A stretch of 64,000 nt of DNA. Origin: Candidatus Binatia bacterium. Its GTDB lineage: Bacteria; Desulfobacterota; Binatia; Bin18. A program made the position numbers and the translations under genes. Numbering within the stretch: position 1 is the stretch's first letter; every line of letters starts with the position of its first letter. Positions 1-64,000 of the stretch are shown one piece after another. The DNA lies in NCBI GenBank assembly GCA_963664395.2, contig OY761159.2, positions 864,001 through 928,000 on the forward strand. The letters are read 5' to 3'. A model generated the notes under the pieces. It worked only from the letters and a program-made list of their open reading frames with translations, ran no database searches and was not told the DNA's origin.

Positions 1-954
1 CATCAGGCGGATACGTACTTTGCGCGGGGAGAGGTAGTTTTCGAGAATAATACCTGCATCGAGAAGTTCGTTATACGCGCCGGGATAATACTCGACTGCT
101 GCCGTCGGCCCACTAGGGGTACTGGAGCAACACACGACGGGTAGCCCATGGGCGAGACGACGGAGCTGATCCAGAGCCGTTGGTGGGATGCTACCAGCGC
201 CCATGCTCGCGACTATAAGACCGTCTATGGGACAGTCCGCCCGTTCGCTTACTATCTTGAGGAGTGCAGCATCATCGCCAACACCAAGAGTGAGGATGGG
301 AATTGAGTATGGTATGGCTTGGGGAAGACGGCCCAGGCGATTCCAGCGTGTCGGATTCCAGCCTAACTCAACCTGCTCAATCTGCTCAATCTGCTGCTCG
401 TTCACGCGCCCAGACGGGGCGCCGCGCCGCGCCGTAAAAGCGTCCAAGGCGACGGTGTCGCTTTTATACACGCTCCAGGCCTCAAAGATGTCCCCGTGCA
501 TAGTGACAAGCGTCCCGTATTCAGACAAAAGGTACGAGGCGATCCGCAAAGCGTTCTCCAAGTTTTGTCCCCCGTCATAGTCCGCCGCCCAACTTGGCCG
601 CATGGCCCCTGTAAAGACAACAGGAACAGTTCCTGAGAGCATTTCATCGATACCGTACGCCACATCTTCCAGGGCATCGGTCCCATGCGTCACAACAATA
701 CCCTCAATGCCCGCCTTGGCTGCCTGCTCAATCGTTCGCGTAAGATTGAGCACCTCAGCACCCGAGGAGATCACACCATCAGGATAGGGCAGGTCAAGGC
801 AGCGGACGTGCCCCGTATCGATTGCAGTCCGGGCCAATACATCGGCAGCCGACAGCGCGGGACGCTGCTCTCCGGTCTGAGCGTCGCGCGCTTGGCTAAT
901 AGTCCCGCCGGTGGCGATGAGGAGCAGCTCTCTCCGGTCTCCTGCGTTCGGCAT
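1..954 (-). CDS. Asparaginase/glutaminase-family protein (runs off the left edge; missing from the ORF track)
   Basis: Manual translation from ATG at 954: MPNAGDRRELLLIATGGTISQ...GIVVTHGTDALEDVAY...PVVFTGAMRP...LSPRKVRIRLM. Has the TGGTI and HGTD asparaginase motifs; frame open to position 1. Confidence 0.85.
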   Translation of the reverse strand, partial: MPNAGDRRELLLIATGGTISQARDAQTGEQRPALSAADVLARTAIDTGHVRCLDLPYPDGVISSGAEVLNLTRTIEQAAKAGIEGIVVTHGTDALEDVAYGIDEMLSGTVPVVFTGAMRPSWAADYDGGQNLENALRIASYLLSEYGTLVTMHGDIFEAWSVYKSDTVALDAFTARRGAPSGRVNEQQIEQIEQVELGWNPTRWNRLGRLPQAIPYSIPILTLGVGDDAALLKIVSERADCPIDGLIVASMGAGSIPPTALDQLRRLAHGLPVVCCSSTPSGPTAAVEYYPGAYNELLDAGIILENYLSPRKVRIRLM

Positions 955-963
955 GCAGTCCGA

Positions 964-1950
964 TTAGCCCGTATAGCGAAAAAGACTCAGGAGAAAGAGG
1001 TTGTCGGGATCAGTCCATTGGGATTGGAATTGGAAGCCGTGACCGGTCAGTTGGTCTTTGACTTCCTGCGCATCGAACTTTCTGGATATCTCGGTGTGGA
1101 TGGTCTCGCCAGCTCGGAATGATATGTTCAGGTCTAAGGCCGCGATGGTCACTTTCTGGGCGACTTCGCTCTTCAGGTGCATCTCAATTTGATGCAGCTC
1201 CTGATTATAAAATGCCAGATGAGAAAACTGAGCGAGATTGAAATCCGCTTGGAACTCGCGGTTGATATGGCGCAGGATGTTCAGATTGAAGTCGGCCGTG
1301 ACTCCAGCCGCGTCATTATACGCGGCTTCTAAAATCTCAACAGACTTCCGTAAGTCGAGCCCTAATAAAAATTGATCGCCGGGATGGAGGGAGACCGCGA
1401 GATGCCGAAACAGTTCAGCCTGTTCCATCAGACTGAAATTACCCAGATTACTGCCCAAAAAGAGGACGAGGCGGGGCCGCGTATTGGGCAGGGCGGTGAG
1501 TCCGTACAGATAGTCGGTGGCCAACGCCTCAATCGACATCGTGGGGTAGTCAGAGAGCAGGCTCCGCGCGGTCTCTTCGAGCATCGAAGCGCTAATATCA
1601 ATCGGTACATAGTGCAGCAGTTGGTCTTGGCGTTGATATTCATCAAACAGGAGACGACTTTTCGCCGAACTTCCACTTCCCAACTCGACCAGCAAAGCGC
1701 CAGACGTCTGTTTCACAATATCCGCCGCATTCGTCCGCAGAATCTGCGCCTCGGTCCGGGTGAGATAATATTCCGGTTGCTGACAGATATCCTCAAACAA
1801 CTGTGAACCGTGCGCGTCATAAAAATACTTTGGGGGTAATGTTTTCTGGCTTTGCTGCAAGCCAAAGGCAACGTCCGCACGAAACTGCGAACGCACCTTG
1901 CCCGGTGTAGAAATCTGTAGACGGTTAGTCTCTTGTAGTATTGTTGACAT
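964..1950 (-). CDS. egtD: L-histidine N-alpha-trimethyltransferase (hercynine synthase)
   Basis: KTLPPKYFYD, PEYYLTRTE, ELGSGS SAM motif, GSNLGNF, YNDAAGVTADFNLN, IEMHL, HTEISRKF. Confidence 0.93.
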   Translation of the reverse strand: MSTILQETNRLQISTPGKVRSQFRADVAFGLQQSQKTLPPKYFYDAHGSQLFEDICQQPEYYLTRTEAQILRTNAADIVKQTSGALLVELGSGSSAKSRLLFDEYQRQDQLLHYVPIDISASMLEETARSLLSDYPTMSIEALATDYLYGLTALPNTRPRLVLFLGSNLGNFSLMEQAELFRHLAVSLHPGDQFLLGLDLRKSVEILEAAYNDAAGVTADFNLNILRHINREFQADFNLAQFSHLAFYNQELHQIEMHLKSEVAQKVTIAALDLNISFRAGETIHTEISRKFDAQEVKDQLTGHGFQFQSQWTDPDNLFLLSLFRYTG

Positions 1951-1968
1951 AAAAACAACCCACTTCTC

Positions 1969-3192
1969 TCAGTCAGTCCAACCCATACCTGTGCGCTGCG
2001 ACTTTACACATCGAAAGCCGGCAAAAACGGCTCGCATGTCGGGATGATACCAATTCCGAAACGTTGGCCGTAATACATGGCGCCGCGTTGCCCACGACCC
2101 TCCGCGCAAGACTCGGTGCTGTTGATCAAAGTACGGAACGGAATAGCCTGCATACGGAAAAGCCTGAAAACCCGGATAGGGGTGAAACCAGGTCTGTGTC
2201 CACTCCCAGACCCCTCCGAGCATACCGAGACGTGCGTCTTGCTGTTCGGAATCCCACCGCGCGGCTCTTTCCCATTCGGCTTCGGTCGGCAGCCGTTTAC
2301 CGACGAAGCGGGCATACGCATCGGCCTCATACCAGCTCACGCACATCACCGGCCGTGCCGAGTCTAACGCCAGGACGCCGGTGGGGCCGATCTCCAGCCA
2401 GTGCCCCTGCTCGTGGGTACTCCCAGAGCGCCAGTACAATGGATGTGCAATACGGTTTTCCTCGCACCAGCGCCACCCCCTCCGACTCCACCAGGCAGGG
2501 TTCCGATACCCTCCACAATCCATGAATTCCAGAAAATCGGCGTTTGTGACGGGCGTTTGATCAATCCAAAATTCCTCAAGCCGGACGCGCTGTGCCGGCC
2601 GTTCATTGTCCAGCGTGCGCGCGCGGTCGTCACTGCCCAGCCTGCCGGCTCCAGGGGGGATACGGACCATTGGTGTGGGCTGCGCAGGAGGGCGATACAC
2701 CGCCGGGGAAGAGGCCGGTGCTGCGTCTCCCGCATCGAATCGCCGAGCGGCAATCACATTGAGAATCAGGAGGATGGTCTCAGCGTGTTGTTCTTCGTGT
2801 TGGAGCAACATGTTCAGGATGCCACCTTCACCCAGCAAAGGATGGCTGTCCGGCCAATCGCCCTGCTCCAGAAAGGCAAACACTCGTTCGCGGACTGCAT
2901 CGAGATACGCAAAGATCACATGTGCGGCAGGTATATTGACACGGTTCTCTTTCGGATTCTCAAGCGGAGAGAAAAACACGTCATACTCGGGCGACAGTGA
3001 CACGGCATGCTGACACTGCTGCAGAATCCAAAACCCTTCGGTCACCCCAATATGGCCGAGGTGCCAGCCAATCGGGCTGAACTCGGCATGGACCTGGCGA
3101 CAGAAATCTTCTGGCTCGATAGCTGCGAACAGCGACTTCGTATAGGTGCGAGCCTCGACCATCCGGTGTTGGAAGTCAGCAATATCGATCAT
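1969..3192 (-). CDS. egtB: Ergothioneine sulfoxide synthase (DinB + FGE-sulfatase domains)
   Basis: Fe-binding WHLGH and QHEEQHAE; RLPTEAEWE, GVWEWT, PYAGYSVPYF, VLRGGSW, FRNWYHP...FAGFRC; flanked by egtC and egtD. Confidence 0.9.
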   Translation of the reverse strand: MIDIADFQHRMVEARTYTKSLFAAIEPEDFCRQVHAEFSPIGWHLGHIGVTEGFWILQQCQHAVSLSPEYDVFFSPLENPKENRVNIPAAHVIFAYLDAVRERVFAFLEQGDWPDSHPLLGEGGILNMLLQHEEQHAETILLILNVIAARRFDAGDAAPASSPAVYRPPAQPTPMVRIPPGAGRLGSDDRARTLDNERPAQRVRLEEFWIDQTPVTNADFLEFMDCGGYRNPAWWSRRGWRWCEENRIAHPLYWRSGSTHEQGHWLEIGPTGVLALDSARPVMCVSWYEADAYARFVGKRLPTEAEWERAARWDSEQQDARLGMLGGVWEWTQTWFHPYPGFQAFPYAGYSVPYFDQQHRVLRGGSWATRRHVLRPTFRNWYHPDMRAVFAGFRCVKSQRTGMGWTD

Positions 3193-3245
3193 GCTGCCTC
3201 AAAGAGTAAACGTGCCAACAGCTTTGTATGATGTGGAGGGCACGT

Positions 3246-4058
3246 TTACTCTTTCTGGTCGTTGAGGTCAACGAGGTGAATATCCGTAGCGTTACTACAG
3301 GTAACCATATGACTCTCCGGGACAGGCTGCCAAGCTGGATCAGAGGAGAGCTTTTCCGAAGCAATGACCACCGCCTCGGAGAAATCCGGCCCGTTGCGTA
3401 TATAATACAGCGACGGAGCCGGCGAGGTGGTAGCGAAGCGGAGAGCGACAATATGCACACCGTCCGACAGCACAATGTTCAGCGCCATATGTATCGCCTG
3501 GCCACGCGTCCAGGCCAGCAACTGCGCAACAGTTTGCCGAATGGCTGTCGCATATGCCTGGGGCGTATGCCCTTGGCCGTGCAGAAAGTTCAGGAGAAGG
3601 GCAAAGATGTGCTCAGAGTCGGTTGCGCCCTGAATGAGTCGATAATACTCATCCCGTAAGGCAGCCCGCATCGTGCGCAGCAAGCCATCGCGGGACTTTT
3701 CAATAAAGCCATTATGCATGAACGCCAGACGGCCGTAGGAGAACGGCTGGCAGTTGCTCTGATCAAGTCCGAAACCGGGCGTAGCGCTCCGAACATTGGC
3801 TAAAATGCAATCCGAAGCAATATGGCGACTCAGGCTGGGCAGATTTCGATCATTCCAAATAGGGATAATGTTCGTGTATATACACGGCGCGGGTTCAAGC
3901 GCGCGGTTATACCACCCGACCCCAAAACCATCCACATTCACCGTCCCGGCAGTCATCTCTTTGGGCTGATAACTTTGCTCTATCAGGGAATGCTCGGGTG
4001 CACTGATGACCTGCGCGAGCGAGACCGGCTTTCCACGATACACAACAAAACGGCACAT
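3246..4058 (-). CDS. egtC: Class II glutamine amidotransferase / Ntn amidohydrolase EgtC
   Basis: N-terminal MCR (Cys2 nucleophile), NVDGFGVGWY, VRSATPG, FMHNG, GATDSEH, IASEKL. Confidence 0.9.
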   Translation of the reverse strand: MCRFVVYRGKPVSLAQVISAPEHSLIEQSYQPKEMTAGTVNVDGFGVGWYNRALEPAPCIYTNIIPIWNDRNLPSLSRHIASDCILANVRSATPGFGLDQSNCQPFSYGRLAFMHNGFIEKSRDGLLRTMRAALRDEYYRLIQGATDSEHIFALLLNFLHGQGHTPQAYATAIRQTVAQLLAWTRGQAIHMALNIVLSDGVHIVALRFATTSPAPSLYYIRNGPDFSEAVVIASEKLSSDPAWQPVPESHMVTCSNATDIHLVDLNDQKE

Positions 4059-4089
4059 ACCCTTGGCCCAGACTCTTCAGTGCACGCGC

Positions 4090-5307
4090 TTACCACGGCG
4101 AATGGGCCGGCTGTTTGAGCAGCCGGCGGCGTAACGCCTCGGCTTCAGCATGAATCGCTTCATAACTTGGGCCGAACAGATCGATTTGGGCCAGCACCAC
4201 CCCAAACTCGCTCACCGGGCGAATTTCCTGCCCCGGCTCGACATAGACCGTCAGCTCGCCCACTTCCTGGGCGCGCCTGAAATCAAACAGATTCTCGGCC
4301 ACATCCTCACCAAAAGTGATGAAATTAAACTGTCCGCCCACGACAGCGGTTGGCCGCGGCGGGGGCGGGGGCGACTGCCCGCCGGCCAGCCTCAGTCCGG
4401 CTTCGTATATACACGCTCCGAGACAGCGACGATACAGATTATAAAAACAGGTGGCCGCCCGTCCGTTGACCTCCGTCAGGGTGACCGCGTCGTCATGGCA
4501 CCAGAACTCAATATTGAAGAAGCCGTTGTCCAGCCCGATATTCCCGACCGCTTCCATGGCCTGCCGAGCCAGCAGTTCTTGCATATGGGCCGGGTGCCGG
4601 GACGGCAGCGAAAAATTGTCAATAATCCGGGTGCCCGGATAGGTATTGGTATCAGTAATGGCCCAGAGCGCGGGCTGCGTATTGGCGACCCAGCCTTCGA
4701 CCGTCACCTGCGGCCCATCAACAAAGTCTTCAACCAGCATGATATCTCGGGTCGCAAGGGGGAATTTCACACAGTCGATATACCGCTCGAAAAATGGAAA
4801 GTAGAGCGGTGACCACGCGGGATATTCTCGTCGGGCAATAGCCAGCGCGCGCTGGAGGTCATCGGCCGAGTCGAGCTTAAAACCGAGAATCCCGAGATTC
4901 AGCCAGGGCGGTTTAAGATAACACGGGTAGCGCGTTATCGCGGGATGCTCGTCAGCAATATCGATAAGATCGATCGCGTCACACCGAACCGGATGGGGTT
5001 CATACTGACGACCGTAGTATTTGTGGAGGCAAAGAAAGACGGACTCCACACTCGGTCCCGGAAAACCAAACTCCTCACACAGGACCGCAGCCACAATATC
5101 GGCCACGTCTCGGGAGTAGAAGACGGCATCAATGTGGTGAGCCTTGACATACTCTCGGCACTGGTCGGTGTAAGCAAGCAAATCCAATTCCGGGGAGGGC
5201 GTACGCGGATTCAGCGGCGCGTCAAGCAGATGGAAGGTGTGCTCGGACATACCGGCCAAGGCGTTGCGGTCCCGTTGCGACGGGCACGGAATCAGAACGT
5301 CCACCAC
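4090..5307 (-). CDS. ATP-grasp domain ligase
   Basis: GFPGPS...HKY, YPCYLKP, MLVEDFVDGPQVTVEG, FFNIEF, LTEVNGR (E-x-N-x-R ATP-grasp signature); GTG start with GGGGAG RBS. Confidence 0.85.
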   Translation of the reverse strand: MVDVLIPCPSQRDRNALAGMSEHTFHLLDAPLNPRTPSPELDLLAYTDQCREYVKAHHIDAVFYSRDVADIVAAVLCEEFGFPGPSVESVFLCLHKYYGRQYEPHPVRCDAIDLIDIADEHPAITRYPCYLKPPWLNLGILGFKLDSADDLQRALAIARREYPAWSPLYFPFFERYIDCVKFPLATRDIMLVEDFVDGPQVTVEGWVANTQPALWAITDTNTYPGTRIIDNFSLPSRHPAHMQELLARQAMEAVGNIGLDNGFFNIEFWCHDDAVTLTEVNGRAATCFYNLYRRCLGACIYEAGLRLAGGQSPPPPPRPTAVVGGQFNFITFGEDVAENLFDFRRAQEVGELTVYVEPGQEIRPVSEFGVVLAQIDLFGPSYEAIHAEAEALRRRLLKQPAHSPW

Positions 5308-5369
5308 TCCCCCTTCTTTATTCTACTGGACCATCCGCATATGTACTGGCAGGAAACGTCATGGCGGAA

Positions 5370-5822
5370 TCAGGCAGCCTGTTTCTGTTCCTCAAGAACG
5401 GCCTTAAAGTCGGCGGTACGCAGCGTCGCAGCCACGCTCATATCGCCGTTCAGGACATCGAACAGAGCGTCACTGTCGCCGCGCACGCTGTAGTGCACGA
5501 CCGCCCCGGCGACGCCACCGCCTTCGAGATGCGCGTCCCCGGCAGGGCTGGAGGTATATTTTCCAACCGGGCGCACATCTTTCACCGCGCTCCCATCGGC
5601 TTCGTAGATAATATGCTCGCCATCCACGACCAAGGTATTGGTCAGGGCCAGATGACGATGCAGAAATATCTTCTCGTTGGGCGCGAATTTAACCATCAAG
5701 TCCACGATATTGTTTTCTTCATCCACGTCGAGCAGGGTGACCTCGAGGTGTTCAAAGTCGCCCAGGGCCTGCCACCGGATATTGCGATCATCAAAGCGGC
5801 GGGTAGAAGGTGTGGCTGCCAT
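5370..5822 (-). CDS. Cupin-fold (ChrR-like) small protein
   Basis: KFAPNEKIFLHRH...VVDGEH...GDAHLEGG cupin-like His motifs; GGAG RBS. Confidence 0.65.
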   Translation of the reverse strand: MAATPSTRRFDDRNIRWQALGDFEHLEVTLLDVDEENNIVDLMVKFAPNEKIFLHRHLALTNTLVVDGEHIIYEADGSAVKDVRPVGKYTSSPAGDAHLEGGGVAGAVVHYSVRGDSDALFDVLNGDMSVAATLRTADFKAVLEEQKQAA

Positions 5823-5902
5823 ACATCGTCTCCTCTATATATTGCGGTATTGCTCAAGGCGGCGAGCATAGCAAGCGTTCCGGTGACGGACAAGGAGTCA
5901 GC

Positions 5903-6337
5903 ATGCAACGCATTGAGGGCGGATGCCACTGCGGGACGATCCGGTACGAATTTTTGTGGCCGCTTGATGCCGCGGAGATTCCGGTTCGGGCGTGCAGTTG
6001 CAGCTTCTGCATGAAGCATCGAGGCACCTACACCTCGCATCCCCAAGCGGAACTCAACGCAACGATCACAGATACCGCCCGCGTTCCCACCTATCGTTTT
6101 GGACATGAGACGGCCGACTTCTACGTCTGCTCCCGCTGCGGGGTGCTCACCTTTGCGGTGAGCCGGATTGCCGAGCGTGATTATGCCGTGGTCAACGTCC
6201 ATACGTTCGAGCGTATCGACCCGGCCAATTTCACCAGCCGCGTGACCGATTTTGACGGGGAGACCCCAGAGGGCCGCCTTGCCCGGCGCCAGCGGACATG
6301 GACGCCCACGGTCCGGATTACCTTCAAAGACGGATAG
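5903..6337 (+). CDS. GFA / Mss4-like zinc-binding protein
   Basis: GGCHCG, CSCSFC, YVCSRCG; AAGGAG RBS before ATG 5903. Confidence 0.88.
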   Translation: MQRIEGGCHCGTIRYEFLWPLDAAEIPVRACSCSFCMKHRGTYTSHPQAELNATITDTARVPTYRFGHETADFYVCSRCGVLTFAVSRIAERDYAVVNVHTFERIDPANFTSRVTDFDGETPEGRLARRQRTWTPTVRITFKDG

Positions 6338-6385
6338 GGGAAGGATTCGCCTTGCCTCCCTTTTTCGCAGGCGTACAGAGCGCCC

Positions 6386-9300
6386 TCATTCCACATCGGT
6401 AATGATAAAGTTCTGGCTGTTCTGCTGCCACTCCAGTCCGACTGTCTCCCCCAGGCGCGGGAAGTCTTGCACTACACACTCCCCCTCGGCTCCCCGTAGA
6501 AACTCCGGCCCCAAGGTCGTCACCCGTACCGTGGCTCGACCCAACTCCACTCCATCCACGAAGGCCACCACCGCATGTTCCCCATCACCCAACAGATTCC
6601 AGTTGAACAGCAACCCAAAGCCGTTGTCCGTGTCCCCACAGGCAGCCAGCGTGTCCGTCCGCTCCGTGCCATACGCCGCCGCCTGTCGCCCACCGATTCC
6701 GATCGCTATCTCCACCCGGTTCGCCTCGCACACCCAACCCGAGATCAGCCCAATGCCGCTCTGAAACGAGTTCGGCCCCGGATTCTCCAGATAGCCCGTC
6801 AGCCCACTGCCCGCCGGAGTAGCGGGCGTGGCCGGCGCGTCGCCACCCGCAATCACAAAATTCTGACTCGTCTGCTGCCACACCAGCGTCACGCTCTCGC
6901 CCCGCCTCGGGAAGTCCTCGACCTCACAGGTCCCCCCTACGCCCCGCACGAATTCCTCTCCCAGCGTCGTCACCGTCACCCGCGCCCGGCCTAACTCCAC
7001 CCCATCGACCAGGGCCGTGACGGTATGCTCCCCATCCCCCAGCAGATTCCAGTTGAACAACAGGCCAAACCCGTTGTTCGTATCCCCACACACCCCCTCC
7101 GTATCCAGCCGCGCCGTCCCATACGCCGCCCCCTGCCGCATCACCTCTCCCCGCTTGGTCTCTATCTCAATCTCGACCTCCGCCGCCGTACAGGTCCAGC
7201 CCGACAGCACCCCAACGCCACTCTGAGACGATACCGGTCCGGGGTTTTCCAAATAGCCCGCCAGCAGGCGCGTCTCCAGGCTATATGCCCCGGTCCTTCC
7301 TCTCGTGCCCTCTACTGCTACCACAACCGGCCCAGCCTCCACCCGAGTACTCAGCCGGAAGTTCCGCCGCTCACCACCGCTATCCGTGCGCACCAGTTCT
7401 ACGCCATCCTGCCAGGCTGTCCCGACGGTATCGGTGGAGCCGGTGGTCTCAACCACCAACACCCCGGCTTGCGGCAGGCTGAACTGGAAATAGTCGCTAT
7501 CGTCCGTGATATTGATCTGCCCGGCGGTAGACGACGTCCAGGGCACGCGGCTGTCCAGCCGGACCCGGGTCGCTTGGGCGGCGGTGTTGCCATGCAGGTC
7601 CCGGCTGACACTGCCGCCACTCCCTCCTCGAGGCGGGGGTGGCGGGGGTGGCGGGGGTGGTGGGGGCGGGGGCGACATGTTGTCCAGCATATAGGACTGG
7701 TAGTTGGTGCCCGAGGGCAGCGTGGCATCAAGCGCGTTTCCGTCGGCGTCCTCAATGTTCTGGTTCGCGGCGAAGGCGAGCGAGACCTGCCCGTTAGCGG
7801 TGGCAAGATTTCCGCCGCTGACCGTTACCCGCCAGGTCGTAGCGCTGCCTGACACCGAGGTCACGTCCGTGCTCGTGCCGCTCACGACAAAGTCGGCCTC
7901 GTCCACCTCCCCCACCGCCTTGCTGAACACGACCTGCCAGGTCAGGCTATCCGCGTTGGTGACCACAGCACGCGGCGTACGGCGGCTGATGGAGACCACC
8001 GCTGCTACTTCGCTCTGTTCTCTGATGAAGAGAAGTGCCGAGCTGAACGCGCCCCAGTTGCCACTGGCATCCTTGGCGCGCACAAAGATGAGGTGCCGGC
8101 CGGGACTCCAGCCGGTCGTATCGATTGAGGCCGTGGCGTCTTCTTCCGTCTCGTCGAAAACACCGTCCTCCGGCGTCAGGGCTACCGCCGAGGGATTCTC
8201 CCCCCACGGCGGCACATCCACGTAGTATTCCCCGGCGGCAATGTTTTGTTCCGGCTCAACGCCGTTCTCTTCGCTGTAGCGTCCGTCGTTGAGCGTCGCG
8301 GACAACGTGACCTGCGTGCCCGGCAGGACGCCCGGCGCTACTGACCCGGCACTGACGTCCACGTCAACGGCATCGGGACCTGCGGGGGTCAGGTAGGGCG
8401 TCCGCGCCACCTTGAGCGCATAGCGCAGGGACTGGATGTTTTGGGAGAGGATCGTCTCCTCGAAAAAGTCGCAATCCTGAAAAAAATGCTCGGTGCCCAA
8501 CTCGAAGGTATAAGACGCGATTCCAAGTTCTCCGTAGCTGTAGGCATCCGTCGTACCGGACGCTGGATAGAGACCGATCGCCTGCTGCGGCGTATATCCG
8601 TTGAAAAACGCCAGCTTGCGTCCGAGCGTCTGGAGCTGCGTCCCGTTGGGCGCCGCCGTGTTCGTGTAGCCCCACGGCCACAGCATGAGTCGGCCGTGGC
8701 TGTGGATGTCCAGGAAAACGCCGCTGGTGTCGGCCGGCGCTGCGGCATCGTCCTCGGCTCCCCGCGCGTCGGGAAACAGGCCCTGCATATAGGCCGTGAT
8801 GGCTTGCGTCTCCGGCTCCGAGGCCGCAGCGGAGCCGCGAAAGGTATTGGAGCACGCCTGGTCGCTGGAGCCGGGCAATCCCCATTTGAAATCGAAGTTA
8901 CGGTTGAGATCGACGCCAGGCCACGTATCGGGACAGTGGGTCGTATTGTGATTCTTACGCCAAGACAGGCCCTCCTCCGCCCGTTTGCGCCCATCCGGAT
9001 TGGCGTGCAGCATCAGGTGGACTTCATGCTGGTCCAGCAGCCAAGTGGCGTCGGCGTCGATGCCATAGCTATCAACCAACTCTTCGGCAAAGCGAGTGGT
9101 CAGTTCGGCCGTGGCGTATTCGCGCGCGTGGAGCGCACTGGTGATGAGCACCTTTGGCTTCGTCCCCGAGACGTTCGAGTTGGTCAGTTTCAGCACCATC
9201 AAATCGTAGCCGCCCGTGTCGGCCGTCTTCTGCCACGACTGCCCGACCGCAGTCCAGGTGGCCAGCTCGGGGAAGGCGTCGACGATCGCCTGGGCGCTCG

Positions 9301-9805
9301 CGTAAGTCTCTTCGACGGTGCGGTAACACGAGAAGTCGGGAATGGTCCCGGCCGAGTCCTGCTTCGGGGTCTGTTGCGGAGTCTGCCTGGGGGTCTGTCT
9401 CGGGACGGCGGACGGGCGGGCCGGATAGGGAAACGTCTCGTCCGCAACGACCCGCAGGCCGGCGCGGCGTAAGACTGCGAGGTCAGCCTCCGAGGCCAGC
9501 ACGACCACGTAGCCCTTTTCATACTCGGACTCCAGGGCCTCCATCGAGATGACGATCTTCCGGGCAATGGCAGGATCGTCGAAGTATACGCGGACCACGC
9601 CGGGTTCAGCAGGTTCAGCAGGTTCAGCGGGTTCAGCGGGTTCAGCGGGTTCAGCCGACTCGTCCGCGCTGCTCCCGGCTCGCAGATTGGGGTCCGAAAA
9701 TTCGACTTCCTGGGTCCACGCGACAGCCGCGAGGAGCGCCAGACCCAATAAGAGCACGCTGCATGCTTGCAGCCACAGCCGTGCAGCCTTCCCCCTGCGA
9801 CTCAT
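6386..9805 (-). CDS. Secreted M14 zinc carboxypeptidase with Ig-like domain, poly-Pro linker, PPC-like domain and two tandem C-terminal repeat domains
   Basis: Signal-like N-terminus from ATG 9805 (GGAGG RBS); HAREY, NPDG, WRKN, DLNRNF, SEPET, DIHSHG, FELG. Confidence 0.85.
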   Translation of the reverse strand: MSRRGKAARLWLQACSVLLLGLALLAAVAWTQEVEFSDPNLRAGSSADESAEPAEPAEPAEPAEPAEPGVVRVYFDDPAIARKIVISMEALESEYEKGYVVVLASEADLAVLRRAGLRVVADETFPYPARPSAVPRQTPRQTPQQTPKQDSAGTIPDFSCYRTVEETYASAQAIVDAFPELATWTAVGQSWQKTADTGGYDLMVLKLTNSNVSGTKPKVLITSALHAREYATAELTTRFAEELVDSYGIDADATWLLDQHEVHLMLHANPDGRKRAEEGLSWRKNHNTTHCPDTWPGVDLNRNFDFKWGLPGSSDQACSNTFRGSAAASEPETQAITAYMQGLFPDARGAEDDAAAPADTSGVFLDIHSHGRLMLWPWGYTNTAAPNGTQLQTLGRKLAFFNGYTPQQAIGLYPASGTTDAYSYGELGIASYTFELGTEHFFQDCDFFEETILSQNIQSLRYALKVARTPYLTPAGPDAVDVDVSAGSVAPGVLPGTQVTLSATLNDGRYSEENGVEPEQNIAAGEYYVDVPPWGENPSAVALTPEDGVFDETEEDATASIDTTGWSPGRHLIFVRAKDASGNWGAFSSALLFIREQSEVAAVVSISRRTPRAVVTNADSLTWQVVFSKAVGEVDEADFVVSGTSTDVTSVSGSATTWRVTVSGGNLATANGQVSLAFAANQNIEDADGNALDATLPSGTNYQSYMLDNMSPPPPPPPPPPPPPPRGGSGGSVSRDLHGNTAAQATRVRLDSRVPWTSSTAGQINITDDSDYFQFSLPQAGVLVVETTGSTDTVGTAWQDGVELVRTDSGGERRNFRLSTRVEAGPVVVAVEGTRGRTGAYSLETRLLAGYLENPGPVSSQSGVGVLSGWTCTAAEVEIEIETKRGEVMRQGAAYGTARLDTEGVCGDTNNGFGLLFNWNLLGDGEHTVTALVDGVELGRARVTVTTLGEEFVRGVGGTCEVEDFPRRGESVTLVWQQTSQNFVIAGGDAPATPATPAGSGLTGYLENPGPNSFQSGIGLISGWVCEANRVEIAIGIGGRQAAAYGTERTDTLAACGDTDNGFGLLFNWNLLGDGEHAVVAFVDGVELGRATVRVTTLGPEFLRGAEGECVVQDFPRLGETVGLEWQQNSQNFIITDVE
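9603..9655. repeat. 9-bp tandem repeat (GGTTCAGC[A/G]) x6 encoding (AEP)6
   Basis: Read directly from the sequence. Confidence 0.95.
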
Positions 9806-9990
9806 GACGACCTCCGGCTGGGAGGATATCTCAAGGCCCAACAGGCGCAAGTCGGGCGTCCGCCGACACGGCCACCTGAGATGCATACCCCCTGACGGGT
9901 CCGGGCTCCCTACCCCTCCGCCCACCGCGAGTTGACACAGCCGCTCTCACACCCCACACTGCCGGATACCCCACTGTGAAGGAGGACTCC

Positions 9991-10569
9991 ATGCTGCTCT
10001 ATCTCGACACCAAACGCGCGCCCAATCCGCGCAAGGTCCGCATCTATCTGGCCGAAAAAAACCTGGACATTCCGATCAAGGAAATCGACCTGTACGCCGG
10101 CGAGCAGAAGACGCCGGAGTTTCTGGCCAAGAATCCGTTTGCCGGTGTGCCCATCTTGGAGCTCGATGACGGCACGGTCCTGATCGAAACGCTGCCGATT
10201 ATGGAGTATCTGGAGGAACTCTATCCCGACCCGCCCCTGATCGGCACCGACCCCGTTAGCCGGGCGCTGGTGCGCTCCTGGGAACGGCGCTGTGAGATCG
10301 GGGTGTATTTGACGGCGTCGCGCATGGTGCTGTCCAAGGGCGACGTGTCCGATCAGGCGCGCCGAATCCTGATGCATCGCCTCCCGCTGGTCAACGCCGG
10401 CCTGGAAGGCAAGGACTGGCTGACCGGGAATTTATCGATTGCCGACATCATGTTGTTTATCGGCTTGGAGACCGCGCATCATGGCGGAACATTTCACCTT
10501 GATCCGGCCTGGAATAATCTGTCCCGCTGGTATGAAGCCATGAAGGCGCGGCCGAGTGCGTCGGTATAA
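9991..10569 (+). CDS. Glutathione S-transferase family protein
   Basis: APNPRKVRIYLAEK, KNPFAGVPILELDDG, LSIADI; AGGAGG RBS. Confidence 0.9.
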   Translation: MLLYLDTKRAPNPRKVRIYLAEKNLDIPIKEIDLYAGEQKTPEFLAKNPFAGVPILELDDGTVLIETLPIMEYLEELYPDPPLIGTDPVSRALVRSWERRCEIGVYLTASRMVLSKGDVSDQARRILMHRLPLVNAGLEGKDWLTGNLSIADIMLFIGLETAHHGGTFHLDPAWNNLSRWYEAMKARPSASV

Positions 10570-10624
10570 AGTCTCCCACAAGACGTGTGGTAGCCCGCCA
10601 GACTCACTGTAGCCGCCGGGGTGG

Positions 10625-11920
10625 GTGCCTTTTGGCATCGCACGTAAGAGGGGACGTATAAGGAGACCGCAACCCATCGCCTCCCTCTCCCCTTCATTCC
10701 GGCAAGCACTTCAACCCTTCCGGCGTGAAGGGGTTCGGCGTTCTGCGCTGTTCTTCGCCGCGCTCTATTTTGTTCAGGGCACAATCGATCTCTCAACCGG
10801 TCTGCCCTATCAACCGATTCAATATCTGCTCAAAGAAGACCTGCACCTGAGTGCCGGTCAGGCCGGCTTTGTGTGGGCCATGATAGGCCTGGGTTGGACC
10901 ATCAAACCGGTCTACGGCCTCTTGTCCGACTTCCTGCCCTTGGGCGGCTCGCGGCGCAAGGGCTATCTCGTGTTGATGAGCGCGTTAGGTCTGGGAAGCT
11001 GGCTTGCGCTGGCCGTTGCGCCGACGGCGTATGCAACGGTCCTTGGGCTGCTCATGGCGTGTTCGTTTACCTTGGCCTTTGCCGACGTCATGACCGATGC
11101 GCTCATGGTGGAGACCGGGCGTCCCCTCGGTCTCACCGGGAGTTTTCAGTCGATTCAATGGGCGGCCATGGGCTTGGCCTTGACCCTCGCCCATCTCGGT
11201 GGCGGCTATCTCTCGGAATATTCGACTCCACACACCGCTTTTCTCGTGTGTGGGTTCTTTCCGCTCGTCACCCTGCTGGCAACCCTCTTGTTTGTACGGG
11301 AAGTGCCGCAGCCACTGGGACAAGCGCAGTTGCGAGAGACTGCGCGCGCGCTCAGAACAGCCGCCCGGTCGCGCACGGTCTGGATCGTGGCCGGCTTTCT
11401 GTTTGTGTGGAATTTCAGCCCACTGTTCGGCACACCGCTCTTGTATTACGAGCGCGATATTCTCCAATTTTCAAAAATCTACATCGGCACCCTGGGCGCG
11501 CTGACCAACGCGGCCGGCATGCTGGGCGCGGTCATCTTCTTTTTCTTTTTTCGGAACGTCTCCCTCCGCCGCCTCCTCTTTATCGCGGTGACGCTCGGCG
11601 TTGTGTCAACGCTCAGTTTCCTGGGCCTAACCGGACCTCGCTCCGGGATTGTCATTTTTCTCGGCTACGGCCTGATTTCGCAGATTACGCATCTGGCTGT
11701 ACTCGACCTTGCGGCCCGCTCCTGCCCGGCACGCGTTGAGGGCACGGTATTCGCCCTCCTGATGTCCGCCCTGAACATCGGGCGAAGCGGGTCTCAGGCG
11801 CTGGGCGGCTGGCTCTACGATCAAACCGGCTTTATCCCCTTGGTCTGCATCAGTGCCGCGTTCACCGCCTTGTGCTGGTTGATGATTTCTTTGCTGCGTT
11901 CTGAGGAACCGTCCTCGTAG
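10625..11920 (+). CDS. MFS transporter, folate-biopterin (BT1) family; start uncertain
   Basis: WTIKPVYGLLSDFLPLGGSRRKGY, DVMTDALMVE, CPARVEGTVFALLMS; about 12 hydrophobic segments. Confidence 0.85.
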   Translation: MPFGIARKRGRIRRPQPIASLSPSFRQALQPFRREGVRRSALFFAALYFVQGTIDLSTGLPYQPIQYLLKEDLHLSAGQAGFVWAMIGLGWTIKPVYGLLSDFLPLGGSRRKGYLVLMSALGLGSWLALAVAPTAYATVLGLLMACSFTLAFADVMTDALMVETGRPLGLTGSFQSIQWAAMGLALTLAHLGGGYLSEYSTPHTAFLVCGFFPLVTLLATLLFVREVPQPLGQAQLRETARALRTAARSRTVWIVAGFLFVWNFSPLFGTPLLYYERDILQFSKIYIGTLGALTNAAGMLGAVIFFFFFRNVSLRRLLFIAVTLGVVSTLSFLGLTGPRSGIVIFLGYGLISQITHLAVLDLAARSCPARVEGTVFALLMSALNIGRSGSQALGGWLYDQTGFIPLVCISAAFTALCWLMISLLRSEEPSS

Positions 11921-12031
11921 GGGCAGTAGGTCCTTGCCGCTTCGTCACAACCTGGATAAACATGCAACGTTCCGTGTTTTCGTCCTGCTCCGCAGTCCGC
12001 AACGGCTGAGCAGGCTACGTTAGCCAGATAC

Positions 12032-12892
12032 ATGGAAATGAAAAATAATACTCCCACCTTTGACCAGCTCATGAATCCTTTGCTCGAATCCTTGCGACAG
12101 CTGGGTGGTTCGGGCTCGATCGATGAGATTTATGAGAAGGTTGTACAGATCGAGACAATTCCAGACGAAGTTCTCAATCAACTTCACAATCCTGAAAAAA
12201 GCAACCGAACCGAGGTCGAGTATCGGCTTGCCTGGGCAAGAACTTATCTCAAGAAATACGGATACATCGAAAATTCGAGCCGTGGCGTATGGGCATTAAC
12301 AAACAAAGCGAAAGACACTCCCGAAGTAGACCCACAAGAAGTAGTTAAATTTGCTCGGGAGGACTACGGAAAAAATGCGACCAAGAAACCTAAGAGGAAA
12401 GAAAGAGAATTAGACCTTCTTGAAGAAGAAGAATGGATAGAAAAGCTTCATCATATTCTGACCAAGGAAATTTCGCCTGATCAATTTGAACGACTCACAC
12501 AGAGGCTACTGAGAGAGTCGGGCTTCGTTCAGGTCGAAGTTACGGGGAGAACTGGTGATGGCGGCATCGATGGAAAAGGCATTGCCCGCTTGCATGGATT
12601 CATGAGCTTCCATGTGATTTTTCAATGCAAGAAATATCAGGGGTCAGTTTCTGCTGGAGATATACGAGATTTTCGCGGGGCGATGGTAGGGCGTGCCGAT
12701 AAGGGCTTATTCATCACAACCGGGACGTTCACTCCAGCAGCAGTAAAGGAAGCCACGAGAGATGGAGCACCACCCATTGACTTAGTTGATGGAGAGCAGC
12801 TTGCTCTCAAACTGAAGGAAGTTGGACTTGGGATTAGAACCGAGATGGTCGAGAAGGTTACGACAGATGCCAGCTGGTTCAAGAATCTATGA
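12032..12892 (+). CDS. mrr: Mrr-family (type IV) restriction endonuclease
   Basis: N-terminal wHTH (EYRLAWARTYLK...RGVWALT); catalytic FERL...GDGGIDG...QCKKY...IRDFRGAM...IDLVDGEQL. Confidence 0.9.
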   Translation: MEMKNNTPTFDQLMNPLLESLRQLGGSGSIDEIYEKVVQIETIPDEVLNQLHNPEKSNRTEVEYRLAWARTYLKKYGYIENSSRGVWALTNKAKDTPEVDPQEVVKFAREDYGKNATKKPKRKERELDLLEEEEWIEKLHHILTKEISPDQFERLTQRLLRESGFVQVEVTGRTGDGGIDGKGIARLHGFMSFHVIFQCKKYQGSVSAGDIRDFRGAMVGRADKGLFITTGTFTPAAVKEATRDGAPPIDLVDGEQLALKLKEVGLGIRTEMVEKVTTDASWFKNL

Positions 12893-13018
12893 GGCATAAC
12901 AAATAGCAAAGTCGCAGAGATGAGCTCTTTCTGGTCTAACTCAACGAGAGGTAAGTCCCTGGTTTGACCAAGGGGACTGCCAATGTTTGACATCCGGATT
13001 TCGTAACTTGCATCCCCC

Positions 13019-14554
13019 CTACAAAGCAGGTGGGCGCGGGGCGTCGAAGATTTCACGCTGGAATGCATCTGCCGCACGTAACACCGTCGCATCATCGCCC
13101 TTGCGTCCGACCAGCATCATGCCGATCGGCAGGCCGTTCGACATGCCGCAGGGCACGTTCATGGCTGGATGGCCGGTTGCGTCAAACGGGGAGGTGTTAA
13201 CCAAGTGTTCAAACGCCAGCTGCACACACTCTTCCCGACTCACATCCGCGGGTGGAATCTTGGGTGCCATGAACGGTAGCGTAGGCATGACTAAGAGATC
13301 GCACTCCTCTAAAGCGGCATCGTAGGCCGCAGATAAAGAACGGGCCAAATTTTGGGCTTTGGCATAATAGCGTCCGTGGTAGCGCTCCTGCATATACTGG
13401 CCGGCCAACATAGTCAGCTTGACGTTCTCTGATAAATCGTCTGGTTTAGTCAGGAGACCGCGGGCCATGGCATCAAGCAAACTTGTAGTATAGTGGCCTT
13501 TCCAGTTCGTGCCCATGCCGTTGCCCTGCATCATCAGTACGGTTGCACCCTCTTGAAATATGGCAAAGAGGATGTGTCGGCCGTGACGGTGCCATGGTAT
13601 GGAAACGGTTTCGACACGAGCGCCGAGTTTCTCAAACGCATGGGCGGATTGTTCTACACTCTCATCCACATCCGCCTCAGACACGTCCTCCCAGCCAAAA
13701 CCCTCCGGGACAATCCCGAGGCGCAGACCATCGATTTTTCCGGACAGGGCTTGCGTATACGCTTTGCCTTGCAGAGCGGCCTGCTGACGCGGGTCGAGAC
13801 CGTCCGGCCCAGCAATTACTTCTAGCAACAAGGCCACGTCAGCCACTGTCCGTGCCATGGGTCCGGCATGGTCTATGGTGAGTTCGATGGGAGCAATTCC
13901 GGTGTAGGGAACCAATCCATAGGTTGGTTTAATGCCATAAATCCCACACCAGCAACTCGGCATCCGAATCGAGCCGCCCTGATCGCCGCCAATCGCCATA
14001 TCGACTTTGCTCGCCGCAACAAGCGCCGCACTGCCGCTTGAGGAGCCACCGGCCATCCGACTCGGATCGTGTGGATTTTGCACTGGTCCTGTATCGCTGG
14101 TGTGGCTTCCCCCTGACCAACAGAAATGCTCACACACCGCCTTTCCGAGAATGGTACCGCCCGCATCCAGGATACGCGTGACAACGGTTGCATCGATCTC
14201 CGGGGTGTAGCCCTCTAACACACTGCTACCATTCATCATCGGTACCCCCGCCACGCAGACGTTGTCCTTAATCGCCAGCGTTTTTCCTATGAGCGGCCCT
14301 GACGGCGCGCCCGTTATTTCGGTTCGCCAATACCAGGCGTTGTATGGATTCTCTTCCGGTTGCGGGCGAAGGCCAGGCGTTCGCGGATACTTCACCGGCA
14401 GGGTTGGTTCGGTCAGTTTGTCAAGGTGCGCGTACGATTCAACAATTCCACGCATCAGTCCCTGAAACGATTTAATGTCGTTTCCGTCCAAGCTCAGTCC
14501 AAATCCGTCAGCAATATCGGCAATCTCATCCAGCGTCGGTAATTGTACTGGCAT
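13019..14554 (-). CDS. Amidase-signature family amidase
   Basis: IKDN, GGSSSGS, GGDQGGSIRMP. Confidence 0.93.
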   Translation of the reverse strand: MPVQLPTLDEIADIADGFGLSLDGNDIKSFQGLMRGIVESYAHLDKLTEPTLPVKYPRTPGLRPQPEENPYNAWYWRTEITGAPSGPLIGKTLAIKDNVCVAGVPMMNGSSVLEGYTPEIDATVVTRILDAGGTILGKAVCEHFCWSGGSHTSDTGPVQNPHDPSRMAGGSSSGSAALVAASKVDMAIGGDQGGSIRMPSCWCGIYGIKPTYGLVPYTGIAPIELTIDHAGPMARTVADVALLLEVIAGPDGLDPRQQAALQGKAYTQALSGKIDGLRLGIVPEGFGWEDVSEADVDESVEQSAHAFEKLGARVETVSIPWHRHGRHILFAIFQEGATVLMMQGNGMGTNWKGHYTTSLLDAMARGLLTKPDDLSENVKLTMLAGQYMQERYHGRYYAKAQNLARSLSAAYDAALEECDLLVMPTLPFMAPKIPPADVSREECVQLAFEHLVNTSPFDATGHPAMNVPCGMSNGLPIGMMLVGRKGDDATVLRAADAFQREIFDAPRPPAL

Positions 14555-14672
14555 ACGTCCTCCTTATTCATTATTCATTGGTGAGATAGCGCAGTGCCTT
14601 TCCCTTGCCAAGCCCAGCGAAACCACATAAGACGAGGCGCACTATAAAAAGAGACATAACAGGAGGCCGAGC

Positions 14673-14942
14673 ATGGAACGTTTGGACAATAAAGTTGCCA
14701 TCATCACCGGAGGCGCGGGTGGCATCGGTCTCCAGGCCGGCAGGCTGTTTGCCCAGGAAGAAGGCTTTCAGCCCAACGATCCGGGCCAGGCCAAGGAAAT
14801 GATGTCGGCCATGGTTCCCCTCCAACGCTACGCCGAGCCTGTAGAGGTCGCCAGGATCATGCTCTTTCTGGCCAGCGAAGAAAGCTCCTACTGCAGCGGT
14901 GGCGTGTATATGGTTGATGGCGGGATGACGGCGAGGACGTAA
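14673..14942 (+). pseudogene. Short-chain dehydrogenase with a large in-frame internal deletion
   Basis: N-terminal KVAIITGGAGGIG joined directly to C-terminal PLQRYAEPVEVA...FLAS...VDGG; only 89 aa; NNAG and YxxxK core absent. Confidence 0.85.
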
Positions 14943-14969
14943 AGCCAGCGGCTGCGATAACATGTCCCA

Positions 14970-16022
14970 ATGGTCAAAGCAGGAAAACGACGGGCGGCGG
15001 CGGACCAACTTCATTTATTCTTACCGGCCCCTTCTTCTGAAGCTCCGGACGGACAGACGAAACAGATCAATCCCGCGCCCCTCCTCTCAGGATTAGAGTC
15101 GCTGGCCGAACGCCTTCCCGCTACGATTCGGCTCGGAACCTCTTCCTGGTCTTTCCCTGGTTGGGAAGGTTTAATTTATGACCGCCCAGCCCCACAGACA
15201 AAACTGGCGCGCGAAGGTTTGACGGTGTACTCCCGGCATCCGCTCTTGCGGACCGTCGGCGTTGACCGGACGTATTATCGACCAATGACGGCGGCACAAT
15301 TTGCTGCCTACGCAGTGCAAGTGCCGGAGCCCTTCCGCTTTCTGGTCAAGGCGCATGAGTATTGCACGCTGGCCGGCTTTGGCGCTCATCCTCGGTATGG
15401 CACTCGGCGTGGGCAGCCCAACAGCCTTTTTCTTGATCCACACTACGCGACCCAAGAAGTGGTTGGACCGTTCATGGCCGGGCTCAAAGACAAAGCCGGC
15501 CCACTGCTGTTCCAATTCTCTCCCCAAGACTTTGCCGGCCTCGGTGGTCCGGGCCATTTTGTCGAGCGGCTGTACCAGTTTTTGGATAGGCTTCCGCGCG
15601 GCCCGCTCTACGCGGTCGAGATTCGCAACACGGAACTCTTTACGCCTGAATATGTCGATGCATTGTCGGCGGTAGGCGCGTGTCATTGCATTAATGGTCA
15701 TCCCAGTATGCCGGCCGTCCACGCCCAAGCCGCACTGATTCAACCGGAACGGAATCAGGCGGTTGTCATCCGCTGGATGCAGGCCCGCCATCTGAGCTAT
15801 CAAGCGGCAAAACAAAAATATGCACCGTTTAATCAGATTGTCGATGCGGACCCTACGGCACGTAAGGCCATTGCCGAGCTGTGTCTCAACGGAAGCGGTC
15901 GACGGCAGCCGGCCTACGTGATTGTGAACAACAAAGCAGAGGGCTCCGCGCCGCTGTCTATTTTTCAATTGGCAGAACAGATTGTAGAAACGGTGTCTGG
16001 CACGAGTGGTACGCTCAGCTGA
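14970..16022 (+). CDS. DUF72 family protein
   Basis: IRLGTSSWSFPGW, TVGVDRTYY, FLVKA, LLFQF, YAVEIRN, YVIVNNKAEG. Confidence 0.88.
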   Translation: MVKAGKRRAAADQLHLFLPAPSSEAPDGQTKQINPAPLLSGLESLAERLPATIRLGTSSWSFPGWEGLIYDRPAPQTKLAREGLTVYSRHPLLRTVGVDRTYYRPMTAAQFAAYAVQVPEPFRFLVKAHEYCTLAGFGAHPRYGTRRGQPNSLFLDPHYATQEVVGPFMAGLKDKAGPLLFQFSPQDFAGLGGPGHFVERLYQFLDRLPRGPLYAVEIRNTELFTPEYVDALSAVGACHCINGHPSMPAVHAQAALIQPERNQAVVIRWMQARHLSYQAAKQKYAPFNQIVDADPTARKAIAELCLNGSGRRQPAYVIVNNKAEGSAPLSIFQLAEQIVETVSGTSGTLS

Positions 16023-16644
16023 GCAGCGCGGACCCGCCATCCCATATTAGGAGAAGACCAAACAGGAGGAGCGAGACTCCGCTCAATCGGAGTGCCATCC
16101 GATAGCCACGCCCTTGCAAACGCGCCCGCCCACCGTGGACAAGCACGGCAATCAAGACCTTCGACCCGACCAGACAGCCATAGAAGCCAAGCAGAAAGGC
16201 ACCAATGGGAAACCACATGTTGTCGCGCGCGTTGTCCGTCACGAGCGGCCCCCCAACAGTCAGCCAAAAGATGTACGGATGGGGATTCAGCAGGTTGACC
16301 AGCAAACCTTTGCGGAAGCTCAGCAACCGGCTCCCCGCCCCTCCTTCCTCCGCCATCCTCATCGGCGCCGGCGTCCGCAGGGTCTCTCCCCCGAGGAAGC
16401 ACACATAGCCGCCCCCAATGAGACTGAGGACCGAAAAACTCGTAGGCGGGAGTTGAGTCAACACCATGAGCACGAGGCCGACGACCAGCACGTCAGCAAC
16501 CGGCGGAGCCAGGGCCACAGTCGCCCCGCTCTTCCAGCCGTTGCGCAAGCTCTCATGTATCACCAGACTGGACAGCGGGCCGGGCGTTATGCCGGCCCCG
16601 AGTCCGAGACTGATAGCAAAGAGAAAGGTTTGCCAGGTCGTCAT
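16015..16644 (-). CDS. LysE family exporter
   Basis: ITPGP, FRKGLLVNLLNPHPYIFW; six hydrophobic segments. Confidence 0.88.
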   Translation of the reverse strand: MTTWQTFLFAISLGLGAGITPGPLSSLVIHESLRNGWKSGATVALAPPVADVLVVGLVLMVLTQLPPTSFSVLSLIGGGYVCFLGGETLRTPAPMRMAEEGGAGSRLLSFRKGLLVNLLNPHPYIFWLTVGGPLVTDNARDNMWFPIGAFLLGFYGCLVGSKVLIAVLVHGGRARLQGRGYRMALRLSGVSLLLFGLLLIWDGGSALLS

Positions 16645-16738
16645 GCGACTACGCCGTCCTCCCCCCGTGCTGTTTTTTCACTGAAGCCGCCATGATAGAT
16701 ACGCCCACACAAGAAGAGGAAGAAGAGGAGGGCGCTGT

Positions 16739-17332
16739 ATGGCCGAGAGTCACATCCCGTCGCAATCTACCCATTTGCCCGGTCCGCATGACCAGCACCA
16801 GCACGATCATCAACACGGTCCACATTTTCGATTCTGCCCGAAGTGTGGCGGTGCGTTAAGTCGCCAGCTGCTCAAGCCGAACGAACCCAAACGCCTGGTG
16901 TGCGGGAGCTGTTCTTTCATTTTCTATGACGACCCCAAAGTAGCGGCCTGTACCATTCCCGTCATACAGGGCAAGATTCTCCTGGTACAGCGTGGGATCG
17001 AGCCGGGCTATGGCAAGTGGGTCTTTCCAGGCGGCTTCCTGGATCGAGGCGAGCGCGTAGAAGACGCTGCCATTCGCGAGACCTGGGAAGAGACCGGTCT
17101 CAAGGTGGAAGTTGGTCATCTGCTCAACGCCTACTCCTACCCTGGCTATCCGGTCGTTGTGCTGGTATATCCGGCAACAGTGCTCGCCGGCGAGCCCCAA
17201 GCCCTGGATGAAACGCTCGCAGTCAAGCTTTTTGCTCCGGCGGATATCCCCTGGTCGGAGCTGGCGTTTCCCAGCACTACAGACGCACTGACCGAGTATA
17301 TCTCATTTTTTGATAGGTCACGCCCGGCATAA
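16739..17332 (+). CDS. Nudix hydrolase with N-terminal zinc ribbon
   Basis: FCPKCG...CGSC; Nudix box GGFLDRGERVEDAAIRETWEETG. Confidence 0.92.
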   Translation: MAESHIPSQSTHLPGPHDQHQHDHQHGPHFRFCPKCGGALSRQLLKPNEPKRLVCGSCSFIFYDDPKVAACTIPVIQGKILLVQRGIEPGYGKWVFPGGFLDRGERVEDAAIRETWEETGLKVEVGHLLNAYSYPGYPVVVLVYPATVLAGEPQALDETLAVKLFAPADIPWSELAFPSTTDALTEYISFFDRSRPA

Positions 17333-17399
17333 ATCCACCCCAACTTCTTTTAGTGTTGCTTTTCTGTTAGGGTATCGCAAATCTTTCAGGAGGAAATGA

Positions 17400-17771
17400 A
17401 TGCCAGACGAAAAATTATCAGCGGAGGAGGAACTTAAAAAAGCGACCTGGGGCTATATCGGAGTGGGCGTGTTATGGCTCTCCCTCATCGTATCGGGCAT
17501 GGCGCTTGAGCGATTGGACCTGACCAGCGACATTCTCACCGGTATCCTGCCGGGTGCCGTCAGCACCCTCCGGGTCGATAACGCCGCGCTCGACGGACAG
17601 GTACGCGTACTCAAGGATGCCAACCAACGCTTAGACGGCTTGATCGGCCGTGAGCGGGCAACAGTCGAGGCACTTGAGTATTGTCAGGCCGAAAACAGAG
17701 AGATTAACGCCGAGATTAAGGACCTTAAAGCCAGTGCTGCAGCTCCGGCAGATGGAGAGAGTGCAAGCTAA
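17400..17771 (+). CDS. Hypothetical protein (single TM + coiled coil)
   Basis: AGGAGG RBS, hydrophobic segment, heptad-like C-terminus, followed by a terminator. Confidence 0.65.
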   Translation: MPDEKLSAEEELKKATWGYIGVGVLWLSLIVSGMALERLDLTSDILTGILPGAVSTLRVDNAALDGQVRVLKDANQRLDGLIGRERATVEALEYCQAENREINAEIKDLKASAAAPADGESAS

Positions 17772-17832
17772 CCGGCTCAATACTGATGGGAGTTTCCTGC
17801 TCCTCTTCCTTTGACTCGACCAAGCCAATATG

Positions 17833-17859
17833 GGGGCGTCTTATCAGACGCCCCTTTTT
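17833..17859 (+). terminator. Intrinsic terminator
   Basis: GGGGCGTCT-TATC-AGACGCCCC followed by TTTTT. Confidence 0.8.
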
Positions 17860-17874
17860 CTTCTTTGCTCAGCC

Positions 17875-17950
17875 CCGGATGTCACCGGATGTCACCAGAT
17901 GTCACCGGATGTCACCAGATGTCACCGGATGTCACCAGATGTCACCAGAT
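17875..17950. repeat. 10-bp tandem repeat GTCACC(G/A)GAT x7 plus a partial copy
   Basis: Read directly; intergenic, between convergent genes. Confidence 0.95.
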
Positions 17951-17964
17951 ATCATGCAGCCTGA

Positions 17965-18777
17965 CTACTGCCAGGCGTGTTGGCGCTGGATAAATTCCGT
18001 CACCACATCAACGGTTGTCCGGGCTAACTCGATATTAAACAAATGGCTGGCATTCGACAGGATGGTCAGGTCAGCGTTGGGAATACGCTGAGCCAGGGTG
18101 ACCGAATTTTCCGGCGGAACCAGGCCATCTTCCTTACCCGTCACAACCAGGGTCGGCGCCGCAATATTGGGGAGACGCGCATAGGTATCGTGCCCCTGAA
18201 TCGCTGCCATTTGGCTGATCATGCCGTGCTTGGGCGTCGGATGCCGGCTGGAGAGCTGGTTGAGTTCGAGCAGGGTGTTCATATGCTTTTGTATGAACCA
18301 CGGCGTTACCGCAACTTTGGTCATGGCTAACGCGGCCTGTTCAACGTCGAAGTCGGCAATATTGTTCAGCATGTTCAGCACTTCAGGATCTTGTGACAGC
18401 AGCGTCTTTTCCCCACCGCAGTTGGTGCAGCCCAAGATCAAATTTTTGACCCGGCCGGGATGACGCAGCGCAAACTCCTGGGCAATCATGCCGCCCATTG
18501 AGATGCCGAAAACGTTCGCCTGGTCAATCCCGAGATGATCCAGCACGCCGGCGGTATCATCCGCAAACAGCGGCATGGAATACGGCGCATCCGGCTTATC
18601 GCTCTGGCCCACGCCACGGTTGTCAAATGTGATCGTCCTGAACGCCTTGGCAAAGCCGTCAACATTCCAGTGCCAGCCGACCGAGCTTATGGTGAAACCC
18701 ATGATGAGGAGCAGTGGCTCGCCTTGCCCCTGTTCTTCGTAGTACAGCTTGACTCCATTTGATTCGATATGCGGCAT
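17965..18777 (-). CDS. Alpha/beta hydrolase
   Basis: FDNRGVGQS, GISMGG nucleophile elbow, GKEDGLVP, NASHL. Confidence 0.92.
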   Translation of the reverse strand: MPHIESNGVKLYYEEQGQGEPLLLIMGFTISSVGWHWNVDGFAKAFRTITFDNRGVGQSDKPDAPYSMPLFADDTAGVLDHLGIDQANVFGISMGGMIAQEFALRHPGRVKNLILGCTNCGGEKTLLSQDPEVLNMLNNIADFDVEQAALAMTKVAVTPWFIQKHMNTLLELNQLSSRHPTPKHGMISQMAAIQGHDTYARLPNIAAPTLVVTGKEDGLVPPENSVTLAQRIPNADLTILSNASHLFNIELARTTVDVVTEFIQRQHAWQ

Positions 18778-18823
18778 GGATGATTTCTCCTTCTCTCTCT
18801 TTTCGGTTGTGCAGCAAACAAAA

Positions 18824-18849
18824 GGGCAACCACATGGGGTTGCCCCTAC
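18824..18849 (-). repeat. GTAG-type REP-like palindrome
   Basis: Minus strand GTAGGGGCAACCCCATGTGGTTGCCC. Confidence 0.7.
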
Positions 18850-18880
18850 CTATGTCTCAACGAACTGTCCGAAGTTGAGG

Positions 18881-19153
18881 TTAATCGATATACGGGCTGA
18901 AATTCCGCATAGCGAGCAAGAGGGCTTCAAGGTCAGCGTATTCGCTCAGTTCGATATACAGAAAATCATACTGACTGCGGACTTCGTCCGGGTCTTGTTC
19001 ATCCTGAGGAACGCTGAAAAGCGCCTCAAATTCCTTGATCATACCTTGCGATTGCAGCTTGGTCTCAATCGGAATTTCATCGTTGACGGCGATCAGCAGT
19101 TTGGTCTGCTTAATCAGCCGCAGGATCATCTCCTCATCGCTACGCTCTGGCAT
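18881..19153 (-). CDS. Hypothetical protein
   Basis: 90-aa ORF with GGAG RBS, directly downstream of the TPR gene. Confidence 0.6.
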   Translation of the reverse strand: MPERSDEEMILRLIKQTKLLIAVNDEIPIETKLQSQGMIKEFEALFSVPQDEQDPDEVRSQYDFLYIELSEYADLEALLLAMRNFSPYID

Positions 19154-19169
19154 GCAATCTCCGACCGCT

Positions 19170-19526
19170 CTATTTGTTCTCTTCTTGCTCCGATTTCTGT
19201 TCTTGCAATTGTCGTTTCCAGTCGAGCATCCGCGCCTTGGCCGCCACAGCCTCGGCCTCCGGAACCATATCTTTCTGCTGGTACAGGCGGGATAATATCG
19301 TGTAGCTCATCTCGTCGTCCGGGCTCAGCTCGGTCAACTTTTTTGCCATTTCAATGGCTTCATCGAGCTGTTCATTATCCGCATACGCATGGGCGAGGTC
19401 ATGCACGGCTTCGACATGGTTCGGGTCAATCTCCAGAATAGCCTTATAGGTGGTAATGGCTTGACCGGTCTCTCCGTCACACAGGAAATCGTAGGCTTCA
19501 TCGTACAGTGCTTCGATGGATGGCAT
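19170..19526 (-). CDS. Tetratricopeptide repeat protein
   Basis: AITTYKAILEIDPNHVEAVHDLAHAY...AIEMAKKLTELSPDD TPR pattern. Confidence 0.85.
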   Translation of the reverse strand: MPSIEALYDEAYDFLCDGETGQAITTYKAILEIDPNHVEAVHDLAHAYADNEQLDEAIEMAKKLTELSPDDEMSYTILSRLYQQKDMVPEAEAVAAKARMLDWKRQLQEQKSEQEENK

Positions 19527-19634
19527 GGCCGTTCTCCTTGGGTGCAGACAACCTAGCGGATTTCCGTAACAGCTCCAACCCCGTATCGCCCTCTCGTTGA
19601 CAGGGTTTTAGCGAGTTCCTATGCTCTTTTTCCT

Positions 19635-20720
19635 GTGAATACCCCAAGAAACCCAATAGACGCACGAGTCCTGGATTTTATCACCGCTCCCGACGGGAAG
19701 GACTTTGGAACCCTGGCCCTGGCAGTCTTCGCGTATCAATTTGAGAATAACCTCCCGTACCGGCGTTTCTGCCTGGCCAGAGACAAGACACCCGAGACCG
19801 TCCGGACGTGGAAAGATATTCCGGCCGTCCCTACGGTCGCCTTCAAAGAGCTTGATCTTACCTGCGGTCCGCCGGAAAAGATTTTTTTGACCAGTGGCAC
19901 CACGCGGGGACAGGAAAAGCGCGGGCGGCACCTTGTCCCGGACCTTCAGTTGTACCACGCCTCAGCTCTGGCCCACTTCTCGCAATGCCTGCTGCCCGAA
20001 AAGCGTCCCCTGCGTGTCTTGAGTTTGATTCCGGGTCCTGAGACACAGCCGAACTCATCGCTGACACAAATGGCTGCATGGGTCATGCGAGACTTGGGGA
20101 GCGCTGACAGTCGCTATTTTATTGATGCGGACGGTATTCACCTCGAAGCGTTTGCCGAAGCAGCCACGCATGCCCAAGCGACGAGTGAGCCGGTATGCGT
20201 CCTGGCGATTACGTCCGCCTTAGTCGCCTTTTTTGATTGGTGCGGCGTGAATAAAAAAACCTTTGCCTTCCCATCCAGTAGCCGCATTATGGATACGGGC
20301 GGCAATAAGGGCAAAGGCCGCTCGCTCTCTCGCAACGGCTATCTGCAATCGTGTTGGAAATATCTCAAGGTCGCCGGCTATTACTGTGTGAATGAATACG
20401 GCATGACCGAGATGGCCTCGCAGTTTTACGACCACGTCTTGTACAACCGCTTTCGGAAGAGCAATGAACCTCGGTATAAAATCGGGCCGGCCTGGACGCG
20501 CACGCTGGTCGTCCATCCCGAAACCCTGGAAGAAGTGCCGCCGGGCGAACACGGTATTTTACGTCACTTTGACCTGGCCAACTGCGGCTCGGTCATGGCG
20601 ATTCAGACCGATGATGTGGGCTATTTGACCGGCGAGGGCTTTGAAATTATTGGCCGGACGCCAGGCTCGGAAGCCCGTGGCTGCGCGCTGGTCCTGGACG
20701 AATTTTTGTCGGCGCAGTGA
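19635..20720 (+). CDS. LuxE/PaaK-like acyl-protein synthetase
   Basis: IPAVPTVAFK, FLTSGTT, SSL, MDTGGNKG, NEYGMTE, DLANCGSVMAIQTDDVG, GR...EARGC. Confidence 0.85.
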   Translation: MNTPRNPIDARVLDFITAPDGKDFGTLALAVFAYQFENNLPYRRFCLARDKTPETVRTWKDIPAVPTVAFKELDLTCGPPEKIFLTSGTTRGQEKRGRHLVPDLQLYHASALAHFSQCLLPEKRPLRVLSLIPGPETQPNSSLTQMAAWVMRDLGSADSRYFIDADGIHLEAFAEAATHAQATSEPVCVLAITSALVAFFDWCGVNKKTFAFPSSSRIMDTGGNKGKGRSLSRNGYLQSCWKYLKVAGYYCVNEYGMTEMASQFYDHVLYNRFRKSNEPRYKIGPAWTRTLVVHPETLEEVPPGEHGILRHFDLANCGSVMAIQTDDVGYLTGEGFEIIGRTPGSEARGCALVLDEFLSAQ

Positions 20721-22033
20721 CGGGTATAGGCATGCCGTCACCTTCCCCGACCGACCTGAGGGCAAGGCTGGATGCCCTGCTCGCCAACCGTATCCAATAC
20801 CTCGCCTCCAGAACGGCCCGAGACATCTTGGATTGCGTAGACCAGGCCGTTCAACGCTGGCTTGACCCCGACTCCCCAGAACGCCAGGAGGCCGAAGCCC
20901 GTCTCCCGGAAACGACCGGCCTCTCTGCGGCCATGATCCGGTACGTACTACCCCTCATTTTCCAGGAATATCGAGCGGACAAGATAGAAGCGCTCTGCGT
21001 TGATGAGTTGGGTTCTCTTGAAGTCCTTGACCATTTTGCCCCATACGTCTCAGGACAAAAGCGCGCCTACGGCCCACCGCTGATTACGCACGTCTTCGCC
21101 GGCAACGTGCCTGGAGCAGGACTCGACAGCGTCCTCTTCTCTCTGCTTGTGAAATCCGCCGCATTAGTCAAAGCTTCATCCGCGGAGCCACTATTGCCTG
21201 TCCTGTTCGCACGTTCAATTCAAGAAATCGATCCTGTCCTTGGCTCGTGTCTAAGCGTCGTCTCTTGGCCTGGGGGGAAAGCGGACCTGGAAGATATTGC
21301 TTGTGGACGCGCGGACATTGTTGTTGCGTCCGGCTCGGATGCGAGCCTGGCGGCAATCCGGGAACGAACGCGCGGGCAGTTCATCGGCTATGGACACAAG
21401 GTGAGTTTCAGTCTGGTGACCAAAGAGAGTCTGGCTGACGCGGAAGAGACTGCTCACAAAGCGGCTTATGACGTGGCGTTATACGATCAGCAGGGCTGTC
21501 TGTCGCCCCAGCTTATCTATATTGAGGAAGGCGGTGCCGTCACCCCAAAAGAGTTCGCAGCTCTTCTCGCCACGGGCCTGGCCAATTGGCAAACCGAGTT
21601 GCCGCGCGGGCCGGTCCCGCCGGAAGTCAGCACCGCCATCCGAAAAGTGAGAGACGAAGCCGAATGGCAGGCTCTGGCCGGTAAAGATATTGCCCTGCAC
21701 GCGAGCCCAAACGGAACGGACTGGACGGTGGTGTACGATGCCGACCCAACCTTTATCCAATCGCCCTTATACCGGACGATTCGGGTGAAGCCATTACGGA
21801 ACATTGCACAGCTCAGTGGGATTCTTGATACGTGGCGACCCTATCTCGAAGCGGCTGGAGTGGTAGCAGATTCCGCGCGGATGGCGACTCTTGCAGATAC
21901 ATTAGGAGCGTTGGGTGTCAGTCGCGTATGTCAGATCGGGACCATGCAGCGTCCGCCGTTGAGTTGGCGTCATGGTGGACGCCCGAGGATTGGGGATTTG
22001 GTGCGGTGGGTTGGAGTTGAGGGAGGAATATAG
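20717..22033 (+). CDS. LuxC-like acyl-CoA reductase
   Basis: HVFAGNVP, YGHKVSF, YDQQGCLSPQ (catalytic Cys), GVSRVCQIGTMQ...WRHGG; overlaps the luxE-like stop. Confidence 0.88.
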   Translation: MTGIGMPSPSPTDLRARLDALLANRIQYLASRTARDILDCVDQAVQRWLDPDSPERQEAEARLPETTGLSAAMIRYVLPLIFQEYRADKIEALCVDELGSLEVLDHFAPYVSGQKRAYGPPLITHVFAGNVPGAGLDSVLFSLLVKSAALVKASSAEPLLPVLFARSIQEIDPVLGSCLSVVSWPGGKADLEDIACGRADIVVASGSDASLAAIRERTRGQFIGYGHKVSFSLVTKESLADAEETAHKAAYDVALYDQQGCLSPQLIYIEEGGAVTPKEFAALLATGLANWQTELPRGPVPPEVSTAIRKVRDEAEWQALAGKDIALHASPNGTDWTVVYDADPTFIQSPLYRTIRVKPLRNIAQLSGILDTWRPYLEAAGVVADSARMATLADTLGALGVSRVCQIGTMQRPPLSWRHGGRPRIGDLVRWVGVEGGI

Positions 22034-22078
22034 AGATGGGGGGCTTCTTATGCTTCTCTGTAGGAACAGAAAGCGAGG

Positions 22079-22957
22079 TTGTTGATGAGAAAGACAGATG
22101 GACGATGCGGATGTGGTGCTCTAAAAGCGAAGATCGATGGTAGGACATTGAGAGACGCATTGAAGCGAACAGAGGTAGATAACAACTTTGGGAAATTCTC
22201 TGATACAGAATGGGTCGATGTTTGTCCGAAATGCAACGCCGACACTCTTTACCGTAAATTCCCATTCCTATGTCACGATGGAGTTATGCGTACTACAGAG
22301 AATTTGGACCCCAACACCAATCTTTATAAATCCAATGACCTGAGTTTTGCTGGCTTCACGTTTTCAAAGTTAGCACTTTACAGCTCAATCGAGCTACTTC
22401 GATGCGAAAACCATTCGCAAGAAGACAGCCTATGGACAGAAAATGTTGAGAAATTGGGCAAGGCCCTTGCAGGAAATCTCGATGCCGACTCTTCTTTCAA
22501 GTTTAGTCATGCTGTTTGCAATTGGGGAGGAGGTCAAAGAGTTTGGGGAAATCTCAAAAAAAATAAGCAACTAGCAAAGAAATTGCGCTCATGGTTCCAG
22601 GAGGCCAACAAAACAGATGACGCTGGGAAGGCAATTTTACCCGGCACAGCAATAAAGGGCCTTGGCGTTTCCTTCGCAAGTAAGCATCTCAGGATGCTTA
22701 ACCCTGAAAAGTTTGCTGTGTTGGATGACGTTCTCAGTCAGGGATTGGGTTTTGCACTAAATATCAAGGGGTATAAGTTCTTTATGAAAATGCTCCGCGA
22801 ATTTCAAAGCAAACACAGTCCCAAGAAATATAATGTTGCAACTCTAGAATCAGGAATTTTTCGGCTTGTCCGCCAACAAGTTCGTACACGCCAATCCAAA
22901 GACATCAGTGGATACCCAATAAATAAAGGGACGTTGCATCTTTTTGATCCTGACTAA
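22079..22957 (+). CDS. Hypothetical AT-rich protein with helix-hairpin-helix-like C-terminal half; start uncertain
   Basis: VCNWGG...IKGLGVSFASKHLRMLNPEKFAVLD; visibly lower GC than its neighbours. Confidence 0.6.
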   Translation: MLMRKTDGRCGCGALKAKIDGRTLRDALKRTEVDNNFGKFSDTEWVDVCPKCNADTLYRKFPFLCHDGVMRTTENLDPNTNLYKSNDLSFAGFTFSKLALYSSIELLRCENHSQEDSLWTENVEKLGKALAGNLDADSSFKFSHAVCNWGGGQRVWGNLKKNKQLAKKLRSWFQEANKTDDAGKAILPGTAIKGLGVSFASKHLRMLNPEKFAVLDDVLSQGLGFALNIKGYKFFMKMLREFQSKHSPKKYNVATLESGIFRLVRQQVRTRQSKDISGYPINKGTLHLFDPD

Positions 22958-23083
22958 GGGAAAGGCCCTCACCCTTCTTGTGTCGCCACCCTGTCTACTT
23001 AGAACGCCGCGCCGCATCAAATGCGAGGTAGACAAACAGTGAGGGAACGGCGATTAAGAGAAATGCAGCAACGTATTCCATAG

Positions 23084-23311
23084 CTAGAGTTCCCTCAAAT
23101 CTTTGATCCAGCTGTCTATCCGAAGATGAAGTCCAACAATTCCAGCACTCACTCCGGTTATAGCCACGAGGTCCATGGTCAAAAGGCTTGTTGAGGCTTG
23201 CCCATAGTTCCCGATAAACCAGCCAATTAAACTAATATCGGTGACAACCATGATACCGAGCCAAAGTTTGAGGTAGGCAATTTGCTCTTTGGCTACCTCA
23301 AGTTCCGACAT
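23084..23311 (-). CDS. Small two-TM hypothetical protein
   Basis: MSELEVAKEQIAYLKLWLGIMVVTDISLIGW...; two hydrophobic helices. Confidence 0.6.
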   Translation of the reverse strand: MSELEVAKEQIAYLKLWLGIMVVTDISLIGWFIGNYGQASTSLLTMDLVAITGVSAGIVGLHLRIDSWIKDLREL

Positions 23312-23417
23312 CTTCTCTAGTCCTCTCAACCGATATCTCGATGGTACAGCAATGATTAAGTGAGAATCAACACACTGGTGGACAAGGAGGTATTGTTGAG
23401 ATTATTGGAGAGTCACA

Positions 23418-23624
23418 ATGATACAAAACGATCAGGAATTACAAACTACTCGGGAGCGGATCGTACGTCTTGAAGATCAGGTCGCCCGTTTACGTCAAGT
23501 CGAAACGAATCCGGCGAACCACCATGCCTCGGCGTCCGGCTTTTTGGCCGAAATCGACCGCATGCAATTAGAAGTGCGGGAATATTTATCCTTGCACCCA
23601 GCGGAAATAGTCGTGACGGGGTGA
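23418..23624 (+). CDS. Small hypothetical protein (antitoxin-like N-terminus)
   Basis: GGAG RBS; MIQNDQELQTTRERI... Confidence 0.6.
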   Translation: MIQNDQELQTTRERIVRLEDQVARLRQVETNPANHHASASGFLAEIDRMQLEVREYLSLHPAEIVVTG

Positions 23625-23658
23625 ATTGGAAGCTCAGACGACAGGGAAGGAGCAGAAA

Positions 23659-23678
23659 ATCCCCTCTCGGGAGGGGAT
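23659..23678. repeat. Partial copy of the CCCCTC...GAGGGG REP-like family
   Basis: ATCCCCTCTCGGGAGGGGAT palindrome; core identical to the copies at 38841 and 44761. Confidence 0.75.
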
Positions 23679-23710
23679 CAGAGACAAAACACCTCATGAC
23701 ATTCGCTCAC

Positions 23711-24802
23711 CTACACCGGCGGTATCCAGCCTAAATCCTGGTAGCGCTTAATCAAGTTCCGCAACATATCTTCCGTATCCATACACTCGTGGAAACCGGC
23801 CTGTCTGATTTTAATCGTACTGACAATTATTGGCGGTGGAGCCTCTGACGCGCCGTAGGCAAAAGACAGGTCAGTCAGTTCAAACGATCCGCCTACAAAG
23901 TCCAGCATGTTTCGCGGAGCCTTGAGCTGATATTTATCGACAATCGCGGCCCATTCGGCATCGCGCTTGGGCATTTCTTCTGTCAGACACATCGGCTCAG
24001 GCGGACCGACTTCCATGCCCAGGGCATCCGCAATGGCCGGCCAGACATTTTGCCACACAAACACATCGCCATTGGTGCTGTTAAACGTCTCGTTGCGCGC
24101 GTTCGGGCTGGTGGCGGCCCAGGCTAAGGAGCGCGCCAGCAGGCCGGCATCCACCGCTTCAAACACGTAGGCCGAGCCGCCGGGGAACGAGAGCGGCAGA
24201 CCGGCTTCTTTACGCAGCGCCGCGTAAACACACAGGGCGGGCAAAACATTGAGGTTGCCCTTCAGCGCTTCACCAAAAATGAGCTGAGGTCGGAAGATTG
24301 ACCAGGACCAGTCTTTTCCCTGCTGCTGATCGCGTAGATAGTCTTCTTGCAGGAAATAGAAATTTTCATGCTGATGGCGCGGCCAACGCTCACGGGCCGG
24401 AGCAGGAAAGGGTTCGATATGCACGCCGTAGGCTTTGGTGCCTTGCAACAGCGACACATGTTGGATATTTTTCGCCGCACCCTTGAGCGGTTCAAACAGA
24501 TTCTCCAGCATCCTCAGATTCGTTTCCATCTGGTCCCGCTCACGCCAGCCCTGCACCACACCGGGTTTTTCATACAGCGCGGTATAGACCACATGGGTCA
24601 CATCGTGCATGTGGCTGAAGACTTCGGTACAACGAGCCTGGTCTTGCAGATCAACGGATATGAGCGTGGCGCCCTCAAGGCCGTCAGGAATACGGCGTGA
24701 CACACCGGCCACATCCCAATCGTCCAGGCTGGCAAAATGGCGCACAGCCGCAAACCCAACCAGTCCGGATGCACCGGCAACTAAGACTTTCTTCTTGGCC
24801 AT
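23711..24802 (-). CDS. PRISE-type (progesterone 5-beta-reductase/iridoid synthase-like) SDR
   Basis: VAGASGLVG, LLQGTKAYG, NFYFLQED, WSIFRPQLIFG, NGDVFVW. Confidence 0.85.
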   Translation of the reverse strand: MAKKKVLVAGASGLVGFAAVRHFASLDDWDVAGVSRRIPDGLEGATLISVDLQDQARCTEVFSHMHDVTHVVYTALYEKPGVVQGWRERDQMETNLRMLENLFEPLKGAAKNIQHVSLLQGTKAYGVHIEPFPAPARERWPRHQHENFYFLQEDYLRDQQQGKDWSWSIFRPQLIFGEALKGNLNVLPALCVYAALRKEAGLPLSFPGGSAYVFEAVDAGLLARSLAWAATSPNARNETFNSTNGDVFVWQNVWPAIADALGMEVGPPEPMCLTEEMPKRDAEWAAIVDKYQLKAPRNMLDFVGGSFELTDLSFAYGASEAPPPIIVSTIKIRQAGFHECMDTEDMLRNLIKRYQDLGWIPPV

Positions 24803-24915
24803 ACTTCCCTCCTTGTGTGTACCTGAGCTGTACCTGGCGCACGCTACCAATTTCGCTGTCAGGGTCAAGAGGACATTTATTGCTGAGCCGACCTCCCTCA
24901 CGTATGCTGCCGGCT

Positions 24916-26112
24916 ATGGCTTCTCTTCGTGACGATTTTCTGCGCTACGTGAGTCAAACCTCTCCTGAACCCATGGGTCTGGAAGTCGCACGCTCGCACG
25001 GCTGTGTTGTGGTGGACACCAGCGGCAAGGAATATCTCGACCTGCTGTCCGGCATTGGCGTGACCGGCATCGGCCATACCCATCCGGCCGTAGTGCAGGC
25101 CGTTCAGACCCAGGCTGAGCGTTATCTGCACGCCATGGTCTACGGTGAGTACATTCAGAAGCCACAGGTTGATCTGGCGCGGCGACTGGCCGAACTGGCC
25201 CCCGGCGAGCTGTCGGTTACATACTTCACAAATAGTGGCACGGAGGCAGTCGAGGGCGCGCTCAAGACCGCCCGGAAATATACCGGGCGGTCCGGCTTTG
25301 TCAGTTTTGTCGGCAGCTTTCACGGTGACACGTTTGGGTCCGTGTCAGTCGGGGGCAATCCAGTCTATCGAGACCCCTTTGAACCCCTGCTGCCGACCAC
25401 GACGTTTCTTCCGTTTAATGATCGCACGGCCTTGCACAAAATCGACGAGACAGCCGCAGCAGTCATTATCGAACCAATCCAGGGCGAAGGGGGCGTCCGT
25501 ATTCCGGACGACAATTATGTACCGGCAGTACGCCAACGCTGCTCCGAGGTCGGCGCCTTGCTTATTTTTGATGAAGTGATTACCGGCTTCGGTCGGACCG
25601 GTAAATTGTTTGCCAGCGAGCATTGGCAGGTCACCCCGGACATCCTGGTCGTTGCCAAAGCCCTGGGCGGCGGTATGCCCCTCGGGGCGTTTATCAGTAC
25701 GCCCCAGATCATGGCAACGTTGTCACACGATCCAGCCCTCGCTCATGTCACAACTTTTGGCGGCCATCCGGTATGCTGCGCTGCGGGCCTGGCCTCACTC
25801 GACGTTATTCTTCAAGAAAACCTGGTACAGCGGGCACAGGAAAAAGGGGCGGAGTTCTGTCGCAGGCTTGAAACGTTGGTCGAGACGGGCAGGTGTACTG
25901 CCGTGCGGGGACGCGGCTTACTGATTGGAATAGACTTCACCACACCGCAGATAACGCGGCAGTTTGTTCAGGGCTGCTTTGCCCAGGGGCTTATCTTGGG
26001 CTGGACTCTGCATGAAGACACGGTTGTCCGCCTGGCCCCACCGCTGGTAATTTCTTCGGAAGAGATTGATCGAGCGGTGTCGATTATGCGGCGGGTGCTG
26101 GAGCGTTTATAG
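24916..26112 (+). CDS. Class III PLP aminotransferase (ArgD-like)
   Basis: NSGTEAVEGALK, FHGDT, EPIQGEGG, FDEVITGFGRTG, AKALGGG, TTFGG. Confidence 0.92.
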   Translation: MASLRDDFLRYVSQTSPEPMGLEVARSHGCVVVDTSGKEYLDLLSGIGVTGIGHTHPAVVQAVQTQAERYLHAMVYGEYIQKPQVDLARRLAELAPGELSVTYFTNSGTEAVEGALKTARKYTGRSGFVSFVGSFHGDTFGSVSVGGNPVYRDPFEPLLPTTTFLPFNDRTALHKIDETAAAVIIEPIQGEGGVRIPDDNYVPAVRQRCSEVGALLIFDEVITGFGRTGKLFASEHWQVTPDILVVAKALGGGMPLGAFISTPQIMATLSHDPALAHVTTFGGHPVCCAAGLASLDVILQENLVQRAQEKGAEFCRRLETLVETGRCTAVRGRGLLIGIDFTTPQITRQFVQGCFAQGLILGWTLHEDTVVRLAPPLVISSEEIDRAVSIMRRVLERL

Positions 26113-26115
26113 GAG

Positions 26116-26556
26116 CTACGATTCGATTTTTCCCCAGGCGTGCACCTTGGTTGGCGAGATGCGGACCATGGCATTATTGGCAAAGGTGAGGGCCATCGCT
26201 CGATACTGCGGATAGCGTTCGCGCAGCAGAGCCAGCATCCGGTCGTATTCGGCTTCATCAGTAACCAGAGCAGTGGTGCCGGTAATCAAGACATAGGCAA
26301 GCTGGGTCCAGTCGTCGTCATAGTCATCAATAACGAGGGCCGCCTGAGGATTTTCCAACATATTGCGAATACGTTTAATGGGTTTTCCGGTCTGGCGCTT
26401 GGGCTTTTGGTCAACCACAAAATAGATGTGCTCACCATTAAAGGCATAGCAAAATGGAATCACATGCGGCTGGCCATTGACATCAGCGGTCGCCAAGCGG
26501 GCAACAATGTGGTCATTGATGAAGCGCTGAACCGGCTCTGAAATAGCGATAGGCAT
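26116..26556 (-). CDS. PPOX-class (split beta-barrel) putative F420/FMN-dependent enzyme
   Basis: ARLAT...PHVIPFCYA...VDQKPK...RIRNMLENP...DDYDDDWTQL...ERYPQY. Confidence 0.82.
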   Translation of the reverse strand: MPIAISEPVQRFINDHIVARLATADVNGQPHVIPFCYAFNGEHIYFVVDQKPKRQTGKPIKRIRNMLENPQAALVIDDYDDDWTQLAYVLITGTTALVTDEAEYDRMLALLRERYPQYRAMALTFANNAMVRISPTKVHAWGKIES

Positions 26557-26565
26557 ACGGCTGTG

Positions 26566-27633
26566 TCACTGTCCTGCCGGTGTAAGCTCAGGTGCAAGCG
26601 GTTCGTCTTGCTCAGCTTGCCTGGCAGCCTGAAGAGGTTCTCCACAAAAAGACGCCTGCGCCTCGCGGTACATCTCCTCGGCCCGACCGGCATAGCGCGG
26701 AGAAAAGTGGAAGACCCGTAACTCCCGTACTTGGGCTGAGCGACCGAGCAGTCCGGCCTGTTTTGTGGTGAGATGGTAACGCTTGGTGGCTTGATCCTCG
26801 TCTTCATCCAGAAATGGAGATTCGCAGAAAAAGACATCTGCGCTCTGGGCCAGGGTCGCGATGCGTTCCGCATTCTCCGGGCTGAAGAGCGTGTCCACAA
26901 CGTAGGCAAATTTCTGTCCGGGCGTTTCTTTTACCAGCGATTCCCGCGCCTGGTGCAGGCTGAAATCCCGTGAGCGGTCTTGTCCGTTTTCTTTCCACCG
27001 GGCAGTGACTACACAGCTATCCGGCTCTCCCCGGCGCAGGGCGCTTTTGAGTTCGGACAGCCACGGACCAGGGGGTATGCCAATACGCGCTAAGTGTACC
27101 GTATCCACATTCAGATGACTCTTCTCTTCCAGCGCAAACGCCATGGAGTAGATGCGATGGTCAAGATGGGTCGCTCGAATACAAAATGCCGGCTCATCCA
27201 ACACGACACCGTGAAACGGCTGCGCAGACAGCGGCTCGCGAGTAAAACCAGTTGAAGCATGGAATACTGCGCGCTGCATCGACTCAGGCGAGACCTCCGC
27301 CACCTCTAATGAGAAACCATAGCCATCAACCAGATTCCAGGTATAGCCGCGGAGTTTGCCCTCAACACAGTCCAGGATGCCGGGCGGCCCATAGAGCCAT
27401 AGTTTCTTGTCCCGACCCAGAAACAAACGCAGCAGTCGATCGAACCCAATGAAATGGTCCATGTGACAGTGCGAGACAAACACATGGCTAACCCGTAAAA
27501 GCTCTCCAGCCGGGAAGGCATCGTTCTGGCCGAGGTCGAACAACAAAGCCCGACCTTCCCAGCGCAGATGTATATACAGCCCAGGGTCACCAAACGGCCC
27601 GTTTATCAGACGGGGGACAAAGGCGGGATTCAT
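26566..27633 (-). CDS. Ribonuclease Z-like metallo-beta-lactamase fold protein
   Basis: NGPFGDPG, SHCHMDHFIG, YVVDT, YHLT, FHFSPRY. Confidence 0.85.
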   Translation of the reverse strand: MNPAFVPRLINGPFGDPGLYIHLRWEGRALLFDLGQNDAFPAGELLRVSHVFVSHCHMDHFIGFDRLLRLFLGRDKKLWLYGPPGILDCVEGKLRGYTWNLVDGYGFSLEVAEVSPESMQRAVFHASTGFTREPLSAQPFHGVVLDEPAFCIRATHLDHRIYSMAFALEEKSHLNVDTVHLARIGIPPGPWLSELKSALRRGEPDSCVVTARWKENGQDRSRDFSLHQARESLVKETPGQKFAYVVDTLFSPENAERIATLAQSADVFFCESPFLDEDEDQATKRYHLTTKQAGLLGRSAQVRELRVFHFSPRYAGRAEEMYREAQASFCGEPLQAARQAEQDEPLAPELTPAGQ

Positions 27634-27690
27634 AGAGTACAGCAGCCGTTCAAACCGTGAGCGATATTATCCGTTGTGTTCCCCCACTTT

Positions 27691-27734
27691 GCAAGCCAGG
27701 AGCAAGCCAGAAGCAAGCCAAGAGCAAGCCAGAA
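27691..27734. repeat. 11-bp tandem repeat GCAAGCCA(G/A)(G/A)A x4
   Basis: Read directly; lies in a divergent intergenic region. Confidence 0.9.
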
Positions 27735-27880
27735 TGGCCAAACACATCCGTCACAGCACGCAAATGAGGCCCTCAATCAGGGTCCAAGTCGGGGTTCAAG
27801 TAGGGTTATTGACAGCCGCAGGGCTGGTCGCTACCCCTACTGAACCGGCAATAGAGGATGTGCAAAGGGAGTGACCACCA

Positions 27881-28714
27881 ATGGCGACGATCATCACCGA
27901 GGACTGTATTAACTGCGCGGCGTGCGAACCGGAGTGTCCGAATACGGCGATCTATCAGGGGGGCGTGGAGTGGGAGTTTAACGGCGCGCAGCACCCGGCG
28001 ATTGATGAGGACATTTTCTATATCGTGCCGGACAAGTGTACCGAATGTGTGGGATTTTTCGATCAGGAGGCATGTGCGGCGGTGTGTCCGGTAGACTGCT
28101 GCCTGCCCAACCCGGACATTGTGGAGACCGAAGAAGCGTTACTGGTGCGGGCCAAGGCGTTGCATCCCGAGCAAACGTTTGGCGCGGATTTCCCGTCGCG
28201 CTTCAAAGGGGACGGGGGAGACGCTGCTCCGGTCGCCGCCGAGGCGCCGGCGGCTGAAGCTGCCTCGGCTCCACAACCTGCTCCGGTCGCCGCGCCAACG
28301 CCGGTCGCCGCGCCTGCCTCGGTTGCAGACGTTGTCTCACTATCCATTCCGAGCGTAGACGAGTGGCAGGTGCCGATTAATTGTCAGCGCTGCGACGGAG
28401 AATTCAGTGCGCCTTTTCGGCATTTTCGGATCGGCGTTGTCTTCTACTGTACTCATTGTGGCGGCTCGCTCGTGGTCAACTCATCCATGTTTAAGGAGGT
28501 CGCCACTGCCCTGGATACCTTCCATGCGCAGTGGGCGGGCGACTTCGACGCCTTTCAAGACAAACGTCAGCGCGAACTTGAAGAATTTGAGGAGAGGAAA
28601 CGAGTGGACCTTGAGAATTTTTCGGGAAAGCTCAGACGGGTCGTTGCCGGGGCAAAACCAGCCGGAGGCCCCCACCGTCGTCTGTCGATGTTTGGCTTTC
28701 AGCGGGTCGGCTAA
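27881..28714 (+). CDS. YfhL-type 2x[4Fe-4S] ferredoxin fused to an Ala/Pro linker, zinc ribbon and coiled coil
   Basis: CINCAACEPECP; CTECVG...CAAVCPVDC; then CQRC...CTHC. Confidence 0.85.
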   Translation: MATIITEDCINCAACEPECPNTAIYQGGVEWEFNGAQHPAIDEDIFYIVPDKCTECVGFFDQEACAAVCPVDCCLPNPDIVETEEALLVRAKALHPEQTFGADFPSRFKGDGGDAAPVAAEAPAAEAASAPQPAPVAAPTPVAAPASVADVVSLSIPSVDEWQVPINCQRCDGEFSAPFRHFRIGVVFYCTHCGGSLVVNSSMFKEVATALDTFHAQWAGDFDAFQDKRQRELEEFEERKRVDLENFSGKLRRVVAGAKPAGGPHRRLSMFGFQRVG

Positions 28715-28718
28715 AACA

Positions 28719-28753
28719 CGAACAGTAGGGGCACGGCACGCCCCTACTGTTCG
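28719..28753. terminator. GTAG-type hairpin / probable bidirectional terminator
   Basis: CGAACAGTAGGGGC-ACGGCAC-GCCCCTACTGTTCG between convergent genes. Confidence 0.7.
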
Positions 28754-29586
28754 TATTTTTTCCCAATCTCCATTGCTTCCGGTACACCGAGCAGATCGGT
28801 CAACTCCTCAAACGACTCCCAGCCTGCATCCTGAGCGATGCTGCCCGTTGTTTTGAGTTCCCGCATGGCATCCCGCATGCGGATGTACGCCGCCATCAGT
28901 GTTGCGGAATAAATCGTCAGCTTAAAACCGAATTTTGCGAGCTCCTGAACAGGCAGCAGTTGCCCGTTGTACAGGAGAGGCAGATCGCCGAGCTCCTGGA
29001 CGTAGCGCTCGATATCGTCGTGCGTTTTGATCCCGTCTACAAAGATGAGATCGGCGCCGGCCTCCCGGTACGCCCTGGCACGCTGGATGACATCTTCCCA
29101 GCCATTGACCGCCAAAGCATCAGTCCGGGCGATAATCACGAAATCTTCACTGCGGCGGGCATCGCACGCCGCTTGGACTTTCGGGACCATGTCTGCCAGG
29201 GGGATGACTTGCTTCCCGGACAAAAATCCACACCGTTTAGGCCACACCTGATCTTCCATGTGCAGCGCAGCAGCTCCCGCAGCTTCATATTCGCGTACGG
29301 TCCGGTACACGTTCACTGGGTTGCCATAGCCCGTGTCCGCATCGCACACCAGCGGAATATCAATGGCGTTCGCAATAAAGCGAACATTTTCGACCATCTC
29401 AGCCATGGTCAGCAGCCCCACATCCGGGAACCCGCGTGAGGCTGCCGTCCCGAATCCAGTCATATACACGGTCTGGAACCCGGCGGCTTGGGCGATCTTG
29501 GCCTGAAACGCGTCAAAGATGAATGGTGCAACGACCATCTCAGAACTGTTGAGCAGAGCGCGAAGACGGGCTGCAGTACTCGGCAT
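28744..29586 (-). CDS. Isocitrate lyase / PEP mutase family enzyme
   Basis: YMTGFG, PDVGLLT, DADTGYG, HMEDQVWPKRCGF, IARTDA; GGAGG RBS. Confidence 0.9.
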   Translation of the reverse strand: MPSTAARLRALLNSSEMVVAPFIFDAFQAKIAQAAGFQTVYMTGFGTAASRGFPDVGLLTMAEMVENVRFIANAIDIPLVCDADTGYGNPVNVYRTVREYEAAGAAALHMEDQVWPKRCGFLSGKQVIPLADMVPKVQAACDARRSEDFVIIARTDALAVNGWEDVIQRARAYREAGADLIFVDGIKTHDDIERYVQELGDLPLLYNGQLLPVQELAKFGFKLTIYSATLMAAYIRMRDAMRELKTTGSIAQDAGWESFEELTDLLGVPEAMEIGKKYEQ

Positions 29587-29639
29587 GGCTTCCTCCTTGG
29601 GCATGCGGTTTTTCAGGGCGGCGGGTGAGTCGGTGCCCC

Positions 29640-30224
29640 CTACCACTCGGTCCGCGCCGGCGGTAAGGCCCCACTCGGACTTGGCGCATCAAAGAACCCC
29701 TCACCAGCCTGCTCACCGCGTCGCAGATACCGCTTGAGGAGCCGCTCGGAACGCTTGAGGAGTTCGTGCTTGCCCCGAAAGACTTGTTCACTCACCCATT
29801 CGTTCCGTATCCAACAGTCGAACGAAGCCTCCTCAATAAAATTGAATTCCATCAGGATACCAAGTTCCTGGGTATCGGCCACGATGGCGCGGAGCGAGAG
29901 ACCCGAGTCCACAATGGCGCCGCGTACATTCGGCGGGAGTGGCAGGGCTCGCTTGATCTTATCAATCTCCCGTTGAGAAGACTTTTTTTCAAGCAAGGCC
30001 ACATAGCCCCATTCACCGGGGGCGGGGTCAGCCTCAGCTAAGAGTTTCGCATTCAGGTCGGTCAAATTCTTTTCAGCCTGGACTTGGTCGTAATCCTCGA
30101 CTGTCTTAAAAAACGACGCCCCGGCCGGGGCCGGCCCTTCAGTCTGCTTCGCCCGCTCACGGCTTTTGTGCTCCTCCACCCACCACTCATTCTCCTTTGG
30201 AGCCTTTTTATTTCTCTCCGCCAT
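29640..30224 (-). CDS. Hypothetical protein
   Basis: 194-aa ORF with AAGGA RBS, co-oriented with its neighbours. Confidence 0.6.
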   Translation of the reverse strand: MAERNKKAPKENEWWVEEHKSRERAKQTEGPAPAGASFFKTVEDYDQVQAEKNLTDLNAKLLAEADPAPGEWGYVALLEKKSSQREIDKIKRALPLPPNVRGAIVDSGLSLRAIVADTQELGILMEFNFIEEASFDCWIRNEWVSEQVFRGKHELLKRSERLLKRYLRRGEQAGEGFFDAPSPSGALPPARTEW

Positions 30225-30260
30225 AAGAGTCCTTCTTTCCGAAGAAATCGGCTGTGACCG

Positions 30261-30893
30261 TTATTGGGCCGGTAGCAGATACGAAAAGCCGGCCGTAAAG
30301 CTATGCGTATTCAACCCCCGGTTTTCATCGTACAGGCTCGCATTCGAGGCATGCCGAAAACGATACCCAAAGTTAACGGCCAGATTGTCGTCAAGAAAAT
30401 ACGTTGCGCCGCCGCCCACCATCTCGGCAAAAGTCATTCCGCCACCAAAATCATAGCCCTGAAAATCATGATACATGACCCCCAGGCCACCCTCGATATA
30501 GGGGTAGAGCGGGACGCCAAGATCGACAAGATCAAAGTGATAGGTCAACACCGGCAGCATCAGTCCGACTTCAAAAGAGCCTTTGCGGCGCTCAAGCGCT
30601 CCTCCCTGTGACTTTTGCGTCACAAGAGAGCCAAAGGGCTCGGTTGCAATTTCGAGCGAACCTTTTGGCAGAAACCATTTTGAACCCTTAAAAGCAGTAT
30701 AGCCAATGCGTAAATGCACGGGGACCTTTTCGATTTTCTGGGACCCGGAGTCCGCGCTAATCGTGTAGCCGGACTGCATTCCAAATGACCACGTACCTTT
30801 ATTCGGTAAATCGTTCGCCCATACGGATGAACTCACCAGCCCCAGCAGCCCACCCACCACGGCCATGACCCGCTTCGCCTGTTTTATCGTCAT
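30261..30893 (-). CDS. PagL-like / acyloxyacyl hydrolase outer-membrane beta-barrel
   Basis: Signal peptide; PYIEGGLG; FRHASNASLYDENRGLN (H-x-S-N); aromatic C-terminal strand. Confidence 0.75.
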   Translation of the reverse strand: MTIKQAKRVMAVVGGLLGLVSSSVWANDLPNKGTWSFGMQSGYTISADSGSQKIEKVPVHLRIGYTAFKGSKWFLPKGSLEIATEPFGSLVTQKSQGGALERRKGSFEVGLMLPVLTYHFDLVDLGVPLYPYIEGGLGVMYHDFQGYDFGGGMTFAEMVGGGATYFLDDNLAVNFGYRFRHASNASLYDENRGLNTHSFTAGFSYLLPAQ

Positions 30894-30898
30894 ACTTT

Positions 30899-30937
30899 CA
30901 TCCCCTTTTTGCATCCCCTTTTTGCATCCCCTACTTG
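30899..30937. repeat. 13-bp tandem repeat x3 covering the RBS region of the PagL-like gene
   Basis: CATCCCCTTTTTG CATCCCCTTTTTG CATCCCCTACTTG. Confidence 0.9.
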
Positions 30938-30951
30938 CACTGTGGCACGCC

Positions 30952-31428
30952 CTATCCTCCTGTGCACTCCCCCGAGACCTGCAAGCCTGTTTCAACAAAG
31001 TCCTTGCGTGTGTCGTCCCAGCCAAACGCCTTTATGGTTCTCACCTCACGCGCATGGATCGAGATAACCAGATACGATGTCTCCGGATAGGATGGTTCAT
31101 CACCGAACATAGCTTGGGTCTTATCTTCAGCGGAAAAATAGGCGTCATGGTTGGGATGAGAATGGTAGAAGGCGGTCAGCTCGACCCGCCCCTCATCAAC
31201 AGCCTTGACAACAGCAAAAAGCTCTTTGGGCTCCATGAAATACGCAATTGAGGCATCCCGAGGATAGGTATGCGGGTCCTTCTCATGCATGGCATTCTGG
31301 ACATTGGTAATACGGTGGACTTCCTCACGCCCGTCAACGGTCACAATTGCCCCGCAACACTCATCCGGAAATATCTCCCGGGCATGCTGACTAATGGCTG
31401 CTTGAGTCTCAGGCTTGAGTTGCAACAC
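30952..31428 (-). CDS. M67/JAB (MPN) metallopeptidase, Mec/CysO-peptidase-like
   Basis: FPDECCG; FYHSHPNHDAYFSAED (HxH-x7-S-xx-D JAMM motif). Confidence 0.9.
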   Translation of the reverse strand: MLQLKPETQAAISQHAREIFPDECCGAIVTVDGREEVHRITNVQNAMHEKDPHTYPRDASIAYFMEPKELFAVVKAVDEGRVELTAFYHSHPNHDAYFSAEDKTQAMFGDEPSYPETSYLVISIHAREVRTIKAFGWDDTRKDFVETGLQVSGECTGG

Positions 31429-31513
31429 CCTTCCGTTTCCCTTTCCTCGTAAAACCAACTTTTGGATTATGGCGGGCTAGTTGAGAAAAGTCAAAATGGC
31501 TGACTGCTATGCC

Positions 31514-31663
31514 CCAGAGCAGATCACGATGCTGTGTAGCCGCCCGTCGTTCCTGCGAAAGCAGGAATCCAGGTCCCCGACTCCCCGGCCTCTGGATGCC
31601 GGATCACGTCCGGCATGACGAGCGCGTACTGGCACGGCTACAGACTAGCGTGAAATGCCCTAG
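31514..31663. mobile_element. About 150-bp MITE-like element: imperfect 29-bp inverted ends around a CGTC-type REP doublet
   Basis: Left end CCAGAGCAGATCACGATGCTGTGTAGCCG vs reverse complement of right end CTAGGGCATTTCACGCTAGTCTGTAGCCG (21/29). Internal CGTCGTTCCTGCGAAAGCAGGAATCCAG...CTGGATGCCGGATCACGTCCGGCATGACG (31545-31620). Confidence 0.7.
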
Positions 31664-31991
31664 CCCGTTCCCTATGGAGTCGTATCCCATACTTTGATCT
31701 CGCACTTTGATCTCGTGGCTCGCTCAATGTCGTTGCTCTTTCTTCTTACGCAGCTATAGTGACGCGAATTCCGGGAAGGAGCTGAGTAGATCGATGCTAA
31801 TAAAAAAAGAGAGTGGGAGATGACTGAACAGAAAGCTGGGTATTCTCTTATTGAAGATCCCCCCCCCAACAAGGAAGTGGTGGAGACTGGGGAGGAAGAA
31901 AAGCCCGTAAAAAAATGTTGAAAATTTTATGAGCATTATGATAAGCAAGAGACAAATAGGAAGTAGCAGATTTTAAGAGGGAAGGGATACG

Positions 31992-32402
31992 ATGGGTGAG
32001 TTTTGCTTATCATTTGATCAGGGGTTTGGTCTGGTGATCCTGGTCTGTGGATTGTCATTGATTTTTCAAGGGCCGATTTGGATATCATTTATAAGAAAGC
32101 TTTATGACAAAGACGATCAGGTTTTACATTTCGTAGGATTAGGGTCAGGTCTTTTTTTATTTCCTGTGGCTGTGACTTTAATATGGAATGCCAATAGTGG
32201 GGGGATCGATCCTTCTCTAATCACTCTCGTATTTTTATGGGTGATATTTATTAAATCCTTTTTGTTGATCGTGTGGCCTCAGCTTTTAATGAGACTGGGA
32301 AAGCGGTTTTACGCCAATAAAAGCGAAAACGTCTTGAAATGGTATGTCAGAGTTTACGGAGTGTTATATATTCTATTGGGCTTATTGTTGATTTGGCTAT
32401 AA
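31992..32402 (+). CDS. AT-rich four-TM membrane protein
   Basis: Four hydrophobic segments; GAAGGG RBS; markedly AT-rich. Confidence 0.65.
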   Translation: MGEFCLSFDQGFGLVILVCGLSLIFQGPIWISFIRKLYDKDDQVLHFVGLGSGLFLFPVAVTLIWNANSGGIDPSLITLVFLWVIFIKSFLLIVWPQLLMRLGKRFYANKSENVLKWYVRVYGVLYILLGLLLIWL

Positions 32403-32436
32403 CCATTTATAAAACTTTTTTATCTTGTTTTACCGT

Positions 32437-32760
32437 ATGGTAACGATTGAAGAATTCAGCAAAATCGAACTGCGCGTTGGGACCGTTACGTCAGCTGAGC
32501 CTCATCCCAATGCCGATCGCCTGCTTGTCCTCAAAGTCGATATTGGCGAAGAGGAAGACCGCCAGCTCGTGGCGGGCATCCGGGTACATTATAGTCCAGA
32601 GGAACTCGTGGGTCGGCAAATTGTTGTGGTCGCCAATCTTCAGCCGGCAAAACTGCGCGGGGTCGAGAGTCAAGGTATGCTCCTGGCGGCGTCAGATGGT
32701 GAGCAAGTCATCGTCTTACGGCCAGAGAAGAGAACCCGGGCAGGTTCGCAGGTCAGATAA
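32437..32760 (+). CDS. tRNA-binding OB-fold protein (MetRS C-terminal / Trbp111 / CsaA-like)
   Basis: ELRVGTV...HPNADRLL...RQLVAGI...VANLQPAKLRGVESQGMLLAA. Confidence 0.9.
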   Translation: MVTIEEFSKIELRVGTVTSAEPHPNADRLLVLKVDIGEEEDRQLVAGIRVHYSPEELVGRQIVVVANLQPAKLRGVESQGMLLAASDGEQVIVLRPEKRTRAGSQVR

Positions 32761-32768
32761 AAAACAAA

Positions 32769-32790
32769 GGGGCACGACCCACCGTGCCCC
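32769..32790. terminator. Hairpin between convergent genes
   Basis: GGGGCACG-ACCCAC-CGTGCCCC preceded by an A-rich tract. Confidence 0.65.
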
Positions 32791-32834
32791 CTCCATAGCT
32801 CCTATCATTGCTCAAACACTATGAGTGAGTTGCC

Positions 32835-33215
32835 TCACTGCCCGGAAAAACGGCTGATATCAATCACCGCGCGTTCGTGAATGCCCTCCCCGATCCTGGT
32901 GCCGTCCTCGTTATGGACCTCAACCGTGAACTTGAGACGCCGGCCTTTGATTTCCTCCAGACTGACCTTGCCCGTCACCTGCTGGCCAATCTGGGTGGGC
33001 GCAAGATGTTTAACATCAACGTGGAAGCCGACCGTCTGTTCGCCCGCGCCCATATGTGGGGTGAGAAACTGCACGCAGGTGCCTTCCATCAATTGAATCA
33101 TGGCCGGAGTGGAATACATGCGGGGCGCATCCGGCCCAAGATGCACAATGCCCATCTCCGGCGTTGTCGTAATCGTCTGTTCGTAGCTCATACCAACTTT
33201 TAGCGAGTCTTTCAT
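32835..33215 (-). CDS. FlK-like (fluoroacetyl-CoA type) hotdog thioesterase
   Basis: YSTPAMIQLMEGTC, TVGFHVDVKHLAPT, GEGIHERAVI; GGAGG RBS. Confidence 0.88.
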   Translation of the reverse strand: MKDSLKVGMSYEQTITTTPEMGIVHLGPDAPRMYSTPAMIQLMEGTCVQFLTPHMGAGEQTVGFHVDVKHLAPTQIGQQVTGKVSLEEIKGRRLKFTVEVHNEDGTRIGEGIHERAVIDISRFSGQ

Positions 33216-33246
33216 GCTTTCCTCCACGGTCGTGTCGCAACTCCGC

Positions 33247-34329
33247 CTACGGCAGGAGCGATGCTCGGGTGACTTCTTTGCGGTCTGACTTTTCCAGTGC
33301 TTCACCGGCTTTCTCAAGCGGGAACTCAGCATCAACCAGCTCGTGGTACGGATACGTATCAATATGAGCAGACAGAAAATTCAGTGATTTATGCAAATAG
33401 TGGGGATTATAGGTTGCCACGCCAAACATCTGGAGGGACTTGAACGTAATGAGCGCCGGCGGGACTTCAACCGTCAGCCCCATGGAGATATTCCCGATCT
33501 CGATGACCCGCCCGCCATTGCGGACCAGGTTGATCGCTTCCAGAAATGCCTGGGGCACGCCAGCGACCTCCAGGACGACATCCGGACCCAGGCCGTCGGT
33601 CAGTTCCCGCACCCGCCCAACCCGCGCTCTGGTGTCGGTATACTCACGCATGTCGACGATTTCATCCGCGCCAAAGGCTTTAGCCCGTTGGAGTCGCAGG
33701 TCAATCCCGTCAATGGCAATGACCCGCGCGCCGCGCGCTTTCGCCACCGCCATGGCATGCAGCCCAAGACCGCCCGCGCCTTGGACCACGAGGGTTTCTT
33801 CATAACTGAGATGGGCCTTATCCAGGCCAAAGAAAACCTGAGACAACGCGCAGTTTGCAGCCGAGGCGGCGTGGTCGGGAACGTTATCAGGTACTTTGTA
33901 CACATGCTGGCCCGGCTGCATGTAGTAGTGCGTGGCAAACGGCGTATGAAAGTGCGGCGGGTCGTGCGGACCGGCGCGCCGCGCGCGAATACCCAGCACC
34001 ACACACGCAGCAGCATTCCCGACACGACAGTTCACACACTTGCCACATGTCTCGTAATAGACCGGAGCAATGCGGTCGCCTTCTTTTAATGGCTGGCCGG
34101 CCGTATCTTTGGTCACGCCTTTGCCGAGCTTATACACCCGACCCACCATCTCATGCCCAGGCATGACGCCACGCTTGCCAAACTCGCCGCGCCACATATG
34201 GACTTCAGAGCCACACACGTTTGTCCGACTCACTTCGGCCAGGATGGCCCCCTCTTCGACCTCCGGCAGGTCGTACTCAAAAAACTCAATCGTGCGCGCC
34301 TTGGGAATAAAACTGACCGTCCCCTTCAT
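33247..34329 (-). CDS. Zinc-binding alcohol dehydrogenase (MDR family)
   Basis: VCGSE, GHE, CGKCVNC...C, GAGGLG. Confidence 0.92.
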   Translation of the reverse strand: MKGTVSFIPKARTIEFFEYDLPEVEEGAILAEVSRTNVCGSEVHMWRGEFGKRGVMPGHEMVGRVYKLGKGVTKDTAGQPLKEGDRIAPVYYETCGKCVNCRVGNAAACVVLGIRARRAGPHDPPHFHTPFATHYYMQPGQHVYKVPDNVPDHAASAANCALSQVFFGLDKAHLSYEETLVVQGAGGLGLHAMAVAKARGARVIAIDGIDLRLQRAKAFGADEIVDMREYTDTRARVGRVRELTDGLGPDVVLEVAGVPQAFLEAINLVRNGGRVIEIGNISMGLTVEVPPALITFKSLQMFGVATYNPHYLHKSLNFLSAHIDTYPYHELVDAEFPLEKAGEALEKSDRKEVTRASLLP

Positions 34330-34367
34330 GATACTCCTCCTGTTCGCATCCCCCCGGTGAGGGGGAT

Positions 34368-36035
34368 TCAGAATGTCGGCGGTCGATATTCGCCAAACTC
34401 GTTGCGTAGCGCGTCCGATATTTCACCCAGAGTGACATAGGCCCGCACGGCATCGATAATGGCCGGCATCAGATTGCCCCCATCCCGCGCCACCTGTCCG
34501 ACCCGGTCACACGCCGCCTGGGCCGCGGCTTGATTGCGTTCGGCGCGCACGCCGGCCACCCGTTCCTTCTGGCGTTCTTCCAGGGCCAGATCGACTTTCA
34601 GCAGCTCGTCGTGGTGGTCTTCCTCAACAGTGAAATCATTCACCCCCACAATGATCTGCTGCTTGGTTTCAATCGCCCGCTGATAGCGGAACGCCGCATC
34701 ATGAATTTCACGTTGCTGATACCCGGTCTCAATTGCCTTGACGGCCCCGCCCAGCTTGTCGATCCGATCGATATACTCAACCGCCTTGGCTTCCAGCTCA
34801 TCCGTCATGGATTCAATGAAATACGATCCAGCCAGGGGATCAATGGTATCCGCGGCCCCAGACTCGTGAGCGATGACCTGCTGGGTGCGGAGCGCAATCC
34901 GCACCGCGTCTTCCGTGGGCAGCGCCAGGGCTTCGTCTTTTGAGTTGGTATGCAGGGAGTTTGTCCCACCCAGGGCGGCTGCCAGAGCCTGGAGGGTCAC
35001 GCGGATAATATTATTGTCCGGTTGCTGGGCAGTCAGGGTTGAGCCGGCTGTTTGGGCGTGGGTGCGCAACATCCACGAACGGGGATTTTTGGCCTGAAAG
35101 CGTTCTTTCATAATTTTGGCCCACAGCCGCCGGGCCGCCCGGAACTTGGCTACTTCTTCAAAGAAATTATTATGCACGTTGAAAAAGAACGACAGCCGAG
35201 AAGCAAACGTATCGACGTCAAGCCCGACGGACTGCGCCGCTTCAACATAGGCAATGCCGTCAGCCAGGGTAAAAGCAATTTCCTGGGCCGCAGTCGAGCC
35301 GGCCTCGCGGATGTGGTAGCCGGAGATCGAAATCGTGTTCCAATTCGGTACCCGGTCAGCGCAAAACCCGAAAATGTCAGTGATAATCCGCAGGGACGGA
35401 CCGGGCGGATAAATATACGTCCCGCGGGCAATATACTCTTTGAGCAGGTCGTTCTGAATGGTGCCGCTGACCGTATCCCAACTCACACCTTGCTTTTCCG
35501 CCACCACCAGGTAGAGCGCCAGCAGAATGGCCGCTGTCGCGTTAATGGTCATGGAGGTGCTGACTTTGTCCAGCGGAATGCCGGCCAGCAGGGTTTCCAT
35601 ATCAGCCAACGAGTCGATGGCCACTCCGGCCCGCCCCACTTCTCCGGCGGCAATCGCATGATCGGAATCCCGGCCCATCTGCGTCGGCAAATCAAAGGCC
35701 ACGGACAGGCCGGTTTGGCCTTGAGCAAGCAGGTAACGATAGCGCTGGTTGGACTCCTCAGCCGTGCCAAAACCAGCATACTGGCGCATAGTCCAGAAAC
35801 GACCGCGGTACATGGTGGGTTGGACGCCACGGGTAAAGGGATACTGGCCGGGAAAGTCGAGTTTTTCCTGGTAGTCGCAGTCCTGGGTATCCTCGTTGGT
35901 GTACACTCGCTTGATTTCTATGCCTGACGTGGTCTCAAAGCGTTCTTTGCGTTCCGGAGAACGAGACAGAGCTTTACCGAGAATGGAGTCCTCCCAGGCT
36001 TGCCGGGCTGTTGTGACGGTATTTGAATTACTCAT
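34368..36035 (-). CDS. Methylmalonyl-CoA mutase, substrate-binding (large) subunit
   Basis: [54 protein letters not shown]; no B12-binding domain. Confidence 0.92.
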
Positions 36036-36345
36036 AACGCACCCTCAAATAAGCAGAAAAGCGGCGGGAAAATCAAACTGTTGCCTACAGTAAATCGGGC
36101 TTAGAGACAACCCTCATCCATGTTCCGCAGCCTCAAACCGGAAGGTCGCTCGCCAATTTCCTGGAGCCGAGACCGCATATCTTTCAACAGGTGGAGAGAA
36201 ACGGAGAATGCCCCCCACACTCGCCGCATGTCCTGAAACGCCTTGAATTCCAGGCGGTTACCGCCCGGGTCAGCGAGAAACAGCTTGTCCTCAGCCCCGC
36301 CGTGGTATAGGCTCCCGACGCCGTCTCTGCCAAAGAGTCCGACTC

Positions 36346-38586
36346 ATGCCGATGCGAGAAGAGGGCCTCAGGTTGATCGAACGACAGGAAGTGGAGAACC
36401 AGGCCCCGGCCGCAGCCAGCCGTGTCAGCCCGGTACCGCTGTTCACCGCAACACTGTTCGTGAGCGCCACACTCTTGTTCTGGGTTCAACCCCTGTTCAC
36501 CAAGATGGTGTTGCCGCTGCTCGGCGGCTCGCCGTCGGTCTGGAACACCGCCCTGGTGTTCTTCCAGGCCGTCTTGTTGGCCGGCTATGGCTACGCGCAT
36601 GTGCTCATTCGCCGGCTTGGTCAGCGCAGCCAGATCATCCTGCATCTAGGCGTACTGGCAGCCGCGGCTCTGGCGCTGCCGGTCGACGTCGCCCAGGGCT
36701 GGCGCCCCGATTCCGGCACACCACCCACAATATGGCTGCTCGCCCTGCTGGCCGCCTCAATCGGCGCACCGTTCTTCGCCGTGTCCGCGACCGCGCCGCT
36801 GCTCCAGCGCTGGTTTTCGCGCACCGACCATCCACACGCCCACGACCCTTATTTCTTGTACGGCGCGAGTAACCTCGGCAGCGTACTCGCCCTGCTGGCG
36901 TTTCCCTTCGTGCTCGAACCGCTGCTCAGCGGGCGCGCTCAGGCGGTCGCCTGGACCGTTGGTTTTGCCGTCCTGGCGGTGTGCATCGCCGGGTGTGGCG
37001 GCATGGTGTGGCGGCGCCCCGTCAGTGTCACGCCCACGCCGGAAACAGGGCGGCGCCCGAGCGGGCGTCAGCGCGTGGCCTGGATCGTCTATGCTGCGCT
37101 GCCCTCTTCCCTTTTACTGGGTGTCACCGCCCATATCTGCACCGACATCGCCCCTGCCCCCCTGCTCTGGGTAGTACCGCTGGCCCTGTACTTGCTCACC
37201 TTCGTAATCGCCTTTGCCCGGCGCCCGCCGATTCCGCACTGGTTTGCCGTGCGGGCCATGCCTCTGGCCTTGATGAGCCTGGTCGCCTCGTTCTGGTGGA
37301 ACCAGCCGATCGGGCTGTTCCTACCACTGCATCTTATGGCGTTCTTCGCCATCGCTCTCATGTGCCACGGCGAGCTGGTGCGTCGGCGTCCTGGGGTGGA
37401 ATCCCTGACCGAATTTTACCTGTTTCTGTCACTCGGTGGCGTCATTGGCGGCGCGTTCACCGCCTTGGGCGCACCGCTGCTGTTCAACTCAGTCTTCGAG
37501 TATCCGCTGAGTCTGGCGCTGGCCGCAGCCGTGCTGCCCAGTCCAAGTCGCCGGGCCAAGCGTGGCGACATCATCCTGGCGCTGGTCATCCTGGCCGGGT
37601 TGATCGGCGGCCAGGCACTGGCGACGAGTCTCGGTCGGCCGCTGAACTCCTTTGTTGTCGGCTGCATCTGCGCGGCCTTCGGGCTCGTCGTCTTCGCCCT
37701 CCGAGCCCGCCCGTTCGGCTTCGCGCTGTGTGTCGGCGCCATATTAGTCGGCGGCTCGTACGCCCTGATGAGCAGCCAGACCCTGTGGCGGGGGCGCAGC
37801 TTCTTCGGCGTCTACCGTGTGACCGAGTCCGCCGACCCGCCGACCCGCAGCCTGATCCATGGCACGACCCTTCACGGCGGCCAGCTGATGGCAGCCAACG
37901 GCGATATTAGCCCGACTAGCTATTACACGGCCTCAAGCCCGGTCGCCGAGGTGCTGAGCGCGACCCAGGCGCGGGACGACCGCAGCCAGCGTGTCGGTGT
38001 GGTCGGCCTGGGGGCCGGCTCGCTCGCCTGCTACAGGCGCGCCGGCGACGACTGGCGCTATTTCGAGATTGACCCGCTGGTCGTCTGGATAGCGGTCGAG
38101 AGCGGCTACTTCGATCTGATGCCGCGCTGTGCCAAGTCCATGCCCATCGTGCTTGGCGATGCGCGCCTCACCCTGGCCGAAGAGCCCGACGGACGCTTAG
38201 ACCTGCTGATCCTCGACGCGTTTTCGTCCGATGCCATCCCGATGCACCTGCTGACCCGCGAAGCCGTCGCGCTATACATCGACAAGCTCGCCGAGGACGG
38301 TGTGCTGGTGATGCATATATCGAACCTCTTTCTCAATCTTAAGCCGGTGGTCGCCCGCATCGTCGAAGAGCTCGGCTACGCGGCGCTGGGCGGCTTCCGC
38401 AATAAGATTGACCGCGAGACCGACGCCACCGGGACCGCGTCGCACTGGGTGCTGGTCGCCCGGCATCAAACGACGCTTGACAGCCTGGCCCTGGGCGAGG
38501 TCTGGCAGCCTCTCGAAACGCCGCCTGACCGGCGCGTGTGGAGTGACGATTTCTCCAACCTGCTCGAAGTGATCCACTGGAAGTAA
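36346..38586 (+). CDS. Fused membrane (MFS-like)/spermidine-synthase-like SAM-dependent protein
   Basis: LLPLLGGSPSVW-type N-terminus, DPYFLYGASN, CHGEL, HGTTLHG, VGLGAG, EIDP, GDAR, DAFSSDAIPMHLLTRE, WSDDFSN. Confidence 0.88.
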   Translation: MPMREEGLRLIERQEVENQAPAAASRVSPVPLFTATLFVSATLLFWVQPLFTKMVLPLLGGSPSVWNTALVFFQAVLLAGYGYAHVLIRRLGQRSQIILHLGVLAAAALALPVDVAQGWRPDSGTPPTIWLLALLAASIGAPFFAVSATAPLLQRWFSRTDHPHAHDPYFLYGASNLGSVLALLAFPFVLEPLLSGRAQAVAWTVGFAVLAVCIAGCGGMVWRRPVSVTPTPETGRRPSGRQRVAWIVYAALPSSLLLGVTAHICTDIAPAPLLWVVPLALYLLTFVIAFARRPPIPHWFAVRAMPLALMSLVASFWWNQPIGLFLPLHLMAFFAIALMCHGELVRRRPGVESLTEFYLFLSLGGVIGGAFTALGAPLLFNSVFEYPLSLALAAAVLPSPSRRAKRGDIILALVILAGLIGGQALATSLGRPLNSFVVGCICAAFGLVVFALRARPFGFALCVGAILVGGSYALMSSQTLWRGRSFFGVYRVTESADPPTRSLIHGTTLHGGQLMAANGDISPTSYYTASSPVAEVLSATQARDDRSQRVGVVGLGAGSLACYRRAGDDWRYFEIDPLVVWIAVESGYFDLMPRCAKSMPIVLGDARLTLAEEPDGRLDLLILDAFSSDAIPMHLLTREAVALYIDKLAEDGVLVMHISNLFLNLKPVVARIVEELGYAALGGFRNKIDRETDATGTASHWVLVARHQTTLDSLALGEVWQPLETPPDRRVWSDDFSNLLEVIHWK

Positions 38587-38591
38587 GGCGA

Positions 38592-38675
38592 TGCCGGGAG
38601 CGAGACTCGAACTCGCACGCTGTCGCCAGCGGTGGATTTTGAGTCCACTGCGTCTGCCAATTCCGCCATCCCGGC
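38592..38675 (-). tRNA. tRNA-Leu (anticodon CAA), CCA not encoded
   Basis: GCCGGGATGGCGGAATTGGCAGACGCAGTGGACT-CAA-AATCCACCGCTGGCGACAGCGTGCGAGTTCGAGTCTCGCTCCCGGCA; long variable arm, T-loop TTCGAGT. Confidence 0.95.
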
Positions 38676-38840
38676 ATACGGGGGATATTAATGACTGAGG
38701 TGCAGTACCTGAGTCGTATCCAAAAAAGTCGTGCGGAATCTTACCCTCCAATCCGGCGTTCTGGCAAGCCCGTTCCGAGGTCGGTCGCGTCTCAGTTTCG
38801 CAGCCCCCTTCCCCTCGGTCGGCACGGTCCCTCTCCTACT

Positions 38841-38880
38841 TCCCCTCTCGGGAGGGGTGCCGCGCAGCGGCGGGGTAGGT
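38841..38880 (+). repeat. REP-like element (left arm of a doublet)
   Basis: TCCCCTCTCGGGAGGGGTGCCGCGCAGCGGCGGGGTAGGT; near-identical copy at 44761. Confidence 0.85.
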
Positions 38881-38888
38881 TCTACGGA

Positions 38889-41800
38889 GGGAATTATATA
38901 CGATAGTGCCGAAAGGATGGTTCACCGACCCAAGCTCCGATTCCAGCTTTGTTTTCGGGCTTCTGAAGTCGGCAGCCAGCCTCAAGAACCCACGCACCCT
39001 TCACAGCAATGAACGCTGCCGCGCGTCAGCTTTGCCGCCTTTGCTCTTGCGCTTTACGTCGAAGGCGCCGGCGGTGCGCAGGGTGTCGGCGCTAATGAGC
39101 GGACCGTTGCAGATGCGGGTGAGAAGGTCGGCTTGGCGACTTTCCAGGGCGACCAGACGGCCCAGGACATGGAGTACATTCAGGAGTTCCGTCGTGTATT
39201 CAGCGATCCAGCGGTCCGGCTGGATTTTCTCCAGGGGTGACGGGGGCCGCTTTTCACCGATGACGGGTCGTGTGCGGTCCTTCTTGCGGTAGCTGAACCA
39301 GTGGACCAGCACCTGCTTGCCCGAAACTTCGTACTGCCAGACCTCTGGCGGTACGTTGTCGATGAAGCCCTCACCCACCAGCAGGCGGCGCTTCCCGGCG
39401 TCATAGTCGATGCGGTCGGGCATCCGCTCCGGGTCGGGGGGGATGGTGCCGTCCCTGGGAATCCGCGGTCCTTCGCCCTTGGGCATCCGAGGCGCGCCGG
39501 CAGGTCGGCCGCTGGACGGGTCGGCGTATCGTTCGCCGAAGGTGTGCAGCCAGATTACCGCTTCGCCCAAGGCGACGGCTTCCGCGAAAAGGCCGGCGTC
39601 TCGGGTGAGAGGCAGGCGCAAGCCGGGTTGTACCAGATCGTCTTGAAAGCGGCGGGTGTAGCCGAGATGCGCCATGACAGCAGCCAGATAGGCCATGACC
39701 TGTTGACCGCAGACCGGCGTGCCAAGCTGCTCTGCCAGACAATCCAGGAAAGCCCCCTTCACGTTTGAAGCGGCGGCTTGGTTGTCGGCCCAGAGCGGAA
39801 AGACGCGCCCACCGCGCCCGTGATAGTGGTCGATGTCGCAGATTGAGGCGGTGAAGGTGACGCCAGGACCGCTTCTCGGAGAGGACTGGTGTAGGGCCGT
39901 TAGGAAAACCTGCTCGTCTGAGAAGCTTTCCCAAAGGGTTGGATTTGGCCGATTGATGATGCGGCCGTCCGGGATGATCCACTGCCGGTCAAACGACCGA
40001 AAGCCGTATCTTGTCGGGACGATACATTTCCCTGTGTCGGTCGCCACTGAGTTGGAGCGGAATTCGTGCCCATAGAGGCCGCTCTTCAATGGCTTGTTCA
40101 CATGCTTGTCACCGGGCTTCCCATTCACAAGATGAGGGTGAAAAAGTTCCTCCTTTTTGGAGGCGTCTGGCTCTTGCAGCAAAGCATCCCAGCGCGCTTC
40201 GAGCGATTGCTTGTCCGGGGCGATCACCCACACCCTGCCCGGCATCACGCCGGAGCCGTTGTATGTGAAGATGTCCTCTAAAGGCACAAAGTCGCCCCAA
40301 GCGCCTGTCGCCTTGGGCAGAAACGACGCGCGCGGCTCGTCCGGGCACGCGACCCAGCCGTCGTCTTCGAGGGAAATGCCGGCGAAGGCGGCGAATTTGT
40401 CCTCGCGGGTCTTGCCGTCCAGGTTGCGATAGCGAACCCGCGCGGGTCCGGGCGCCGCGGTTTGGCTCTTGCGCAGGGCCATGACGATGCAGACCGGTTG
40501 CTGAACCCCCTGAAAGACGCGGCTGCGAACGGGCGGCTGGTGGCCTTCCGGCGAGCAGTCGATCACCCAGATTTCGTCCGCCTTGGCCCGCAGGTCGGCG
40601 CGCATCTTTTGAAAGCCGGGGCCGTTCAGAAAGCCGGCCGCGGTGATGAAGCAGATAATGCCCGTCTGGTCGCGTTGCCGGCCTTTCTGCTCGGCAGGGT
40701 CGCCGTCGCCGAATACCTTCCAGGTGGCCCAGCGCCAGAAGTACACGTAGAGGTTGCGGAGGTGCTTGGCGTGCGCTCCGACGTTCCATTCGAGCGGCGG
40801 CATCCAGTCCGTGAGTGGTGCGGGTCGGTTGTCGCTGCCGTTCTCCACCCAGCCGCCCAGCCCCTTGGCGTTGGCCTTGTAGGGCGGATTGCCGATGACA
40901 ACGGTGATGCGCTCCTGCCGTTTGATCCGATTCGCTTGGCGGCGCGATTCGCCCAGCGGCATGAGGATTTGCGGGATGTGTTCCTCCTCGACGAACGGGT
41001 TGCCCAGGGTGTCGGTGACGAACAGGCGCATCGGGTCGGACCTGCCCGCAAACGCCTCGCCCGCAAGTTCCTTCAGCTCGGCCAGCAGGCGAAGCTGGGC
41101 CACCGCGAAGGGTCCAAGCTGTATCTCGAACCCGATCAGCCGTGGAATGGCGGCTTCGATCACCCCCGGAACCGCTCCCGGCCCTTGATCCGCTTCCGTC
41201 GTTTCGGCGATGCGCCGCAGCACACCCAGGAGATAGGTGCCGGTGCCGGTGGCCGGGTCCGCCACGGTCACGTCCGGCGAGGCCAAGCCTTCCGTCAGGC
41301 CAAAGTAGGCACTGGATTTCAGCGCTTCATCGACCAGCCGCACCATCGACATGACGACTTCCGGTAGAGTGTAGTACGACCCCGTCTTGCGCCGCAACTT
41401 GCTGTCGTAGGTGGTGAGGAACTTTTCGTAGAAGTAGAGCCACGCCTCCGGGTCGCCCTTGCTGATGACGTCCCAGTGCACGGCGTCCAGCACGCGCGTC
41501 AGGGTGGCCAACGAGGTTTTCAGGGGTTTCTGGTTTTCGGCGTCGTCGGTCAGGAGGCGCAGCGCCGTACCGATCAGGGTGTTGGTCTGGCGTAGCTCAT
41601 GGGCCACGCGGTCGAGGCCGTCGCTGAGGGTGATCTTGCGTGCCCGCGCCATGAGTAGCCCGAAAGTGACGGCCTGAGCGTAGCCGTCGGCAAAGGCTTC
41701 GTTCGTCGCGCTGGGGAACAGCAGCCTGCGCCAGTCGGTGGCGAGGTTGGTGAGCGGGCCGGAGCCCTGGTCCAGTTGCTCGGTCACTTCCTCACGTAAC

Positions 41801-42450
41801 AACCGGCAGAGCCGGGCCGTCAATTCGGCCAGCGCGGGTGCTGATTTCGGCGGTTGTGGCTGCCATTGGAAGAAGTCGGAGAACAAGCCCGGCAGGCTGG
41901 ACGGGGCCGTCAGCTTGGCGGCGGCGGTTTTGATATCGCCGTCGAGCGTGATGACTTTCCCTTCGATATCGCCGTTGCGCCACAGGCTGAAGGCGTTGCC
42001 GTCGGTATAGATCAGGTTCGGGAGGGTTTTCAGCTTCTCCCACTGTTCCCGGTCGTGCTTGTCGGTGAAGCGCCGGGGGTCCGCGCCCTTGCCCGGCGCT
42101 TTGACCTCGATGAAGCCCACCAGCGCCGCGTTGAGCGTGATCGCGTAATCGGGCCGCGTCTTCAGATCGGCCAGCGACGTCTCGCCCACGGCCACGATTT
42201 TGTCGCTCGGCAGACCGAGGAACTCCGCGATGTCGGAGATCAACCCTTCAAGCGGCGCTCTGAGCTGATCTTCGGGCGCGCCCGAAACCGCCGCGTTGCT
42301 GAGCTTGGCTTTTGCCCTGCTGCCGAAATCCGAGATAATCGCGTCGAGTGCCTTTCTCAAAGCCCTCACCACCAAGTCCTGCTACTTGAGTTGCTTGCCA
42401 TCCATTCCCTGGGCCGCCGTCACCATTTGGCACTATCGTATATAATCCCC
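38889..42450 (-). mobile_element. Non-autonomous IS1595-family-like cassette carrying an R-M gene
   Basis: TIRs GGGAATTATATACGATAGTGCC (38889-38910) and GGCACTATCGTATATAATCCCC (42429-42450), 21/22 identical; 8-bp direct repeat TCTACGGA at 38881-38888 and 42451-42458; no intact transposase. Confidence 0.88.
39001..42375 (-). CDS. Single-polypeptide restriction-modification enzyme (N-terminal PD-(D/E)xK nuclease, m6A methyltransferase, type ISP/IIG-like specificity domain); start may be TTG 42360
   Basis: RPDYAI...GFIEVKAPG; YFYEKFL...GSYYT; DPATGTGTY; VIGNPPY; NLYVYFWRWA; RYGFRSFDRQW. Confidence 0.88.
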   Translation of the reverse strand: MVVRALRKALDAIISDFGSRAKAKLSNAAVSGAPEDQLRAPLEGLISDIAEFLGLPSDKIVAVGETSLADLKTRPDYAITLNAALVGFIEVKAPGKGADPRRFTDKHDREQWEKLKTLPNLIYTDGNAFSLWRNGDIEGKVITLDGDIKTAAAKLTAPSSLPGLFSDFFQWQPQPPKSAPALAELTARLCRLLREEVTEQLDQGSGPLTNLATDWRRLLFPSATNEAFADGYAQAVTFGLLMARARKITLSDGLDRVAHELRQTNTLIGTALRLLTDDAENQKPLKTSLATLTRVLDAVHWDVISKGDPEAWLYFYEKFLTTYDSKLRRKTGSYYTLPEVVMSMVRLVDEALKSSAYFGLTEGLASPDVTVADPATGTGTYLLGVLRRIAETTEADQGPGAVPGVIEAAIPRLIGFEIQLGPFAVAQLRLLAELKELAGEAFAGRSDPMRLFVTDTLGNPFVEEEHIPQILMPLGESRRQANRIKRQERITVVIGNPPYKANAKGLGGWVENGSDNRPAPLTDWMPPLEWNVGAHAKHLRNLYVYFWRWATWKVFGDGDPAEQKGRQRDQTGIICFITAAGFLNGPGFQKMRADLRAKADEIWVIDCSPEGHQPPVRSRVFQGVQQPVCIVMALRKSQTAAPGPARVRYRNLDGKTREDKFAAFAGISLEDDGWVACPDEPRASFLPKATGAWGDFVPLEDIFTYNGSGVMPGRVWVIAPDKQSLEARWDALLQEPDASKKEELFHPHLVNGKPGDKHVNKPLKSGLYGHEFRSNSVATDTGKCIVPTRYGFRSFDRQWIIPDGRIINRPNPTLWESFSDEQVFLTALHQSSPRSGPGVTFTASICDIDHYHGRGGRVFPLWADNQAAASNVKGAFLDCLAEQLGTPVCGQQVMAYLAAVMAHLGYTRRFQDDLVQPGLRLPLTRDAGLFAEAVALGEAVIWLHTFGERYADPSSGRPAGAPRMPKGEGPRIPRDGTIPPDPERMPDRIDYDAGKRRLLVGEGFIDNVPPEVWQYEVSGKQVLVHWFSYRKKDRTRPVIGEKRPPSPLEKIQPDRWIAEYTTELLNVLHVLGRLVALESRQADLLTRICNGPLISADTLRTAGAFDVKRKSKGGKADARQRSLL

Positions 42451-42474
42451 TCTACGGATAGGGCGTACCTGGGG

Positions 42475-42516
42475 AAACCCACCCCGACCCTTCGGGCCAC
42501 CCCTCCAGGGAGGGGA
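42475..42516 (-). repeat. REP-like element (right arm of the doublet)
   Basis: AAACCCACCCCGACCCTTCGGGCCACCCCTCCAGGGAGGGGA, inverted relative to the 38841 copy. Confidence 0.8.
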
Positions 42517-42536
42517 TTTGCTGATCCGGCCGAACG

Positions 42537-42914
42537 TCATCCAGTGACGGCCCAGACGAAAAACACTCCCAGGGCGAGCGTAACCACCGCCCAAACACGG
42601 ATGAAGGAGGGCGGTTTCTTGAGCCACCAGGCAACCATGCTCTTGAAACGCGCCAGCCCAATAAACGGCAGAGCGATTCCCCCCACGATGAATATCACTG
42701 CCAGTACCTGCAACGTAGTTGGGAAGCGTGAGCTGGAAGCGACAGACCACAGAGCGACTCCGAATATGAGCCGGAGTACCGCGCCTGCCCACAGCCCCCC
42801 ACGGGTTTGCCAACGGGTAAAAAAAGTGAGGAACGAGGCTGGCGCAATGAGACCCCACAAACCGAGACCGATGAACACAACAGCTAAACCTATAACGATA
42901 AAACCCATGTCCAT
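42537..42914 (-). CDS. Small four-TM membrane protein
   Basis: Four hydrophobic segments; GGGAG RBS. Confidence 0.7.
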   Translation of the reverse strand: MDMGFIVIGLAVVFIGLGLWGLIAPASFLTFFTRWQTRGGLWAGAVLRLIFGVALWSVASSSRFPTTLQVLAVIFIVGGIALPFIGLARFKSMVAWWLKKPPSFIRVWAVVTLALGVFFVWAVTG

Positions 42915-43030
42915 CTCCCTTAGCGGGTTATTCCTTTAAGGACTCCCAAAGCTTGACCGTTCACGAATGAACAGTATAGGACGATAGAGCAAGTCGAGAA
43001 AACCGGAGGGTATACAGGAAGGGGAAACAT

Positions 43031-44713
43031 ATGTCCTACGAGCTGCTGATTAAGAATGGCACTGTGGTTGATGGTACCGGCGCACAGCCGGTCCAGGCCG
43101 ATATCGCGGTCGCGGATGGCAAGATCGCTGAAATTGGTAAAATCACCGCCGGCGCAAAGAAGGTTATTGACGCGTCTGATCTGACTGTCACCCCCGGCTT
43201 TATCGATCACCACACCCACTATGATGCCCAGATCTGTTGGGATCGACTGGTTTCTCCGTCGTCCTGGCATGGCGTGACCAGTGTCATCATGGGCAACTGC
43301 GGCGTGGGGTTGGCCCCGTGCAAACCCGCCGTCCGAGAGATCGCGACCTGGGATCTGGTGAATGTTGAAGCCATCCCTTTTGACGTGCTGTCACAAGGCG
43401 TGACCTGGGATTGGGAGACCTTTCCCGAATATATGGACGCCGCAGCCAAGCGTGGCTCCGGGATTAACCTCGGGTTTATGGCCCCACTGACGCCGTTTCG
43501 TCGTTACGTGATGGGTGAAGAGTCCATGGATCGGGCAGCCACCCCAGAGGAAACAAGCCAGATTGCAGCGCTCCTGCGAGAGGCCATGGACGCCGGGGCG
43601 TTTGGTTTCTCGACCACCAACGGTCCGCAGCATATCGGCTATCAAGGCCGTCCGCTGGCCTGCCGCCTGGCGAGCTTTGATGAACTCGCCGCCTACGCCG
43701 GTGTACTCAAAGCCCTTGGAAGAGGCACGATTGAGCTCGCCTTGAACGACCAACCGGGTGTCGTAACAGAAAGTGACTATGCTTTACTCGACCACTTGGG
43801 CACGGAAAGTAATCGCCCGGTGACCTGGCTCGCCATGCTGTCACGAGACGATAAGCCTGATGTCTGCATGGAAACGCTCCGACAGACCGAATCTTTGATT
43901 CAGCGTGGTATCGTCCCGCAAGTTACCTGTCGGCCGCTCAGCGTTCAGGTCAACCTGCGCAATCCGTTCATTTTTGCCAATCTGGAGTGTTGGAATCCGG
44001 CGTTTAATAAATCAGCAGAGGAGCAGACCGCGCTCTACCGCAACCACGAATTTCGCCAGGCCTGGCGCAAAACGTTTGAGGAGCCACGGGTCTTTCCTGG
44101 GAAGTGGGACCGGGTTGATATCCAGGAAGTCAGTAATCCAAGCCTCAAAAAATACGAAGGCAAAACGGTTGACGAGGTGGCCCGCGAGCGGGGGAGAGAC
44201 GGACTGGATACCTTCCTTGATCTGGCTATCGAGGACGACCTGAATATTCAGTACGTCATGGCCCTGTTTAATGCGGATGAAAATCGGGTGGCCGAACTCA
44301 TTACCCATCCCAACACGATGATTGGCCTGTCAGACGGCGGCGCCCATGTGGATATGCTGTGCGATGCCGGCTACTGCACCTACCTGCTTGGTACCTGGGT
44401 ACGTGAAAAACAGCTCATGCCGATTGAGCGTGCGGTGCACCGCATCACTGCCGAGCCGGCACAGTTCTTTGGCGTTCCCAATCGGGGCGTGCTCGCCCAA
44501 GGGATGGCCGCTGATATTGCTATTTTTGATGCCAATACGATTGGCTCACCCAAGCGACCTGAGATGCGCTATGACCTGCCCGGTGGTGGGCGGCGTCTTG
44601 TCGTCCCCGCTTATGGCGTGATGTATACGGTTGTGAATGGTGAGGTCTTGTACGAAGACCAACAGCACACCGGAAGCATGCCCGGTCAAGTGCTGCGGGC
44701 CGGAGCCGCGTAG
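43031..44713 (+). CDS. Amidohydrolase (N-acyl-D-amino-acid deacylase-like)
   Basis: PGFIDHHTHYDAQ, GNCG, SDGGAH, ADIAIFD. Confidence 0.9.
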   Translation: MSYELLIKNGTVVDGTGAQPVQADIAVADGKIAEIGKITAGAKKVIDASDLTVTPGFIDHHTHYDAQICWDRLVSPSSWHGVTSVIMGNCGVGLAPCKPAVREIATWDLVNVEAIPFDVLSQGVTWDWETFPEYMDAAAKRGSGINLGFMAPLTPFRRYVMGEESMDRAATPEETSQIAALLREAMDAGAFGFSTTNGPQHIGYQGRPLACRLASFDELAAYAGVLKALGRGTIELALNDQPGVVTESDYALLDHLGTESNRPVTWLAMLSRDDKPDVCMETLRQTESLIQRGIVPQVTCRPLSVQVNLRNPFIFANLECWNPAFNKSAEEQTALYRNHEFRQAWRKTFEEPRVFPGKWDRVDIQEVSNPSLKKYEGKTVDEVARERGRDGLDTFLDLAIEDDLNIQYVMALFNADENRVAELITHPNTMIGLSDGGAHVDMLCDAGYCTYLLGTWVREKQLMPIERAVHRITAEPAQFFGVPNRGVLAQGMAADIAIFDANTIGSPKRPEMRYDLPGGGRRLVVPAYGVMYTVVNGEVLYEDQQHTGSMPGQVLRAGAA

Positions 44714-44760
44714 GACACTCCTCAGCCATGCTCCCCTCGCTCGGAGGGGAGCAAAACACA

Positions 44761-44805
44761 TCCCCTCTCGGGAGGGGTGCCGCGAAGCGGCGGGGTGGGT
44801 TCCCC
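44761..44805 (+). repeat. REP-like element
   Basis: TCCCCTCTCGGGAGGGGTGCCGCGAAGCGGCGGGGTGGGTTCCCC. Confidence 0.85.
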
Positions 44806-44869
44806 CATTCTACACGGTATAAACACTCCGGCTCATCCAAAACCACAATAACAACAAGACGCCTCGGAC

Positions 44870-47635
44870 ATGGCCAGAGCCAATCAGACCCCGGAACAAG
44901 CTGCTCGCGAAAATATTGATAGCTTACTTACCCAGGCAGGTTGGGCGGTCCAAGACAAAGAGAGCATCGATTTCAGCGCGGGCCTCGGGGTTGCCATACG
45001 TGAATACCAGACGGATACCGGCCCGGCCGACTACGTTCTCTTCATCGACAAGAAGCCCGTCGGCGTAGTCGAGGCCAAGCCGGAACATTGGGGCCAGAAG
45101 ATCACGACGGTCGAGGAGCAGTCCGGGCGTTACGCGTCCGCAAAACTCAAGTGGGTGAGCAAGAGCACACCCCTGCCATTCGTTTACGAAAGCACCGGGG
45201 TGCTCACCCGTTTCACCGACGGACGCGACCCGAGACCGCGCTCCCGGGAGGTGTTCAATTTCCCTCGACCGGAGACGATGCAGGGCTGGTACACCCGGTC
45301 GGCCACCCTCCGCGCGCGGCTCCGGGCGCTACCGAGCCTGGACCCCACCGGACTGAGAGCGTGCCAAGTCAACGCCATCGAGAAGCTGGAGGCATCCTTC
45401 AAAGATGACCGCCCGCGTGCCCTCATTCAAATGGCTACCGGCTCGGGTAAGACCTATACTGCCATCACCTCGATCTACCGGCTGCTCAAGCACGCGGACG
45501 CCAAGCGCATTCTCTTTCTCGTCGATACCAAGAACCTGGGCGAACAGGCCGAGCAGGAATTCATGGCCTACGTGCCTAGTGACGACAACCGCAAGTTCAC
45601 CGAGCTGTACAACGTCCAGCGCCTCAAATCGTCCTTCGTCGCCAAGGATAGCCAGGTCTGCATCAGCACCATCCAGCGCATGTACTCGCTGCTGAAGGAC
45701 CAGGAGATGGACGAAACCGCCGAAGAGATCAACCCGGCGGAGATGGTGCAGCTCAAACAAGCGATGCCGGTTGTCTATAACGAGAGGATTCCACCTGAGT
45801 TCTTCGACTTCATCATCATCGACGAATGCCACCGCTCGATTTACAACCTCTGGCGCCAGGTCCTGGAATATTTTGACGCCTATCTCATCGGCCTGACGGC
45901 CACACCGGATAACCGCACCTATGGATTCTTCGAGACGAATGTCGTCAGCGAATACGACCATGAGCAAGCCGTCGCCGACGGCGTCAACGTTGGCAACGAA
46001 ATCTACGTCATCGACACGGAAAAGATGAAGCATGGCGGTCAACTCAAGGCCCTCCAGCCGGTCGAGAAGCGCGAGCGTCTGACACGCCGCAGGCGCTGGG
46101 AGATTCAGGACGAGGACGCCACCTTTACCGCCCAGGAACTTGACCATGCTGTCGTCGTCCCTGATCAGATTCGTACGGTCATCCGCACCTTCCGCGACAA
46201 GCTGCAGGATATATTTCCCGGCCGCACCGAAGTTCCCAAGACGCTTGTCTTCGCCAAGACCGACAGCCACGCCGACGACATCATCCAGATCGTGCGCAAG
46301 GAATTCGCCCAAGGCAACGCATTCTGCAAAAAGGTCACCTACAAAGCCGAGGAAGACCCGAAATCCGTTCTTGCTCAGTTCCGAAACGACTACTACCCGC
46401 GCATCGCTGTGACCGTGGATATGATCGCCACGGGTACCGACGTCAAGCCGCTCGAATGCCTGCTCTTCATGCGCGATGTCAAAAGCCGCAACTATTTCGA
46501 GCAGATGAAGGGCCGTGGCAGCCGCACACTCGACCATGACGATCTCAAGAAAGTCTCGCCCTCCGCTGTCAGCGGCAAGACCCACTATGTGATCGTGGAC
46601 GCTATCGGCGTCACGAAATCCCTCAAGACCGCCAGCCAGCCGCTTATCACCAAACCTTCCGTGCCACTCAAGGACCTCGCCATGGGCGTGATGATGGGCG
46701 TGCACGACGAAGACACGGTGAGTTCCCTTGCCGGCCGCCTCGCGCGGCTTAATCAGCAACTCGACCCCGCCGAGCAGGAGCGGATTAAAACGCAAGCCGG
46801 TGGTATCGAACTCACTCAAATCGTCGGCAATCTACTGGCGGCTATCGATCCTGACCGCATTCAGGAAAAGGCGCGTGAAATCGAGCCCGTACCCGACGGT
46901 GCCGAGCCGTCGCCAGCCACCTGCGAAAAGGCGCAGGAGCAGTTGGTCCGTGACGCAGCCAGTGTCTTCAACGGCGAGCTGATCGAGCTGATCGACTCGA
47001 TTCGTCGCGACAAGGAACAGACCATCGACCATGACAGCCTGGACACCGTGCTCCGCGCTGAATGGGAAGGCGACGCGCACGAGAACGCCGAAGCCATGGC
47101 GCAGGACTTCCAGCACTACCTGGAAGCCAATCGCGACGAGATCGAAGCCCTGACCATCTTCTACGCCCAACCGCACCGTCGCCGCGAGTTGACCTATGCC
47201 ATGATCCGCGAGGTGTTCGACAGACTGAAGAACGACAAACCGCTCTTGGCCCCTTTGCGAGTTTGGCAGGCTTATGCCCTGCTCGATGAATACAAGGGCA
47301 GTCAACCGGCCAGCGAACTGACCGCACTTGTAGCCTTGATCCGCCGCACCTGTGGCATTGACAGCCAACTCTCGCCCTACTCGGAAACCGTACGTCGCAA
47401 CTTCCAGAATTGGATCATGACGCGCCACAGCGGCAGCGGAGAGAAGTTCAACGAGGAGCAGATGGACTGGCTGCGCATGATCCGCGACCACATCGTTACC
47501 TCGTTTCATCTGGACCGCGACGATCTGGAGATGGCTCCGTTCGATGGCAAAGGCGGCATGGGGCAGATGTACAAGCTCTTCGGCGACCGGATGGATGATG
47601 TGATTGGCGAATTGAACGAGGCTCTCGCAGCGTGA
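44870..47635 (+). CDS. hsdR: Type I restriction enzyme R subunit (EcoEI-like C-terminus)
   Basis: ADY...VVEAK; MATGSGKT; DECHRSIY; GLTATP; QMKGRG. Confidence 0.93.
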   Translation: MARANQTPEQAARENIDSLLTQAGWAVQDKESIDFSAGLGVAIREYQTDTGPADYVLFIDKKPVGVVEAKPEHWGQKITTVEEQSGRYASAKLKWVSKSTPLPFVYESTGVLTRFTDGRDPRPRSREVFNFPRPETMQGWYTRSATLRARLRALPSLDPTGLRACQVNAIEKLEASFKDDRPRALIQMATGSGKTYTAITSIYRLLKHADAKRILFLVDTKNLGEQAEQEFMAYVPSDDNRKFTELYNVQRLKSSFVAKDSQVCISTIQRMYSLLKDQEMDETAEEINPAEMVQLKQAMPVVYNERIPPEFFDFIIIDECHRSIYNLWRQVLEYFDAYLIGLTATPDNRTYGFFETNVVSEYDHEQAVADGVNVGNEIYVIDTEKMKHGGQLKALQPVEKRERLTRRRRWEIQDEDATFTAQELDHAVVVPDQIRTVIRTFRDKLQDIFPGRTEVPKTLVFAKTDSHADDIIQIVRKEFAQGNAFCKKVTYKAEEDPKSVLAQFRNDYYPRIAVTVDMIATGTDVKPLECLLFMRDVKSRNYFEQMKGRGSRTLDHDDLKKVSPSAVSGKTHYVIVDAIGVTKSLKTASQPLITKPSVPLKDLAMGVMMGVHDEDTVSSLAGRLARLNQQLDPAEQERIKTQAGGIELTQIVGNLLAAIDPDRIQEKAREIEPVPDGAEPSPATCEKAQEQLVRDAASVFNGELIELIDSIRRDKEQTIDHDSLDTVLRAEWEGDAHENAEAMAQDFQHYLEANRDEIEALTIFYAQPHRRRELTYAMIREVFDRLKNDKPLLAPLRVWQAYALLDEYKGSQPASELTALVALIRRTCGIDSQLSPYSETVRRNFQNWIMTRHSGSGEKFNEEQMDWLRMIRDHIVTSFHLDRDDLEMAPFDGKGGMGQMYKLFGDRMDDVIGELNEALAA

Positions 47636-49152
47636 TGGGACTCGAAGCTGCAAGAATCCCAAACGGCTGGGCTCAGACATCGCTCGAAGCAGTGTGTCAG
47701 ATTCTCGATTCTAGGCGTATTCCGTTAAACAGCAGCGAACGCTCGCGGCGTATCGCCGGTAAGTCCGCTGATGATCTCTACCCCTACTACGGCGCTACAG
47801 GTCAAGTCGGTGTAATTGACGACTTCATCTTCGACGGAGAGCACGTTCTGCTGGGTGAAGATGGTGCCCCATTTCTCGATCCTTTCAAGGTCAAATCGTA
47901 TCTGGTGGGTGGGAAATTTTGGGTCAACAATCATGCTCATATTCTCAAAGCAGCCATATCTAACAGATACCTTTCTCGCTACCTCAACCAGATCGACTAT
48001 TCAGACTACGTAACAGGAACGACGAGACTTAAGCTCACACAGAACGCGCTAAAGCGAATCCCCGTTCTGGTTGCTCCCACAGCGGAACAACACCGCATCG
48101 TCACCAAGATCGAGGAACTGTTTTCCGAACTGGACAAGGGCATCGAGAGCCTGAAGACGGCGCGGGCGAAGCTCAATGTCTATCGTCAGGCCGTGCTCAA
48201 GCACGCCTTCGAAGGCAAGCTCACGGCCCAGTGGCGCGGAGAGCATCTGGAGGCTAAACCTGCTAGCGAACTTCTGCAGCGCATCCTCGTCGAACGTCGC
48301 CGCGGTTGGGAAGAAAACCAACTCCGAAAGTTTGCAGAGAAAGGAAAAGCACCGTCGAAGAACTGGAAGGCGAAGTACAAAGAACCGGCCACAGCCGATA
48401 CCACCGACCTACCGCTTCTACCAGACTCGTGGTGTTGGAGCAGTATCGACCAGTTAATCAGGGAACCACTGAGAAACGGTCACTCTGCTGTGGCCTCGCA
48501 GACCGACGGGGGTATCCCGACTTTCTCCATCTCGGCGGTAACGGACGGAGACTTCTCGGCAAAAAATATAAAAATGACTTCTGCCGATCCACTAAAGGTA
48601 CAGGATTTATGGATTGAGTCTGACGACATTTTTGTACAGAGATCTAATACCCCCGAGTTGGTCGGCACAGCGAGGCGATACAGAGGGGAGAACGGTCGCG
48701 CAATTTTTCCAGATCTTCTAATTCGGATAAGAGTTACTTCATCGGTTTTATCTGCATTTGTCGAATTAGCGCTTCAGTCCGTTCGTTGCCACGCCTACTT
48801 CAGACATAAATCTCAAGGAATATCAGGGAGCATGCCCAAAATAGACCAGGACGTAGTGCGGCTTGCGGCGATTCCGATTCCACCATTGCCGGAGCAGGAA
48901 GCCATTATCGAGGCCGTCGAGGGCCAACTCACTGTCATCGACCACATCGAAGCCGAGATCGACGGTCAGCTACTCAAGGCCGATTCCCTTCGTCAGTCGG
49001 TTTTGAAAAAAGCTTTTGCAGGCGAGCTTGTTCCTCAAGACCCACGCGACGAACCGGCATCCGTTCTTCTGGACCGAATCAAGGCCGAAAGAGAGAAGGC
49101 GGCAAAGAACAACCACGCCAAGAAAACGAAGAAGAGAAAGGCAGCCGCATGA
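47632..49152 (+). CDS. hsdS: Type I restriction enzyme specificity subunit
   Basis: Two TRDs with conserved PTAEQHRIV / PPLPEQEAI and LKHAFEGKL / LKKAFAGELVPQDP. Confidence 0.93.
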   Translation: MMGLEAARIPNGWAQTSLEAVCQILDSRRIPLNSSERSRRIAGKSADDLYPYYGATGQVGVIDDFIFDGEHVLLGEDGAPFLDPFKVKSYLVGGKFWVNNHAHILKAAISNRYLSRYLNQIDYSDYVTGTTRLKLTQNALKRIPVLVAPTAEQHRIVTKIEELFSELDKGIESLKTARAKLNVYRQAVLKHAFEGKLTAQWRGEHLEAKPASELLQRILVERRRGWEENQLRKFAEKGKAPSKNWKAKYKEPATADTTDLPLLPDSWCWSSIDQLIREPLRNGHSAVASQTDGGIPTFSISAVTDGDFSAKNIKMTSADPLKVQDLWIESDDIFVQRSNTPELVGTARRYRGENGRAIFPDLLIRIRVTSSVLSAFVELALQSVRCHAYFRHKSQGISGSMPKIDQDVVRLAAIPIPPLPEQEAIIEAVEGQLTVIDHIEAEIDGQLLKADSLRQSVLKKAFAGELVPQDPRDEPASVLLDRIKAEREKAAKNNHAKKTKKRKAAA

Positions 49153-50633
49153 ACACCGCCCCCATTGTTTCCAAAGTCTGGAGCTTCTGTACCACCCTGC
49201 GCGATGACGGGGTGAGCTATGGCGACTACCTGGAACAGCTCACCTATCTGATCTTCCTCAAGATGGCCGACGAGTACGCCAAACCGCCGCACAATCGGGA
49301 TGTCGGCATCCCTGTCGAATACAACTGGCAGAACCTGAAGTCGAAGCGGGGCGCGGAACTCGAAAGCCACTACGTCACCCTGCTTCGCCAGCTCGGCACC
49401 AAGGCGGACATGCTGGGCCAGATTTTTACCAAGGCCCAGAACAAGGTCCAGGACCCGGCGAAGCTGTTCCGCCTCATCGACATGGTGGACGACACCGAAT
49501 GGGTGACTATGGGTGCCGACGTAAAGGGGGATATTTACGAAGGGCTTCTGGAGAAGAACGCCGAAGATACCAAGTCAGGCGCGGGCCAGTATTTCACGCC
49601 GCGCGCTCTTATCCGTGCCATGGTCGAATGCGTCCGGCCCGAACCGGGCAGGCTCATCGCCGACCCGGCCTGCGGTACAGGTGGCTTCTTTCTGGCTGCC
49701 TACGACTTCATCATCAACCCGGACAACTTCAATCTCGACAAGGAGCAGAAGGCGTTCCTCAAGCACGAGGCGTTTCGCGGCAACGAGATCGTCGCCAACA
49801 CGCGCCGGCTGTGCCTGATGAACATGTTCTTGCACAACATTGGTGAGATCGACGGCGGCGCGCCCATTTCGTCAAACGATTCGCTCGTGGCCGATGCCGG
49901 CCAGCGCTTTGACTATGTACTGGCGAATCCGCCTTTCGGCAAGAAGAGTTCCATGAGCTTCACGAACGAGGAGGGCGAACAGGAAAAGGACGACCTGACC
50001 TACAACCGGCAGGACTTCTGGGCGACCACCTCGAACAAACAGCTCAATTTCGTGCAGCACATTCGTACGATGCTCAAGACCACCGGCCGCGCCGCCGTCG
50101 TCGTGCCGGACAATGTTTTATTTGAGGGCGGTGCCGGGGAGACGATTCGCAGGAAGCTGCTGGACAACACCGACCTGCACACCATCCTGCGCCTGCCGAC
50201 CGGCGTGTTCTACGCGCAAGGGGTCAAGGCCAATGTGATCTTTTTCGACAACCACGAAGCCAGCCCGAATCCCTGGACCAAGCAGGTCTGGTACTACGAC
50301 TACCGCACCAATGTTCACCATACACTCAAGAAAAAGCCCCTCCGCTTTGAAGACCTGCAGGATTTTATCCAGTGCTATCACCCACAAAACCGTTGGGAAC
50401 GGACGGAAACCTGGGACGCGGAATCGAACCTTGAGGGGCGGTGGCGTGCATTCTCGTATGACGAGATACTCGCTCGGGATAAAACCAGCCTGGATATTTT
50501 TTGGCTCAAAGACAAAAGTCTGGCCGATCTTGATAATCTGCCTGAGCCGGATGAGCTGGCAGCCGAAATCATTGAAAACCTGGAGTCCGGACTTGCCCGT
50601 TTTAGAGAGATTGTGGCGGCATTGGAGCGATGA
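49149..50633 (+). CDS. hsdM: Type I restriction-modification methyltransferase
   Basis: GQYFTPR, DPACGTGGF, ANPPF. Confidence 0.95.
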   Translation: MNTAPIVSKVWSFCTTLRDDGVSYGDYLEQLTYLIFLKMADEYAKPPHNRDVGIPVEYNWQNLKSKRGAELESHYVTLLRQLGTKADMLGQIFTKAQNKVQDPAKLFRLIDMVDDTEWVTMGADVKGDIYEGLLEKNAEDTKSGAGQYFTPRALIRAMVECVRPEPGRLIADPACGTGGFFLAAYDFIINPDNFNLDKEQKAFLKHEAFRGNEIVANTRRLCLMNMFLHNIGEIDGGAPISSNDSLVADAGQRFDYVLANPPFGKKSSMSFTNEEGEQEKDDLTYNRQDFWATTSNKQLNFVQHIRTMLKTTGRAAVVVPDNVLFEGGAGETIRRKLLDNTDLHTILRLPTGVFYAQGVKANVIFFDNHEASPNPWTKQVWYYDYRTNVHHTLKKKPLRFEDLQDFIQCYHPQNRWERTETWDAESNLEGRWRAFSYDEILARDKTSLDIFWLKDKSLADLDNLPEPDELAAEIIENLESGLARFREIVAALER

Positions 50634-50676
50634 GAATACAGCCCTGAGAAGGAGGGCCGGACGTTTTAAGGGGGCA

Positions 50677-50775
50677 GGGAACCCACCCCGCCGCTGCGCG
50701 GCACCCCTCCAAGGAGGGGAGTTAAGGCAAGGGGAACCCACCCCGCCGCTACGCGGCACCCCTCCAGGGAGGGGA
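50677..50775 (-). repeat. Two tandem REP-like elements, inverted relative to the 44761 copy
   Basis: GGGAACCCACCCCGCCGCTGCGCGGCACCCCTCCAAGGAGGGGA (50677-50720) and GGGGAACCCACCCCGCCGCTACGCGGCACCCCTCCAGGGAGGGGA (50731-50775). Confidence 0.85.
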
Positions 50776-50786
50776 GTGGTATGGAA

Positions 50787-51173
50787 TTAATGCGTTGGCA
50801 GCGGAGAAAAATGGGCGCTGACGATTTTCCATTGACCGCCCTCTTTGCCAAAGACCAAGGTGGTCCGTCCGTTCAGCGTTTGCACGTTACCGTCCTTCCC
50901 CACTGCGGTGAAAGTGTCATAGCCATTTGCCACCCCTGCACTCTCCCCAATTGTCCGGCAGGACAGTTGGCGCAGGCCCGCGCTCGCTGAGACAATACCT
51001 TCCATTGCGCCCCGCAAAAAATCAGCGAACTCCGGCTTGCTGTCAAACCGATATGGAACGTGATCAATCACCTCGAGGTTCTCGGACAGCATGTCGATAG
51101 CCTCTTGTACGTTTAATTGAGTAAAGGCGTCAAAGAAGCCCCTGGCCGCGGCTTCGATTTCTTGTACACTCAT
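50787..51173 (-). CDS. NTF2/SnoaL-like protein
   Basis: GRTTLVFGKEGGQWKIVSAHFS; AGGAGG RBS. Confidence 0.85.
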   Translation of the reverse strand: MSVQEIEAAARGFFDAFTQLNVQEAIDMLSENLEVIDHVPYRFDSKPEFADFLRGAMEGIVSASAGLRQLSCRTIGESAGVANGYDTFTAVGKDGNVQTLNGRTTLVFGKEGGQWKIVSAHFSPLPTH

Positions 51174-51371
51174 AATCTGGTCCCTCCTGTATAGATTATA
51201 CTTGCCCGTCTGCTTAGCGGGACTGGGAAAGGGATGCAAGCCGGCCCGACCGTTACAGGGGCAGCGGTTGCGGAATTATACTTTCTCAGGCAGAAAGGCT
51301 CGGTAACGAAGACCCGTAGTATCCCGGCTCCGGAGGGGATGTTGGGCTGGGTTTTTCTCAGGGGAGACAGC

Positions 51372-52643
51372 GTGACAAGTATTTTTCGTGGAGGGGGTTT
51401 CCTCCTATGCTGGCTTGTGTCCTGTGTCGTTTTCGGGGCCTTTGCCCCGGTTGCCCAGGCTCAAGAGAACGGACAGGAGCGCATTCTTGCGGACTTTTTC
51501 CCCTACCGGGAAGGGCCGCTGCAGGTGGAGGGTATCCCGCCCGGCCTGAAAATTGATGCCACGAACGCCGCAGTCGCCTCTGCGGTCTTGCCGCCGGAGA
51601 TTCTGACCTATCTGGCGGCGGGTGATTTTTCGATCACGGTGCAGGAGACCACGGACCTGCGGCTCCGACAGACATTTATTGACGCCACGCTCCAACACCA
51701 TAGCGGGGTGGTGGTCGGAGAGGGCGAACTCCAGAACTATGTGGCTGGTCGGCCTTTTCCCGTGCTCCAGGCGGACGACCCGCAGGCCGGGCTGAAAGCT
51801 ATCTGGAATCTGCGCTACCGCGACCAGGGCGATAACGCGCAAATGTGGGCGACGAATAGTCTGGTCAACAGTAGTGGCAATACGGAACGCTCGCAGAGTT
51901 TTGCGTTTTCCTCGCTCTACGGCATGCATCGCTCCGACAGCGCAAAGAATATCCCGCAGTGGGAGAAGCAAGGGGTCTACTCCAAACAATACACCCGTAT
52001 GCTGGCGCCGTCGGACAGTGAGGGGAACCAAATCCTCGGCGTGACACCTGACAGAGATATCCTGCCACAGGATCAATGGGCCTATGATCCAAAGACGCGC
52101 CGCACCCGGAAGATTGTCTACACTCCATATATCTCGCCTGGGCGGGGAGTGTTGCTCATCGAGGATCGCTCAGGTTTCCTGGGGTATATTCACGACTATG
52201 ACTGGAGATATCTGCGCGAGCAGACTGTCTTGACCCCTGGGCCGATCCGAGCGACCGCACCCACCTGGGGCGGGAGAGGCAATTGGTATCTGGTTGACCC
52301 CTGGGAGCTGCGGCGGGCAGCGGTCGTTGAGGCAACGCCCAGGATTTCTCATCCGCTCTATAGCCGGCGTGTCATCTATATCGATGTCCAGACCTCTCTG
52401 CCCTTATACGCCTTCACGTACGATCATGACGGCAATCACAAACGGACCTTTCTCCTCACCGCCCGGCATCCCGAGTTCAATCCGTGGGACAATGATGCCT
52501 GGGTGGCTCAAATTGCCGCCCAGGCATCGATTGATTATCAGCTTGAGCGGGCCAATAATTTTCAAATAACGAAGATCCTGCTCAATCGGACCCTCCCCCC
52601 GAGTCAGTTCACTGTCATGACGCTCATGTTGCGGGGCAAATAA
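51372..52643 (+). CDS. DUF1329-family periplasmic protein
   Basis: Signal peptide; YVAGRPFP...DPQAGLK; QWAYDPKTRRTRK; HPLYSRRVIYID; paired with DUF1302. Confidence 0.8.
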   Translation: MTSIFRGGGFLLCWLVSCVVFGAFAPVAQAQENGQERILADFFPYREGPLQVEGIPPGLKIDATNAAVASAVLPPEILTYLAAGDFSITVQETTDLRLRQTFIDATLQHHSGVVVGEGELQNYVAGRPFPVLQADDPQAGLKAIWNLRYRDQGDNAQMWATNSLVNSSGNTERSQSFAFSSLYGMHRSDSAKNIPQWEKQGVYSKQYTRMLAPSDSEGNQILGVTPDRDILPQDQWAYDPKTRRTRKIVYTPYISPGRGVLLIEDRSGFLGYIHDYDWRYLREQTVLTPGPIRATAPTWGGRGNWYLVDPWELRRAAVVEATPRISHPLYSRRVIYIDVQTSLPLYAFTYDHDGNHKRTFLLTARHPEFNPWDNDAWVAQIAAQASIDYQLERANNFQITKILLNRTLPPSQFTVMTLMLRGK

Positions 52644-52697
52644 GGCACAAGTAAGGCAGCGGAAATCCATATTCCGAAATCCATATAGAGAGTTGAC

Positions 52698-54482
52698 ATG
52701 AATGTCTGTCCGCTGAGAAAAAGATGGCTGTGGGTCGGCCTGCTTGTTGGAGGCTTGCTGGGTCTTCAGGCCGGGCCGGCCTGGGCAATTTTTCTTGATA
52801 CGGACGAAAGCCTGCGTTTCAGCGGCCGGGTGTACAACCGCACCGCCCTTTCAGTCGAGCGGGCGTCGGATAATACGCGTCTCCAGACTCCGTATAACGA
52901 CTGGAACATGCTCCAGAATCGGACGTTGATCCAGGGCGAGTTGAGTCACGACCTCACCCGTCTGGTTGCAGGTAACGCGACCGGCGTCCTGGCACCGCTG
53001 CAAGCGCTCTTCGCACCGTTGCGTGTGCTGGAAGCGGATACCCTCGACTACTTTGTGACCTACCGGGGGGAATACGACGGGGTGTGGGACTATGGCCCGG
53101 CTGTTTTTCGTGAACGCTTTCCGCTTCTGACCGATTGCGGGACGCCGACCAAGGCCAAGCACTCACACCCCAGACGCTTTGCCGACTGTCGTCATGCGGA
53201 CCCGCGGCAACGCCTGCGTCATCGTCACCGCTTGTTTGAAGCCTATGTGAACTATGCTCATGGGCCCCTCTTCCTGCGGATCGGACGCCAGAACCTGTCG
53301 TGGGGTGAGACCGATGTCTTTCGCCTCCTGGATCAGATTAATCCACTCGACGCGGGCTTTGGCGGTTTTCTCATCTCGCTGGACGAGCGGCGTGTCCCGC
53401 TTGATATGGCCCGGGTTGTCTATGGCTTCGGCGGGGTGGGTCCGCTGTCCGAGCTCAACCTCGAAGGCTTTATGGTCTTTGACGATAAAATCGCCGCGCC
53501 GGTTCCCACCGGCTCTCCCTGGTCAACGCCGAATACCCCAGGTGTTCCGGGGCGCATCAAAAAGCCGTCAAAGAATTTTGTAGACGCGCGGGGCGGAGGT
53601 CGTCTTGTCGGCGTGTGGGGCGAGTTCATGTTCAGTCTGGCCCACTACGCCACCTACCTGGATACGCCCACGCTACGCATTGTGACGCCGACCAATCGGC
53701 CGCTCAACCTGGGCGCTTTTGAGACAGCCGTACAGGCGGATGAGACGGCACGTTTTTTAGCCGATAATTTCCAGGCGCATGTCCTGTATCCGAAAGTCCA
53801 GATTAGTGGCGGTACGCTCACTTTTAGTGTGCCGCGCTTCTCTTCCATCATTCGGAGTGAGTTTGCCTATTTTCACGATGAGCCATTTTTTCACAATTCC
53901 GCATCGGATCAGATTTTAGGCCCGGCGCTGACTGGTGACATAACGCCCGGATATCAGCAGGTCGGCACCGACCCCGGAACCGGCCAGGCCCGCTTACGTT
54001 ACCGGAGCAAGGCCAGCCGGTCCGACGTGGTGCGCTGGTCTCTCGGTATTGATATCACGCGTTACATCAGTCTCTTGAACCCGAACCAATCTTTCCTGAT
54101 CAGCAGCCAGATTTTTGGCAGGCACATCCTGGATTTCAATGACACACCAGTCTCCGACGTATCCGACTCGTTTGGTTTCGGGCATTTTGCGGCTCCAATC
54201 AAAGACCCCAATCGGGACAATAATACCTTTGTGAATATTGATCAGCATCAGTTTATTCAAACCCTTTTGGTCTCAACTGCGTATTTCTCGGGTGCCGTCG
54301 AGCCCAAGCTGATCTTTTTGTATGACTGGCAAGGCTCATGGCTGGTCCAGCCGGGCCTCACCTTTATCCGCGATCCGTTTCGTCTGACCGTGCAGTACAA
54401 CTATATGGACGGTCAGTATAACGGCATTGGATTTTTGCGTGACCGGGATAATGTGATCATTCAGTTAGAGGCGGTTATTTGA
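52698..54482 (+). CDS. DUF1302-family outer-membrane protein
   Basis: Signal peptide; LRIGRQNLSWGETDVFRLLDQINPLD; C-terminal GFLRDRDNV. Confidence 0.8.
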   Translation: MNVCPLRKRWLWVGLLVGGLLGLQAGPAWAIFLDTDESLRFSGRVYNRTALSVERASDNTRLQTPYNDWNMLQNRTLIQGELSHDLTRLVAGNATGVLAPLQALFAPLRVLEADTLDYFVTYRGEYDGVWDYGPAVFRERFPLLTDCGTPTKAKHSHPRRFADCRHADPRQRLRHRHRLFEAYVNYAHGPLFLRIGRQNLSWGETDVFRLLDQINPLDAGFGGFLISLDERRVPLDMARVVYGFGGVGPLSELNLEGFMVFDDKIAAPVPTGSPWSTPNTPGVPGRIKKPSKNFVDARGGGRLVGVWGEFMFSLAHYATYLDTPTLRIVTPTNRPLNLGAFETAVQADETARFLADNFQAHVLYPKVQISGGTLTFSVPRFSSIIRSEFAYFHDEPFFHNSASDQILGPALTGDITPGYQQVGTDPGTGQARLRYRSKASRSDVVRWSLGIDITRYISLLNPNQSFLISSQIFGRHILDFNDTPVSDVSDSFGFGHFAAPIKDPNRDNNTFVNIDQHQFIQTLLVSTAYFSGAVEPKLIFLYDWQGSWLVQPGLTFIRDPFRLTVQYNYMDGQYNGIGFLRDRDNVIIQLEAVI

Positions 54483-54514
54483 TCCCTCTTTCTCGGATGA
54501 GGCCCCGACCTGAC

Positions 54515-54590
54515 GTGGTTCCCTCCGATGCTGGCCTGTTGCCCTTCCGTGCACTTGACGACGCTCTCGGACTGACCGCTAGCATGACTG
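54515..54590 (+). pseudogene. IS1380-family transposase fragment
   Basis: SDAGLLPFRALDDALGLT matches the remembered N-terminal motif of IS1380 transposases. Confidence 0.55.
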
Positions 54591-54669
54591 AAGCGGACCT
54601 CGGTCTCAAGAGCATTCCACACAATCCGCTGTTATTTGGCATCCTGCACTGGAAGAATGCCGCCTATCC

Positions 54670-55085
54670 CTACCACGTCATCCTCTTCTCCGACCTGGGG
54701 GCCAGGATGTCCGGGTCGTCGTTGCCGACGTTGTTCACCCTGGTACTGATGGGGCACTGCTCGTAGGGGCCAGCATAGGGTTCACGCACCAGGTCGAGGA
54801 GCCACGGCACCGGCAATGATGGATTGAGCCGACCGGCAAAAAAGGCGGGGTCCACTATCGCCGGCTGTCGGTGCTGGATGTCGGTAAGCCCCGGGGAGGT
54901 CGCGATGGTAATGATGGTGAAGGATTCGAGGGATTCTCCGTCCTTGCCCAACGCTCCCACAACGCGGCGAACGACAGGGGCGATCCGTCCGCAAGCGCCA
55001 GAAAGTAGGGCTGTTTGCCGTGTCCGGTCTAGGTCCACTCAAACCAACCGTATGCCAGCACCAGGCATCGACGTGAGCGGAAGGC
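54670..55085 (-). pseudogene. SRAP (SOS-response-associated peptidase) pseudogene
   Basis: AFRSRRCLVLAYGWFEWT*...KQPYFL...FAALWERW, frameshift, then ESFTIIT...HRQPAI...STRVNNVGND; N-terminus missing. Confidence 0.8.
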
Positions 55086-55107
55086 GACACCGTGCGCCGG
55101 CATACCA

Positions 55108-57036
55108 TCAGTCCATGTCGAATTCACTCAAATCGACGCCGATGGTTTTCGCTTTACGCTTGAGAAGCCAAGTCAAGCACCGATTCTTCACCCACTCGTG
55201 GAGGTGTCTTACATTGGAGCCAACCACGAGATTCGCCAGCGTCAGTAGGGCTAACGCTATCATAGAGCCCCCGGTGAGACCCCAGACGGTGATTGGAGCG
55301 GTTGAACGTAGTCCTAATCCAGCGAATAAGCCAACCACGAGAATAATCCCAGTGATTCCTGAGAAAATCCAAGCCAAGACCCTTGCGTTACGGAGGCACT
55401 GCCAATAAATATTTCTCATTATCTCCTGATTGTGAATCCGCTGGGACTTGAGCGTATCCCGAGTTTTCTGGTGCGCCTCCTGCTCCTCCGTAAGCCTCTC
55501 AGACTCCTCTTTTCTGATCGCTTTGGACACGTATTCGAGAGTCTGTATGACCGTCTCTGTTGTAAGAGCAGTATCCTCACCGAGCGTGAGGTGCATGAGT
55601 TCGGAATATACCAGAGGACTGCTTCTAAGAAGCTGATGGTCACGCGCAGTAATGTCTCCTCGATTCTCAAGTCTATTTATCTCTGTCATAAACTTGCCCA
55701 ACAACTCACTAGAGGGCTCAAGCGCGGCGTAGGAAAGTGCAAGTAGTTGACTTTTCGGTATCGCAAGCGCCCCCATGGGCGCTTTCAGCCACGCCATATT
55801 CGCTAGGCTGAAGTCGGAAATCACGACTGATACGTCTTGTGATGACTCGTGCTGCTTGCCGTACTCCCAAGCTGCTCTGGCAAATGCAGTGTTGCTTGTT
55901 ACGAAAACGGCTCGGGCCTTTTCAAGAGAAGGCGCAAGTCTATTCCCTCTGATAGCGTAGATACTGCGAACGGAATTGATGTCATATTCCTTGGCCCGCG
56001 GGTTGAGATACGACACCTCTTCTTCAAGGATCTGTTCGAAGACCGTCTCATCAATTTGAAGAGCTCCGGTATAACGAGGAGTATCCTCTATCCCGATACC
56101 GGCCTCGCCAAGTTTGTCGTCTATCGATTCTGCGAGAAGCAGTAGATCCGACTTTGTTGTGCCACGCTTCCTCGCCTCATGGACGATAGGTGCGCGAGCA
56201 TCAGATGAATCCAGGTGAGCGGCGGCACTATGCAACACACCGTAAAGTTCCTGCCGGGAATGGGAAAACGCCGCGACCTTGCTTTCCAATTTACCCAGAA
56301 GATCGATCAATTCGTGCAATGCGGATTGTCTGGATTCGCCCTCAAGGCCTAGTCCTTGGATGAGCAGAGGTGTATCGAGGTAGAATGTCATTTTCTTATA
56401 GGTCTGGGAGGCGTTGTCGAGGTCAGGACACACTAGAGCATTGGCTAGCATATGACCTTGCACCAAGATCAGGAAGCTGTCGAACTGTTCCGGATCGGTC
56501 CGCTGCACGTGTTGGACATATTCACTGACTAGTACAATATCGGTCTGGTGGGTTCCCTCAATCCGAGGAATAGCCGTCCCTTGCAAGTATGCACGCAGGC
56601 ATGTGACGTCGAACCTTGCAAGGAACGCACATATGGCCAGAACAGCATCCTCGGGGCTAGAGATCGGTTTGGCTCCATCTTGCGAGAACTGCTGCAGCCC
56701 CGATACTACAGTGTCGATGTGGTGCTGTGCTTCGATCTGCCTGGCGGTAATTTGGGGATCAGGCAAGTCACCTGTTATCCGATATACATGGTCCTTCCTC
56801 TCGATGGCGTGGTTCCTGGAGATACGTTTCAACACTATCTCGACAGTTCGTTTAGGAATCTCCAACCCGAACTGTTCGCGTATGTGGTTGCTGACAACAT
56901 CATTTGTAATAGGGTCAGGTCTGTGATCCACCAGAACTTGAAGAATGAAAGGCCGAAGGTAATCAAGGTAGTTTCTACCCTGATCTACGGTGACTTTCAG
57001 AATCGCCAGACTGGTAAGTGTGGCCGTTGATATCAT
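55108..57036 (-). CDS. Hypothetical 642-aa protein (wHTH-like N-terminus, PIN-like core, coiled coil, two C-terminal TMs)
   Basis: GAGGGAGG RBS; FYLDTPLL; VFVTSN; two C-terminal hydrophobic helices; lower GC. Confidence 0.7.
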   Translation of the reverse strand: MISTATLTSLAILKVTVDQGRNYLDYLRPFILQVLVDHRPDPITNDVVSNHIREQFGLEIPKRTVEIVLKRISRNHAIERKDHVYRITGDLPDPQITARQIEAQHHIDTVVSGLQQFSQDGAKPISSPEDAVLAICAFLARFDVTCLRAYLQGTAIPRIEGTHQTDIVLVSEYVQHVQRTDPEQFDSFLILVQGHMLANALVCPDLDNASQTYKKMTFYLDTPLLIQGLGLEGESRQSALHELIDLLGKLESKVAAFSHSRQELYGVLHSAAAHLDSSDARAPIVHEARKRGTTKSDLLLLAESIDDKLGEAGIGIEDTPRYTGALQIDETVFEQILEEEVSYLNPRAKEYDINSVRSIYAIRGNRLAPSLEKARAVFVTSNTAFARAAWEYGKQHESSQDVSVVISDFSLANMAWLKAPMGALAIPKSQLLALSYAALEPSSELLGKFMTEINRLENRGDITARDHQLLRSSPLVYSELMHLTLGEDTALTTETVIQTLEYVSKAIRKEESERLTEEQEAHQKTRDTLKSQRIHNQEIMRNIYWQCLRNARVLAWIFSGITGIILVVGLFAGLGLRSTAPITVWGLTGGSMIALALLTLANLVVGSNVRHLHEWVKNRCLTWLLKRKAKTIGVDLSEFDMD

Positions 57037-57055
57037 TTGCCTCCCTCAAGCAGGG

Positions 57056-57370
57056 TCATTTGTCATTTCCCGGCCCTTTACTTTTAGATATCCCGACACG
57101 ACCTCGGTCGCCCAGCCCGAGGTCATTCAGAATCTGCTGCAGATCCGTCTCCATGTTCTGTGTAAACTGCGAGCTGCCGCTCACTGAGAACTCGATGCCG
57201 ACCCTGAGGTCATCTCCAGACCATAATTTGGGCAATATCTTGGTTCCGAGCCGGTTCCAGACTTCGGTGGGCACTGTGCCAACAAGGAGAAGTGTTGCTT
57301 TCCGATTTCCCGGGCTCGGTTCGGGACCGGGTTCTGGTTCAGGCTTTGGGTAAGGTCCTGGACCTGTCCT
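57056..57370 (-). pseudogene. C-terminal remnant resembling DUF499 ATPase proteins
   Basis: PEPEPGP linker, then LVGTVPTEVWNRLGTKILPKL...IEFSV...DLQQILNDLGL; no N-terminal ATPase. Confidence 0.55.
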
Positions 57371-57639
57371 TCGCGGATGGACACTTCAACACTCAACGTT
57401 GCCTCCCCGTTCTCAGCCATTCTTATTGGTCTCGCTTTTTTGCTGTCTTGCTCGGCGAACTGGAAAGCCCTTCAAGCGACCCAACGGTAGGCAGACTCTT
57501 TGGCTACCCTCGAAGAGAGGCCACGGGTAGCCAGAGAGTCCGCCAGCAAAACATATGGAAGTCGACTCTCTTGGTCAATTCAAGGTTGCCGCAGTTGGAA
57601 TTAGGATACGCCAGGAAAGGCATACTCTTGTTTTCGCCT

Positions 57640-58092
57640 TTACGCTTCAAGGTCCAGTGGATCGAGTGCGTTGGCATCTCCGCGACGCATGCGCTCCAGA
57701 CCATCTGCGCCGATGTCACAATACAGCTCGAACTGATTGCCTTCGGGATCAAGAAAATAGATGCTCTTGGTGATGCCGTGGTCAATCGTGGCGGTGATCT
57801 TCACGTCGTGGGCTTTGAGCGTCTGATAACCCTCTTTCAACTCGTCAAAGCTCCCGACCTGGAGGGCGACGTGGTGCAGGCCGACTTGCTTGTTTTTCAC
57901 CGGCTCGGCTTCCGGCGGCACTTCCAGGACGGCCAGGTCGTGATGTTGCTCACCCAGGGTGAAGAACACGCCCCGTGGCCGTTTGAGCCGGGTGACAACC
58001 TCGAAGCCCAGCACCTCGGTATAAAACTGCTCGGCGCGGACGAGGTCACACGCTTTGAGCACGACATGGCCGACTTTTTTGGGGCGAATCAT
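57640..58092 (-). CDS. VOC/glyoxalase family protein
   Basis: GHVVL...FYTEVLG...HHDLA...GLHHVA...SIYFLDPEGNQFELY. Confidence 0.92.
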   Translation of the reverse strand: MIRPKKVGHVVLKACDLVRAEQFYTEVLGFEVVTRLKRPRGVFFTLGEQHHDLAVLEVPPEAEPVKNKQVGLHHVALQVGSFDELKEGYQTLKAHDVKITATIDHGITKSIYFLDPEGNQFELYCDIGADGLERMRRGDANALDPLDLEA

Positions 58093-58222
58093 GGCAGGTC
58101 CTCCTTTCCTCCATACGCCCCCATACCACGGCTATCCCAATACCGTAAAGCTGGTATCGGAGGCTGCGGTTGACACAGGACAAAACCCCACGGTATGCCC
58201 AGTGCAGAAGGAGGGAATACTC

Positions 58223-58524
58223 ATGGAAATAAATGTCACTGGTGGATATGTGTCGGCTGACGGCCATGTGGTCGAGCCCGCAGACTTATGGACAACCCGG
58301 ATGGATAAGCGCTTTCGTGATTTGAGGATGATCGGGCGGGCATTCTGACGCGGGAACTCATTGGCGTTGAGCGTTTGATGTGGGGTTCTGATTATCCGCA
58401 CACCGAGGGTACGTTTCCGTATTCTCAGGAGCAGATCATGAAAGACTTGCTCGGCGTACCTGAAGACGAAGCCTATAAGATGGTAGCCGGCAATGCGGCG
58501 AGTCTGTACGGTTTGAGTGCCTAG
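58223..58524 (+). pseudogene. Amidohydrolase_2-family pseudogene with internal deletion and frameshift
   Basis: MEINVTGGYVSADGHVVEPADLW...RFRD joined out of frame to FEDDRAG...LMWGSDYPHTEGTFP...GNAASLYGL*. Confidence 0.85.
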
Positions 58525-58591
58525 AGATGGGGGCGGGGATGCTCCCCATATGAGCGGGGTGTCCCTCAGGGAACATAGAGAGGAGAGCGTA

Positions 58592-59248
58592 ATGGCAGAA
58601 GCAGGAGAAGCTGGAATTTTTGAAATTATGTATTCGACCCGTGCAATGCGGCGACTCAAACCCGACCCCATTCCGGAAGAAACCCTCAAGAAAATTGTTG
58701 ACGCCGGCATCCGGGCGCCTAGCGGCGGCAATATGCAGGACTGGGCGTTCATCCTGGTACGCGAGACCGAGCGGAAACGTTTTATCCGCGACTATTACTG
58801 GAACACCTGGCAGAAGCTCATGGGTGAGCGTGGTATCCCGGATGATATGCCCCCACCTCAGCAACGTATGCTTGGCGCGGCGGCCCATTTGGCAGCGCAT
58901 TTGGACGAAGCGCCGGTTCTGCTCCTGGCCTGCACCAAAACGGAATATCTCCCCCTTGCCGCTATGAAGAGTGAACGGGCGAATGCCGCGGTCATACACG
59001 GCACGATCTATCCGGCGGTTCAAAATATTCTGCTCGCCTGTCGTGCCCTGGGCGTTGGGGCAACACTGACGACCATCCATTGTCTCTTTGAAGAAGAACT
59101 TAAACAGAAGTTCAACATCCCGGCGGACATGGAAGTCTCGGCGCTGATTCCGATGGGCTATCCGCAAGGCAACTTCGGCCCGGTCTCACGAGCGCCAGTG
59201 GAAGAAGTCATCCATTGGGACGATTGGGACAACAAGCAGAGCGCCTGA
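58592..59248 (+). CDS. Nitroreductase family protein
   Basis: TRAMRRLKPDPIP, RAPSGGNMQDW, AVQNILLACRALGVG, IPMGYP. Confidence 0.92.
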   Translation: MAEAGEAGIFEIMYSTRAMRRLKPDPIPEETLKKIVDAGIRAPSGGNMQDWAFILVRETERKRFIRDYYWNTWQKLMGERGIPDDMPPPQQRMLGAAAHLAAHLDEAPVLLLACTKTEYLPLAAMKSERANAAVIHGTIYPAVQNILLACRALGVGATLTTIHCLFEEELKQKFNIPADMEVSALIPMGYPQGNFGPVSRAPVEEVIHWDDWDNKQSA

Positions 59249-59277
59249 CACCCCGCACGCGAGAAAAGGAGGGACCC

Positions 59278-59676
59278 ATGGGAGCTGCTGAAAACAAACA
59301 AGTAATCCAAGCGGCCTTTGATGCCTGGGCCGGTGGGGACGGGGCGGCATTCTTTAATACCTTAGCCGAGGATGTCCAATGGACGGTCATTGGCACCAGT
59401 CCCGTCTCGCGCACCTACACCAGCCGTCAGGCATTTTTAGACGGAGCGGCCAAGCCCTTGAACGCCAAGCTGGCCGGGCCCATTCAGCCGACGGTGGTCA
59501 ATATCATTGCCGAAGGGGACAACGTCGTCCTGCAGTGGGAAGGCAAGGCCACGACCAAAGCCGGTGCACCCTATAACAACAGCTATTGTTGGGTGATGCG
59601 GCTCGCGGACGGCAAGGTGCGGGAAGGCACGGCCTATATTGATACGGCGCTGGTGGCTGACTTGTGGCAGTCATAG
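59278..59676 (+). CDS. NTF2/SnoaL-like (ketosteroid-isomerase-like) protein
   Basis: LAEDVQWTV, IAEGDNVV, YNNSYCWVM...YIDT. Confidence 0.88.
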   Translation: MGAAENKQVIQAAFDAWAGGDGAAFFNTLAEDVQWTVIGTSPVSRTYTSRQAFLDGAAKPLNAKLAGPIQPTVVNIIAEGDNVVLQWEGKATTKAGAPYNNSYCWVMRLADGKVREGTAYIDTALVADLWQS

Positions 59677-59705
59677 CCAGTGTCCGAATTTGTCTCTATA
59701 GGCGT

Positions 59706-60896
59706 TCAGGCCCAAATCGCGTCGTCATCCATCAGCGGGATGCCAAAGGCCGCCTTGCCCAACAGCTCTAAGGTCTGGTCTGACCCAACGGGATGAAACA
59801 GGGCGGCCCGTACGTCGCGGTAATACCGCTCCAAAGGGAACCGCTTAAAATACGAGGCTCCCCCAACAGCTCGTAAGGCCAGATCGACTACCCGGACCGC
59901 ATTCTCCATCGCAACGGTGCGCGCCGCTACGCTTTTGCGTACCCACGTCTGCGGGTCTTCGATGTCCGCCTCGGCTGCGGCCTTCCACACTATGGCGCGG
60001 GCGCTCTCGATCAGCAGGTCCATCTCGCCGACCTTGTTATACACGCTGGGCAGATGACTCATGGGGGTTTTGAGCGGAAAGCGAGGACGGTCACGCATGA
60101 ATTCGACCACGAAATCTCGCGCGGCAACGGCAATGCCGAGGTAGGGCGCGGCAATTGTAAACGGTGCTCTGAGAAAAAGATTCGTAATTCCGCCACGGGT
60201 AAAAGCTGGCCGTTGCAGTGTCACGGCCGACTCTGGAACAAATGCCTGGGTGAGGGTGGTACTCCGTGACGCCGTTGCGCGCATCCCCAGGGTATACCAG
60301 TCGTCCTTGAAGATAAGACCCGGCGTGTCAGGCAGGATGAGGAAGGAGATAATGGTTTCCCCTTCAGGACCGTCTTGCCACAACGCTTCGCTGAAATAGC
60401 GGTCCAGCGCAATACTTTGGGTACTAAAGATTTTCCGGCCACTGACCTGCCAGCCACCGTCTACCCGTTCCGCAACAGCCCGAGGTCGTAAAACAGGAAT
60501 GGCATTATCCGGCTCAGACGCCGAACCACCGCAGATCAACCGCTCACGGGCAATGCCCCGCAGGATATCGGCCCGTTTGGAATCGTGGAACCTGCGCCAT
60601 AAATCGACCAGCAGGCCAATAACATTAAAGTGCATGTTAATAGCCAGGGCAGTCGGCGCACAGCCTTGGCCCAGCCGTTCCTGGGCCTTGATCCGTTCCA
60701 ACAGACTCGCGCCACCTCCTCCCAGCTCTTCGGGGATAGTCATGACGGTGTAGCCGCTCTCCTTGAGACGAGCGTAGTTTTCGTACGGAAAAGACCCCTC
60801 CTCATCATGCTGGGCCGCACGTTGGGCAAAGTCATCGGCCAGTGATGCCGCAAGGTCAATAAAGCGTTGCTCGCGTGGTGTATGGAACTGATTCAT
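59706..60896 (-). CDS. Acyl-CoA dehydrogenase family protein
   Basis: HDEEGSFP, IPEELGGGG, SEP, GRKIFST, WYTLGMRATAS, LERYYRDVR. Confidence 0.9.
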   Translation of the reverse strand: MNQFHTPREQRFIDLAASLADDFAQRAAQHDEEGSFPYENYARLKESGYTVMTIPEELGGGGASLLERIKAQERLGQGCAPTALAINMHFNVIGLLVDLWRRFHDSKRADILRGIARERLICGGSASEPDNAIPVLRPRAVAERVDGGWQVSGRKIFSTQSIALDRYFSEALWQDGPEGETIISFLILPDTPGLIFKDDWYTLGMRATASRSTTLTQAFVPESAVTLQRPAFTRGGITNLFLRAPFTIAAPYLGIAVAARDFVVEFMRDRPRFPLKTPMSHLPSVYNKVGEMDLLIESARAIVWKAAAEADIEDPQTWVRKSVAARTVAMENAVRVVDLALRAVGGASYFKRFPLERYYRDVRAALFHPVGSDQTLELLGKAAFGIPLMDDDAIWA

Positions 60897-60924
60897 GGCT
60901 GTCCCCTTCCGTATGGCGGTCTGA

Positions 60925-60960
60925 GCGAATCTGGCGAATCTGGCGAATCTGGCGAATCTG
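60925..60960. repeat. 9-bp tandem repeat GCGAATCTG x4
   Basis: Read directly; divergent intergenic region. Confidence 0.95.
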
Positions 60961-61094
60961 TTTGTTCGGTGCCACACTCTACCAGCCTCAGTCCCGGCTT
61001 TGCCATATGTGACCGCCTCTTGTATTCTTGGCGATTCTCACGGAAAAGGTCTCAAAAGAGGAATATTGTACCGGAGAGAAAAGGAGGCGGGATA

Positions 61095-62012
61095 ATGAAA
61101 CTCTACCGTTCGACCATGTTTGTTCCGGGGAATCGGCCCGACTGGATAGACAAAGCGCCAAAGTACGGCCCAGATGCGCTGATGTTGGACCTCGAAGACG
61201 CCGTGCCGATTACCAACAAGGTTGAAGCACGCCACATCGTCCGCACCGGGATTGAAGGTCTGCGCGGCAGAGACGTGGGCGTTTTTGTACGCCTCAACGG
61301 TGTGGATACCGGTCTGACCGGCGAGGACATCGAAGCCATTGTGACGGCAGGGCTCGACGCGGTGGCCATACCTAAACTGGAGACGGTCGAGGAGGTCCTC
61401 AAGGTTGATGCCTGGCTGGAGTTGTTTGAACGCAAGGCCGGCCTGCCCATCGGCACAGTCGAGATCATGGCCCTGCCCGAAACCGCACGCGGCATCATGG
61501 ACGCCTATAAACTGGCCACGGCCTGTCCGCGGGTTGGGAATATCATCGGCGGCGTTGGTGCCCGGTCCGGGGACGTGACCAGGGCCGTTGGCTATAAGTG
61601 GACGCGCCAGGGCCTGGAAACGCTGTATATGGCCTCGCATATTCTCCTGGCCGCGCGGGCCGCGGGCATTGAATATCCGATTGGTGGCGGCTCGCTCGAA
61701 GTCGGCGATATCGAGCTGGTGCGGTCGCAAATCCAGCGCGGGCGGGAAGTGGGCTTTCGCGGTTGCCTGCTGATCCATCCGTCTGCCGTGCCCATTGCCA
61801 ACGAGATTTTTTCGCCCTCTCAGGAAGAGATTGAGTGGAATAAGGGCGTGATGCAGGCTATGGCTGACGCCGAAAAAGCGGGCAAAGCGGCAGTCACCTA
61901 TGACGGCATGATGATCGACTACGCCCACGTCCGCAACGCCCTGGAATTGCTCCAGCAGGCGGAATCGTTCGGGATTGAGGTCGGCGAGTATGCCGACGTG
62001 AAGGCGTTGTAG
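61095..62012 (+). CDS. CitE/malyl-CoA lyase-like (HpcH/HpaI aldolase-citrate lyase family)
   Basis: RSTMFVPGNR, DLEDAV, VRLN, IPKLE, ETARG, LIHP, GMMID; AGGAGG RBS. Confidence 0.9.
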   Translation: MKLYRSTMFVPGNRPDWIDKAPKYGPDALMLDLEDAVPITNKVEARHIVRTGIEGLRGRDVGVFVRLNGVDTGLTGEDIEAIVTAGLDAVAIPKLETVEEVLKVDAWLELFERKAGLPIGTVEIMALPETARGIMDAYKLATACPRVGNIIGGVGARSGDVTRAVGYKWTRQGLETLYMASHILLAARAAGIEYPIGGGSLEVGDIELVRSQIQRGREVGFRGCLLIHPSAVPIANEIFSPSQEEIEWNKGVMQAMADAEKAGKAAVTYDGMMIDYAHVRNALELLQQAESFGIEVGEYADVKAL

Positions 62013-62020
62013 GGGTAAGC

Positions 62021-62287
62021 GTGCGCTTTGCGGGAAGAATGCATAAAGCCGGGAAATTCTGGCTCGCAGAAATCCCTATCCTTGATGCCATGACTCAAGG
62101 ACATACACGCAAGGAAACGTTCGAGATGGTCGCGGATTTGGTAGAGACCCTGGCCGATAAAGACGGGTTTTCCGTGACCGTCCACGCGGGAAAAAACGGT
62201 ACCTTTGAGGTGAGTTCCTCAGACACCCGAACCATGGTCAGCTTGCTCCTTCAGCGCCAGCGAGTAGGTCGGATTAGCGTAGCGTAA
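62021..62287 (+). pseudogene. HicB-like antitoxin fragment truncated by a REP doublet
   Basis: WLAEIPILDAMTQGHTRKETFEMVAD (HicB-like); ORF runs into the REP at 62264 and stops inside it. Confidence 0.55.
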
Positions 62288-62337
62288 TCCGACAAGCGCG
62301 ACCGCGTCGGCTTACGCCTGCGGCTAAGCCGACCTAC
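62264..62337. repeat. GTAG-type REP doublet
   Basis: GTAGGTCGGATTAGCGTAGCGTAATCCGACA...GTCGGCTTACGCCTGCGGCTAAGCCGACCTAC. Confidence 0.85.
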
Positions 62338-62362
62338 AAGACTTCGGTCAGACGAAGCCGCT

Positions 62363-64000
62363 CTATTCTCCGGCAAAATACGCCCGTGCTCTTCCCAGCG
62401 CCATGAGCGGAAAGTAGTGCCGGTACAGATTGTAGTTGATCATAAACCCGCGCTGGAGTTCTGTGCCCTGCATGAAGCGTTTTTTCATCTCCTGAACGTG
62501 CAGGTTGGCGCGCGCCCCCGTGCCGTAGCCGGGAAAGCCGGTGCCGGTGTAATAGGGCTCATCCCAGGTGCCGTCCTGTTGCGTACGGAGCAGATAGTCG
62601 AGTCCGGTATGAATCGCGTCGTCAAAACGATGGCCCTCAATGGACAGCAGGGCCAGTAAGGCCCAGGCCGTCTGCGAGGCCGTGCTTGGGCCCGTGCCGC
62701 GTAGGCGGTCGTCCATATAGGACGCGCAGGTCTCGCCCCACCCTTCGTCGGCGTTTTGATGCTCGGCCAGCCACTGACCGGCCTTATGCACATAGGCCGC
62801 GCTCATGTCCTGGCCTATGGCTCTCAAGGCCGGCAGGACCGCCGCGGTCCCGTAAATATGATTGACCCCCCAACGGCCAAACCAACTGCCCTCCGGCTCC
62901 TGCTCGGCCAGGACATAATCGAGCGCGCGGCGCAGGGCCGGGTGGGAGGCGTCATACCCGAGTATGCCAAAGGCTTCGAGTACGTGCGCGGTGACATCCA
63001 CACTGGGCGGATCAAGCGCCTCGCCAAAGTCGCAGAAGGGAATCTTGGTCAGCAAGTCTTTGTCATTGTTCTTGTCAAACGCGCCCCAGCCACCATTGTC
63101 TGACTGCATGGCCAGCACCCAGGCTTTTGCGCGGTCAATCGGGGCGTCAAAACGGCTGTCGCCTGGATTTTGTGCACGTAAATGGGCCAGTACAATCAAG
63201 GCCACCGCGGTGTCGTCCACGTCCGGATAGGCGGCGTTCGCCCGCTCAAACGCCCAGCCTCCGGGACGGACCGTCGGGACTTTGACTTGCCAATCTCCAA
63301 ACGTGTCCACTTCTTTGTTCAACACCCACCGGAGCGCCTGTTGCATGGGCTCCGACTGCTGTAACTGGAAACCACAGTCGGTCATCGCCAGCAGGGCCAT
63401 CAGGGTATCCCAAATGGGAGATTCGCTGGCCTGAATATGCAGGCTGCCGTCGCGCTCATAGGACCAGTGGTCATCAAGAGCAGATAGCCCCTTGGCCATG
63501 ACCGGATGCGATAGCTGGTAGCCCTCGACATTAAGGGCCATCAGGCTATAAATCCAGGGCGGTTGAATCCCCCCCCAGGCCCCGTCGGCATCCTGGTGGC
63601 GAATAATCCATTCCACACTCTGCCGAATGGCGACCTCGCGACCCGGCAAGACCCCAAGCTTCTGATACGCGTGCAGGAATTTGTCAGCCGCAAAAAAGAA
63701 CGACTGCCACAAACCTGTCCGTGCCGGCAGGTCGTAGTTCATATTCTCACGCCCTTCGGGAAAAAGTTCGTCCAAGCGACAGTCCGGCGGCAGGGGCCGG
63801 ACGACGTGTCGGGCGGACAGAATGGTGAGAGGGACAATCGTTGCGCGTGCCCAGGAAGCAAAATTATAGATGCTGAACGGAAACCATTTGGGGAAGAATA
63901 TAACCTCAGGCGGCAGGTTGGGCGTTTTCTCCCACGGCCATTCGCCGATCAGCGCAAACCAGTAGCGGGTAAACACCCGTACCTGACTCAAACCACCATG
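62363..64000 (-). CDS. shc: Squalene-hopene cyclase (5' end beyond the right edge)
   Basis: YPDVDDTA catalytic motif; QW repeats (QDADGAW, QSDNGGW, QEPEGSW, QNADEGW); FGEALDPPSVDVT; YTGTGFP. Confidence 0.95.
   Translation of the reverse strand, partial: HGGLSQVRVFTRYWFALIGEWPWEKTPNLPPEVIFFPKWFPFSIYNFASWARATIVPLTILSARHVVRPLPPDCRLDELFPEGRENMNYDLPARTGLWQSFFFAADKFLHAYQKLGVLPGREVAIRQSVEWIIRHQDADGAWGGIQPPWIYSLMALNVEGYQLSHPVMAKGLSALDDHWSYERDGSLHIQASESPIWDTLMALLAMTDCGFQLQQSEPMQQALRWVLNKEVDTFGDWQVKVPTVRPGGWAFERANAAYPDVDDTAVALIVLAHLRAQNPGDSRFDAPIDRAKAWVLAMQSDNGGWGAFDKNNDKDLLTKIPFCDFGEALDPPSVDVTAHVLEAFGILGYDASHPALRRALDYVLAEQEPEGSWFGRWGVNHIYGTAAVLPALRAIGQDMSAAYVHKAGQWLAEHQNADEGWGETCASYMDDRLRGTGPSTASQTAWALLALLSIEGHRFDDAIHTGLDYLLRTQQDGTWDEPYYTGTGFPGYGTGARANLHVQEMKKRFMQGTELQRGFMINYNLYRHYFPLMALGRARAYFAGE

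Follow-up and report, generated by a model that had tools for sequence, protein, structure and literature searches.

How a gene for a complete restriction-modification (R-M) enzyme comes to lie alone between the ends of an insertion sequence (IS), with no transposase beside it, is the question raised by one segment of the 64,000-nucleotide stretch of Candidatus Binatia DNA analysed here (the window). Direct reading delimits a 3562-bp unit (window 38889-42450; C1:902889-906450 in contig coordinates) between the two copies of an 8-bp duplication (Table 1). Its 22-bp terminal inverted repeats are identical at 21 of 22 positions, the right end beginning GGGGATT... with the single change, and weak end-to-end similarity extends to about 26-28 nt (GCCGAAAGG versus GCCAAATGG). 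Two occurrences of the repeat pattern were counted in the window and none in any of 100 dinucleotide-preserving shuffles; the ends and the duplication are real and non-random. A single ORF occupies 3375 of the 3562 bp (94.7%), and the G+C content of the cassette is 63.2% compared to 57.2% for the window. A tblastn search of C1:902889-906450 with four IS1595 transposases revealed no transposase-like sequence. The preliminary description, which had proposed a transposase-less 3562-bp segment with one mismatch between its repeats, a perfect duplication and one 1124-codon nuclease-methyltransferase-specificity ORF filling about 95% of it, was accurate in each of these respects, all three enzyme parts included. 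We interpret the unit as a non-autonomous IS1595-family derivative, a mobile insertion cassette (MIC) made of two ends and one passenger Type IIG enzyme, with a probability of roughly 0.85.

Table 1 Features of the cassette and its insertion site (window positions)
Feature	Position	Strand	Basis or remark
tRNA-Leu(CAA) gene, conserved left landmark	38590..38676	-	ARAGORN; conserved at 100% across many congeners
Left REP-like unit, CCCCTCtcggGAGGGG hairpin and tail	38841..38881	+	64 BLAST matches to flank in genome
Left 8-bp target-site duplication copy, TCTACGGA	38881-38888		Read directly
Terminal inverted repeat, 3' side of cargo gene, GGGAATTATATACGATAGTGCC	38889-38910	+	Also terminal 22-mer of transposase-bearing metagenome elements
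Cargo ORF P0001, predicted Type IIG restriction-modification enzyme, 1124 aa	39001..42375	-	PADLOC, AlphaFold2, PDB fold match
Predicted specificity (target recognition) domain, C-terminal, aa 701-1065	39181..40275	-	Pfam Type_ISP_C, E 2.2e-68
Predicted N6-adenine methyltransferase region, about aa 315-700	40276..41433	-	Pfam N6_Mtase and conserved motifs
Predicted PD-(D/E)XK nuclease region, N-terminal, about aa 1-170, D76/E90/K92	41866..42375	-	Invariant residues
Terminal inverted repeat, 5' side of cargo gene, GGGGATTATATACGATAGTGCC read inward	42429-42450	-	Direct reading
Right 8-bp target-site duplication copy, TCTACGGA	42451-42458		Read directly; perfect
Right REP-like unit, inverted relative to left unit	42476..42519	-	73 BLAST matches to flank in genome; sequence comparison

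Sequence and model comparisons identify the cargo, P0001, as a full-length Type IIG (IIL-like) R-M enzyme in which the predicted nuclease, methyltransferase and specificity parts share one polypeptide. The PADLOC model REase_MTase_IIG (PDLC03631) matched residues 13-1104 with 1315 bits, and the AlphaFold2 model of P0001 (pLDDT 88.7) returned DrdV as its best PDB fold match over the full length (E 1.5e-37). The ORF starts with TTG and has 1124 codons; the database copy begins two codons later (1122 aa), and the N-terminus agrees with the family in a comparison of 44 sequences (31-57% identity). In the same comparison, the nuclease residues D76, E90 and K92 are invariant, as are D373, P374 and G377 of the SAM-binding methyltransferase motif I (D373-P374-x-x-G377) and P497 and P498 of motif IV (N496-P-P-Y499), of which N496 and Y499 are conserved at 90% or more. 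By sequence, P0001 matches the methyltransferase parts of LlaBIII, LlaGI and DrdV, and the LlaBIII and LlaGI matches are restricted to those parts (query 313-652).

Its layout resembles that of Type IIG/IIL enzymes of the DrdV, MmeI and BpuSI type, namely a single chain with an N-terminal PD-(D/E)XK nuclease, a gamma-class N6-adenine methyltransferase and a C-terminal specificity domain; structural alignment to the DrdV chains yields just 16-19% identity. P0001 also shares the methyltransferase-specificity half and the Type_ISP_C domain with the Type ISP enzymes LlaGI and LlaBIII. In contrast to these, it lacks a helicase-like ATPase motor between nuclease and methyltransferase (the Pfam search of P0001 found no helicase family) and is shorter, with 1124 compared to 1406-1578 aa. 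The most likely role of P0001 is to methylate sites in the host DNA and to cut incoming DNA in which they are unmethylated. The preliminary description saw R-M addiction as a possible stabiliser; because restriction and modification would reside in one polypeptide, the classical differential-decay model of post-segregational killing on loss may not be directly transferable.

The intact nuclease triad and both intact methyltransferase motifs, conserved across the 44 relatives, together with the full-length Type IIG model and DrdV fold matches and an ORF that is open end to end in this genome (G000), G006, G041, G025 and others, make it unlikely that the cargo is something other than a working restriction enzyme (methyltransferase-only, decayed or regulatory) and the unit no defence cassette, even though Pfam scores in the methyltransferase region are low and some relatives bear just the name 'N-6 DNA methylase' at NCBI. 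The same doubt could draw on a promoter scan, which detected none of sigma-70-like type upstream of the ORF within the unit, a result of little weight for this phylum.

The cassette ends recur on elements that do encode a transposase. In public metagenome contigs, an intact DDE_Tnp_IS1595 transposase is combined with the exact 22-nt ends and with perfect 8-bp duplications in L168/L173 (transposase, MT-A70 methylase and BglII-like nuclease), L178/L184 (transposase, 238-aa protein and Eco29kI nuclease) and L182 (transposase, Dam-like methylase and Type II nuclease). A further contig, L185, carries Type III Res and Mod with a transposase; its second end is 20/22 identical and its duplication matches at 7/8 positions. 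The cargo of these metagenome elements differs from one to the next (Type II systems in three cases, Type III in one), and the duplications of those with exact ends are AT-rich, with no REP context. Elements in congeners have ends identical at 20-21 of 22 positions, an intact IS1595 transposase (NCBIfam transpos_IS1595, 185 bits) and perfect duplications (TCCGAGGA in G041 and G004, TCCAAGGA in G018, TCTGGAGT in G012 and TCCCAAGA in G042). Transposases of elements with these 22-nt ends are 61-88% identical to one another, and further cargo among the relatives includes a HEPN protein, a T5orf172 protein and, on a more distant branch, methyltransferase-HNH fusions. Congeners harbour additional relatives whose cargo looks defence-like as well. 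IS1595 transposases sharing these ends, whose absence would have counted against the preliminary description, do exist, and its suggestion that other defence genes travel between the same ends is confirmed by these elements.

IS1595 elements encode a DDE_Tnp_IS1595 transposase with a Zn-ribbon, which the unit itself lacks and which is present in its sister elements with identical or near-identical ends. The unit has the terminal repeats common to transposase-bearing members and an 8-bp target-site duplication; perfect 8-bp duplications were found at thirteen distinct insertions of this IS1595-end family. The cassette ends GGGAATTAT and GGGGATTAT also fit the GGnnATTAT type of end of the ISNwi1 subgroup of IS1595, to which the unit may belong. 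All three Type II elements have an identical overlap of four bases (ATGA) between the transposase stop and the methylase gene, in a co-directional tnp-M-R operon order. The leaders of L168, L178, L182, L185 and L170 have in common a promoter-like block (TTGAC-N17-TAnAAT) that overlaps a second ATAGTGCC motif.

Homology between the cassette and repeat-less copies begins about 13-16 bp into the R-M ORF, an observation which prompted the idea that the ORF had been fused to a transposase leader and first codons. This idea was rejected, as the 53-bp leader in the window, unlike those of the autonomous elements, lacks the promoter-like block, and neither this leader nor the first codons are similar to the transposase leaders of those elements.

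The transposase-less unit has moved between loci. In the congener G006, a 92%-identical cassette with both repeats and no transposase is located at a different locus, flanked by the perfect duplication TCCGTGGA within a CCCC-TCCGTGGA-GGGG hairpin. The orthologous site is uninterrupted in this genome and holds a single TCCATGGA, and G006 in turn is empty at the site that is filled here. For mobilisation in trans by a cognate transposase, which characterises a MIC, the support is indirect: the same transposase-less unit occupies two loci, each with its own duplication and each empty in the other genome. The 8% difference between the two copies indicates that the moves are old. In G041, a copy retains one repeat and the same subterminal sequence as the cassette, a sister copy in G025 has no repeat, and both lie at a locus orthologous to C1:1.73 Mb of this genome. 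Repeats are present at 2 of 80 genomic loci with homologs of the R-M enzyme (both repeats in G006, one in G041). The ends had no match in the viral contigs searched, the cassette none in the plasmid collection searched, and at one mismatch or less the ends were not found in any of the 400 other genomes of the phylum searched (253 other genera).

These copies also bear on whether the unit is a dead remnant, in which the transposase was lost in place, no movement followed and repeats and duplication record the insertion of an ancestor. Decay of this kind does occur here, as shown by fragments of the cognate clade elsewhere in the genome and by the element at C1:2831462-2834524, which keeps a C-terminal transposase stub next to its cargo. 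However, G006 has the same transposase-less structure, leader and subterminal sequences at its other locus, where the perfect duplication is a different one. Because this genome and G006 share the structure at different loci, each being empty at the site filled in the other, two identical deletions would be needed unless the cassette moved after the transposase was lost, and we consider loss in place quite unlikely.

The sole intact IS1595 transposase of this genome (95.9% complete) is encoded at C1:637405-638337 and shares 45% identity with the clade accompanying the cassette ends; its element has different ends (GGGACTAATATACTTGAC), with 11 of 13 terminal bases in common with the cassette. 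The cognate clade was found in the form of C-terminal fragments only, with no intact member in this 95.9% complete genome; the intact transposase of G006 likewise has different inner repeats. At present, the cassette is probably stranded in this genome. The earlier proposal that it can be mobilised in trans consequently holds for its history and for the wider community, but may not hold for the present genome, in which an intact cognate transposase was not found.

At the insertion site, the left and right REP-like units form an inverted REP doublet with the cassette in its spacer. Uninterrupted paralogs of the doublet lie at C1:447540-447670 and C1:2452815-2452935, and the hairpin CCCCTCCNNGGAGGGG has 58 occurrences in the genome. 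At 7 of the 9 congener loci examined, no more than 26 bp and no cassette separate the downstream gene from the tRNA-Leu side, and the remaining two have 214-281 bp of other sequence between the flanks, again without cassette. At this locus, a clean empty site holding just one TCTACGGA was not found, and the congeners are also without the REP doublet. Contigs of all four sequencing runs bridge filled junctions (both in X16 and X19, only the right one in X21 and X1). Candidate empty-site joints (38881->42476 and 38882->42472) in contigs of the four runs were rejected: the 19 letters between them match the spacer of the REP doublet at C1:2452815-2452935, indicating that the joints are paralogs and not empty sites. 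Of the empty sites anticipated by the preliminary description, those with adjoining flanks in congeners and the G006 site in this genome were recovered, whereas a clean single-copy site was not, and the check for it in reads led to the paralogous doublets.

That the repeats are a by-product of REP-like palindromes or chance, an ordinary chromosomal R-M gene having been placed by REP-associated (RAYT-type) recombination or homologous exchange, might be suggested by the inverted REP units on either side, the abundance of the hairpin and a weak Y1_Tnp match (C1:3119393-3119578), but is very improbable given that the 22-mer is located outside the REP unit, terminates transposase-bearing elements in unrelated metagenome contigs without REP context and did not arise in the shuffles, and that the 8-bp duplication, a signature of DDE transposases rather than of Y1 enzymes, points to the former.

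As a mobile insertion cassette, the unit would have retained just its two transposase-binding ends, with one passenger gene as its interior. We infer that it was moved by an IS1595-type transposase of another element; this DDE enzyme would recognise the GGGRATTATATAC... termini, excise or copy the unit in trans and insert it with an 8-bp staggered cut. Preferred targets in this genus appear to be TCYNNGGA octamers in REP-like hairpins, and the cassette would have landed in the spacer of the inverted REP doublet, 200 bp from tRNA-Leu. Taken as a whole, the interpretation put forward in the preliminary description is largely supported.

The nearest known counterparts of the unit are MICs, the transporter IS of the IS1595 family and the R-M units with flanking inverted repeats of Furuta et al. 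2010. A MIC is defined as a unit with IS ends, no transposase and at least one passenger gene, activated through a cognate transposase provided elsewhere (PMC3129680, PMC3281130). The window unit has this composition of IS ends and a passenger gene without transposase. The first MIC, MIC231 of Bacillus cereus, was reportedly described by De Palmenaer et al. in 2004 as a derivative of IS231. Unlike MIC231, the unit is derived from IS1595 (not IS4/IS231), carries R-M cargo and shows a preference for REP hairpins as targets. No description of an IS1595-derived MIC was found in the literature searched, a search outside which ISfinder and Siguier et al. 2009 lie. Siguier, Gagnevin and Chandler are said to have described transporter IS (tIS) of the IS1595 family in 2009. 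The sister elements share with tIS the transposase family, 8-bp duplications, short terminal repeats and passenger genes between the repeats; tIS keep the transposase, whereas the window unit has none. In the papers searched, neither R-M systems as recurrent cargo nor the tnp-M-R operon layout turned up.

Transposon-like R-M units with inverted repeats and 8-bp target duplications were described by Furuta, Abe and Kobayashi in 2010, with a Type II system of X. oryzae (65-bp repeats) and a Type IIG plus S system of N. gonorrhoeae (26-bp repeats) as examples (PMC2853133). These units resemble ours in that imperfect inverted repeats enclose R-M genes, one case being a Type IIG, and in having an 8-bp direct duplication, no transposase inside and an empty site in a relative. 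The authors were unable to identify a transposase and left open a possible action of the R-M proteins themselves (PMC2853133). Compared to those units, the cassette differs in having ends that are linked to IS1595 transposases and shared with sister elements.

The odds are about even that one IS1595 transposon clade serves as a dedicated vehicle for R-M systems, with at least five unrelated R-M cargoes on the same 22-nt ends (MT-A70 plus BglII-like; Eco29kI; Dam-like methylase plus Type II nuclease; Type III Mod and Res; and the Type IIG enzyme of the window). If so, cargo would be swapped as a module while its coupling to transposase expression is kept through the ATGA overlap, and the window cassette would be an end state, in which an R-M gene keeps the ends alive after loss of the transposase. 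The family would also home to REP hairpins, as harmless landing sites, in this sponge-associated genus, and would be a further case of an IS family with such targets. Being natural and compact (3.6 kb, a single ORF), the cassette could be used for transposition and defence assays, and the IS1595 ends of this clade combined with 8-bp duplications suggest a search rule for defence cargo.

MAGs whose label places them in a different phylum (Entotheonella) also have the R-M gene, at 88-89% identity, and this points to its exchange between co-resident symbionts. The mobility of R-M systems is known, and to our knowledge their vehicle has rarely been pinned to a specific transposase and its ends. 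An IS1595 lineage carrying varied R-M types, along with a minimal transposase-less cassette, would give the flow of R-M genes a concrete mechanism that can be tested, and transposon shells with the same ends and different restriction systems may be one route by which bacteria trade defences.

Sequence reading confirmed the architecture proposed in the preliminary description, namely 22-bp terminal inverted repeats with one mismatch, a perfect 8-bp target-site duplication and an interior filled to about 95% by one reading frame. The cassette (window 38889-42450) is a 3562-bp unit, 94.7% of which is the ORF for the Type IIG restriction-modification (R-M) protein P0001, and the 22-mer pattern matched twice in the window compared with no match in 100 dinucleotide-preserving shuffles. 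Its G+C content was 63.2% versus 57.2% for the window. A tblastn comparison with four IS1595 transposases revealed no transposase-like sequence inside the cassette, and a scan for sigma-70-like sequences upstream of the R-M ORF inside the cassette found no promoter; the leader of this ORF differs from the transposase leader of the autonomous elements. Judging from the consensus of its ends, the cassette may belong to the ISNwi1 subgroup. Overall, its interpretation as a mobile, transposase-less unit with R-M cargo was supported.

Positions of the cassette, its landing sites and related elements (C1, contig of this genome; L, extracted loci; G, congener genomes)
Feature	Position	Details
tRNA-Leu(CAA) gene	38590-38676	left landmark of locus
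Left REP-like unit	38841-38881	~45 bp, inverted relative to right unit
Target-site duplication, left	38881-38888	TCTACGGA
Terminal inverted repeat	38889-38910	GGGAATTATATACGATAGTGCC, directly inside duplication
Single long ORF	39001-42375	minus strand; 1124 codons, TTG start
Inverted partner of GGGAATTATATACGATAGTGCC	42429-42450	one change, directly inside duplication
Target-site duplication, right	42451-42458	TCTACGGA
Right REP-like unit	42476-42519	~45 bp, inverted relative to left unit
REP hairpin flank resembling IS end	42505-42528; L003 1490-1510	examples
Further REP-like sequence	44757-44807 (C1:908757-908807)	
Further REP-like sequence	50677-50775 (C1:914677-914775)	
End pair	C1:2796489-2799046	perfect duplication ACCGCGAG
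End pair	C1:1358106-1358834	duplication 7/8
End pair	C1:2831462-2834524 (L013 1001-4063)	3063 bp, duplication 6/8
End pair	C1:791975-792961	
End pair, more distant	C1:635254-638384 (L009 1001-4131)	3131 bp, ends GGGACTAATATACTTGAC
Exact-end element	L168	MT-A70 methylase, BglII-like nuclease
Exact-end element	L178	238-aa protein, Eco29kI nuclease
Exact-end element	L182	Dam-like methylase, Type II nuclease
Sixth element	L185	6008 bp; Type III Res and Mod, transposase
ATGA overlap	L168 10762-10765; L178 1906-1909; L182 1177-1180	
Promoter-like block	L168 9727-9790; L178 890-960; L182 144-210; L185 13030-13095; L170 340-400	
Complete element	G041	perfect duplication; transposase, SLATT-like protein, T5orf172 / PDC-S57
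Complete elements	G004, G042	perfect duplications
Mosaic, family ends	G018 L052 1001-12700; G012 L053 1001-12483	11.5 kb
Second transposase-less cassette kind	G001 L059, L060 1001-2486	family ends, perfect duplication TCCTTGGA

Congener G006 carries a 92% identical copy with both repeats and without a transposase at a locus different from that in the window, flanked by a perfect duplication TCCGTGGA within a hairpin. The proposed empty-site check held for this insertion, as the orthologous site in the present genome (C1:3203400-3203540) is uninterrupted with one TCCATGGA, and at the window locus the cassette was present in none of the nine congener loci examined: tRNA-Leu(CAA) and the downstream gene lie at most 26 bp apart in seven of them, and 214-281 bp of different sequence separate the two genes in the others. 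A clean single-TCTACGGA site was not found among these nine loci because those congeners also lack the doublet of short hairpin repeat (REP) units. In G041, the gene is 88% identical and retains only the 3'-side repeat, which is degenerate with the same subterminal GCCGAAAGGAT; the sister of this copy in the protein tree is the repeat-less copy of G025 (100/99 support), and both occupy a locus orthologous to C1:1.73 Mb. The cassette form is ancestral to the copies of this genome (G000), G006 and G041/G025; it moved after transposase loss at least once, probably twice, and decays through loss of its ends. In each of the four sequencing runs compared, contigs crossed a filled junction: X16 and X19 spanned both junctions, X21 and X1 the right one only. 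Read joints skipping the cassette were rejected as empty sites, as they represent paralogous REP doublets. In G007, about 9 kb (C1:2067343-2076557; L166) lie between tRNA-Leu and the downstream gene, which adjoin elsewhere, and this tRNA-Leu site therefore seems to hold another insertion.

Units of the REP family are about 45 bp long, comprise a hairpin CCCCTC-N4-GAGGGG plus a tail, and are present either alone or paired in direct or inverted doublets. BLAST returned more than 60 hits to the family across the genome, and hairpin CCCCTCCNNGGAGGGG occurred 58 times compared with 0-1 for scrambled controls. Many flanks of family ends read CCCCTCCNNGGA followed directly by GGG, i.e. insertion in the loop of this hairpin. 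Uninterrupted REP doublet paralogs show equal spacer length and a similar octamer (e.g. TCCTGCGGA at C1:447540-447670), as predicted for simple insertion with an 8-bp duplication. The REP family is the preferred target of IS1595 elements in the genus. Immediately 3' of the target octamer, the REP hairpin reads GGGGATTT, which is similar to the opening 7-8 bases of the IS end (GGGGATTA), and judging from such likeness the transposase may choose targets resembling its own ends. A single weak Y1_Tnp match, possibly RAYT-like, was observed at C1:3119393-3119578.

Ends of the type GGGRATTATATACnAynkTRCCC form a related family in the 5.04-Mb genome (14 contigs), and several occur as pairs. The genome's sole intact IS1595 transposase (311 aa) lies in the 3131-bp element, for which no matching 8-bp duplication was seen, and is followed after 8 bp by a co-directional 501-aa N6_N4 methyltransferase-HNH nuclease fusion. 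A 497-aa methyltransferase-HNH fusion, 36% identical to the former, is cargo of the 3063-bp element, together with a transposase C-terminal stub and an unassigned 245-aa ORF. Because the intact transposase has diverged from the clade with the window's ends (43-45% identity, different repeats) and this cognate clade is represented here by C-terminal fragments only, the cassette is at present probably stranded in this cell. The C1:1.729-1.737 Mb stretch, transposase fragment included, is nearly duplicated by contig C4, and both match the G041 flanks at almost equal identity; the duplication may reflect strain heterogeneity or an assembly duplicate, which fits the 5.4% contamination estimate.

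An autonomous IS1595 transposase with the same ends, and the shuttling of other defence genes by these ends, had both been anticipated and were found in public metagenome contigs. There, GGGRATTATATACNATAGTGCC was detected at 19 loci, five of which contain a complete pair of exact 22-mers flanked by a perfect 8-bp duplication: AAAAATTT, AAATTTAA, TTTTATTT (one element represented by two loci) and AAAAGATT. In every exact-end element the IS1595 transposase is intact (DDE_Tnp_IS1595, E 1e-39 to 1e-41), includes a Zn ribbon and is followed by a co-directional R-M system that differs among elements; the second end of the Type III element L185 is 20/22 identical and its duplication 7/8. In the three Type II elements L168, L178 and L182, the starts of unrelated methylases overlap the transposase stop (ATGA), indicating a co-directional tnp-M-R operon. 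A promoter-like block, TTGAC-N17-TAnAAT, between repeat and transposase start is common to the autonomous elements, and the inner repeat motif (C)AATAGTGCC recurs as a second copy overlapping the -10 of this block (L170 has it inverted), an arrangement suggesting that the transposase could repress its own promoter.

Within the genus, 10 of 28 genomes contain the 22-mer at ≤2 mismatches and 18 of 28 a transposase of this IS1595 kind (E ≤ 1e-20). The G018 and G012 mosaics have perfect duplications that differ between the two species (TCCAAGGA, TCTGGAGT) and mutually rearranged interiors with two IS1595 transposases, an IS1-like transposase, a P63C protein and matrixin-like proteins. The second transposase-less cassette kind, present in two copies in G001, carries one 451-aa HEPN_Apea protein only.

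PADLOC Type IIG model PDLC03631 matched residues 13-1104 of P0001 (1315 bits), and Pfam placed a Type ISP C-terminal specificity domain at residues 701-1065 (E 2e-68), with a further, weak hit to N6_Mtase. P0001 belongs to a large family (1680 representative clusters, E ≤ 1e-30), and in an alignment of 44 members (31-57% identity) the PD-(D/E)XK triad D76/E90/K92, motif I residues D373, P374 and G377, and P497-P498 of NPPY are invariant, with N496 and Y499 conserved at ≥90%; at the sequence level, P0001 is a putative R-M enzyme. Its AlphaFold2 model (pLDDT 88.7, pTM 0.79) was closest along the entire chain to the Type IIL enzyme DrdV (E 1.5e-37); LlaBIII and LlaGI ranked next through their methyltransferase-specificity halves, ahead of PglX, BpuSI and MmeI. 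Because Pfam and sequence comparison detected no helicase motor, a Type ISP identity was rejected and P0001 is classified as Type IIG/IIL-like.

Among 80 genomic loci encoding P0001 homologs, repeats were confined to the copies in G006 and G041. Repeat-less copies, 88-89% identical, occur in G025 and two MAGs labelled Candidatus Entotheonella (L066, L067), and this identity between Binatia and Entotheonella-labelled MAGs holds for protein and DNA. Homology to the repeat-less copies covers window 38931-42362, beginning about 13 bp into the ORF and ending 70 bp beyond its stop. A tree of the R-M copies did not recover the order among the cassette, G025 and Entotheonella-labelled lineages. The identity between Binatia and Entotheonella-labelled MAGs and the broad spread of homologs suggest recent transfer of the R-M gene across phyla. 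Relatives were placed in Candidatus Binatia, and runs with the sequence were mostly labelled sponge metagenomes. Homologs at 60-75% identity were observed in many phyla (L143 and others), several with labels pointing to sponge-associated bacteria.

Mobile insertion cassettes are IS derivatives with passenger genes and without a transposase, and the name transporter IS, in use for IS1595 and IS66, denotes IS copies that carry passengers (PMC3129680, TnCentral preprint). Furuta et al. 2010 describe R-M genes, one of them a Type IIG, in units bounded by inverted repeats and 8-bp duplications and without a transposase, whose mover they could not name (PMC2853133). The cassette belongs with these kinds; unlike the Furuta units, its transposase family is identified and autonomous relatives with identical ends are known. 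The literature searched, which did not extend to ISfinder or the founding paper, held no description of IS1595 elements with R-M systems, and earlier cataloguing is possible. To the known kinds, the present case adds an identified transposase family, autonomous elements that share its exact ends, and R-M genes as recurrent cargo.
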